DNA of 55,715 nucleotides. It comes from Bigelowiella natans CCMP2755. Taxonomy: Eukaryota > Protista > Cercozoa. Under the pieces are notes generated by a model. It worked only from the letters and a program-made list of their open reading frames with translations, was not told where the DNA came from and did not search any database. This document shows positions 1-55,715 of this stretch, one piece after another. The stretch spans positions 1 through 55,715 of the forward strand of contig ADNK01003516.1 of the NCBI GenBank assembly GCA_000320545.1, in the 5' to 3' direction. The number at the start of each line of letters is the position of its first letter. Within the stretch, counting starts at the first letter, position 1. A program made the translations under genes and the position numbers.

Positions 1-710
1 TTCTAGCATAAAATATTTGCCACCCACCGTATACGTGTATGATGCAAGAAAACACATCTCAGGTAAGTCTCCGACCTAATTATCATAAAATAATGATTCC
101 AGCATAATAAGTGATAATAATAAGGAAGAGGAGGGAAACAATTCATCAGAATAACAGCGCCTACTACATATGGTGATGATTTTATTCTTTTCATGAGAGG
201 GGGAAGGAGAGTGGAAAAAGGTGGAGAAGAAGAAGAAAGAATAGCAGCAAGCAAGAGATTCGTATGTTCTCTTAGGAGTGGTATTTCTTCTTCTTATTCT
301 TCTTCTTCTTCTTCTTCTTCTTCTTCTGCTGCTGCTGCTTCTCCATCATCTTTTTTCTGATTATTATTCTTAATATTTACTATCATCTCTATGTATTGAT
401 GTTTCCATTGATGTCATCATCATCGTTGTCGTCATCATCATCACCATCATCATTTACTTGTCACTTGCTTCTTTAAGAAAGGAGAGATTGATAGATAGAT
501 TAATTTATTGACTAATTAATCAATGAGCGGTCTTCTCTTATCTGACCCATCCACATCCACATCCACACCCACACCCACCCTTTTTTCTGACGCTCCTTCT
601 CCTCCTCCAAGAGCAATGTTGTATTTTGTTAATTGGACAAAATCCATGTTGCATATCATTTCTCCACGTTTCTTAAATTCTAAACAGCAGAAACACATAA
701 TCATATTACT

Positions 711-744
<34 letters not shown>

Positions 745-857
745 ATCCTGCACTCTGTTATGTATGAAATAAGCTGCTGAGGGTGAGGATGATGCGGATG
801 ATCTTTCAGGACTGCCCACTAACGTGTTGTTCCAAAACAGCAAAAGGGGTTGGGAGG

Positions 858-916
<59 letters not shown>

Positions 917-2405
917 TCTCTCGCTTTTCTCTCTCTATCTTAACGTATTCCACCTCTCCTTTTCGTCATCATATAGCAATAATACCTTAACCACAGCTGC
1001 TACTAACATCTACTACTACTACTAGTACTACTACTACTACTACTACTAGATTTGTTATTACCCCTGAGAGTAGACGTGGATGAGAGGTTGAGGAAACTCC
1101 ATATATCGTGATATCTGTGGATGGATGGATGGATGGATGGATCGATCATAAGAGGAGCGAGCAAAAGAAGAAGGAGAAGAAGAAAAAGAAAAATAAGAGA
1201 ATCATCGATCGTCGTAATCATCATGATTCGTATGATTTCTAGAAAGAAGTATTATTATTATTATTATTAGTAGTAGTAGTAGTAGTTGTTGTAGCACAAT
1301 GAAGGAGGCGTACCAAACATTATAATTAATGGGTTATAACTTTACTTATGTTCTTACCATTCCGACTACCCAACTAACCTTTGGCGTATGACTTTTGTAG
1401 TAGTAGTAGTAGTAGTAGTTGTTGTTGTTGTTGTTTAAATCATCGTGATGTATGCATATTATACATATGCGTGCATGTGTTAAAGAAGTGTTCTTACTAC
1501 CCTCCAAAAAGGAAAAACTTTCCAAATGGCCCTTTTTCATATGGCAAAGGCGGCTGGTACACCCCTGAAAAAGAGCACTGGGACAACAGCAGCCAGCAGC
1601 ACAACAACGGATATACACTCATCAGGCATGTAGGAATAGCAGTAGCCAAACATAACAATGCTGATAATAACGTATGATGATCTACCTGCCCTCTGTGCGA
1701 ATACATGCACCATGTGTTTGGGTCTTTCCAAAATCCTACAAAATAGAGAGAGTTTACAACATAGAAATTGATGAGAGGCTAAAATCAGCAATAATGTGAT
1801 TAATTGCTGCGTAGTAAGAAGGAGAAGGAAAAGAAACTCATCATCATCATTAAAATGAGGATGATTGGATTGATGAAGCAGCACCTAGTAATAGCACCAC
1901 CTACCTAATGGTCTTCTGATTTGGTTAATGCATTGTTCCCATTGATCTGACAACCCAGGCTTGATAATACGATTGCTGCTGCTGCTGTTACTGCTATTAT
2001 TATTTTGCTTGTTCCCCATTATCCTACTACTACTACTACTACTACTAGTAGTAGTAGTAGTAGTAGTACTTGCTACAGATCTTATCAACAACTCGACGAC
2101 GGGGCTGTAACTATCAAAAGGAAGAGAACCAAATCAAGAACAGAATTAGAAAAAGAAGAAGAAGAAAAAAAAGAAGAAGAAGAAGAAGAATACAACCCCA
2201 ATTTCTTCTTCTTCTTGTTGTTCTCTTAGTTTTTAAGGGTGTAGAGAAGAAATCGTTGTAAGTATACAATAGATGCTGATGATGATCATTGTCATCATCA
2301 TCATCATCATCTTACTACCACTCTGCTACTACAATAACTAACCCAAATGGAGGAGGAACTCCAGCTTCCCCATCACTAGAAGCCGGTACCTAAACAGAGT
2401 TGTTG

Positions 2406-2438
<33 letters not shown>

Positions 2439-2975
2439 AACCGATTACATTATTACTTTCTTTAACAGAACAGCAGCAGGAGGAGGAGGATCATTATTCG
2501 TATTAGTATTAGTACCAAATATGGAGGGTAAACGTAACCCTTTGGGAGGCAGTAATCTCTTGAGAATGTGTAGTAGAGAGAAAAAGAAGAACAACATGAT
2601 GAAGAAAACACAAATGAAAAGCAGAGACGTAATGAAACTGCGTGGTGGATCGCTGGAGCACGCTACAATCGACTATTCTGATGATTTGTGACTATGAAAC
2701 TAATCAAAACAGTAACGAAACCACCTAATAGAACATGCTTTTCCATTCTCTTGTAGTTTTTTGAATTCCTTCTCCTGATGATCATAATAGCTTTCTTACA
2801 TCATTGACTATCATCTTCATTATCATCATCATCCTTGTTATTATTTTCACCATTACTACCATCAACTACTAATCTCATCACACCTTGTAGCAACCAACAT
2901 CTTCTGCAAGCTTCCCCCACATTCGTCGCCTGGCAGAGTTTTGACCTGAAAACAACAATGTAATCGTAATCGTAA

Positions 2976-3038
<63 letters not shown>

Positions 3039-3433
3039 AATCATACTGATTTGATTTTAGATGATTGACCGTAGTGTAAGAATGAATGAGCGTAGATGTT
3101 CCAGTGCCTTTGTTGTCCTACTTGGACCTTTGCATAGTAGTAGCAGTAGTAGTAGTAGTAGTAGTAGTAGAGTAGTTGTTGTTGTAGTTGTAGTAGTAGT
3201 CGTAGTAGCAGCAGTAGTAGCAGTAACAGTATATTTTATACACCGCCTTTGTGATTTTTCTTCTTACTTAGTCTAACAACATCTAGCAAACGAGCAACCA
3301 CCTTGAATAGGTTTGCCAGGATATCCTCATTTGAGTCATAAAACGCAATCTGAGTAGTTGTTGTAGTTTTGTTGTAGTTGTTGTTGTAGTAGTAGTAGTG
3401 GTAGTAGGCAGTTGTAAAATAGTGTTCCTCCTT

Positions 3434-3469
<36 letters not shown>

Positions 3470-3665
3470 TAGTAGTAGGCAGTTGTAAAATAGTGTTCCT
3501 CCTTTATGAAAAGCAGAAGAAAAAGAGGAAGAAGGAGAAGGAGAAGGAGAAGATCATAATGATGAGAAAAAATGGAGACTTGTTTCCCTCCTCCTCCTCC
3601 TCCTCCTACTACTATTACTACTACTACTGCTACTGCTAGCACCTGTGCACTTGCCCCCCCTAATT

Positions 3666-3703
<38 letters not shown>

Positions 3704-4534
3704 ACTACTGCTAGCACCTGTGCACTTGCCCCCCCTAATTCAAGACTTCCGTAGGCATTCAAAGGTGACGCAGTACCTTAATAATAATAGTAACAATAGT
3801 AACGATATATACTAAGCTTCATCGTACTACTATAAGAGGATTCTACTCTGCTGTGCATCATACTAAAAAGAACAAAGTCGCATTTCTTCCTTTTCTTCTT
3901 CTTCTTGAATTTGATGCTGCTGCTACTATTAATGGTACTTGTACCTGATCCCCACGAATACTTAAGCAAAGCTCCAGTAGCGTAATTAATGGCGGTCCAC
4001 GCATACGCAGCCTGATCAGCACAGATATCAAATATATAAAGAGCACAATGAAGAAGAAGGAAGACTTAAAATGTAGAAGCGATTTGGATGATGATGATGA
4101 TAATGATGATAGTGATGATCATTCATAGTAGCACGGCAGCAGAGAAGGCAGCCGATTTGAATAATATAGGACGGCGATGCGAAGTATCATTATGATATCA
4201 TGCAAAAGGGACCATGCTAGCATATATTATGCATAGTATCATTTCATTTGATGATTACAACAAATAACTCACACTACTACTAACTACGACATATCATATA
4301 CTTCTTCTTCTCCAGATATGACACGAGCAGCATCGAATTCCTTGATGTTAATGATGGATGGTCAATCAATGTTAATGATGGTCAATCATGATGGTGATAA
4401 TGCTGCTGGTGGTGTTAGCAGTGTTATTATTGATCATCACGACGGTTGGTGCTTGCTCAATTTAACAGCTGCTAAGATACGGATAAGGACATATCATTCT
4501 TGTCACACACCATATTGTAATAATTGTATCCTTG

Positions 4535-4570
<36 letters not shown>

Positions 4571-6154
4571 GTGTGTGACATTATATTATACTCTGATTAT
4601 TAACATGTTGTTTAAGAATTATAGCTGCTTTGATGTGTCTGTTCTCTTTGTTCAGCGTATAGTCATGCTGCTGCTGCTGGTGGTGGTGGTGGTGGTGCAC
4701 AAGAGGAAACGGAGGAGGGGGAGGATGAAACAACAGCTCTTTCATGATTACTGGTCTAATACCCCAGTACTATTACCACTACAATTATTGCAAACTAGAA
4801 CCACCATTGTTATTGTTGTTCATAGAAGTATTCATCAAGAAACAAATAGGCGACCACCCATATCGTCTATCATATAGTTTGCCACGTTGTGTAGTATTAT
4901 TACCTCAAAGTAGAAAGGACAAGTACTGTTGTTGAGAAAAAAGTCTCGAATTACCTAATAAAAGCAATGAGAAGAACGATACCATATTATTAACTACTGC
5001 TGGATATTAATTTCTTCTTTTGTGCGAATAATCCCTTCATTTGCAGTTATTTTTTAACAGAAAAATGCTGAAATACATCAGGCAAAGTAGTACTTATGTT
5101 TGCTACTAATAAGGAGTGAGTGCGTAGGTACAACCGCTATAAGTTTTTTCCTTGGTTCTGCAGGGAGTTCGCGTAATCCTGCAGTCGCCTTAAGATAAAT
5201 AGGATAGTAGCCCCACCTAGATCAAGACAACAAGAAGACGAAGACAATCAATGGATTCGATATTTGTACGCACAAATTAAATAATCACGGGGAAAAGCTC
5301 TTTCTTTTTGTGACGTAGGAGGCAGTTCTTATGGCGAACTACCAAAACTAGTGGTCTCACAGAAAAACTACCACTGCTTTACATGGGCCAGTCGCGATTT
5401 AACCCACTCCAACAACACGTTTAAGACCTGGTAAAATGTAGTAGCACACACCAGTAGCATTGAGCATCATCCGCAGCAGCAAGGAATAAAAACAAGTTAA
5501 AAGGATGATGGATGCTATGTAATAAAAAGTATTAAACAAAAATAGATTCTTTCCTATCTACTACTACTAGTACTACTACTACTACTACTATTTGTAATAC
5601 CGTTTTTACGGATTTTGGATATTGCCAGTACGCGGACAATCCAGGCTTTACCTACTCATATTCGGAGTATCATAGGGAATCATATTCAATTGGATTAGAA
5701 GTACAAGAAAGATGATGATGATGTTGAAGAAGAACAAGAACAAGAACAAGAAGAAGACTAGCTTAGAAGGATGAAGGATCAGTAACATTCGTACTTTCTC
5801 AGTCCAAGCAACATTTGTGACAGGATACGACAATGGAGGTGGAAGCTCCGACACCCTATTTATACACGATACGTCAAAAAATGAAAGGGGAGAAAAATTA
5901 GAAGATGATGATTGATGGTGATGATGTAGCAGTGAAGGAATATCCCCAGCAACACCGTCCGCGGTCAACACTGCTAGCTACCTTCTCGTTTTCCACTCAA
6001 AGAGGTGTGCCCTTGAACCCCCACTTCCTGCATCAATCATAATACCGTACTGTGTCGCAGTTGGTGGGGTTAAAGGCGCTGCGTTGCTCCGAAGAATGAT
6101 TATCAAGGACAATAAAGTAAAGCACATAGGAGGGGGTGAGTGCAACATCGGCAT
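1..6154 (-). CDS. GDA1/CD39-family nucleoside di/triphosphatase (apyrase/NTPDase), multi-exon, 3' end runs off the window
   Basis: Spliced exons carry the apyrase conserved regions in order: signal peptide then YGIMIDAGSGGSRAHLFEW (ACR1, ~6060-5990), VKPGLSAY (~5650), IYLKATAGLREL (ACR2, ~5200-5165), AAYAWTAINY (ACR3, ~4010), YGSLELGGASAQ (ACR4, ~3755-3720), IYAHSFLHYG (~3095-3070), CSFSGVYQPP (~1575) and LPEMCFLASYTY (~65-30). Exons are bounded by GT-AG. Confidence 0.92.
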
Positions 6155-6428
6155 CGCCGATGCCACCACGTTGTCACGAGATATATTTATTTTCCAATGT
6201 AATTTATTTATTTATACAGAATTTGGTCAGTCGCAGAGCCAAATTACATCCAAACTGACAACTACGACATCCAAAAAATATCGAGTATCAGGTCTGTCGT
6301 AGATGCGAAATACTCATGAACTTACATACTGCGACATTGTGATCACATCATATTAAATTAAAGCAAGCTTTTATTGGCTTATTGATCAACGCTAGATGAT
6401 GAGTAGTACAGTAGTTGTGTCGTCCATT

Positions 6429-6463
<35 letters not shown>

Positions 6464-6482
6464 CTACGACAAGATAATAACC

Positions 6483-9400
6483 ATGTCTCTTAAGAAATAT
6501 ACCCTGAAGAATGATGCGACTGAGGATGATAGGTACCTATTGTCTGCAGGAGTACAAGCAGCACAAATTAGGCAGCAGCGCGCAGGGGAACTTCTGCCTC
6601 TATCCCTTTCCAATATTCCACTCACAACGTGTTGCAGTAAGGGATTTTCAGCGACCGCCTCCTACATGATCAAGAGTTTTAAAAATTCGACTCTTGGAAC
6701 ACGAAGTTTTGCTGTTGCATTCTGCACACTGCTACTTACTGGTGTTCTCATATTCGCATGCTCAGTCATTTGGACTCTCTCAATAGATCTCAAACAAAGA
6801 TTTCCGGAGAATGGAAGTATAGTTGAGCAGCCGAGCCGCCAAGATCTTTTCGAAGAAATATCGGAAGAGGTATTCCTCAAAACAGCGAAGTCGGATTGAT
6901 CGATTGTTGATATTTTCTGAAAGGTTATACCGGGACTTGAGGACTTTTTTTATAGAAGAGAGACTGCCGATCTATTAAACATTGCTGGTTCCAACCGCTC
7001 GATGCTCACGCCTGCGCAAAAAATAAATTGTACAGGCATAGTTTACCAGAAATACATCGAAGCTACGAGACTGAGACTTGGAGGAAACTCAACAATGACA
7101 ATTTTCTCCAATCCGACGGTCATAAATGAAATCTTGAATTCGCTAGACCTTAAAGAGCATGAATCAATAGTAAATCTGATGAGGCCTTGGTTGGAAGAGC
7201 CACAACCAATTAAAAGCGTAATCGAACTTAGTCGACAGTGTGTAGCAGATAACGTTTATCTGGCAGAAGCAGCTTGCATTCTTGCAGAAGACCCAGGGCT
7301 CCTACAGTTTTATGAGGGCTTAGACCAAGTTCACATTTTGTACCTAAATTATGGTGTTGTTTTGGAGGTCCTGACTCGAGAATCTGTGAATAGTTCAATC
7401 TTTCGCCATCAAGTATTTCACCATCTTGTTACCAGATTCTGGGTTTCATCCTTAGAAAACTTGGGAAGAGGAGAAGGAAGGAGGAGGAACGAAGAGTTTA
7501 GGAATTTTATTGCTCAGAAATTAAATTCTATCTTTCAGTTAATGAGAGAAACTATGGATGATAGAACGTCTACCTACAACCCGCGCGCTAAGGTTGCATC
7601 TCTTCATTTGAACATCGCCGAGGCTGGAGCTATAGAAGTTGCAGATGGATTGGACGAAAATGCTATGGCATCATTATTACTAAACTATAATGTCAATAAT
7701 CTTTACCGTCAAAATTTCGTCGCAGATGTTGATTGGCCACTTGGCAAAGACTGGACCGACATGTATATATCCTGGAACTCAGCTTATGTCGCACGATTTC
7801 AACGGTCGTTATTTGCAATCACACTGCTTATTCCATCAGTTGTATGCACCGGGCATTCAAGGGATGCCGAAGACTGGATAGCCGCAAGGGTAATGAGTCT
7901 CGGTCTTAGCCTTGCCTTCAGATTTGGAAAGGAGAACAACATATTTCAAGCTTCTGAGTTAGACTTTGAATATCCACTGTCATTAATGAAAAAAATGGGA
8001 CGCAGAAATCTTGAAGTAACTTCGCAATTTGTCGCTGTTCAAAGCGACACTGATTGGAAGGACATGTTTAAATCACTTTATCCGGATAGAGACGTGAAGA
8101 GTTGGTGGTTTAGTGATACTAGCCCTCTGGACAGACTAGGGGGTACACAATTTGAACTCTTTGTGATGGGTGTAGTCACAATAACCATTATAATGACGGG
8201 TCTTGGCATGGAGCTTCAGATTGGTTCTCGTATTATAGATTATGTAAGCAAGAATAATAAGAAAACCTGGCTTTGGCCGCTCGCTCAGTTCTTCTTCCCC
8301 TTTTTCACGACAATCGCAATAGTTTCACAAAGCGTTTTTTCTTTCCCATTTCTTGTTCTGGGACTGTGGAAATTTGGATTTCCCGAGACGGTAGCATATA
8401 CACATGATGCAGAGAGATTATTGAGAAAGAATCAAGTTCTGGCTGCAACCCCGGCGATATTTAACGCTCTTGGAACTTTTCTTCATCACTCGGCATCGGC
8501 GTACGTCGTTGTGGGGCTCTCCATTCGAACCTATGAGCTAACCAAGGAGTTGACATCGATTCTTTTTGTTCTTGTCATTCAGCACTGGTTTGCAATATTG
8601 AAGTACATCCACTACAATGCCTACATTATTGTGGAGTTTTTATTGGATATCTGGTTTCATTGGGAATGGTTTTCTCACTTTGAACACTTTATCCGAGAGC
8701 ATGAAGAAAGGTATGACGCAGTAGGACCCGGAATTGCCGTGTGCATGCTACTATCACATTGGTTCTTCATCCTCGCTGTATGCTTTGAGATTTTTAATTC
8801 AAGGGTGAATATTTCATATTTGAGGTCAAACAAGAAAATTGAGGAAGTAAAAGGTAACCATTACAATGGTGAGCGCCTGGATGCATCGTCAAGACGACAA
8901 CATAGACGGCACATACGATCCTCCTCATATGGAATTGATAGTTTTTTGGAGTCTCCGCACCAAATCTCGGAACTTCGCACTCGATTTCGTGCTCGAACTA
9001 TGTCAATGGGAGGGTTTGTTCCCAATGATACAAAACTCAAAGTACCACATGATCCTACTGCGTCTGCACCGAGTTTGATACCGCAACAGCTTCTACCATC
9101 ACCGAGGCAAGCTGGACATCGCATCGGCTCACCTAATCGCATGCACAATGATAGCTGTCGTACAAAGTCGCAGCAATTCACACCATTGCCTTCTAGCATG
9201 CTTTTGTTGCAGGTTGCATCGTTGAATGAGGGTGCTAAGGATCCCCTACAACCTCAGGAGCCAAAGGATGAGCAGTCAGTCTCGCGAAAGAAAATATTGC
9301 CATCGAAGAATAATCAACTTGAACGTATGTCGACAGAGCAATCTATTTCACAAAATAAACATAGGAATTCGTCAAATGAGGATGATGGAATACGGTCTAG

Positions 9401-9776
9401 TTCTCCACAAATTCCTTCGGAGAAAAAGGACCAGTACTTTCTTCGGAAAAAAAGAGTTGACAGCGATAGTCCAGAGAGCCAGCGAACACGACGATCTAGT
9501 ACCCAAAATCGATTTAGAACATCATCGAGAACACGTACTCCTCCTGGTTCTGCTCGACAATCTGCTCAAAAAAAGAACAACAATCCCATAATGGGAAAGT
9601 CAAGTCACTCTAACAGCATAGGAAATGGGAATGATAATCATTCCCAACTCAAAACTGATAACAGCAACCCCATAATGGGGCAGTCAAGTCACATTAACAG
9701 CATAGAAAACGGAAATGAAAATCATCCCCAACTCGATAATAATTACGAGACAGAAAGTTCCTGGGGACATGTGTAG
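6483..9776 (+). CDS. Uncharacterised multipass membrane protein (~1080 aa): N-terminal TM, large soluble domain, ~7 TM His-rich domain, disordered tail
   Basis: Exon 1 6483-6869, phase-0 GT-AG intron 6870-6923, exon 2 6924-9776 in frame with the 924-aa ORF. Hydrophobic helices carry the motifs GLWKFGFPET, FLHHSAS, IQHWF, WFHWEW and LSHWF. Confidence 0.85.
9580..9740 (+). repeat. In-frame ~84-nt tandem duplication in the coding tail
   Basis: NNPIMGKSSHSNSIGNGNDNHSQL is followed by SNPIMGQSSHINSIENGNENHPQL. Confidence 0.85.
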
Positions 9777-9949
9777 GACATTCGTGAGATCACTAAGGAG
9801 ATGATGTTCATCTTGAATGTGGTTATATAGTTGCTACCACTCATTTACTTGAATAAGGTGACAAACAAATGTGGTATCCAATGCACAATGTATGTAAATA
9901 TACATGTTCATATTACATTTATTTGTTCATAGAATGCCTTTGTCTTTCA

Positions 9950-11000
9950 GCATGATTTGATGTTCTTTTTGGCTGTGCAGATCTGCAGATCTAGGCATGG
10001 TCTAGACAATGCCTAGATGTGCAAATGTAGCCCCACGTCAGTTGACGTGCATCGCCCATCCGCGATGAATTTGCACAGCTCCAGAGCTAGCAGCATGAAC
10101 TTTCTGTGAGCGCAAGAATTGCACACATGCACAAAAAAATATGTCGCTTTGACCCAACGTCGGATTGATGATATATATTGTGTATTGCTGTGTCTATTAT
10201 ATTGTCCACTGATCCACTATACAACTGCAAACAAAGCTCAGCACACAGCAGCATGCACTCAATCTAGCAATGTCCAGATGTGCATGTTGATGTTGAAATT
10301 CCGACCAAGCTAGCAAGGCTAGAAGGCCAGATGGTCACACAGCAGGTTCTAGCTGGAAGGTTGAAAGTGATGATGGCATGCGTTGTCATGTTTTCACGGC
10401 ATGCTGGCATCCAGGTCTAGCTAGCTAGAGGTGGCTAGATGGGATTATTGGGCATGCCAGCATGACCAACCTAGCAATGCCAGAATAGCTGACAGGACGG
10501 TCCAGCGTTGCGTGCATAATGTGTCGCGAGTCGCACGCAAGGTGGGCCACTGCAGTGGCGTGCAGACTGAGCGCCACATGCTAGCATGCTGTTTAGTGAA
10601 TCAATTCAGCACTGGAGGATCACAAATCATGTTCATGCATCAGCACATTTCTTCAAAATTCTCAATGTTGCAGGCTAGCAGGCTAGCATGTCCATTGACA
10701 AGTCAAATGAATGGTGCACTAATCTGCATGTTGAGATGTGACACTCAGCTGTTGCTAGATTGCATCAAATTTCTGTGCAAAAGTGGTCTCGTCATAGCGC
10801 TGTCACAGCGCACCGCCCCTGTCTAGCTGTGTTGCCACGCATCATGCATCATCCAGCATAAGCCTTCATGTGCAAGAGCAGGCAATTTAACGATGCAATG
10901 ATGTTGTGACGAACTTGGACTGATCAGAAATGCATGTGTGGTTTGCCGATGTGGAACAAAGTGTTCTCACATGACGAATTGAGTTGAGTGAATTCAAAGT
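9950..11000. other. CATG/TGCA/CTAG-rich intergenic block at a convergent gene junction
   Basis: Dense GCTAGC/CATG/TGCA words, palindrome CATGCTAGCATG at 10577-10588, residual tcgcgagtcgcacgc near 10525, no microsatellites and no credible ORF. Confidence 0.7.
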
Positions 11001-11081
11001 CCCCACTAAGCTGCTGAGTGTGTGCGGGATGTCAAGTGGAACATTCTCACCGTTCGCACAAGAGGAAGAAGATGCCCGAAA

Positions 11082-12086
11082 CTAGCAAATGTTACAGCCT
11101 TTTCTGCTTGCAGCAACTTCGTTATTTCTTCGGCTCAATAATCCTGCATTTGCCTGGTGAGCATCATCCTGTTCTCGATCGTTTTCATCATTTTTTTCAG
11201 CTTCCATATACAGAGTAAAACAGCTTGTAGGATATTTGAAGTCATCAAGAATAATAGTAGCTTTTGCAGAGTGGGCAGCCAGTTGCAATATAATTGTATT
11301 TTTTTTTGCAAACGGTTGTGTCTTTTTCTTTTTCTGATTCTCACTTTCCATGCTACCATCAAGTCGATTTCCTCCATTGTGGAATTCTTTTGTTTTGAAA
11401 ACAGTTCTTCCCAATTTCCCAACACAGACTTTCGCACTAATGTTATCAGTTTTTCCTTCGAAATTTTCGCACCGAATTTTAATGTGAGCTTTACGATCTT
11501 TTTGTGGATTTTGTTCTTCTCTCATCAATTCACGTTCTCTATCCTCTTTGGTATTTGATTCAAGAAGAACACAAAAAGTGCCTCCTTCTCGATTCCCTTG
11601 ACACTTAAATATAAGTTCTCCAATGTAAGTTTGATGGCGATTGTACGCCGACTTGCCCAAACTGCTACTACTTCCGAAACTGGAAGTAGTAGTGGCAGTA
11701 GGGTCTACAAAAGGTCTTGGATTGACCTGGGAATGAAACCATCATCATCATATTACATGACGACGGAACACACCCATCACCACGATAGATCATGCCGCTG
11801 GAAAAACGACTAACACTTAAACTACTCTTTTAAGCATAGTTTACCTTCCGACTTATGCACTGGATATTCTCAAACATACGTTCCATTTTTGCATAGTTCT
11901 CTGTTATTGAAACTTCATACTTGACTTCATCGAGGTTATGAATAGGCTTTGTGCAAGTACAATGTTCGTCGATATCTTCTGCATGCATTCTGAGCTCTTT
12001 TAGAATGCCGTGTTCAGATTCCAACACGAATTCCACGAAATTCACCTCTCCGGTCGCGGTATTGATTTGAAAAGAATCCGTGGAAG

Positions 12087-12136
<50 letters not shown>

Positions 12137-12747
12137 TCTATTTTAGGTAGATGTACTATATTTGTCAACCTCAAGGCATGTGAACAAAGCATCAAATTAC
12201 CATTGTCCAGAAGATATTTGATGGCATCTACCGACACATTAAAGATGAGCCGGCTGCTCTCCGAGTTATAATCAAATGTTGTGAAATCGCGATGGTCCAA
12301 GGACAACTATATGTAATATTGTTCGATTTCTTACAATCACTATGTTGAATGCATTAAAAAAGTTTTGGATATGGATGTTATGGTTATGCATGTGAGCAAC
12401 AGCGGTGATGATGGTGGGTGCGTGTGAGTGGAATAAATGTATGAGAGAAACATGTTTGTATCTGTTCTGAGCTTGTAAACCTCTGTCAAAGATCCTGTGG
12501 AAGGTGACTGAGACTGAAATCTTATCCCTTTTGAGTCACAGATTAAAAACACGTTTTTCCAATCAGGGAGGCGACGAATAGCTTGGAAGAATGCTGGTTT
12601 CTGGATGACAGAAAAAGCTATTTTCACTTCTTGATTTTACGTAAGACCGTTTTCAATATTGAACACCTTTTCAATCCTAGCCGAGCATGTTCCAGTTGAC
12701 GAATCAATGCGATAAGTTTTCTCACTTCTATACTTAAACCGCACCAT
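11082..12747 (-). CDS. Highly divergent PCNA/9-1-1-like DNA sliding-clamp-fold protein, multi-exon
   Basis: Model MVRFKYRK|VKIAFSVIQKPAFFQAIRRLPDWKNVFLICDSKGIRFQSQSPSTGSLTE|LSLDHRDFTTFDYNSESSRLIFNVSVDAIKYLL...ELIFKCQG follows the PCNA pattern ([33 protein letters not shown]...GVNLTSMSKIL). The last exon 11726-11082 is in frame. Confidence 0.62.
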
Positions 12748-13058
12748 GCTATGATGATGAGGTACAGGTAGTTTGAATTGGTCAGATTCGTAGATGAGAA
12801 CGTTCTGAGAACGTTCTGTTAGTAAACACAAACATGTGATGCAATTTGTTGTAGTCTAGGGCTTTTCTACATTGCGACAAAACCAATATCATAATTTGGC
12901 TAGCATACATTATGTGCATGGCGTTTTACCACTGCGACTTGCCAAGTCCAGATAATTAACTAAAAAAGAGCAGTAGTAAGCAGTCGTACACGTGCTCTCG
13001 GAGGGAGGAGAGAGAGCGTACGAACCATCCAGAGGCAATAAGTCCGTCTGGAGAAATC

Positions 13059-13773
13059 ATGCGCAATAACAGAGAAGCAAAGGCTGAAATCCAAGCTGCT
13101 CCTGCTGCTTTACCAAAACATGCCTTCGATCCGCAACCTACGAAAATAGTTCTGAAAGAGCTGCCACTGGAGGTAAGTGTCTGGATAATATGATTTCTGT
13201 GATCTCAGTCCTATGGTGATGATATTGTTGCTGTTGGTAGTGGTGATGTGATGATGGTGGTGGTGATGATGATCATTATGACACATCGAAGGAGCAAGAG
13301 CTAAAAATAGACAACAAATTTAAAATTATCAGGATGGAACTTGTAAAGCTACAGAAGAAGGGCACAGACTAGTATCTGTGCGAAAAAGGAAGATGAATAC
13401 AAATAATGGAAGAGAAGGATACAAGGGTGCTGATGGTTCTCACAATAGTAGCAGCAAGGATCTTCCGATTATTATCGATGAGAAGATGATACCAATCAAA
13501 CGCACGCGACGTAATACCACCAGCAGCCCGTATTTGAAGAATTCTGCTGCTACTACAACTCTTAATGATGCATTGCGAGGTACTGCTATCATCATCATGA
13601 TCAACGTGCTCATTGATTGGTTAAAACAAAGTATTCTGAACGAATAAAAAATACCCCTGCTATCATCCATCCATCCATAAATCCCAATTAGAATTGGATC
13701 AATATGGCTTTACAATCCTTCCATCTACAACAATTTCCCAAAGATGGATCCGAAATGCACTGGTGAGAGAGAG

Positions 13774-13822
<49 letters not shown>

Positions 13823-13840
13823 GGGAGGGGGAGGGGAGAG

Positions 13841-13879
<39 letters not shown>

Positions 13880-14729
13880 AATACGATTGTCTTCTAACAG
13901 TGCTAACAACTGCCTTATCTTACTACAACTACTACTACTACAAAGAATGATCCATTTTGAGGACGTAATTGTCGTCATCGTCGTCGTCATCATCATCACA
14001 TCATCACGCTACTACGTAGGAAGCGATAGATAAACTAGGAGCTTGTGCAAAGTTCGGAGGTCTGCGTCTGGAATACAATTTTGCATTAGACTACCATCCA
14101 TTTAATTCCAAAGAGATTTTGGAGAACCACAACGTGTTAGCTGTGCTGAAGAGAGCTTTGGGCGACGATAATACGACCTCTTCCAACAAAGCAGCAGAAA
14201 TGGAAGATGAAAATGATGACAGTAAGCTTGCTGCTGCAACTACGATTAAGTTGCTCAGAATAGGAGCCATTCGGGTACTATAAACTGTAATAATAAAAAG
14301 TAGTACGTACTAGTATTTGGGGTTCAAACTACTTATTATATTCATCAGGAGAAAATCGTCCTTCTTACTACTACTACTACTACTACTACTAATACTAATA
14401 CTACTACTAATAATAATGATAATACCTCTTCTGTGAATTATTCCATCTCAGTCGCTTCCAGAGTGTGATCCTCAGCCAATGCATAGAGACGGTACAGTAG
14501 TAGTGGAAGTAGTAGTAGTTGTAGTAGTAAAAGCAGGAGGAGTAGGAGCAGTAGTAGTAGTAGTTGTAGTAGTAGTAGTAGTAAAAGAGCAGCAGCAGCA
14601 GCAGCAATAGTAGTAGTAGTAGTAGTAGTTGGGATTGTCGTGTTGGTTCAGTGGTAGTAGTAGTGTTGGAGAACAGACGTTGGTCTTTTTCTGCTCAGTA
14701 GTCAATGACGATAGGTTGCCACCAGCACA

Positions 14730-14763
<34 letters not shown>

Positions 14764-16009
14764 GTCATATTACTATCATCAACAAATTATCAGGCCAACA
14801 TCTTTTCCAACGAGAAGTAAAACAGTATCTTCCTCCTCATGCTCTTCATTTGTGGATTCCTCTTACAAGTACTTCTAATTGTAGTTATAGTAGTAGTAGA
14901 TAAATTGTCCTCATGCTTTTCATTTGTGGATTTACCTCACAAGCATTACTACTACTACTAGTAATAGTAGTAGTAGATAGTAGCAGTAGTAGTAGTCCCA
15001 GTTGTGTAGTAGGAGCATTGCTTTTCTGAAAGAAACAAAAAAGAGTAGTAATAGTAGCTTCTTTATTGGTAGTAGCGGCTTGTTGTAGCAGTTTGATCGA
15101 GATAGACCAATTTTTATCCCCGTTGATGCTCGCCTAATACCTCCTTCTTCTTCTTCTTCTTCTTCTTCTCATGTATTAGCTTACACAAAGCAGACAGGTG
15201 CCACTATATTTGCAGCTGGTAAGTAGTAAATATTCACTAGTACCACGGTATAACACACCAAATTTAGCAAGCAGCTGAATAAATCATTATTATTCTGAGG
15301 AACGTAGTAGTAGTAGTAGTAGTAGTGGTAATAATAAGACCTCATCCTCCTCCTCCTCCTCCTCCTCCTCCTCCTCCTATGATTATGATTATCAACCCCT
15401 CTGGTGACAATTGCAGGGACTCATCGAATAATTGGAGACTGGGATCTTATTAAAAAGAAGATTGGAATCATGCCGTCGGGGATAAAATGTCAGCAGCCTG
15501 AGGTAGGAAGTCATCAAGACAGCTCACTGCTAGTAGTAGTAGTGGTAGTAGTAAACACATGGCTGCTCACAATCACATTACTCACTGCAGTAGCAGTAGC
15601 AGGAGCAACAACCACTGACTCAGACACACGCATCCTCACATTGAGGAGGAAGTTGATAATTCCTACTACTACTACTACTACTACTACTACTATTTCTACT
15701 ACTCAGGTAGACTTGGGTTCTGCAATTATATTTGACGATAGGATTTTCCATCAGGGTCATCATTATCATTTTTATCGATAATTACAATTGATATTCACCT
15801 ACTATTGATAATTCATCCACTTATTACTGTTATTATCATCATCATCATCATCATCAGGTGCAATTAATTCTTCTCAGAGTCCGAGAACATGTGTATTCTT
15901 TAGCTTCGCTCGCGGGTGGTTCACAGATGGAGTTGCATCAGAAGCTCATCCAGGCCCGAGGTGGGCAAATGACTCACGTGTGCAAACTTGCTGGCAGGAA
16001 ATTGAATGA
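13059..16009 (+). CDS. Phytanoyl-CoA dioxygenase (PhyH)-family 2OG-Fe(II) dioxygenase, multi-exon
   Basis: Spliced motifs: ELDQYGFTIL, PQPMHRDG (HxD, ~14470-14490), HALHLWIPL, GATIFAAG|THR, GSAIIFDDRIFHQG (distal His, ~15720-15755) and AINSSQSPRTCVFFSFARGWFTD. Stop TGA at 16007-16009. Confidence 0.88.
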
Positions 16010-16399
16010 TAATGACAGCAAAGAAGCCATTGATGACAGCAGTAAATTGAATGAAAGTAATTGCTGATTCGATGTTACAAGTCGGAATTAATAGAAATCA
16101 TCTGGAAGTCAACATGACCCATCATCACCCAAACATACATCTCAGTGAATTGCAGCAAGCAAGTTCTCTCACATTATTGTGCGTTCAGTTCATTTCATCA
16201 AAACAGTGGATGTTGTTGGATGTCATGCATAAGGGATGTGAGTGGTTTTCAATACGAAAGGAAGTGCAAAATTACTCTGTTGCAGGTCAAAGCTGGTGTG
16301 TTGTATCCCCCATTAAATTTGTGACACGTCGTATGCTCGCAGATCACACTTCTAGACTTACAACCCACACTTATTCTATTGTTTATATAGCGACACGCT

Positions 16400-16890
16400 G
16401 CGCTTGCGCTTGCTTCAACATTTTTGTCAGTTTGCACAAGTCGTCACTCTCGCACTATCGCGACGCGATCACAGTCTAGCAGTGCTCATTGCAAAAGCGC
16501 CACAGCTACATCAATAGCCGCTGGCTCTTGCATTTATTAGCTCTAGAACTTTGTGACTCTAGCTACATGGACTCATGCTAGCATGTGTGCGTAAATTGAA
16601 TTTCACGGCACAGCATGCTAGCATGGTCCATGCACATGTGTGCGTTATGCGTGCATCGCCATTGACTGATGCATGTCGAGTTTGTGTGCAATGATTGCAA
16701 ATGCTGAAATGATGGAAACGTCCATGTACATCATCGCTTCTAATTGGAGATCGCTCTACACATACTCGTAGATTTGCGGACAAAACACTAGTCTCGTCAG
16801 TTAGGAATTTAACAACATCTAGACATGATGCACCGTCCTCTCTATTAATGAGCACTGAGCAACTGATGAAAGTCACAGCATCGCAAATCT
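16400..16890. other. CATG/TGCA/CTAG-rich intergenic block at a convergent gene junction
   Basis: CATGCTAGCATG at 16574-16585 and 16614-16625; residual atcgcgacgcgatc near 16458. Confidence 0.7.
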
Positions 16891-16892
16891 GT

Positions 16893-17783
16893 TCAACGGT
16901 AATACTTGGGACAAGAAGGTTTTGAAAGTTTCCAAGCAGCATCAAATGCATTCACGACGCGCTTATCCAACGGTTTCGCATTCTGAAAAATATAGAAACT
17001 CACTTTTTGGAAATTTACTCATCACCACATTGTCAATAATGGGGACTTTCAAAGCTGCTGCCGATTTCATAGTATCTCGTCAGTTGACGTGTTTCTTTGA
17101 TTTGGTGTATCATTATCTCCCCATGAGAACAGCTTACCTATGCCAATCCTTTTACTACCTACCTACCTCTCGCTAGGATTTGCATTTAGTGTTGTGCTGA
17201 AAGTGACTACGGAATATCTATATAATTCATACTACCTTGAGAGATTTTACATTTTCAGAGAAATGCTTCATTTTCGATGCACCGATAATTACTCCGTCAC
17301 CTCCATCAGCGGACTAAGATTTAAGGATTACAATTTATATCGATAAATATAGATAATAGATGTGGTTTATTATAATAAATGGTGAGGACTACTACTACTA
17401 CCATGGATGTTGATGTCTTCGATAGGAGGAAGTAATGTCATGTACAGAGAGAAGTATAGATAATAGATATGGTTTATTAAAATAAATGGTATGTCTGCGA
17501 GGATAGGAGGGAGAAATGTCATGTACAGAGAGTAATAGGAGTACTTATCTTCTTTTTCTTCTTCTTCTTGTTGTTGTTGTGTGCAGAACAAGTGGAGATG
17601 CGGTTAGATGATGTCATGAACGATAAATTCTTTCTGCTTATTATTTACGAGTTTGGAGTGATGGATAAGCCATCTCATGGTCGCATCAACCAGAGAAACC
17701 TTGAAGAAGAGTATGCATGATATCATAACAACTGTTCAACAAGACTACTCAAACAACAACTATCCCTTTATGTTGTCCTACTG

Positions 17784-17819
<36 letters not shown>

Positions 17820-18722
17820 ATATAGTTACCTTTCCTTCTCCATAAGAATCTGCAAGAGCAATCTTCACCAGCTCTATTCCTTCAAAATTGGGTTTATTCC
17901 AAAACCTGTAGTAAGACACACAACTCAGCACATTGCAATTAACTTCACGGTGGCAATCAAGCAAATGCCGTTGCTGCTGCTGGCATTAACCACAACGATG
18001 ACGACGGCTACTGCTATTACTACTATTCAGATAAACATGGTCATAATACCCCTCCAACCCTACATGATATAAGATCTTTATCATCTGCATATTAATATTG
18101 ATCACCTGTCACGATAGGCGGAGGCCCATCGGCCACCGACTCCGTTGAATCTTCCCTTTGGAACGGTTTTTGGAAGCTCAGAAGAATCTTTGTCCACATA
18201 GCTTTAGAAGGAGCAACAACCATCATTTATGAATATCATGATTACACAAGAACGATTATAATAAATGATAATGGTTATCACGATTATGATGATAATAGTA
18301 ACCACGATTATTACCTGTACTTCCCTGAAAGCAGACCTCCTGCAAGTGGGTTGTAAGCGTAGAACACCTTGTTGTCGTGAAAACACAATTACTAGTAGTC
18401 TAATACTCACAAGGATCTCGCACATCCACTACCTATTACTAACACAAAAAGAGTAAAGTTGTACAACTTACCATCTTAAGGTGGCGAAGACATGGAAATA
18501 ACTCTCCCTTCCGATGACGATGAACATATTGGTGGATGTTGTGAAATGGTAGTAGAATAGTAGTAGTAGAATAGTAGTAGTAGTAGTAGTAATAGTAGTA
18601 GTAATAGTAGTGAGAAGATCAACCAGTATAAATCATGGTGATTAAATGTTAATAACCAAGCATTGAATGATATTGATGGATCATCGTAGGTAGTGATGAT
18701 GATTTTTAACAAATACGATCAA

Positions 18723-18753
<31 letters not shown>

Positions 18754-18932
18754 CTTCTTCTACTACTACAACTACTACTACATCTACTCCTCCTCCTCAT
18801 CATCATCATTGCTATCTTCAAAGTAGTAAAACCAGTAAAATGAGGCCACCACCACCACATCAGTAAGTCGTAGTATTTGTAACAAAAACATCATCAAAAC
18901 ATCGTGATCACTACTACCACAGACGCAGCAGC

Positions 18933-18963
<31 letters not shown>

Positions 18964-20812
18964 AAAACAAATAAAAACTTTTGCGTCTTCTTCTTCTTCT
19001 TTGGATACTTGTTCTTCTTCTTCTTCTTTTCTTCTTTCTATGGTGTGTTATTATTATTAGTAACAATCAGTAGTACCTCCACCATTCTGGTGATTGGATT
19101 ATACATTCCTTCTGATAGAGACACACCACCATTATTATATAATAATGATAACAGCAATTACAACAAAAAGAAGAACGGAAAAACAAAAAGGGAACAAGGT
19201 GAGTGATGCACCTCTATAATATAGAATCGCGAAGAAAGAAAGAAACAAAGAAAAAAAGAAAGAAAATGGTAAAAGTAGAGTACAATAATATGTCACAATC
19301 TTCTTCTTCTTCTTCTTCTTTTTTTTCCAAACAAAAAGATGTAAGAGGGGAAGGATAATAACAGCAATGACGATATATTATTACGGTAGACTGACGGCAG
19401 AACATAGGCTTTTTCCCGACAAATGGAATAGATCTCCATGACCTATTTTGCCACCACCACCATCATCATCATTATCATCATCATCATCATCATCATAGTT
19501 GTAATAATCAACATCTTCCACCACCTACTACTAAGATTTGCAAGAGGATACAATTAATGGACCCATCATCACAATTTGATTCATATGACTATCATCATCA
19601 TCATTGCTATAATTATTGTACCTGCCATGATGCGTAGTTTGATAATCCAAACCTGTAACAATGGTGATGTAGAGGATAATATAATGTGTTTAATTGTATA
19701 AATGGGAGGATAATATAAAGATAATTGAATAAATGAGCTCTTCTTATATAAAGATATGATTCATTTCCTCAATTATTTACGTACGTATTGGTACTACCGA
19801 ACGAATTTCTTCTCCTAAGCGTATAAGAACATAGAAGTATAGTAGAAAGAGAAGAAGAAGAAGAACATGAAGAGGAAATGGCGGTGCAGCAGCATCAGTC
19901 AGGACGGATGATAGAAGGGAAAAGGATGATCATACTAGCTAGGATTATTACTTCTTCCGAAAAAAAGAGCTTAGAGGTGATGATATTTAATTTATCAATT
20001 AATCACAAGAAAAGCACAAGAAGATGTAGCTAGTTGGGTACCTGCTTGACATTAGTAGTGGTAGTAGTAGTAGTGGTAGCAGTAGTAGTAGCAGCAGGAG
20101 TAGATCATCATCATCATCATCATCTTCTTCTTCTTCTACTACTACTACCTTGTGGAGGTCGTTGATAGCCTTAAGAGAGACGTTGATGTCAGTTTCATGG
20201 TCAGGCATGTGTAGATATAGAATATCCACACACTTTGTACCCAAACGCTCCAGCGAAAGGTGAAATTGTTGGCGGATACTTTATATTTCACACAACAGAC
20301 AGCAAATGAGATTAACCACAACGTGTTAGATAGAGTAGCTTCCTGCTACCACCTTGCTTCTGTTAGCGAGTTGGAACCTATAGGATTCACCTAATGGACA
20401 AGCAAGAGTTTTGGTCCGAATTCTACCGTGAAAACATCGTGGAAGGATCTGCCCTACGACGGTTTCCAGCAAGAACCACCCACGGAATAGGTAATAATAT
20501 TGATAAAAATGAGAAGAGCACTCCACATGGGTGACGAGCATACTATGAGGACGATGATCTTCAGGCGACTATGAGCACAAGGAGCAGCAGCAGCACTAGT
20601 GGCAGTAGTAGTAGAAGTAGTAGCAGCACTGCGTAGCAATGTTACCTTGGTAGCTATGTGAACCGCCTCGTTTGTACCCATCTTTATCTCTCCTGCAGTA
20701 TTATTATTATTATTAGTATTAGTATTAGTAGTATTATTTTCTACCATCATTGTTACGGAGGAGTATGTGTATGCATGCACTTGCGTCATTGTGTGATTGT
20801 GATTGTGATTGT

Positions 20813-20846
<34 letters not shown>

Positions 20847-21615
20847 AGTGCTTTAGAGTTGTTTATGAATTGCTACACCCACCGAGGATTTTCTCTGTTT
20901 TTCCTCCGCAGTACCTGAGTATTAGCTACTATTTTCGATGTGTCGCTGTTCAAACACGAGGAAAGTGCTACTACTACATACTCGTCGGGTAGCGTAATTT
21001 TAATAAGTTTATCTTAATAGAGTCCTTAACTTACATGATCGCGGTATCTAAGTCCGAATAGCCCTCCTCCATAAAGTTCTAAGAGACAATAATGTCACAT
21101 GCATCATATCAATGCTCAGTATCACAATCGTGTCGTAAATAGCTAATATAAATACTACTTCTTAAGATACATCGTACAATACAGTAGTATATCTAACTGT
21201 GGGAGAATAAGCATAATCCTTTTTAGATACAAAAATATGGCCAACCTGGATCATCTCAAGACTCTGCTTTGAGTCAACGCCTCTTCCCATCTCCATCGTA
21301 CCCAAAATGACCTGGACATCATGACGTTATTGATGATTAATTGGATGTTGCTACTAGTGATTATTCTGGAGGTCATTTTAGTGATGATGACGACGACGAC
21401 GACGACGAAGACAATGATGATAATGATGATGATGAAGATTCATGATGAAGATTGCACTAATCTGTCCTCCTCAACAACATAAGTGCGTCGTTCATTTATG
21501 CAGCAGCTACAGCAGCAGCAGCAGCAGCAGCAGATTCATCAAAATTGAATGATGTTACATCATAGCAGTAGATAGATAGGCATCATGTGATTACCTTCAT
21601 CAGCTTTGTGCTCAT
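16893..21615 (-). CDS. AKR7A: Aflatoxin B1 aldehyde reductase-like aldo-keto reductase (AKR7 family), multi-exon
   Basis: MSTKLMK|VILGTMEMGR, YSDLDTAIMY, HIATK, CVDILYLHMPDH, FGLSNYASWQ, GMYNPITR, YNPLAGGLLSGK, DGVIIGASKMKH and the C-terminal VVNAFDAAWKLSKPSCPKYYR* all match the AKR7A pattern. Confidence 0.92.
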
Positions 21616-21975
21616 ATTGTGTTATCTCCTCTAGTATTCTGAATATAAATGAAAGCTCAGTTTTGTTGCTTATCTTTAACTGATCACCCCCCACCCCCCC
21701 ACCGTAGCCGCAGTGCTCGTATCGCAATTTCGTAAAGAAATTCCCCTGTAACCCTAAGATGCGACAAGGTAATTCATTGTCGCAAATACCAACTTGATGA
21801 CACTGAGCTTGTGCGAGTATCATCTTAGTATGGCAGCTGTTGTATCTTGTCGTAAGTTGGAAAATGAGTCCAATTTTCAATTACGACAGTGGATATCTCA
21901 GATATTCAACCCAAGAACTACCTGCAACCCCCCCCCAAACCCGTATTCCGGTAGCTGCTAAATCGCGCAGCTGTG

Positions 21976-22519
21976 ATGAGATCAACAGCAAAAGCCAGAC
22001 ACGACAGAGGCGTAGAGTGGCCTCTAATTTTGTCGTGTCTTTTGAGCAAATCAAACAAAGATAACAGCAAGAAGGTGCTACGATAACAATTCGCAAAGCA
22101 CAGCCGTCGACGTCGTCGTTATCGCGTAGTCGTCATTGTTCTCCAGATTATTGGTGCAAACTGTTTCTCCTCTTAATGAATACTTCTGATTAATGATAGA
22201 AAATATCAACTACGAAAACTTCGAAAGCTGCTCTAATCCATGGTTATCTGGCATTGAAAGAAGCTACCAACTCCATGGAAGAAGCAGACGCAGCTATCAA
22301 AATTCTGAAGGATGAAACAGAATGGCGACAAAATTATGCAACTCACTTTTTGAAGCACGTAAAAATTTGTGCTGAGGCAGAGCCCCGTGATGCGGTGAGA
22401 TATTGGGGAGGAGTGATGAGTTTTAATTCTTGCAAGAAAGCAACGAGTGATTATTTCTTCTTTATTCCCATACCTCTTGCAATATTCTCAACGAACACAA
22501 ACAACAACTTGTACATACA

Positions 22520-22559
<40 letters not shown>

Positions 22560-23675
22560 GATGTGTAACTGATGAATGTGTTATTTTTGAATTTGACCTG
22601 GTGTAATTCTTGATAAATCTCTATTTTCAGCTTAAGATGGCAAGTGGTGGTCTGCAGTACCTGCACACTACGTTTCAGTTTATTCGAAATGGCCAAGCAT
22701 ACTCCCTCTCAACGCCCATGTCAGAAATTCCAAGGGATCCTCGAAGGGATTTAAAATCTAGAGAAATTAATAATGACGAAAGCACTTCGCATAAAAATAA
22801 TAATAAGAGAAGTTGGAGAGATCGTGGACACCAAGAGCTTCAGCTCCGCATTCCTATGGGGAACAATAAATATTTGAAAGATAAATCCCTCGAGGAGAGG
22901 CTGCAATGTACTTACCAAACACCGTTAATGCTGCATTATGTCGTGAAAAATGGTTGTCCTTATTTTATCGATATATTTTAAAATCTACTACTACATTTAA
23001 CTACTACGACGTAGATTGGTCTAAGGTTGGTATTATCGAAGATTCTGCAGCAGATGCATTAAGGTAATAATACCGCAGTATTACTATTGATATTAGTGCT
23101 CGTTATATAGATTTGCTGTAACACATGCATGCTTAATCCATCGGCAGTATTCCACGACTACTCATAATAATATCTAACAACGTTTTCTGTTACTCCTGCT
23201 CCTCTAGGTTTTCTATCAAGTTCATCAACGCTGGCAAAGACGATGGAAGAAAAGAAGATCTTAAGAAGAACTACCAGGGAGAAGAAGAAGAAGAAGACCA
23301 CAAGTATACCAGTTGGCAAGCAAAAAAAGACTCTCATGCCTTTGTGGTACTACTGAATCTTTTACATCATTTAATATAGAAGCCAATCTATCCACCATTA
23401 TGTCATTGTAAATATGTCATATACACTACACGACAACACTTGGTTCAAATTTGCTTGTGCAGTAGTAGTAGTAGTAGCAGCAGCAGCAGTATCAAAAGCA
23501 GCACAGATAGTAATGTTTTATGAGTCGCATACTACTCCTACTGTTGGTATTTCAACTTATCATTATAATTATACATTACTAGAATTTACGACTTATTATT
23601 GACAACTATCATTCTTATACATTACTTGAATTTACGACTTATTACTGACAACTATTATTATTGATCCCCTCCTAC

Positions 23676-23709
<34 letters not shown>

Positions 23710-23866
23710 CGTCTTTTTCTTCTTATTCTTATTCTTATTCTTCTTCTTCCTGTATTGTGATGATCGTTAATTGCTTGCTTCAATTATTATTAATTAATTA
23801 ATTATTATTATTAGGTGTTAGGGGCAGGAGCTGCGATTGGACCTACGAAACAGCTGTTATTGCTGG

Positions 23867-23910
<44 letters not shown>

Positions 23911-25650
23911 TATTTATCTTTAGAGCTGAGTGGGCAGAGATCAATAAATGCAATATAAACCAAGTTTATTCATTCCTCACACTACTACGATTTGGATTTC
24001 CGTTAATCACAACCTTCTGAAGGGGAAAGACGGTGTACATGTCATCATCCATTCTCCTTTTCCCTTCATCATAAGTAATGATTATCAATTCTTTTATCTT
24101 GTAATCTTCTCACCTCTTGGGAAATTTTCCTCCTCCTCCTCCTCCTCATCTCTTCACTATTATTTCACAAGGGCTACCGTTGTAGCTGTAGATCTAAATA
24201 ACAAGCCAAAAATGTGGGAAAACTTGATAAGCTTCGCACGGAAGACCCCCGGAAGGCTTATAGTACCTGAAAGGGGGATGATGATGACGACGTCAGCACA
24301 CGAAGGAGGAGGAGAATCATATCATGGTCGTCGTCAGAAGAGCTATGCTCGCTACGGAGCTAACTTGCTCACAGATATACCGGAAATCGCCCATTGGCTG
24401 GTTGGTGGTCAAAGAATATGATGATGATGATGATGATGATGATATTATTTGCCGTCAGTTGTTCACTACTAAATCTTACTACTACTAACTCTCCTCCTCA
24501 AACGTCAATGTCAGTCGGTTAGTAGAAATAGTATATCATCCACTTTTGAGGCATATTATATAATATATGATATCATTATCGATATTATCATCCTCATATG
24601 AAGAATCAAAATAATAGAATACTAATAACCTGACCAATTATCATGATAATAAGGCACACAGCGTATGCCCTGGTATTGACTTAACACTCGGGTCATACGC
24701 ATATCTGGATGGAAAAGACTTTGTAATGATGATCTAATCTAGTAGCAACAGAATTAGGGTAAATGTATTTACAGCAGCGTCGTTATATCCGTTGTAGGTT
24801 CGTATTGTGCTAGCAATGGATGCTATATGCAATCACGTGCTCACACATCGGAAATCAAGTACTAGTAACAACACAACAATATTTAAAGTCATCATCGTCT
24901 ATCCTATGTTTTGGGCGAGTAGTTATCTATCTCATTGGATCGTAAAATGATAATACTAGCTTCTCCAACCCCTCCCCCTCCCCCCCCTCCTCCTTCTCCT
25001 CATCACCATCATCATCACCACGCTCCTCTTCCTCCTCTTCCTTAATAATAGGTGGTGCAATCTATGTATTTAATTATCTACATCCGTAGGCAGGGTTAAC
25101 TTAGCATTACTTGTTATTATCTACATCCATAGGCAGAGTTAACTTAGCATTCCTCGCTTCTCCTTCCGATATCTACTTAAGATCAAGAAAGTAGTAGTAG
25201 CAACAGTAGTAATAGGAGGAGCACCACTTGCGTAGATAAAGAACAAGAAGATGAAAAGAAGAAAATCATGTTGAATATTTTCCTACCCTCCTCCTCCCTC
25301 CTCCTTCTTTATATCAACTTCCTCCCTGGACAAATAGATCACGGGATATGTCAGTGAAGAGGTACAAAGACAGAGAGACTTGGGTGAAAGTCATTGAAAA
25401 AGTGAGCGCTGGGGTACTATTTCTTCATTTACTCTTCATCTACAGATGATGACTAAATTGATGATGACGATGATGATGCTGATTGGTACTTCGTGATCTC
25501 CACGGTGCTGCTAGTGCTGCTGGAAATAATATGATGAAAAATTATAAATAATAGGCCTACTGCAAGCCAAATATAACGGGACCTTTGATTCAAGATAAAG
25601 AATTTGATGTGGTGGGTATACATACAAGTGAGCTGTTCGACATATGGTGA

Positions 25651-25681
<31 letters not shown>

Positions 25682-26140
25682 CTCAATAGTGATGATATCA
25701 ATAAGGTTGATGCTAATATTATCAAATGATTATGATGATAGTTATAGTTGGAATTCTTGTTATTGTGTTAATTTATTAGCCCTATTGCTACATAAAACTG
25801 GTTATTTTTTTAATTTGTCGTCTTTATTATTAGGTCGATGCTTCAGTACCGCAGCAAGGTATGGAAGTGCACATACCCGTACATTTGTGTGTGACTTCGT
25901 ACCAAATTGAAGAACATCACAATAAGAAGAGCAAGGAGCACAAATAGCATTACAACGACGCCTCGACGACACTATCAACAAAAACAACAACATTTATTAG
26001 TACTCCTACACAACTAGATCTATTCCACATACTGGATGGATAAACAAATAGGTCCAAATTATTTGCTGGCGAAACGGATTCAACAATGGAGGGCAATTGT
26101 TGCTAGGAGCAAAGGTGAAAAAATAGAAGGAAGGAAGATA

Positions 26141-26172
<32 letters not shown>

Positions 26173-27024
26173 AATGACGTTGATGATACGGGAATGAAAA
26201 CGACGACAAAACAAAAAAACTATCAGGAACTATCATAGTGCCAGTGCTATCAGTTCTTGCACGGCCTTTCTTCTTCTTCTTCTTCTTCTTCTTCTTCACG
26301 CTATTTATCTATCTGTAACATATCACTAGTACTTACTGATTGACTTTGGGATCTAGGTATTCGTGTTTCTATCAATATTGCACCTGCATCTGCCACAGAG
26401 TCAGTCACAAAGGTGCACATGTGCTACATATCTAGATATATGCGATTAAACCTATATACACGTGTGCGTATAATAGTCATCAATATGAAGAAAACGACAA
26501 AGTAACAAGATATAATGCGCCAAGATTTTGTATGCAGAATATGCTAACATTGAGTAAGTGAATCAATCCTCTTACTGTTGTTGCTTTATCACTTCATCAC
26601 TCAGAATCCCGTGTTACGTGCTGCATATGCCGGTGTTTCGTTTTTCCCTCCGACAGAGGTACTGAAGAATCGATATTTCATTGGATCATCTTCGCAATCT
26701 TCACTTCGAATTAAGTATTGTTTTTAACACGTACAGGTTTTTCACCCTACAACAACAAATTCAGTGATGGCAGCAGCTCTGCTCAGAGATATTTTTGACG
26801 AAGATTCCCCTTCGAATCCATCGAAGAAATTGGAGCATCCATTGCTTTTGATATCGGAAGGTGCGTGGCACGGCGGACTCTGGACTACCGCTGTCAGCAA
26901 TAAAAGCAGCGCAGTTGTATCAGCGGGTTTAGGCTTTGTTAAAGAGAAATCACAATATCTCAAACTTGGCGCTGCATTGGGTACAGGATACCTACTGATG
27001 AGAAAGATCAAGTCTAAGTTGTAG
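21976..27024 (+). CDS. Uncharacterised Rossmann-like protein of a conserved hypothetical family, C-terminal PTS1 (SKL)
   Basis: Spliced motifs: GVEWP..|KISTT, EWRQNY, VLGAGAAIGP, ATVVAVDL, GANLLTDIPEIAHWL, LGSYAYLDG, LAFLASPSDIY, IGPNYLLAKRIQQWRA, VSINIAPASATESV and GAWHGGLW; ends KIKSKL*. Confidence 0.8.
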
Positions 27025-27169
27025 TGACGTTCTCAAAGCTGTTGCCATATTCATTGACCGCGGTGGTGCTTGTACGACCTCGGTAATTTCAGAAAAATGA
27101 GATGCGATTCGAAAAATGAGACTGGAAGAGATAGCTAGATGGGTGCGACAAATCGCAAGCTTGTGAAGT

Positions 27170-27560
27170 GCTACCAACTTGTCTTGATGTGAACAACATG
27201 ATGTTGCATTTCGTACTCCAGGGTTCATCATTGTTTCATGCGATCATTGTTGGAAAAATTGAGTTTAGTTGGCTGCGCTAGTGTCATGTCATGGGCTCTG
27301 CAAGTCTGACTATGCGGCGCGACTCGATCGGTGTGCGACGCACATAAAAGCTGCGTTCATTAGCTTTTTGGTCGTCCTGTCAACTAGTCAACAATGTCAA
27401 CTCTGATGCGATGTGCATTGTTGTTTCATCTTCGGGACAGATATACTACTCATTTGCCCTTCAGCAAAGAAGATGCATGTGCACATGCTTCATTATGTGT
27501 ATGTGCACACACATGGATGCACATGTGAAATAACAACGCGGTCGAACACAAGCACAACGT
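27170..27560. other. CATG/TGCA-rich intergenic block at a convergent gene junction
   Basis: gatgcatgtgcacatgc, gtgcacacacatggatgcacatgtg and a residual CpG core gcggcgcgactcgatcggtgtgcgacgc near 27314. Confidence 0.55.
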
Positions 27561-27589
27561 GTAATGTGATTTTTACGCTAATGACTATC

Positions 27590-30500
27590 TTACGAGGCTT
27601 CATGGTACGTATTAAGGCCACAGTTGAATACATCGAGACAGTCATTGGTTTTCCAGTAGGCCTCCTCCTTAGGCAAAATAAATAATGCTATTAAGACTTT
27701 TAGCACGAAATATTATGTATAAATATGTACTTGGTAATGGAGAGGGTCTTCGATGATTGTCTTCTTTACGACCTGAAACTAAAGGTTACCATGGTTTTTA
27801 ATACTCTGAGCAAATTTAGTACCCCGAACGTAATTTTGACTGGTTGATTTTTTAGCTTCTGAAGTTCTGTCACAACAAATCTGGGAAGATGGATCACTTA
27901 TCACATTTTACGCCCTCGCACGCATATTAAAAGGAAGAGTTAAAACATATGGTTACGATACTTCAGTGGGGTATCAGGTTTACTGATATCTACTCCATTG
28001 ATATTGAGGATTCCTGATAAAGGAATTCATTATATCTGTAACGAAATTATTTGAAACAATACATACCTGAGCCTGCAGGAATTCCCTTCGACAAAAGCTC
28101 TGTCAACGTATATAAAATAACTATATTCAATGAGAAAACTGGAAAAATACTGCCAACACACCTGTATTTGTGGTGGGAATACATACGTATCGATAAATGT
28201 TTGATTTCGGTAGATCTCCCTTCCCAGCAACCTTCCGTAATTATCACAATAAATCAACCTTTAGAAGTATGTCACTTGTGTGATGTTGTAACTGATGTTT
28301 TAAATGACCTCAATTCTGAAGCCTAGTGGACGGTTCTTAAAGACAAAATTCTTCTTATGCACCTTCAGCACTCTTTCCTCTGCCTAAAAGAGATAACTAA
28401 ACTGTATATAATTTTACAAAGGTGCTATGCATGTTTGCTTTTATTTCTGGAGAAAACAAGAATCTCTGAAAATTAACCTTTGCTTCAGTATCTGGCAACG
28501 ACTAGCACCCAAAATATGGATATAGAGATTGAGAGCTTTAAATTAGAAGTTGTATCATTTTACTACTCACGTTTGTATTTGATTCAGCTACTCCACTGTT
28601 CGATCGATTCTTTTGACCCTTCAGATTACGTGTTTAATGTTTTTAATTGCAATTTGGTATAACTTGTAACGAGTCTCACATGTTCCTGTTTGTCATCGTC
28701 AATTATCGCTCTCCTCATCTTTCTTTAAGTGGTTAGTACACATTCAAAAAGTAATAAACATGTGTTCATTATGAACCCTTAATCTTTAGTGAGGTACAGT
28801 TTTGATGTCGATATGTTGAATTGTAATTGATCCTCCATCTAAAAATGAAACATGGATCAATGTTTAAATCAAAATGACTATTTGTCCTTAACCTCGCGAA
28901 TGAGAACCCTCAATGCGGTGTGAGATACCTCCTTCGTCTCAGAAATACTATGTAACTGTAAATGAGAAAGTATCAATATAACGAAATTACACATAGGGAA
29001 AAGTCGCACATTTTTCTGCTTCCTAAAAGCTATAGTAGCAAAGAAGATTCCCGATGACAATTCCACTTATTTGCATTCAACAAATATGTAAGACGTGAAT
29101 ACTTCATATTTTTAACAAATTCTACCGGTATTATTAACACAACAAGTGTACTCGTCGGAAACCTTTAGGATCTGTATGAGCACAGAGTAATTATCTATTG
29201 TAGGACTGTACTTCTAAGCTGATACTTTCATTTCTGGCTGATTAGCAACTCCGAGACGTGAAACCGAGTAGTCGCTGAGGACTGTGTAGGCTCTTTTCTT
29301 TGTGTTTCGTTGAAAAATATGTTAGTTGTTTTGCATCTAACACCCAAAAAAAGATTTCAAAATCACCTTTGGGTTTTCGGAGCCTAATAATTGGAATTCT
29401 GATGTCCTGATAGTTGCATAGGAGCATAGGAGTTCAGTTTACAAAATGGGAAGGCCTCGTAGATAACAATACTCTTTCTGCTCATTGATCTTGTGTGAGA
29501 TAGAATGAAGAGATGCCTAGGAGGGAATAATTTTACTGTTCTTAAAATGTAGACTGCAAGAACTTCACCTCGTATCCTTCCAAGACGAGTTCACACTCCT
29601 ACATATTATTAAATCATTAAATGAGTCTCAAAAGTATATTATATCTGAAGGCAGGTAAAACCTTGTTTCTATGAATAAAGACTCCACCGACATTAGCCTC
29701 CACATTTTTGGACATCATCTCCTTCAAATTCAGTTAAGAAAAATTATAAATTTACATCTGCGAAGTGTGACATCCTCTTTTATACTACTTTTCCAATCTT
29801 ATGGGCAACTTCTCCATTCTCGACGCAAAACCTTACATCACTAAATTCGAATCAGGATGATGAATGAAAATGTAAAGTTACACCTGAAATGGATTCGAGA
29901 GATATTATCGGGTGTGCTACTTTTAATTTCATTCTGAAAATCAGGAGATTTTGCAAGAACCATGCCTGTAACATCGATGCACAATGCACATATTGTTATT
30001 ATTAACAGGGTTTTCTAACTTATTCTCACCGCCCCATTTTGAGTAGAATCTTGAGAGAGGAAATCTGTGGACCAAAAAAAATACCTTTAGATTCAACTAC
30101 AAGAAAGATTCACTCTAACAACTCAAGTACTCTTCTCGTTCAATGATGAAATTCCCGTGCCTTGTGTCTTGGGCAATTTTCTATTTCATTAAACAAGTTT
30201 TATGAAGGAATATCAAAAAGATTTTTTTGGAAAGCTAGACATTGACAAGAGAGTTGACAGATAGGTAACGGCCTTCGAGTATCTGAATTACAAGTTCTTG
30301 AATAATTTTATGCGAGAGATTATTTTTGGTGGATACCTGTCGAATTTCACGTGTTTTCCAATTTACCCTAAATCCAGCAACAAATCAATACTTTCATATT
30401 TGATCGCAAAAGAAGGCTTTGTTTACCACAAAGCACCACCAACATCGATGCTTTTATTGAACGAATTCGAGCTTGATATTATTTTCTCAATAGCTTCCAT

Positions 30501-30752
30501 ATGAACATATCTTCGCAACTATAATAACAAGCTAATGAATAAAATTGATACAAGAGGACCAAAGAGCATTTTGATGCAGATAGTACCTTCGAGCGATATG
30601 TTAGACGAAACCATTCTACGTTGGTAGGAAATGGGAATTGGGATATCTACTTATCCACAAAATGAACAGTAAGTACCTTTTCCAGTCAGATATCCAGGCA
30701 TGAACCTTGGGCCTACGCCTGAGTGCTTTTCGCTTGAGCCGCAAATCCCCAT
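27590..30752 (-). CDS. BLUF-BLUF(degenerate)-PDZ protein, paralogue A (~28 short exons, N-terminal MGICGS acylation motif)
   Basis: Spliced: MGICGSSEKHSGVGPRFMPGYLTGK|EWFRLTYRSK|LRRYVHMEAIEKIISSSNSFNKSIDVGGALW|VNWKTREIRQ|ILEGRYLSVNSLVN|KIAQDTRHGNFIIERE|EFPLSRFYSKWG|GMVL (BLUF) ... KNFVFKNRPLGFRIE ... ELLSKGIPAGS|GILNINGVDIS ... QPVKITFG (PDZ) ... NDCLDVFNCGLNTYHEAS*. All introns used are GT-AG with consistent phases. Confidence 0.88.
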
Positions 30753-31199
30753 TTGAGCTTGTGGGATATGATAGACTAGAATCTACACTCTTCTATTTGA
30801 GTGACCATCAGGCCATGCTACCTTGTGCATGTCAAAGTGAGGGGTAGGGTTAGTTCACAAGCTTGAAAGTACCTCTTAAGTACAACAAATAAATTGCGGA
30901 ATAGAACAAACTCTAATAACCCAATATTTCGCTATGCTTGTCCTTTTGGATATGCGACAAGACTATCTCACCCTTTTGTGCGCTTTTGCCTCAAGAATAT
31001 ACTTTAAAAACTTCAATGGTGACACGTTCCTTCGTTTCCTTCGGCATGAGCGAGCTTATTGGTCCCGTCCCGGATCTTTTCGGTATTTCGTTGAACTGCT
31101 CTTTGTTCTTCACTGTTGCTCAAAATCCACACCCCTCGAGGTACAGCTATTGAAGAAGCAAGGTGAAAATTAAATTTTGTTCCCTGTTGTGCAGGATCC
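30753..31199. promoter_or_regulatory. Putative bidirectional promoter/5' UTR region between the two BLUF-PDZ paralogues
   Basis: 447 bp between the divergent ATGs at 30752 (-) and 31200 (+). Position only; no motif identified. Confidence 0.5.
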
Positions 31200-34100
31200 A
31201 TGGGAATTTGCAACTCGAGTAATCATCACGGATTGGGTCCAAGGTTTATGCCTGCTTCGCTTACAGGGAAAGGTAAGATTTTGCCTTGCTGTGAAATTTC
31301 TCGAAGAAACCACAAGCCGTTTTTCACATTTTCTAGAATGGTTCCGTTTGACATACCGTTCAAAGGTAATTACAATTTTTCATAAATCACCTATGTCAAA
31401 TCATAAATATTAGTTCTTCTTCGTATGTAGTTGCAAAGCTATGTATCGATGGAAAGTATAGAAAGGATCATCAAAATCTCGGACAAAAATAACAAAGCCA
31501 TAGACGTTGGTGGTGCTTTGTGGTAATGACAAACATCTTTAACTCCCTGTTCTCTCTCATGGTTCCAAACTTTCCATTGCATTTAGGGTCGATATGAATA
31601 CAAGAGAAATCCGACAGGTGGGCTTCCGATAAATTCAATTAAGAATCTGATTTTTGGTTTCCGAAGATTCTTGAAGGGCGTTATCTTGCAGTGAATTCTC
31701 TTGTAAATGTCAGTAGTCATTTATATAATTTGATCAAGGGAACTCTCAAACGTTCTCAAACGTTACCTTTCACTATCAGAAAATTGCTCAAGACAGAAGG
31801 CACAAACATTTTGTTATCGAACGAGAAGAGTAAATAGCTTTAATCAAATTATGTTTCAAGATACTTAAAATTAACTCGCAAACAACGTGTGCTGAAGGTT
31901 TCCTCTCTCAAGATTCTATTCTAAATGGGGAGGTAAACAGATCCACTATCTACCATTTGAAATTAGAATTGCCTTGTGTTGCATAGGAATGGCACTTGCA
32001 CAGTCGCCTGATTTTCAACAGAACATCGAAAACAAAATTCAGCAATCTCTTGTAAGATCCCATTACGGGTAGGTGGCCAATATTTTAGTTCAAAATCATT
32101 GGGTTAGTTCTGAAATCTTCCATTCTACTTCACGCAAGTTATATAATGGCTAATATGGTCCAGATTTGTGGTCACCGATGAGAGAGTATCCGACGAGATA
32201 GCCAATGTAAATTATTACAACTCTCAAACATTTGCAAACCTGAAGCAATTTATTAATTGATCTAGCTCATGATAAGCAAGAACGTTAATTTAAATATTGG
32301 AGGGATCTTTATTTATCGGAAAAAGGTTTGATTTTCAAATGTAAATTAAGATATGGGTACTCAAAAATTAACATTGAGATTATACCAGGATTGTGAACTT
32401 ATAATGGAAGGAGATAAGGTCAGATTCAGATTGGTATTGCAATTATGTGGCAAAAAATAATTATTTTGCAGAAATCTGTTGAGGCTATATCACGCAAAAT
32501 CAACGAACTGAAAGAGTTAAATTTATTTGTCGTATACCAGACAATGCATAACTTTTGTTCTTTTCGTAAATAGAACAACAGAATTTCGATTGCTCGGGAC
32601 TGAAAGACCTAATGTATTTTACGTAAAATTATACACATATGTGTATATACACATATACAATGTGCATCTATGTCAAAACGACAATTATTCCAACTTTAGA
32701 CACGGTCCTACACGGTTCTTAGCGAGTTTTCTGTAGCTCGCCTTGCTCTCGCAGATCAGCCAGAGATGCAGGTAACTAGAATCAACATACATTTAAAGTA
32801 TTTTTAATAAGATATTATCTTGCAGATAAAAAATGTTGCTGAAGACTACAATTGTGTTGTAAATAATACTGGTCTGGCTAACACGTTCAAAATAAGAAAA
32901 CCTGCCATACATCATTGTTGTTTGAATATTTAGCCATCCATTGTCTACTTCCCCTAATTTCGCTTGTATTATGTTACTTGTTGTGATAAAGTTGAAATGT
33001 TCACTGGAATCTTCTTCGCGACGTTGAACTTCAGAGGATACGAGGTTTTTCGGTTTGAATTTGGGAAACACAAGTTTTATGATTACTGTACTACATCAGA
33101 ACCGATTCCAATCCGATTCACATGAATACAGCACTCCTCTAAGGACTTTGATACGTGAGGTGTAGTATTTGTTAAAAGCTAGTATTGATCCTCTTTTTCA
33201 GCATAATGTTTATATTTGTATTGTCAGATGGAAGATCAATTCCAATTCAATATTAGCACGTCAAAATTGTATTCCTAAAACATTCTTCCATTTCTCGTTA
33301 GATTTGCTAAATTATTTTTCATATATCTAGGAAGATGAATAGATCTATGAATCAGGTGAATGAAAAGCATGAAAGCAATTTGAGTTCACCCATAAACTTA
33401 AAAATTATTTCAGCAAGGGGATAGTAAGAAAGAATCAAATGTTCAACGTTCAAGTTTTTCAAATACTTCGATGAATACAAATGTATGTTTGAGATACGCT
33501 TACCATGATAATAAACCTACGAATTCACTTTGACTATCTTTTAGGCTGAGCCAGGACTCGAGGAGGGTTCGGTGAGATATAGCTGTATTTCCAATAAAAT
33601 TGATTTTTGTAAGTAAAATGTACGTAGGTTCAATGTGAGAAAAGAGTCTCAAAACTGAAGAAAAAATCCTTCACATTCAAAAACCGCCCACTTGGGTTTC
33701 GAATTGAGGTACAAATATCCACACTTGTTGGGAAAGCAGTACTATACTCACTTCTTATATGTTAAATTCTCAGGTTGCGGGAAGTGGAAACCTCCCAAAA
33801 TCGGACAAGTTCAGATATGTGTGCATTCCTACAACAAACACTGGTCAACACACTGCTAAATATTAAACGAAATGTAAATGATATAATTTCATCTGTTACA
33901 ATAGAAATGTTATCCAAAGGAATTCCTCCTGGTTCTGGTATTATCCGTCTCTGTAATAGAAAAAAATAGTGGTTGAATTCAGAAAAAAATGTTGCAAGGT
34001 ATTCTCGAAATCAATGGAGTGGACATCAGCGATCCGAATACTCAATTAAAGTTCTTTGAATTACAAGGGATTATAACAACAATAAATTGATTGATTAAAT

Positions 34101-34377
34101 AATATAAATTCTTCCAGATTCGTGATTGCTGAACTTCAAAAATCAAAAGACAAACCGGTGGACATAACATTTGGGGTAATCCTTACATCGTCATTGTCAA
34201 ATCACCTTTCAGAACACACATGTACTATTATTGTCGATTTGAAAGGTTGTAAAAAAAGTTCTCCCTGAGGGTCAACTTAGACAGGTAAAGCACAATGCAG
34301 AATTTTTCCTCGAATATGTGTTCACAAAATCTTTGTGAAAGGAAAATGATTGCCTTCTTCCTGGCTGCGCTTCTTGA
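31200..34377 (+). CDS. BLUF-BLUF(degenerate)-PDZ protein, paralogue B (~28 short exons, ~470 aa, N-terminal MGICNS acylation motif)
   Basis: Spliced: MGICNSSNHHGLGPRFMPASLTGK|EWFRLTYRSK|LQSYVSMESIERIIKISDKNNKAIDVGGALW|VDMNTREIRQ|ILEGRYLAVNSLVN|KIAQDRRHKHFVIERE|EFPLSRFYSKWG|GMAL (BLUF Tyr, Asn, Gln, DxRH, Trp and Met present) ... KSFTFKNRPLGFRIE ... EMLSKGIPPGS|GILEINGVDIS ... KPVDITFG (PDZ) ... ENDCLLPGCAS*. Confidence 0.88.
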
Positions 34378-34499
34378 GATCACCAGGTTACAGTTCGAGC
34401 AATGAAATCAACTACGCTGTCTGCCATGTCGCCCAAAAATAGATCAGGTGTTGAATCCTGGTAATTAACACATGAAGAAAATAGACGATCCTGCACTAC

Positions 34500-34960
34500 G
34501 CATGGCTGATGAGGAAGCTGTTCAGATCAAGTCATTGTTCATTTTGCCAGCTAGCGAAGGACTCGCGCATCCATCTGATTCTCTTTGTTTGTTCAACTCT
34601 GCTGTATTTCCCATCTCCTGTTCCGAAGAATTCCTGATCTAGCATGCAAAAATGAACACGCACCTTGCTAGCTTGTGAACACCAATGAAAACGGTGCGAC
34701 GAGTTGAGATGCATGTACATGCATGCTAGCATGCACCATTCGAAACGAGGCTGCAGCATGATCGATGACATCTCATGCAGGGCTAGAGGGGCAGCACTGT
34801 CATGGTGCACTCCTACGCACATGCATGCATCGCATTCTAGCATTGCATCATCACACACAGCTCTCAATGTTCACATTGTGGTCAAATGTTGCGACATGCA
34901 CTGTTGAAAGCGTGGCCGACAATGCCCCATTATTACCTAGCGCTACGTGCATGAGATGAT
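34500..34960. other. CATG/TGCA/CTAG-rich intergenic block at a convergent gene junction
   Basis: 16-bp palindrome TGCATGCTAGCATGCA at 34720-34735, many GCTAGC/ATGCAT words and residual actcgcgc near 34561. Confidence 0.7.
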
Positions 34961-35129
34961 GCGCAACCACTAGTAGAACAAGTAGCACGACGACTATCGA
35001 GCGGAAGAAAACAGCCACCCCGAATAATGCATCTCATCAGTGTCGGTATTTAGCAATCCTACAATGTTACTCCATACATGTGTGAGGTATCAGGGAACAG
35101 GTCGCACGATTAGATTATATGCACCAATC

Positions 35130-36132
35130 TCAACTCTTCTCCTCTGGCCATCTCCATATCCTAATGGTTCCATCAACAGATCCCGATGCAAAGCTACCAT
35201 CTGGAGAGAATGCTAAACTGTTTATTGGACCATGGTGGCCCTTATTGCATGCAACTTCTTTTTCAGATTTGAAATCATAACGCCTCACCCATAATTCTTT
35301 AACAGACCCCAACACTAGCCGATTTCTTTCTGTATCAACAGCCACGGACATAAGCTCCCTATCAGTTTTCATCTCCTTCACTAAATCGAAGGTCTTCATG
35401 TCCCAAAAGAATGCAGAGTTCCCTGCAGTTGCGCACATTAGCGACGAGTCTAACGAATAACCCAGATCCGTAATGACTCCGCTTGTTTCCAGAGACTTGA
35501 CATGTTTTAATGTTCTAGTGTCCCATACCTTAATCATTTTTTCTTTGTCATCACTACTCACAATAAGAGACTCGCTGGGCGTGAGAAGGTATTGAATTTT
35601 TGCTCGCTTATCCTCACAGATTGTGGGTTCTGCCTCTGGTTTCTTGAGATCGTAGATTCGAATCTTTCCTTCGTGTCCGGCGGTGAAAATCTTGGAATCG
35701 TCCTTCGAAAATGTTGTTGCACGGACAATGTGACGGTGTTCAAATGTGTGTAAAAGCTGGCCTGTAACAGCGCACCAATAATTGGCTGAAAAGTCCGCAG
35801 ATGCGGTAACAGCGCGGGTTGCGTTGCTGTTGAGACGCGCGCACCACACTGCACCGTTGTGTCCAACAAATGACCCGATCCAATCGCCTGTGGTACGCAT
35901 GTGTCAATGAGAAAGAAATCATAGAAAGATTATTAACTATACCTGTAGTGCCGTCTCTGAGCATTGGTCTATTATCCAAGCACGAGCTAATCATGAATAG
36001 TCCATCTTCCGCAGTGTTTTTAAATTCAATCTGCGGTATAGGTCTCGAGTGCCCTTTACATATGATTGTAGCTACCGCAGAATTGTTTTCGTTCTCGTTA
36101 ACATCGTTGGTTCCTGGCGATGAGGTGGCCAT
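35130..36132 (-). CDS. STRAP: Serine-threonine kinase receptor-associated protein (STRAP/UNRIP), WD40 repeat
   Basis: ICKGHSRPI...FMISSCLDNRPMLRDGTTG|DWIGSFVGHNGAVW...ATRAVTASADFSA...KGHHGPINSLAFSPDG...SGSVDGTIRIW. Single 55-nt intron at 35888-35942. Confidence 0.93.
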
Positions 36133-36314
36133 AGGGACTTGCGATTCGATTCTTATCAGATTGATATTCTGCATAATTTAAGCGCAAATAATGGAAATGT
36201 CCGCGTTTCAATCATGATTTACCTGTGATAGTCCAAATTCTTCCAAGTAATTCGATACTTTCCACGTCGCTGTCAGGTAAATGGGATGAGAAGAATGAAA
36301 AAGCCGCAACAGAG

Positions 36315-36995
36315 ATGCGTGGAGAATCTCAGGAGTTCCAAATGGAGTTCCGAACTAATGATGATGGCTTTGACGTCGTTCGATCCCTGGTATTGTGTTG
36401 TTTGTTCGTGACTACCGGCACGCAATGATGATCTTGAGTGAAAGCGACATAGGTGGGGATCAGTCGCAAGAGATAAATGAATGAAGTTAATGATCTTTTC
36501 CTGACAAAAATAATCTACATTATTATTTTCCAATTCTTATTATTTCCCAAACGAAGTGTTCTTGAGCTGCTGCTTGCTCACATGCTTCATTCGTAATTGA
36601 CACTGAACCCTCACCACCACAAACCTGCTAGGGAAAAATGGTGGGAACGCCTAAGAGAGGTCTTCAAGACACAAAACATTGTCGCAATAGAAGCGAAAAT
36701 TCTCAACGGAGGCATGTAAGTTAAAGAATACTAAAAATGCTCTAATCGACGGCTGATGATGCTTCGTACATAGGTTCTTCATCTCGAACCAGGAGGAATA
36801 CAAGACGCACTACAAAGTAGGAATGCACTATTCTAAAATGAATGCAAAACTCGAGTTTAATGTTTTGAAAATTAGATACTGAGCCTGAGAAGATTCGCAA
36901 TGAGGAAGACTGTAGTTTCAAAACAGGAAAGCGTTCAGAACTCCATTCGAAATTATGCAGTTTAAATTATATTTGCATGTATAATAACTTTTGTT

Positions 36996-37070
<75 letters not shown>

Positions 37071-40000
37071 TAATATTTCTCAGAAGAGATCGGAGAAGTC
37101 GATATTGAGAGAAATTTTGAAAACAACAATGAGGTGTGCTTCTTCATACTGTCACCGTCATCAATCACGAAGCTCAGCAATTATACTCAGACTATAATAG
37201 TCGACTATGGACCTTCTGAAGACCCAAATAGAGGGGTACTTAAGTTATCTTTAACACAAGAAGCGTGGTGAATTTGAATGTCACGAGAAAAATTACAAGC
37301 TCAACAATTATTCTGATTGTCTTTGTTGCAGTCCTACGAATGGCGCAAGGATCACTACCCTACAAAGATGATGAGACCTGAAGAAGTTCGTCACAAACAA
37401 TTTTCATAATAACTTGCTTGACTTACTTAATCTCTGAGTAGTATCTGCTAATTAGGAGCACTTTGGATATGAGTATGTCATCGCTGTAACTGATTTTCGG
37501 GTAGTATGCTCAATGGAATCATTGATAACTAGCTTGTGTCCTTGCTATGTGCTTTTGATGGCAACCGACTTTGCTTTTAAGGTGAAAGCAAAGAGTAGTA
37601 AAAAGAGGGCTATAATACATTCTCATAAAACAAAGAAAAAAGATCACAGGAGAAGCGAACAAAACGAGGAGGGGATGAAAATGGAGACCAAGATTAAGGA
37701 GGAGATGGGTATTGTTAGAGTGGAAGAGAAACAACAAAGACCAGGAGACAACCCGAAAGGTATAGAGATGAATAATTTCAAAGACGATCTCTCGCTTGAA
37801 ATGAAAGAAGAATTCGAGTATCAAGGAACCGAAGAAGATGGGGAGGAAGTGGAAGTTGGAGAAATGACAGATAACGAACAACTGCTAGGATATCTGCTAA
37901 TGGATATAAAGAGTACTTTCCCCAACTCAGTCGTTATTAGATCTACTGAGAGCTCTGCCAAAACTCTTATAATTCTTATCGCCGTTTCGACGCAAGACTT
38001 GGCTAATATTGCTGATAGAACGAAACCTTACATGAAGTTAAATAATGTCAGAGCTCACGCTCGTGCGTATCAGTTAGATTTACCTTTAGCAGCTCATTTT
38101 CAGGATTCATCCGAGGTCTGGCAAGATATATATGCGCCATTCGAAGAAGATTACATAAGTCTTTTCGAGACGTATGAAGAGGCAAAACCTGGAGATCAAA
38201 AAGGCTTCTATGCAACCAAATTTCGTGAAGCTGAAAGACTCAATCTCATTGACTACGTCGTTAATGACGAAGACCTCATCAACGGATTGAATTTGGATGA
38301 AAAGTATGCCAGCATTTTTGAAGCTGCATTTCCGTTGCATAATGAATCTGAAAGAGATTATTTGATGAATAATTGGAGGGATTATACATATCTATGCTTT
38401 AAAGGATCATGGTGTAAGATCTGGCCATTTGCACAACCAGTTAATTTGATAGAAAGATACCTCGGGCAGAAGATTGCTCTTTACTTCGAATTTCTCCGAA
38501 TGCATACAATGTTCCTTATTCTGCCGGCAATTTTAGGAATAATGGTGTATGGCTATCAAATACTGAGTGGGAATGTCGACAATCTCATCACTGCCGCTTA
38601 CTCACTCTTCGTAGTCATACATTTTTTCGTCTTCTGTCGGATCCACATACAGCATGAAAACAATCTCTCGTCGAAATGGGGGTCTTCGAAGGTTCACGAA
38701 GAAGGAAAAATTCGCCCTGAATATAAAGGAGAAATCTATTGGTCAAAGATAGACGGGTCATTACAACTGGAGCTTCCACGTCAAGAGAAATGCTGTAGAA
38801 GCATGTTAAGTGGAATAGCCGTGATTGGTATCGTGGTTTTTATTTATGCTGCATTGGTGGGTGGTTTCTTTGCAGAGCAAGGAATCGCTGATACAGTCTT
38901 TGCAGGATCCATATTTGCTGTTGTATTGGTGATAGTTAATGCGTTAACTCGTCTTCTAGCACAAATGCTCACTGATTTCTCAAACCCGAAAACAACACTC
39001 GAATACAAGGGAGAATTGATTATCAAGCTTACAATCTTCAAGTTTATGACAGGTTTTGGTTTATTGTATTACTCCGCATTCATTCAAGATAAAGTGGAGG
39101 GAGATTGTGGAGAAACTAGTTGTGAACAGAGAACCGCGAATCTATTGCGTGGAACATTTATAGGAATGATAATTATCAACAATATGTTGGAAATAGGAGT
39201 TCCCATGATTTTAAGCCTATACGGATCAATTGTAAATGTATTCAACAAATATTGGAAAGGAGAAGAACAAGACCATGAATCTCCTTTAGAGTTACAGCTT
39301 AGAAGTAACCCTTACGAAGGAACGCTAGATGATTATGATGAATTAATAAATCAAATAGGATTTACAACATTCTTTGTACCATTCTTCCCTATAGCACCTG
39401 CCTTGGCCATATTGAACAATATTATAGAAGTACATGTAGACAGTACAAAGATCTGTTACTTGTTACGAAGACCCGTCCCTGAAAGAGCTGCCTCTTCGTT
39501 AGAATGGAATCAAGTCCTAGAGGCCTTTAGCTACATCATGCTTCTCACAAATTCTGCATCTATTATGTTCCGATTTGAGTCAGTTAGCACTGCTATCGGA
39601 ATTTCGACGATTACTGAACGTTTTTTCGGATTTCTGTTGATTTGTGTGGTGATTTGTTTGATAAAGATTTTTATCATAAATCCTCTAATTCCTGAAAAAC
39701 TATCAAAAGTTAAGCAACATACTGCGCGTCAGGAGTACTTGTGGCCTTTTCTTCTTGGCATTAAAAAACGCCTTGAAGATTTGGAATTTTCCTACGAGTA
39801 TGATACTGCCAAACTACAAGACATAATTGTTGCAGAGAAAAAGCATCACCGCAACGACGTTGCCGACTACTACTCAACAACAAAGCCAGTAGTACCCACG
39901 CCTATAACAAGAAAAGGAGCCGCATTTCCACAACAAATCCATAATACCAAGCATAGAAGGAAAAGGATTTCACATGACAATAGGGTCTCCATCGATGATC

Positions 40001-40521
40001 TCCTTAGAAAGGGAAAACATCTACCTACTTTCTTTACTGGAGGTAGATCCCCAATCATGACTATAAATGTGGAGTTTAAGAACGGAGGGATTCATAACTT
40101 GCATATTCTAAATGAACCTCCCACTGCACCTCCCGAGCCTATCTGCCCGACTCTTTGCTGCTGCTGCTGCTGCTGCCCTGGACATTGTGAATATAATAAT
40201 GATGAGGAGAAAGAAGACAGGTAGTAGAATCACATAAATGCTGGCGATGATACTACTAAATAAATTAATAGTAGGTACATTTTTTGATGATCTTGGTAGA
40301 AATATTAGTAGTAGTCGTGTTTAAATAAATAATGACGGCATTCAAAAATCATTATTTATATATGTATTTATTATCATAAGGCAAGATAAAAAACAGTTGG
40401 TCCATGTTGGGTCTCAGCTTCGACAAATCTTAGATGCTAAAGGAAAGGTGATAATGTGATAATATCATGGTGATCACGGCAACGATGTCAGAAAATGTCT
40501 TTCACTACGATAATATTCAAC

Positions 40522-40560
<39 letters not shown>

Positions 40561-41008
40561 CACTGCTCAGATCATAAATGATGGTAGTGTGAGCCAGACC
40601 ATACAAAGTAAGAAGGGGGACGGAAGATTTGTGACAAACGTTTTCATGCGGTAGGGAGCAAGAAGATTATCTAACTACGACAGCAGTAGCGCAACACATC
40701 TATTCTAATTGAGACTACTGCTGCTGTCACTGTATTTTCATTGTTTGCCGTGTCTGAGTATTAGTACATTAAACGAATACTGATATCTTGCGATCCTTAA
40801 TACCCCCAATCAATCAATCAATCAATCACTCATTGTTTTTACTGCTATCATCCTCTCATACAGATTCGATAACGAGGATGATGGGCTAGAATATGCAAAA
40901 TTGGTTGGTATATCGTTCGAAATTAATTTCAAAAGAGAAGAAAGCACCAGAATATGGATAGGACAACAAAAAGGTAGTACTAGCGATCGCCATTTTGGTC
41001 ATGATGCA

Positions 41009-41042
<34 letters not shown>

Positions 41043-41242
41043 CTGTAACTAAAATAGTACGGAAAATAATTACTTTAAGTATGATATATTTGTATTGATG
41101 AAGATGTAGTGCAGCCCAAAGTGTTTAATACACTACGACTTCGTTGTCGTTCCCATAATCTAAGTTTAGTTATGTTGTTGTTGTTGTATTAGGTGGATAT
41201 ATTGTAGATTTAGCTAGTACGGAACCCAGCACTGGAGAGGTA

Positions 41243-41281
<39 letters not shown>

Positions 41282-41701
41282 AGTAGTAAGTAAGGAAGTG
41301 GCCTCTTATGACACGGTACTACCGCTTCAAATGTATGATGATGTGAAGTCCACCTTGATATCATCATCATCATCATCATCATCGTCGTCGTCGTAGTCAT
41401 CATATTGTGATCATGTCACCATCTTCTAAACTATGAAGGTTGGGAGACCAGGAGCTGTGGTTGGCCTCAAGGGTGTTCGCATAGGTCACAATTTCTTAGC
41501 ACTTGAATGGCTGTGTATGGTATTCCCGAAAGTCCTGCAAATGACTAAAACAGCAGACAAGAGAATCAAGGTAGAGTAGTGAAAAGTGAGCGACGACGGA
41601 TAACTGTATTGTATATTGTTCCATTAGTCAAATAATAATTTTTACCCTTGCAGATGCTTCTACTTCATTACTACCTTTTACAACGATTTCTCAACACATA
41701 A
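36315..41701 (+). CDS. Anoctamin/TMEM16 Ca2+-activated chloride channel or scramblase; short 5' exons, one large exon and probable PDZ-like 3' extension
   Basis: The large ORF has AAFPLH, QPVNLIERYLGQKIALYFEFL, YEGTLDDYDELINQIGF, FPIAPALAILNNIIEVHVDSTK and RRPVPERA. Phase-consistent upstream exons start near 36315 (start uncertain). A donor at 40221 (GACAG|gtagt) links to five or six further exons ending TAA at ~41701 (less certain). Confidence 0.88.
36999..37068. repeat. (AT)n microsatellite in an anoctamin intron, representative of very many intronic SSRs: (TAG)n, (CAT)n, (GAA)n, (CCT)n, (CA)n, (CT)n
   Basis: Perfect ~35-unit AT run. Similar SSRs saturate the introns at 1-5.9 kb, 13.2-15.8 kb, 17.4-26.3 kb and 45.4-55.7 kb. 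Confidence 0.95.
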
Positions 41702-41859
41702 TTGTCGCTAGGTAATAAAGGAGGACTCTAAATTGTATCGGAATAAAATTGTTCCACAAATATATTATTCCCAATCAAAGTTCTTTCCTGGGAAAAGTAT
41801 GCACGTCTGAGCCGCCTAACAAGCTTAATTAGAACGATCATTTAACATATAGTTCTGCT

Positions 41860-42150
41860 GTGGGTAGGTCATGCACACAACTATTTCAAATTGAATTCAT
41901 GATGTAGCAATAACTGTATCAACTTTTATATTTAATACTTAATGTGCGTTGATTGTGTTTGCATGCTGTATGTGCGACTTCTACTAAAAAAAACAACCCT
42001 ACATGCACTTGTGCCACGTACCACCAAAGATACGCTGCACAGCTCGCGAGCGGCAAAAGAAGCATTGTAAGTAGTGACCGCTGCGCAAAGCTAGAAAGAT
42101 CAGAGTACTTCGCGCTTATTTGATGCATAGTAATTTTGTGCATTGTTGTA
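41860..42150. other. Weaker CATG/TGCA-rich block at the anoctamin/GPR137 convergent junction
   Basis: catgcacac, ttgcatgctg, acatgcacttgtgc and tgatgcatag, with residual ctcgcgagcggc near 42043. Confidence 0.45.
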
Positions 42151-42347
42151 TTTCTTTGTAATAAACTTTGTAATAACTTTGGAATGAAAAGATCAGAGTT
42201 ATTCACTTCCTGTAGCTTTCCCATTCTAGCATTCGAATAAAAGACAATGTACGATGAGAATTACTAAAACACTTTCCTCAATACGCCGACACGCCCGTTG
42301 CTGTAGCATCTTCTTCTCTCGTGTTGAAATGGGTTGTTGCTGTTATT

Positions 42348-44119
42348 CTAATTGTAAGTACCGCCTTGCTCCTGCTGAAATGAGAAGGAAGGATCGCTAC
42401 TACTCACGCCGACCGCAGGAGGTTCATCCCATATTCTGGTGGTATTAGCATAGTATTTCAAACAAGGGATAACAAAATACGTAGAGTGGTAGTTGTAATA
42501 ATTATGACGGACGAAGAAATGAATGATAGCTACAATAACTTACGATTTGCACATAGCATCATCTTCTTCGGTCAGCATACGGTCTCGAGGTGTAGAACTG
42601 CTGTCGCGATGGTAATGGTGACGCCATTTCTCATCTCGATTGCTTGTGGAATGGATACTATATCTGTTGAATATCACCAAGCATTCATAATATTACGTCA
42701 AAGTTAAAAATCCCTCTCTTTATAATGATGGGGTATTTGTCGTTGCGGTGGTAGTGGTGGTGGTACCTTTGAGCAGACGTGGCTGTACCATTTTCACTGT
42801 GGATAAAACCACCAGCAGTAACAGCAGCCGCAGCCGCGTTTTCTTCATATATGGTATAAGTGTTTGGCTCATCGCTATTAATCTGTATTAAGAGGAAGTA
42901 AGGACAAATCCAACAATCATGTGGGATTTTATATATTCAACATGGTCAGCTAGGAGTGAGTGAGGGTGTGTGTGTGTGTGTGAGTGTAAAGACAATGGAC
43001 AACTCGGAGCAAAGTAGAGGAATAAAGCTTTTTGGGGAAGGGGAATGGTAATGACAACGTAACATCTACCTCTACAACTACTTTTATAACTTCGCTATTG
43101 CTATGAAAATACCAAGAAAGTATCCGTCAACTTCGACTCTTTTTGATCATCGTTGTCGTTGTTCAGACACATTCGGGGGATGAAAGGGCAACAGCAGCAA
43201 CAGCATTGTGCCACAATCGACAGTATCTTGCACATACGTCGTTGCACTGCTTTAAACCATCGACGACTTTCACGGGAGCTTGGAATATTTCGGAAATAGT
43301 ACAATATGATGAAGGTTGGAAGAATCTGCAGTATCAAGATTTAGAAGATGATGACAATCAACGATGATGATAACTAAGACGTATGAGAATGAGGATTCAA
43401 AATCATCGTCGTTAACAAGTATGACTATGCTCGCGACACTTAGCATAGATGTAACTAACAACACTATTTTATTCTATGCCTTTGCCGAATGACTTAATTA
43501 CCTCCCAGCAGAAGTACAGTATAAATGAAGGAAAATCAATTTCGAGCCGAGGGCTGTAGACAATGTTCAAGACAAAGAACCTAGTAGAATCGTGATAGTG
43601 AGGAATAAGGAGAGATTTTGGTATATGCATGTATATATAACGCGTTTGGTTTGCTGGTGAATAGAAGTATGAAATGGGAGTCGTAGGTGAATATGGAATC
43701 AAGCAGATAACGACGACGACGACTGTCACAAAACTGGTGTTTATTAATCAATTAACAAGAATGCTGCAAGTTACCACCACCACAACCTATTTACTTTTCT
43801 ACTTACCCATATGTTTTCATGATATCATAAATGCCTCTGGTTAGAAACGTTGTCCAAGCTAATGCTGTTACCTAAGTATTCATAATAATTATGGATTCCG
43901 ACAGAAGGATGAGCAGAGAAGATGCACATTCACATATTATGAATTACAACAGCCAGTTTGCATGGTCCTTGGATATTTGGGAGCAAAATCTTCCTCGAAC
44001 GAGAATGAGATACGAGCGCCACTCCAAAGTAGCTGTAGTAACATTTGGGGGTGGTGGTAAACTTAGACTACGACGACGACAAAATAATTTTCTCTTGTGA
44101 CTATTGCTACTACCACTAT

Positions 44120-44152
<33 letters not shown>

Positions 44153-45280
44153 AAGTACCACCTGTAGATAACTGTGAGGAGAAGATATGCAATACCAATT
44201 GTTCGGGAGAAAAGATTATCCTCCGCTTCATCTGGATCACACTTAGAAACGATCATCAAAAATCAATCCGACAAGAAAGGAAATGATTTATTTATTTCAC
44301 AGTCCGAGAATGGATCATACCATCATGCAATAAAAGAGGATTTGTGGTGTCACCTCCTTTGAGCACGACTTTGCAATAACCCCAAGAGTCAGGCCAAAAG
44401 CAAAACAGTTTGCCACAGAAAACAATCCCCATATCACCTAATAATTGTTAACTATTGAGAATATTTCTAAGATTAGACGAAAAGATTCTCAGTGACTACT
44501 CTAAGTTCAATTTTAAAGCTATTCCTATGATTACCTTCTAAGGACCAATTTATCATTGATAGTACAATCAGTACTATTATCATCATCATATCATTACTGA
44601 TGTGCTTGCTGCTTTCCAAACCATGTCTGCAGGATAATGATATGATTCTGATTCTTATGTTGATATTCTATACTGCAGTTGTCTACTACAACCGGTCTGT
44701 TTGCTGGCCAATCTTGTTGATAGAAAAGTTTTGCGTAGAAGACAAGAATGAGGGAAAATGTTGTAAATTGGAGAGTGTATGGAAGCCATAGGATTAGGAC
44801 AACGACAATGTTCTGAGAAAAAATAGGTTGGATTTGCAGAATTATCAGATAATCAATTTCATCGATTTTGGAAATTGGATAGAGCGAGCTAAACATCTCC
44901 GGAAACGACCATCATGTTGAAAGAAATTTTCCCAAGTACCGGCAGATCGAAATCAGCAGCAAAGAAGAATGCTCGCAAAGTCATCCAAAGAAATACAAGA
45001 AATAGGAAGATAGCTTGGAAGCTGCCCAGGTTATGCCTAAAATGTGGATTTATAAAAGTGTCACACACACACACACACACCTGACAGCTACAAATGGATC
45101 TATCATTACCCATTGAAAATTATCCTGCTAACTTGTACGAGAGAGCTCAACGAAAGTATTGAGTATCTGATTTATTTGAGGCAAGAATAAACATCTGGTT
45201 TGACTTCGAGTGGTCGCTAAATCGTCTTACAAGAGGGCCAGGGCGATGGCCAAGCCGGCTTGCGCATCCTCCGTCAGCAT
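42348..45280 (-). CDS. GPR137/TOM1 (THH1/TOM1/TOM3 domain) 7-TM membrane protein, multi-exon; 3' end approximate
   Basis: MLTEDAQAGLAIALALL|YSILSLSSLVQVSRIIFNG|HNLGSFQAIFLFLVFLWMTLRAFFF ... LWLPYTLQFTTFSLILVFYAKL ... FILYFCWE|ILPTFIILYYFRNIP. These match the GPR137 motifs SYQSVFLFL..WAALR, P.CLQF.T and WELLPT.LVVYFFR. Confidence 0.85.
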
Positions 45281-45851
45281 TCAATTTCGGTTTGGTAAGT
45301 AAGTAGCTCGTGGACTTATTCTTTGATTTATCTATCAACTAGGGCATCGTCCATTGCCCATTACTTGTCCTCTCTCCACATTCGCAGTCTGGCTCCCAAT
45401 AGGTAGATTGATATAGATAGGTATTCTATCTTCGGAAACTAGTAGTCCTCCTCCTCCTCCTCCTGATGAGTTGTGTATTAGTAGTAGGGTTTTCCAAGTT
45501 TTGATTCTTAATTTCGATGATATTCTTATTCTCCTCCTCTTCCTCCTCTAATGGGGAAAAAATATATACCGTTTTAATCTTAACTAGGACTCTTTCTAGC
45601 ACTTCTGTTTCGAGTGTCGAATATTACTAATATTATCACTTAGTCAAAAAAACATACCGCTTTAAACCAAGGAGATTGATCATTCGACACAACGACATCC
45701 ACTCATCGCCATCCATCGTTATCCATCGCCATCCATCGCCATCCCCATCCATCAGTAGTAGGGAAATGGTGGCCTGCTCGACTGAAGAACGACGACAGTG
45801 TACACTGCTAAGGGAGCATGGAAGAGGACGGCTGGAAGGGTGGCTGGCTTG

Positions 45852-46296
45852 ATGTCTACCAATGATCGCAATCATTCCTCCTTGACTGCTGCCTCCTGCA
45901 TACCATGGCTGGTTCTGCTAGTGCTGGCAACCACTACCTTAACACTCAACAACATGGGATTGAGGAGAAGACCGACGATAGCGAGACCGTGGTTGGCTGA
46001 TGACAGAATCTTGTAATTTATTGAAATGTTAATCCACATGTTGATAGATAATTACTGTTCAGCAGCATTCTTTGCTTACACTTTTATGGCCGAATAGTAG
46101 GTCACTCGCGATCGAGCGCAAAGTGACTAAGGGGCAGCAGCAGAATGCAGAAGGAGGAGGAAGAGGAGGAGGAGGGGTAGTTGTTACAACCATATTGAAG
46201 CGTCTTCGTGGGGGAGAAGAGGTTGTGGCAGCGTATGATTTGTCCTTGTTTTTCTTACAGGATAGTCAGTTGCAATGCCGAGATTCTTGCTTCCTC

Positions 46297-46344
<48 letters not shown>

Positions 46345-47870
46345 TTACACATCAAAACCCGAATGTTGCTAACCAGATTCTTGGGAAAAAATGCAACATA
46401 CTAAAATCATCTGTAGTTGTAACACCTTCAAAAGTGTAATAGTTCTCTTCTGTTTGTACCCTACTATTTAAGTCGTGTATGAGAGAAAAAGAAGAGACTG
46501 ATAATGAAGGAAGCGGCAGCTCTGTCAGGCAGGGAGGAAGAGGTGGAATTCATGGTCATTTTGGTCCTTTTTCTGCTTCATATACTACTACTACTACTAC
46601 TACTACTACTAGTACTACTACTACAGCTTCTACTATTACTTTCCCTCATTTTAGTTGAGTGCCCCACCCTATCCCAACAAGCCATAAAATCAATGTTGTT
46701 TTGGTTTCAATAGCAAAAAGCAAAGAAAATGAACGTCTTAGAGTGCGAGTTTCCACAATACTTCAGCAAGGGAGGGAAAGAAGATTTACATCATCATCAT
46801 CATCATCATCATCATCGTACCAATTCCATAATCTTCTTCTTGGTGGTCGGATGCTGTCATATCCATGGGCTGTTTGCTACTCAAACTATACCAACTCACT
46901 CTATGGTAGAAATTAGTAATAGATGTTGTTCCTAGGGCATTTACTTCTTCTTAGTATGTGTAAAGTATCAAGTACTGTATTGAACGATGACTTAACAATT
47001 GCATAGATAATGATTGTGCCACAGCAAGAGTAAAATGATAGAAATTATGGTGATGGCCACGACGATGATGGTGCTGCTGCTGATGATGATGATGTAGGCG
47101 ATAAATTTGTCTAGATACTTCTTCACGCGGTGTAACGGCAACAGCAACGGCTTACACACCATACTCAATTTTGCTCTCTCTCTCTCTCTCTCCCTCTCTC
47201 TCTCCCTCCCTCTCTCTCTCTCCCTCCCTCTCTCTCTCTCCCTCTCTAGTTACCGATACCTGCCGACATGTGATACGACGAATTGGGTTAAACCAAAAAG
47301 AAGAAGAAGAAGAAGAAGAAGAAGAAGAGGTCAATGAGGGAGAAGAGGGATGGTGGAAAGATGAGGATGATCACGAAACGCAAGAGGAACGACAGGATCG
47401 TAGGAAAAAGAGGAGAAAAATGTTGGGTACGACGAGGAGAGCTGGAGGACGGATCTTGTGGGATATTTGTGGCCAAGTGCGTGATCTTGAAGGAGTACCT
47501 ACCGAAGAAAGAGGGAGGAGGAGAAGTAGAAAAAATGAAATGGAAGAAGAGATAGAGGAAGAAATTGACGATGATTGTCATCAAAGCAAGTGTGTGGGGG
47601 GCAGAAAGATAACGATACAAGCGGCGAAGATGGTGAAGGGAAGACGGTTTTCCTCCTCCTCCTTCTCCTCCTCTTCTTCTTCTTTCCATAGAGATGGACC
47701 AGAAACATACGCACTCTTTCACTATCCGTGTGCACTCGCAACGGGTGGGTGATTCAACGATGACGACGACGATGATGATGATCTGTATTTACACCACCTC
47801 CATAATGTAGTATGATCAATGATGTTGCTTCAAGTGCAGTAAATCATAATTATTGACAGAAATTCAATGC

Positions 47871-47909
<39 letters not shown>

Positions 47910-48374
47910 TTGCACATAATCTTATGGTGATGATGATGCTGAATATCGTTCTTCTTCTCACATAATAATACATCTACCCCTACTTCCATTACAAATAACA
48001 ATAGATCCAATGGGTGAAAATATATACGTCAGCGACACGTATAGCCATACCATTCGAAAGGTCGTTCCTAATTATGTTTACCATGGTAGTAGTGTGATAT
48101 TGTGCTGCTGCTGTTGTTGCTGGTGGTGGTGGTGGTGAGGATGACGGTAGTAGTATTCGGTTACACATATGTGCTTCTTGCAACTATGTTTTTCAATTAT
48201 CCATTCGTTGTTTGATAATATATTTTTTGGTTTGGTCCCCCTGCCAGATATCGTTGAAGGCTGATGGTGTAGATCAAGGATCATCTTGCCATGTTACTAC
48301 AATTGCTGGAGTTCCAGGCAATGCTGGTGAATGTGATGGAGAAGCATCAATAGCAAAGTTCAGATATCCCGGTG

Positions 48375-48410
<36 letters not shown>

Positions 48411-48501
48411 TTACTACTACTAGCAATTTCCTTGCTTTACATTGCTTAAGAATAAAATGCCACTCAATTTTATACATCAGTCGTAGTCACAAATTTGATT
48501 G

Positions 48502-48534
<33 letters not shown>

Positions 48535-48985
48535 CAAGGTGGTATGCATTATATCACTTCCTACTACCGTTGCAGGAGGAATTGTATGTGGATCACAGGG
48601 AGAGATCTACGTCGCAGATACTTTCAACCACAAGGTGGAAGGAGGAGGAGGAGAAGGAGGAGGAGGAGGAGGAGGAGGGGGGATAGTACATGGGACAACA
48701 TATCAATATCACTACAATCATCGTCGTCGTCATAAACGAATACCATGTAATCGTGATTGTGTTGTGATGACCTACCTAGCTTTGGTCTTACTATTTCGTC
48801 ATCATCCAGATTCGTATGATCCATCCTTCGTTGGCATCAACACCATCGTCATCATCATCATCAAAACCGTCTGTGGTAGGTAACAGTGTCATCTGTATCA
48901 TCATCATCATCATCATCATCATTATCAGAAAGGAAGAGAAAACTCGGATCGAGAAATTTAAATTATTGCCAAATACTTCTATGTT

Positions 48986-49018
<33 letters not shown>

Positions 49019-49177
49019 GTTGTGTCTATCATTGTTGTATTGTTTTCCATTGTTCTCTGTCCCCCCCCCTCTCCTTTCTTAGGCTATGGTTGTGACAACC
49101 ATCGCAGGACACACAAGAAGAAGGAATAATGACGGTAAGACGAAGAATGGAGAAACAATAGAAAGGAGAATTAGTAA

Positions 49178-49212
<35 letters not shown>

Positions 49213-49921
49213 AAATGGATGGAATAAAGAAGGAGAGGAAGAAGAAGAAGAAGAAGATGATGATGAAGAAAAAGGAGAAGAAAGACGTCAAAGCGATAAC
49301 GAGCAAGACTTGCATATGTATAACTATATTAATTGCTGTGGATATTGTTTTTGATGAGCATAATTAGTATTGGGTTGATACATTTTCTTTTACCCTTTTT
49401 AAATCCCCTTCCTCTCTCCTCTTCCTCCTCCTCCTCCTCCTCCTCCTCCTCCTCCTCTTCCTCCTATCCTTTTCTTCTTCTTCCTCTTGATGATCGTACC
49501 ATCTTGTGCAAACACAGGACCCGGAACAATGGCAAATTTTAGGTTTGTAGTAGCTGCTGAGAGATGTTGTTCTATCACAATTTATTTTTCTGTCTATTAT
49601 TGATGACAGTGGTGATAGTAATGATGATGATATCGATGATGATAATATTGCTGCTGCTACGTTGTGTTGCTTTATTTGGTAATTACAAACACGTGATGTT
49701 GGTACTTACTTATTATTGGTCATGATTATATAGTCAGTACTTCTAGAATAGTAATATTAGTAGTACCAACAGCAGCAATAAGTACTTTATGTATCTACAT
49801 AAGACAGACCAGCAACAAGACTGAACTACCATAAGAATTTAACAACATCTTCTGTCTCATCTTCTTTCTACGTATTATGTGTGTGTGTTCCCCATTTATT
49901 ACTATGATTATGATTATTATG

Positions 49922-49957
<36 letters not shown>

Positions 49958-50643
49958 ATGTGTTTTTGTGTATGTTGCGTGTTACCTTCACTACCACAAC
50001 TGCATTAGCTACCCCTTTGGCATTACTATCATGAAGAAATCAGAAGGAGGAGGAGATAGCACACTGCTTGTGACCCAAGGGTAGTAAACAAGTAGTACTG
50101 TCTGAGTATGACAAGATAAATAGTAGTAAAGATCCTAAAACGGAGAAGAAAATAGTGTGAAGGAGAGGGAGATAGAAGGAAGAATAACCAGAAACATCAA
50201 AGCAGTTATGCAACAGTTCTACCGATGACAGATAAGACACTGATTGATCATGATGTTGTTATATCAATACTCAACAGCACTTTATCATCATCATCATCAC
50301 ATCATTCTTTATCCATTTTCTACGATGCATCTGCTGCTGCTGCTGCTGCTGCTGTTGCACTCCAAATAAACTTCCTCTCTGCCTCGTTCTCTTTTGTTAT
50401 CCATAGTGGTCAATGTTTTCTATGTTCTTATCATGTACTATCTCATTCTTCTTCTTCTTCTTCTTCTTCCTCCACCTCCTCCTTTTTCTGCCTTCATCAT
50501 TATCATCATCATCATCATCATCATCATCATCGTCTGTATGATTATCCAGGACATTCTTGCCAGCAAAGCATTCCGCACCAGCGATTCGTATGATTAAGAA
50601 GAAGAACAAAAGGACAACACCCATCACAACATCGCCATTTAGA

Positions 50644-50674
<31 letters not shown>

Positions 50675-51100
50675 CGATGAAGAGGGAATACGATGATTTG
50701 GAAGTAACAACAATTGCGGGTGGAAAGAAGTGGGGCTACGTAGATGGCTTTGCACCGCCTTCAAAGATACGATTTATGAATCCGAAAGGTTACTACATTA
50801 TTATTACGATTATTCGAGGAGGAGGTGGTGGAGGAGGAGGAGGTGGAGAAGGAGGATAATATAAGTAAACCAATACTTTCCTCCTCGTAATAATAGTAAT
50901 CCTTAATTTCCATGTTTCTTTTGATTTTCTTCTACAGTTTGATGATCTTGTTTTTGTTGTTTTGTTTCTATATCCTCACCACTTTTACTACTACTACTAC
51001 TACTACTACTACTACCCGTATGAAGGAATATGTCTTAGCCCATGTGAGAAGTTTGCTTATGTCACAGACGTACAAGGCCACCACATACGGTACCAGTAGT

Positions 51101-51135
<35 letters not shown>

Positions 51136-51292
51136 AAAAAATAGTAGGCTAGGATTTCATGATGTTGTTGATATTCAGCACACACTTATTATTCACTCTT
51201 TGTTTTTCATCCAATAAAGATAAATTAATAATACCACTGTCACTCCATTTTAACTTATCGACTTATTGCCACTACTGCTGCTACAACTACTG

Positions 51293-51323
<31 letters not shown>

Positions 51324-51503
51324 AGCGCAATCCGTCTTGGGGGATCATCATCATCATCATCATCATCACCGCCTTTAGTTGAAGTCAATACCCTTGCGGG
51401 ATCTGGAAGAGCAGGGGCAAGGTAACACATTCTACGTTTGATAAGTGTGCGTTTATGTACGCATTGTATTGCATCTCCATGTGCGTTTGTCACATGATGA
51501 TTG

Positions 51504-51541
<38 letters not shown>

Positions 51542-51758
51542 TTTTGTCTTCTCGTGTTTGATTCTAACAGAGATGGTTGCGCCAATGGAACAGAATTTCG
51601 CTTGCCTTACGGTTTGTTTAACATTTGTTTTATGGGGAAATAATGATGCAAAGGAGGAGGAGAAGGGAGGGAGAAAGGAGAAAGAAAGTCGCATCATCAT
51701 CCTCCTCCTCCTCCTCCTCCTCCTCCTCCTTCCTATTTCTCAAAAGAGAATCAGTTGC

Positions 51759-51794
<36 letters not shown>

Positions 51795-51904
51795 ATTTTT
51801 CCAATAAAGAAGAAGAAGAAGAAAAAGAAAAAGAACAAAAGCAGCTTGTATTGTGCTGCTCTTCTCAGCACTCATTAGTTATTATTGTAAAGTCTCTCCC
51901 CTCT

Positions 51905-51955
<51 letters not shown>

Positions 51956-52263
51956 AAAATGATGCTCGTCGTCTTACCCCATGCTAGCTATCCTTATCAC
52001 CATACAAGTACAACAAGTCTTACGTTAGATCCTCCTCCTCCTCCTCCTCCTCGATTGGTTCTATCTGTTTCTTCCAAGGCATTTGCTACGTTTCGAGACG
52101 GCAGCAGAAGATAAACAGGCCATCTGGTGATGATGATTTTGTTGTCGTGGCAGATACTGGTAATTCAGTACTTAGAAGGATCTATCTAGGGCTGGATAAT
52201 GATGATCATCATCATCATCAAGAAGATCAAGAAGAAGGTCGTCCTCCTCTTTCTTCTTCTTAA
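45852..52263 (+). CDS. NHL-repeat beta-propeller protein with N-terminal signal-like segment and RLRGG motif, multi-exon; 5' end approximate
   Basis: Repeated NHL units: VTDTCRHVIRRI, DGPETYALFHYP, IYVSDTYSHTIRK, VTTIAGVPGNAGECDGEASIAKFRYP, IYVADTFNHK, VTTIAGGKKWGYVDG, VNTLAGSGRAGARDG and VVVADTGNSVLRRI. Stop TAA at 52261-52263. Confidence 0.85.
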
Positions 52264-52479
52264 TCTCCAATCACAACCAGCACCAGCTAAACAAGCAATA
52301 AAGCTAGTGCTATATCCTACTAATACAACTCGGATAATATTATATATATGTATGTATATATATATATATATATATATGAATGATACCACTACTATTCTCA
52401 AAATCAAACGATGATGAGATCGATAACAGAGCATTATTATGCGGTGCATAAATGACTGAGTAACACATCTGATTACACT

Positions 52480-52830
52480 GCTAAGAAGGAAGACTGTGAT
52501 TCATATGCTGCTGCTGCTGCTGCTGCTGATAATGATGATGATGATGATGATGACGCAACTCTGTCCTCCTCCTCCTCCTCCTCCTCCTCCTCCTCCTCCT
52601 TTTTACTGCTACTACTATTCAGATCGAACACGAGCAGCAGCAGCTTTTGATATCTCATTTGTCAATGAAATCAATCCTGACGTATTGATAAGCATAAGCA
52701 TACAAACCAACATCATATACACGTAGTAATTGATCAACACAAGCTCATCACCAACCGCCAAGGATCATAAACAAATGTTGTGATCCTAGCACGTCTTCTC
52801 CCCAAATCGTCCTCTTTAGTTATATTACCG

Positions 52831-52868
<38 letters not shown>

Positions 52869-52910
52869 TACTGTATCTATATTCGATGATAATAATGGTG
52901 TCATGATTCA

Positions 52911-52942
<32 letters not shown>

Positions 52943-54320
52943 CATACAGAGAGGTCCTCGTGTTGGCGACTATGTGGAATTTCGCAGGAAAGAAAGAGGA
53001 CGTCGTGCTACATGCAAGTAGTAGTTAGTTACAACAGTACTAGTAGTAGACCTTATATTATGAGAATTATAACACCAGAGCAGTAGCAGCAGTATGTTAT
53101 CCTTTCAAATTTTCATTGATTATAGATCTAATATACTTCTGTTGTTATTCCTATGATCAGGTATCTTGGTAACGTTGTAGCTTACAGCCAAGCAAACAAC
53201 ACCTTTCAAGTATTATCATGATGATGATAATGATGATGATGATGATGATTACAAGACAAGGGAAGATGATAAGTATAGTGATGATGCTGCTTTTGCTACT
53301 GTAGTTGCTAATGGTGGTTATTGTTGTTTGCACAAAGATATCATGGATAATCGATGATCTCGATTTCTCCACAAGGCCGCTTTACACAACTCCTCTTCCG
53401 TGAGTAGCAATAGTAGTAGTAGTAGTAGTAGTAGTGGTAGTAGTAGTACCAGAAGAGAAATAAGTCGTGATGGGGCAAAATGGTAGTGCACCGGTAAGCA
53501 CCACCATGACCTTGTTGTTGTTGTTGTTGTTACAAAATAGTAGTAGTAGTAGCAGTCGTTGTATGCAAGTGGTAGTAGCAGCGGCAATAGCATAGCTGGA
53601 ACATAATGGTTGTAGAAACAAGAATTCTCATAGTAGTAGTACAACATTGTAGTTCTACTACATAAATTGTGTTTATGATATGAAGAGCAGTTAGATGCAG
53701 GCTATGATAATGAAGCCATGTGGCATCATCATCATCATCAACTACTACAACAACTACTAATAATCAACATAATCACAACAAGAAAACAACATCAATATGA
53801 ACATCATCTCCCTCCCCCCCCCACCTGTAGAACATGGATCGATGGCAACTTGCTAAAGATAAAGACACGATTTGCAACAATGGCCTCAGAGCACTCATCC
53901 ACCGACAATGTCGGATTGATACCAAGAAGATCATCATCAGCATCATCATCATCATTGTTAAAACCTTCATCTTTCCAACAAATGGCCATGAAAAAAGAAA
54001 ATTTAGAGGTTCATCGAGGAGTACCAGCCAAATCATCACCGCCATCATTATCACTGAAAGAAAATAGAGAAAAAAGTGGTGGTGGTGGTGGTGATGCTGC
54101 TGCCACTACTACTGGTCATTTGTGGCCAGCATTAAGGTAGTATTGAGGAGGAGGAGGGGGAGGGGGAAGAGGAAGAGAAGATTGATTCTTTGGTTGATTG
54201 ATAAAGATTTTAGAATAATAAGAGTACCACTATGTAAGTAATAGTGCTCAATATGTGCTACTAAACAATCGGGTCTTAATACTACATCGTATGCAATTTT
54301 TTTTTATCTGTTCAATATCT

Positions 54321-54398
<78 letters not shown>

Positions 54399-54532
54399 GT
54401 ATCATCAGCACCGAGCCTTTCGATATTCGACTCAATTCGTCTGTGGGTGAGTATAGAGAATGGTCTCATGCGGAATATATCAAGGTACTACTAGAACTAC
54501 CGGTAGTACTACGTTAGCACTGATGATGATGG

Positions 54533-54567
<35 letters not shown>

Positions 54568-54781
54568 GTTCCTATCGTAAAGATGAAACTCTTTACTACT
54601 GCTACTAGTGATGGTGCAGTGTGTTGTGGCTCCTTATTGCTCATTCTTCCCTTATCATCATCATCATGATACTAATACTAATACTACTACTAACAATACT
54701 AACTACTACAGAAGTATCAACGAAAGAGGCATTCTAAGATGGTGCAACGAGATTGTCAGGAGGCGCTCAAACTGGTACAAC

Positions 54782-54815
<34 letters not shown>

Positions 54816-54926
54816 CAACAATGCTAAAAAACAATATCAACCTTGTTGTAGAATGCCCATCAGTCATTGGTAGTGTTCTTATCACCTACGATGATGCCTA
54901 CCTACCTGCCTGTCAACAACAATATG

Positions 54927-54964
<38 letters not shown>

Positions 54965-55201
54965 AACTGAACAACAACAACAAACACCAGATGCATTCAT
55001 CTTAAACAAGATCATAAGTGGAAATGGAAGAAGAAGAAGAAGAAGAAGAAGAAGAAGAAGAAGAAGAAAACAGCACTTGCGTCGCAAAAGCAGCACTAAC
55101 ATTTGAACAAATTGCACACTAGATATCCGAAGAAACCTTGAAGAGGCTAAGACCCCATATGCCTTGGCAACCATACCTTACTGGGGTACTATCATCATCA
55201 C

Positions 55202-55232
<31 letters not shown>

Positions 55233-55715
55233 TACAGTATTATCATGCTCTGCCCACATTAAGTAAGTACCTACTATGACTACTACTGATATGACTACTA
55301 CTTGGTTAATGACAAAGGCTTCATAGCTTGTCAGTTCTTGCACGCTCGTTAAAGCACCACTGTTTGTTGCTGCTCACATAAATTATTATCAGGAAAAAAA
55401 ACTTCCATTTAAAACATTTAAGGAAATGAACCTAAGAGAAGCCTTCCAATGGTAACAATATTATCAGCTTTTATTCAAGATTTTCCTGGGCAATAACTTA
55501 GTAACCACCATCATTATCATCGTCATCATCATGATCATCATTTTGTAGGTACTTGAACATGGATAAGTTGATTGACTACGCATCCGACTGTGGTAAACTA
55601 TGCTTTGTTTACCAATCAAATCTACAACAATAACAACAAGAACAAGAAGAAGAAGAAGAAGAAAAAGAAGGAAAAGAGACGTCTACTGAAAGCAGTATCT
55701 GTAGTTATTTGACTC
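52480..55715 (-). CDS. Partial uncharacterised multi-exon gene (5' end outside the window); boundaries approximate
   Basis: Several non-repetitive islands on the minus strand, many with plausible splice sites, e.g. YLDIFRMRPFSILTHRRIESNIERL (~54490-54412), DDLLGINPTLSVDECSEAIVANRVFIFSKLPSIHVLQ (~53935-53825) and GVVCLAVSYNVTKIPDHR (~53200-53150). No family recognised. Confidence 0.45.

What the first reader, a model, noticed from the sequence alone, without database searches (positions are those of the whole stretch)
27590..34377. Hidden pair of membrane-anchored BLUF-PDZ photoreceptor genes, a candidate undescribed eukaryotic blue-light signalling system
Seen in sequence: this 6.8-kb region has no long ORF because each gene is cut into ~28 exons of about 8-31 codons. 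Splicing at GT-AG sites gives two ~470-490-aa paralogues with the architecture MGICxS - BLUF1 - BLUF2-like - linker - PDZ. BLUF1 (RLTYRSK...S..xN..IDVGGAL...RQILEG...V..LVNKIAQDxRH...RFYSKWGGM) keeps the residues equivalent to AppA Tyr21, Ser41, Asn45, Gln63, DRRH, Trp104 and Met106. Established knowledge: these residues bind flavin and support the BLUF photocycle. The C-terminal domain has PDZ hallmarks (RPLGF carboxylate loop, G-IL-INGVD, P-V-I-F). The well-characterised eukaryotic BLUF proteins I know are photoactivated adenylyl cyclases (Euglena PAC, Naegleria PAC) or short BLUF proteins; I do not know a BLUF-PDZ scaffold. Inference: a lipid-anchored light sensor that switches PDZ binding to a membrane partner such as a channel, for phototaxis or photoshock, and a possible optogenetic tool.
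Basis: partly seen in the sequence, partly recalled or inferred. Interest (0 to 1): 0.93.

Follow-up and report, generated by a model that had tools for sequence, protein, structure and literature searches.

The report
Lipid-anchored tandem-BLUF light sensors with PDZ tail
Two back-to-back, heavily spliced genes of the marine alga Bigelowiella natans encode probably membrane-anchored proteins that join a flavin blue-light sensor (BLUF) to a PDZ protein-docking domain, a combination I found in no paper, which would be a new way for a cell to pass on a light signal.

Summary
Window 27590-34377 carries two head-to-head paralogues. Gene A is on the minus strand (30752-27590, 484 aa). Gene B is on the plus strand (31200-34377, 470 aa). 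Each has 28 exons of 24-92 nt, all 27 introns are GT-AG, and intron phases are the same in both genes. All 15 RNA-contig junctions listed match the models. Public transcript ORFs match them at 99.5-100%.

Pfam finds two BLUF domains (78 bits). BLUF1 keeps the photocycle Tyr, Asn and Gln, plus Trp and Met spaced W-G-G-M. BLUF2 lacks the Gln in every family member.

The C-terminal domain misses Pfam's PDZ cut-off (15-16 bits). However, its confident predicted fold matches only canonical PDZ domains (Z up to 10.9), and the PLGF loop is invariant. The start (MGIC.S) fits N-myristoylation plus S-acylation.

The genome holds a third paralogue, and Amorphochlora amoebiformis has an orthologue. Non-synonymous divergence is far below saturated synonymous divergence, so selection is purifying.

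I found no paper on a natural BLUF-PDZ protein or on BLUF in chlorarachniophytes. Flavin binding, a photocycle, lipidation and any PDZ ligand are untested. Correct splicing of gene A around exon 5 is not documented.

Earlier scan notes list other BLUF genes in this genome, none with a PDZ. Verdict: a new variant of a known kind.

The parts
27590..30752 (-). Gene A coding region: 28 exons, 484 aa (acyl motif, BLUF1, BLUF2, middle region, linker, PDZ, Cys-containing tail)
   Evidence: Model. Ten RNA joints match it. An X2 loose end supports intron 28384-28477. MMETSP ORFs P0012, P0001, P0015 and P0027 match at 99-100%. The JGI model Bigna1/91967 is partial.
31200..34377 (+). Gene B coding region: 28 exons, 470 aa, same architecture
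   Evidence: Model. Five RNA joints match it. P0022 (residues 1-189) and P0024 (161-470) match without gaps. P0020 is a complete ORF lacking only exon 20.
30753..31199 (.). 447-bp spacer between the two start codons, holding both 5' UTRs and a presumed shared divergent promoter
   Evidence: RNA contigs of gene A reach 30851. Those of gene B start by 30999, with a 5'-UTR joint at 31138/31193. Promoter function is inferred.
31200..31217 (+). Gene B N-terminus M-G-I-C-N-S: N-myristoylation consensus (Gly2, Ser6) with Cys4 for S-acylation
   Evidence: Read from the sequence. Gly2 with Ser/Ala at position 6 is kept in gene A, Amorphochlora P0023 and the metagenomic P0025. Lipidation itself is not tested.
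30735..30752 (-). Gene A N-terminus M-G-I-C-G-S: the same acylation motif
31339..31997 (+). Gene B BLUF1 (residues 26-121, exons 2-8), with the photocycle residues kept
   Evidence: Pfam BLUF best stretch is 27-116 on profile positions 2-89 of 92. The alignment to bPAC pairs the Tyr, Ser, Asn and Gln. Foldseek matches the AppA BLUF domain with TM 0.81.
29955..30613 (-). Gene A BLUF1 (residues 27-122, exons 2-8)
   Evidence: 79% identical to B's BLUF1, with pN 0.13 against pS 0.68. P0012 scores 32.3 bits on Pfam BLUF.
30241..30282 (-). Gene A exon 5 (14 aa of the BLUF1 core), skipped or followed by a retained intron in every assembled transcript I saw
   Evidence: Eight MMETSP ORFs have a 14-aa gap here. 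P0012 ends in retained intron 5. RNA contigs run unbroken over 30131-30282.
32046..32726 (+). Gene B BLUF2 (residues 138-226, exons 8-14): degenerate BLUF
   Evidence: It is the second Pfam BLUF stretch. The internal alignment puts Leu where BLUF1 has Gln, and Leu/Phe where BLUF1 has Trp/Met.
29271..29906 (-). Gene A BLUF2 (residues 139-227)
   Evidence: P0015 alone scores 26.5 bits, E 7.1e-6, on Pfam BLUF profile positions 19-87.
32763..33349 (+). Gene B conserved middle region (residues 239-314): predicted beta segment and long helix of unknown role
   Evidence: AlphaFold secondary structure, with pLDDT mostly below 50. Conserved across the family.
33350..33639 (+). Gene B Ser/Asn-rich linker, including cassette exon 20 (33414-33482)
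   Evidence: 31% identity between A and B here. Exon 20 is absent from P0020 and P0026 and present in P0024.
33640..34257 (+). Gene B PDZ domain (residues 353-450, exons 22-27)
   Evidence: Pfam PDZ gives E 0.013-0.027 at 15-16 bits on profile positions 8-75 of 81, below the cut-off. The five introns 33709-34245 are RNA-confirmed.
27758..28374 (-). Gene A PDZ domain (residues 353-450)
   Evidence: AlphaFold model of P0027 residues 56-154 has pLDDT 80-91. The Foldseek top 50 are all PDZ. The VIA wide top 50 are all PDZ, with Z up to 10.9. ESM-feature neighbours are all PDZ.
34258..34377 (+). Gene B C-terminal tail, ending ...NDCLLPGCAS plus the stop codon
   Evidence: P0024 confirms it.
27590..27757 (-). 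Gene A C-terminal tail, with the NDCL motif and ending ...HEAS plus the stop codon
   Evidence: P0027 is 100% identical.

Best explanation
The region holds two divergently transcribed, anciently duplicated nuclear genes of the chlorarachniophyte Bigelowiella natans.

Shown here: each gene is spliced from 28 tiny exons and is expressed. Each encodes about 470-484 aa with five parts: (i) an N-terminal Met-Gly-Ile-Cys start that fits the N-myristoylation plus S-acylation consensus; (ii) a BLUF domain with the Tyr-Gln-Met photocycle residues; (iii) a second BLUF domain that has lost the Gln and the Trp/Met in all relatives; (iv) a conserved middle segment and a variable Ser/Asn-rich linker; (v) a canonical-type PDZ domain followed by a short Cys-containing tail.

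Inferred: the protein sits on the cytoplasmic face of a membrane. BLUF1 binds flavin and undergoes the usual blue-light hydrogen-bond switch. BLUF2 acts as a non-photochemical partner or relay for BLUF1. The PDZ domain docks the sensor to the C-terminus of a partner protein. Light then changes either that docking or the behaviour of the docked partner. This would put in one chain what short bacterial BLUF proteins do through separate binding partners.
For: Gene models and expression: 28 exons in each gene, all introns GT-AG, with shared intron phases. All 15 listed RNA joints match. Transcript ORFs P0022, P0024, P0027 and P0012 are 99.5-100% identical without gaps.

Organism: source names jgi/Bigna1/91967 and /76099.

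BLUF: 78.4 bits, E 4.6e-22, in two stretches. BLUF2 alone scores 26.5 bits. phmmer hits bPAC at E 7e-8 and AppA at 3e-5, with Tyr, Ser, Asn and Gln aligned. Foldseek matches the AppA BLUF domain with TM 0.81.

PDZ: the model has pLDDT 80-91. The Foldseek top 50 are all PDZ, led by Shank1 at E 4.7e-4 and TM 0.65-0.70. In the VIA wide search, 68 chains reach Z of at least 8 and the top 50 are all PDZ: ZO-1 at Z 10.9, CNK2 at Z 10.7 with rmsd 2.1 over 81 residues. The sub-threshold Pfam PDZ hit sits in the right register. The P-L-G-F-R loop and the G-S-x-I-L-x-x-N motif are invariant. ESM-feature neighbours are all PDZ.

Selection: pN is 0.13-0.15 against pS of 0.7-0.9 in BLUF1 and PDZ, while introns are unalignable.

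Conservation: a third paralogue on C2067 and a 486-aa Amorphochlora orthologue with the same layout.
Against: No biochemical fact is known: no flavin binding, no photocycle, no lipidation, no ligand. The PDZ call fails Pfam's gathering score. Gene A's tail gives no Pfam or PDB sequence hit. The call therefore rests on a model built from a 5-sequence alignment.

The Met sits three residues after the Trp (W-G-G-M) rather than two, and the effect of this spacing is unknown. Inter-domain geometry is not predicted (pTM 0.37). For gene A, no assembled transcript joins exon 5 to exon 6, or runs cleanly through exons 14-17. A full-length gene A protein is therefore inferred from conservation only.
Confidence: 0.6

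Rival explanations
1. Light-independent scaffold. BLUF1 no longer binds flavin or no longer photocycles, as BLUF2 has already stopped doing. The protein would then be simply a membrane-anchored PDZ adaptor built on a BLUF-fold body.
For: BLUF2 shows that this family tolerates degenerate BLUF domains. The W-G-G-M spacing differs from the W-x-M of bPAC and AppA. The Ser41 equivalent is Ala in Amorphochlora, P0025 and P0028.
Against: The Tyr, the flavin-contacting Asn, the Gln, D-x-R-H and W-G-G-M are kept in BLUF1 of all five relatives, although those proteins are only 36-40% identical overall. BLUF1 is also the most constrained part of the protein (pN 0.13).
Confidence: 0.12
2. The PDZ is an intramolecular latch. 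It binds the protein's own Cys-containing C-terminal tail in the dark and is freed by light (auto-inhibition), rather than being constitutively open.
For: The tails of A, B and Amorphochlora all end in small residue-Ser and carry conserved Cys and N-D-C-L-type motifs.
Against: A C-terminal Ser is not a usual PDZ ligand ending (established knowledge of PDZ ligand classes). In the AlphaFold model the tail (residues 155-187) has pLDDT 27-37 and is not docked. The third paralogue ends differently. The complex test could not be run.
Confidence: 0.12
3. The C-terminal domain has the PDZ fold but does not read C-terminal peptides. It might instead bind membrane lipid or mediate oligomerisation, with the light output going elsewhere.
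For: The domain falls below the Pfam PDZ threshold. It has an unusual invariant I-P-T-T-N-T-E segment and a long beta2-beta3 loop. No His stands at the start of helix 2, as read from the sequence.
Against: The carboxylate-binding loop (basic residues followed by P-L-G-F) is invariant. The closest structures are all peptide-binding PDZ domains.
Confidence: 0.12
4. Only gene B makes a working receptor. Gene A is mostly spliced unproductively, as a regulated or decaying copy.
For: All gene A transcript ORFs either skip exon 5, retain intron 5 (Val then stop), skip exons 15 and 16, or retain intron 15.
Against: Gene A's exon 5 is 13/14 identical to B's, and exons 15-16 are conserved, while synonymous sites are saturated. 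Those exons must therefore be translated. 36 of the 51 RNA joints were not listed, so correct splicing may be among them. De Bruijn assemblies of tiny exons are error-prone.
Confidence: 0.25

Closest known systems
Euglena photoactivated adenylyl cyclase (PAC alpha/beta)
   Same: It is a eukaryotic flavin blue-light receptor with two BLUF domains in one chain, used for photobehaviour of a flagellate (PMC2781859).
   Different: PAC's output is two class III adenylyl cyclase domains. Pfam finds no cyclase here. These proteins have a PDZ and an N-terminal acylation motif instead, and the second BLUF lacks the photocycle Gln.
Bacterial bPAC / OaPAC and AppA BLUF domains (PDB 5m27, 4yus, 2iyg)
   Same: These are the best sequence and fold matches for BLUF1. 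The Tyr, Ser, Asn and Gln align, and the fold is beta-alpha-beta-beta-alpha-beta-beta.
   Different: They are bacterial and soluble, and their outputs are a cyclase or the PpsR-binding SCHIC domain. They have W-x-M where these proteins have W-G-G-M.
Short BLUF proteins that signal through partners (PixD/Slr1694-PixE, PapB, BlsA)
   Same: They carry no enzyme output. The signal passes by light-dependent protein-protein contacts (established knowledge). PixD is a fold match.
   Different: In those systems the partner binds the BLUF domain itself. Here a dedicated docking domain (PDZ) and a lipid anchor are fused in the same chain.
Canonical eukaryotic PDZ scaffolds (Shank, ZO-1, CNK, Scribble, MAGI)
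   Same: The predicted fold and the carboxylate-binding loop match. Those proteins organise membrane signalling complexes by binding C-termini of channels and receptors.
   Different: None of them carries a photosensor. This PDZ is too divergent for the Pfam threshold and has its own invariant I-P-T-T-N-T-E segment.
Helmchrome (LOV + RGS) of stramenopile swarmers, and engineered LOV-PDZ optogenetic pairs
   Same: A flavin blue-light sensor is joined to a signalling or docking module in a flagellated alga (PMC8017926). Engineered LOV/PDZ tools show that light control of PDZ binding is workable (reviews found).
   Different: Those use LOV, not BLUF. Helmchrome's partner domain is RGS. The LOV-PDZ pairs are artificial.
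Other BLUF genes of the same genome noted earlier in this scan (stand-alone acylated BLUF, tandem BLUF, kinase-BLUF)
   Same: Same organism, the same tiny-exon gene style, and an N-terminal acylation motif in some of them.
   Different: None was reported with a PDZ. Exon searches find this PDZ in only three loci of the genome.

Membership tests
BLUF domain (Pfam PF04940) | Significant match to the family profile above the curated cut-off (25 bits) | tested here: met
   P0020 (the gene B transcript) scores 78.4 bits, E 4.6e-22, in two stretches. P0022 scores 66 bits. P0015 (gene A's BLUF2 alone) scores 26.5 bits. P0023 scores 87.6 bits. Single exons taken by reference are underpowered (E 0.12).
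BLUF domain (Pfam PF04940) | Ferredoxin-like beta-alpha-beta-beta-alpha-beta-beta fold | tested here: met
   The AlphaFold model of P0020 shows this order of elements twice, at pLDDT 52-82. Foldseek matches the AppA BLUF domain (2iyg) with TM 0.81 at 26% identity, plus PixD and bPAC. This rests on a predicted structure, not a solved one.
BLUF domain (Pfam PF04940) | Photocycle triad: Tyr on strand 1, Gln on strand 3, Met on strand 5 | tested here: inconclusive
   In BLUF1, Tyr and Gln align with bPAC Tyr7 and Gln49 and are kept in all five relatives. The Met is present but as W-G-G-M, one residue further from the Trp than in bPAC or AppA. In BLUF2, Gln is replaced by Leu, Val, Ile or Met in all members, Tyr is not conserved, and Trp/Met are lost.
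BLUF domain (Pfam PF04940) | Non-covalent flavin binding and a light-induced red shift | not testable with these tools
   Needs purified protein and spectroscopy.
PDZ domain (Pfam PF00595) | Match to the family profile above the curated cut-off (23.2 bits) | tested here: not met
   Gene B's tail scores 15.3-16.3 bits, E 0.013-0.027, on profile positions 8-75 of 81. Gene A's tail and Amorphochlora give no hit. phmmer against PDB sequences finds no PDZ.
PDZ domain (Pfam PF00595) | Six-stranded beta sandwich with two helices in canonical (non-permuted) order | tested here: met
   In the P0027 model, residues 56-154 have pLDDT 80-91 with elements in the order E E E H E E H E. The Foldseek top 50 are all PDZ. 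In VIA wide, 68 chains reach Z of at least 8, the top 50 are all PDZ, and the best Z is 10.9. This rests on a predicted structure.
PDZ domain (Pfam PF00595) | Carboxylate-binding loop (basic residue, then hydrophobic-Gly-hydrophobic) before strand 2 | tested here: met
   K-N-R-P-L-G-F-R is present, and P, L, G, F and R are invariant in the five aligned tails.
PDZ domain (Pfam PF00595) | Binding of a C-terminal or internal peptide ligand | not testable with these tools
   No ligand is known.
N-myristoylated / S-acylated proteins | Met-Gly start, an allowed residue at position 3, a small residue (Ser, Thr, Ala, Gly, Cys or Asn) at position 6, and a nearby Cys for palmitate | tested here: met
   The starts are M-G-I-C-N-S (B), M-G-I-C-G-S (A), M-G-C-C-A-S (P0025) and M-G-A-S-D-S (Amorphochlora, no Cys). 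The third paralogue's JGI model starts M-T-P and ends C-L-S-L instead. This is a motif only.
N-myristoylated / S-acylated proteins | Demonstrated lipid attachment and membrane localisation | not testable with these tools
   Needs metabolic labelling or imaging.
Photoactivated adenylyl cyclase (PAC) | BLUF fused to a class III nucleotide cyclase domain | tested here: not met
   Pfam reports no cyclase family in P0020, P0023, P0028 or any fragment at E up to 1. These proteins are not PACs.

The most novel reading that the evidence does not exclude
This would be the first natural photoreceptor whose output module is a PDZ domain. A dual-acylated BLUF sensor at the plasma or flagellar membrane of a rhizarian alga would gain or lose PDZ grip on the C-terminus of a channel, transporter or cyclase under blue light. 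Light would then assemble or dissolve a membrane signalling complex directly. It would also provide a ready-made light-gated peptide-binding pair for optogenetics.
Probability: 0.3. Interest if true: 0.85.

Novelty: new variant of a known kind. Interest (0 to 1): 0.66.

Why it matters
In the papers I could search, BLUF photoreceptors of eukaryotes appear almost only as photoactivated adenylyl cyclases. A 2026 review of algal light sensing lists BLUF proteins only for stramenopiles and green algae, with cyclic-nucleotide outputs (PMC13436692). A conserved, expressed family in chlorarachniophytes that couples BLUF to a PDZ docking domain and a lipid anchor would add a new output logic: light-controlled scaffolding at a membrane. 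It would extend BLUF signalling to Rhizaria. It would also give photobiologists a compact natural module (about 100 aa of sensor plus about 100 aa of PDZ) to test as an optogenetic binder. Finally, it shows that genes built of 8-30-codon exons are poorly represented here. The public models recovered for this family are partial or doubtful at the ends, and the PDZ was not recognised in any of them.

Tried and rejected
Exon-by-exon searches by reference were too weak to decide anything. Pfam on ten exons gave only BLUF at E 0.12 for B exon 3. PDB phmmer with that exon gave bPAC at E 0.55 among chance hits.

Public transcript proteins that match the models (P ids) were used for Pfam, PDB, folding and Atlas searches instead.

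phmmer of gene A's tail against PDB sequences gave only a flagellar hook-associated protein at E 0.38, which I take as chance. P0015 against PDB gave no BLUF hit.

The representatives search also returned three giant repetitive proteins (P0002-P0004) that match through 11-17-residue stretches. I judged these spurious.

The homologue search with the Amorphochlora protein returned only itself, so the spread of the family across other chlorarachniophyte genera is unknown.

PAC membership is rejected because there is no cyclase domain. I had remembered helmchrome as a BLUF protein, but it is LOV plus RGS.

Short repeats near 26900-27070 that resemble exon 3 (D3, D6, I9) were considered as a possible extra BLUF exon. 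I judged them chance, since no BLUF-like frame is open there.

Two Atlas calls failed before the third worked. No supplementary tables are held for the B. natans diurnal RNA-seq paper, so I could not check day/night expression.


Full report
**What is in the sequence**

The window is contig C221 of a 91-Mb eukaryotic assembly. Region 27590-34377 has no ORF longer than about 90 aa. Translating the minus strand of 27500-30800 and comparing it with the plus strand of 31150-34450 gave a colinear series of short conserved peptide blocks.

A frame- and GT-AG-constrained path search between these blocks gave two complete models.
- Gene B runs 31200-34377 on the plus strand. It has 28 exons of 25-92 nt, 27 introns of 49-120 nt, and encodes 470 aa.
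- Gene A runs 30752-27590 on the minus strand. It has 28 exons of 24-92 nt, introns of 50-94 nt, and encodes 484 aa.

All introns are GT-AG. Nineteen exons have the same length in both genes and the others differ by multiples of three, so every intron phase is shared. The proteins are 63% identical. The two start codons are 447 bp apart, head to head. Nucleotide similarity between the copies is confined to exons (inverted repeats I1-I7). The introns align no better than shuffled sequence (0.55 against 0.51).

**Expression and correctness of the models**

Runs labelled with the organism hold 20-31% of the region's 31-mers, as expected for spliced RNA. Laying four runs on 28390-34389 (6000 bases) gave 51 joints. 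The 15 listed are all CT..AC in gene A and GT..AG in gene B, and they coincide base for base with model introns. A loose end in run X2 supports one more gene A intron (28384-28477).

A profile of exon 3 from both genes, given by reference, found an MMETSP transcript ORF of gene A (P0001, 80.8 bits). Its cluster and homologues supply independent checks:
- P0022 equals gene B residues 1-189 (99.5%, no gaps).
- P0024 equals B 161-470 (99.7%, no gaps).
- P0027 equals A 298-484 (100%).
- P0012 equals A 1-90 (100%).

Source names jgi/Bigna1/91967 and jgi/Bigna1/76099 identify the organism as Bigelowiella natans. This confirms what earlier scan notes had said. The B. natans genome averages 8.8 exons of 159 bp per gene (figures quoted in PMC12730881), so these genes are about three times more fragmented than usual.

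The joined protein models were never sent to a database, folding or family tool. I joined exons only inside scripts, and used the matching public transcript proteins by their ids for all searches.

**Domains**

Exon-by-exon searches are underpowered (BLUF E 0.12). On the transcript proteins, Pfam BLUF is unambiguous: 78.4 bits, E 4.6e-22, two stretches in P0020 (gene B). The first stretch covers profile positions 2-89 of 92. BLUF2 of gene A alone scores 26.5 bits.

phmmer against PDB sequences hits bPAC (E 7e-8), AppA and OaPAC. The bPAC alignment pairs the query Tyr of R-L-T-Y-R-S with Tyr7, and its Ser and Asn with the flavin-pocket Ser and Asn. It also pairs the Gln of I-R-Q-I-L-E-G with Gln49. 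The strand-5 motif is W-G-G-M where bPAC has W-A-M.

Across gene A, gene B, the third paralogue, Amorphochlora and a metagenomic relative, the Tyr, the second Asn, the Gln and D-x-R-H are kept. W-G-G-M is kept in four of these; the JGI model of the third paralogue (P0028) reads W-G-A-S, while a six-frame read of that locus gives W-G-G before a probable intron. The Ser is kept only in the two B. natans window genes.

BLUF2 has Leu, Val, Ile or Met in place of the Gln in every member. It has no conserved Tyr, and it has Leu/Phe in place of Trp/Met. It is therefore a conserved, photochemically dead BLUF fold. The AlphaFold model of P0020 shows two beta-alpha-beta-beta-alpha-beta-beta units. Foldseek matches them to AppA (TM 0.81), PixD and the PACs.

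**The C-terminal domain**

Pfam PDZ reaches only 15-16 bits (E 0.013-0.027, cut-off 23.2) in gene B's tail and nothing in gene A's. PDB sequence search finds no PDZ. By sequence criteria, membership is therefore not met.

An AlphaFold model of gene A's tail (P0027, with four relatives as the alignment) has pLDDT 80-91 over residues 56-154, with PDZ topology. Three further results agree:
- Foldseek's top 50 PDB matches are all PDZ domains, led by Shank1 (E 4.7e-4, TM 0.65-0.70), Scribble and NHERF.
- An independent all-against-representatives structural search gives 68 chains with Z of at least 8, and the top 50 are all PDZ. The best are ZO-1 PDZ1 at Z 10.9 and CNK2 at Z 10.7 with rmsd 2.1 over 81 residues.
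- Language-model feature neighbours are all PDZ clusters, with scores of 0.90-0.93.

The carboxylate-binding loop (basic residues followed by P-L-G-F-R) and the G-S-x-I-L-x-x-N motif are invariant in the five tails. I take the domain to be a divergent canonical-type PDZ, with about 0.9 confidence.

**Other parts**

The N-termini fit the N-myristoylation consensus: M-G-I-C-N-S, M-G-I-C-G-S, M-G-C-C-A-S in the metagenomic relative, and M-G-A-S-D-S in Amorphochlora. Three of the four have a nearby Cys for S-acylation. This is a motif, not a demonstration.

Between BLUF2 and the linker lies a conserved segment that is predicted with low confidence as strands plus a long helix. The Ser/Asn-rich linker is the least conserved part, at 31% identity. 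In gene B it contains a cassette exon (exon 20) that is absent from P0020 and P0026. The tails after the PDZ carry an N-D-C-L-type motif and end in Ala-Ser or Cys-Ser.

**Selection and family**

In BLUF1 and the PDZ, non-synonymous divergence is 0.13-0.15 per site while synonymous sites are saturated (0.68-0.92). The duplication is therefore old, and both copies have been kept by selection.

Exon searches of the whole genome find this PDZ at only three loci: A, B and C2067. The C2067 gene (JGI 76099, P0028, 559 aa) has the same layout with fewer, larger exons. Its model starts M-T-P and ends C-L-S-L, a CaaX-like box.

Amorphochlora amoebiformis encodes a 486-aa orthologue (P0023, 36-37% identity over the full length). 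It spreads over 6.2 kb with many exons and is annotated only as a hypothetical protein with BLUF.

**An unresolved point**

Every gene A transcript ORF I could see has one of four splicing defects:
- it lacks exon 5 (14 residues of the BLUF1 core);
- it stops in retained intron 5 (Val, then stop);
- it lacks exons 15 and 16;
- it retains intron 15.

The RNA contigs run unbroken across 30131-30282 and 29010-29297. Those exons are strongly conserved, so they must be translated. 36 joints were not listed. High alternative splicing in B. natans has been reported and disputed (PMC6142364). Gene B has clean end-to-end support.

**How it probably works**

Shown: an expressed and conserved chain made of an acylation motif, an intact BLUF, a dead BLUF, a linker and a PDZ.

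Inferred from established BLUF and PDZ biology: the protein is tethered to a membrane. BLUF1 binds flavin and undergoes the Tyr-Gln-flavin hydrogen-bond switch, which moves strand 5. BLUF2 and the following segment relay this movement. The PDZ holds the C-terminus of a membrane partner, so that light alters either the docking or the partner.

Rivals are a light-blind scaffold, a tail-latched PDZ, a PDZ fold that does not bind peptides, and unproductive splicing of gene A.

**Novelty**

Full-text searches found no natural protein that combines the two domains (BLUF with PDZ). They also found nothing on BLUF in this lineage (BLUF with Bigelowiella, chlorarachniophyte, Rhizaria, Amorphochlora or myristoylation). 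The co-occurrences of BLUF and PDZ are optogenetics reviews about engineered LOV-PDZ pairs.

Reviews describe eukaryotic BLUF proteins as PACs (PMC2781859) or list them only for stramenopiles and green algae (PMC13436692). Earlier notes of this scan report other BLUF genes in this genome, none with a PDZ.

I rate this a new variant of a known kind, namely a BLUF photoreceptor with a new output or docking module and anchor. It is of real interest to photobiology, but it rests entirely on computation.

Noticed in passing
window 30131-30282 (-) and 29010-29297 (-): Gene A exon 5 is skipped, or intron 5 is retained (Val then stop), in all assembled transcripts I saw. Exons 15 and 16 are likewise skipped, or intron 15 is retained. 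This may be regulated unproductive splicing or an assembly artefact.
   Followed up: partly
window 33414-33482 (+): Gene B exon 20 (23 aa of the Ser/Asn-rich linker) behaves as a cassette exon. It is present in P0024 and absent from P0020 and P0026.
   Followed up: partly
L017 3100-8873 (G000:C2067, about 24100-29900): A third BLUF-BLUF-PDZ paralogue (JGI Bigna1/76099, 559 aa) has larger exons and a much longer linker. Its model lacks the Met-Gly start but ends in a CaaX-like C-L-S-L, which hints at a different membrane anchor. RNA has not verified the model ends.
   Followed up: partly
window 27593-27757 (-), 34258-34374 (+): The tails after the PDZ keep an N-D-C-L-type motif with further Cys residues. 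They end in Ala-Ser (A and B) or Cys-Ser (Amorphochlora). The role is unknown; S-acylation or PDZ self-binding are possibilities.
   Followed up: no
L001:1303-2241 (G000:C3421): An intron-free 313-aa ORF carries a single full BLUF domain (70 bits). It is one of at least eight other BLUF loci in this genome.
   Followed up: partly
window 27470-27530, 32620-32660, 34700-34960: CA/TG-rich tracts of the CACATGTGCA type lie just beyond both 3' ends and inside gene B intron 13. The read tool skipped 32629-32659 as a repeat.
   Followed up: no
window 26134-26187: A short GAT trinucleotide array, possibly a poly-Asp coding stretch of a neighbouring gene.
   Followed up: no
L018 8001-14201 (Amorphochlora amoebiformis BAAHQB010000105.1): The orthologue spans 6.2 kb for 486 aa. 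It is not arranged head to head with a paralogue. Its neighbours are a 238-aa protein without a family, an ankyrin-repeat protein and a PX-kinase.
   Followed up: partly
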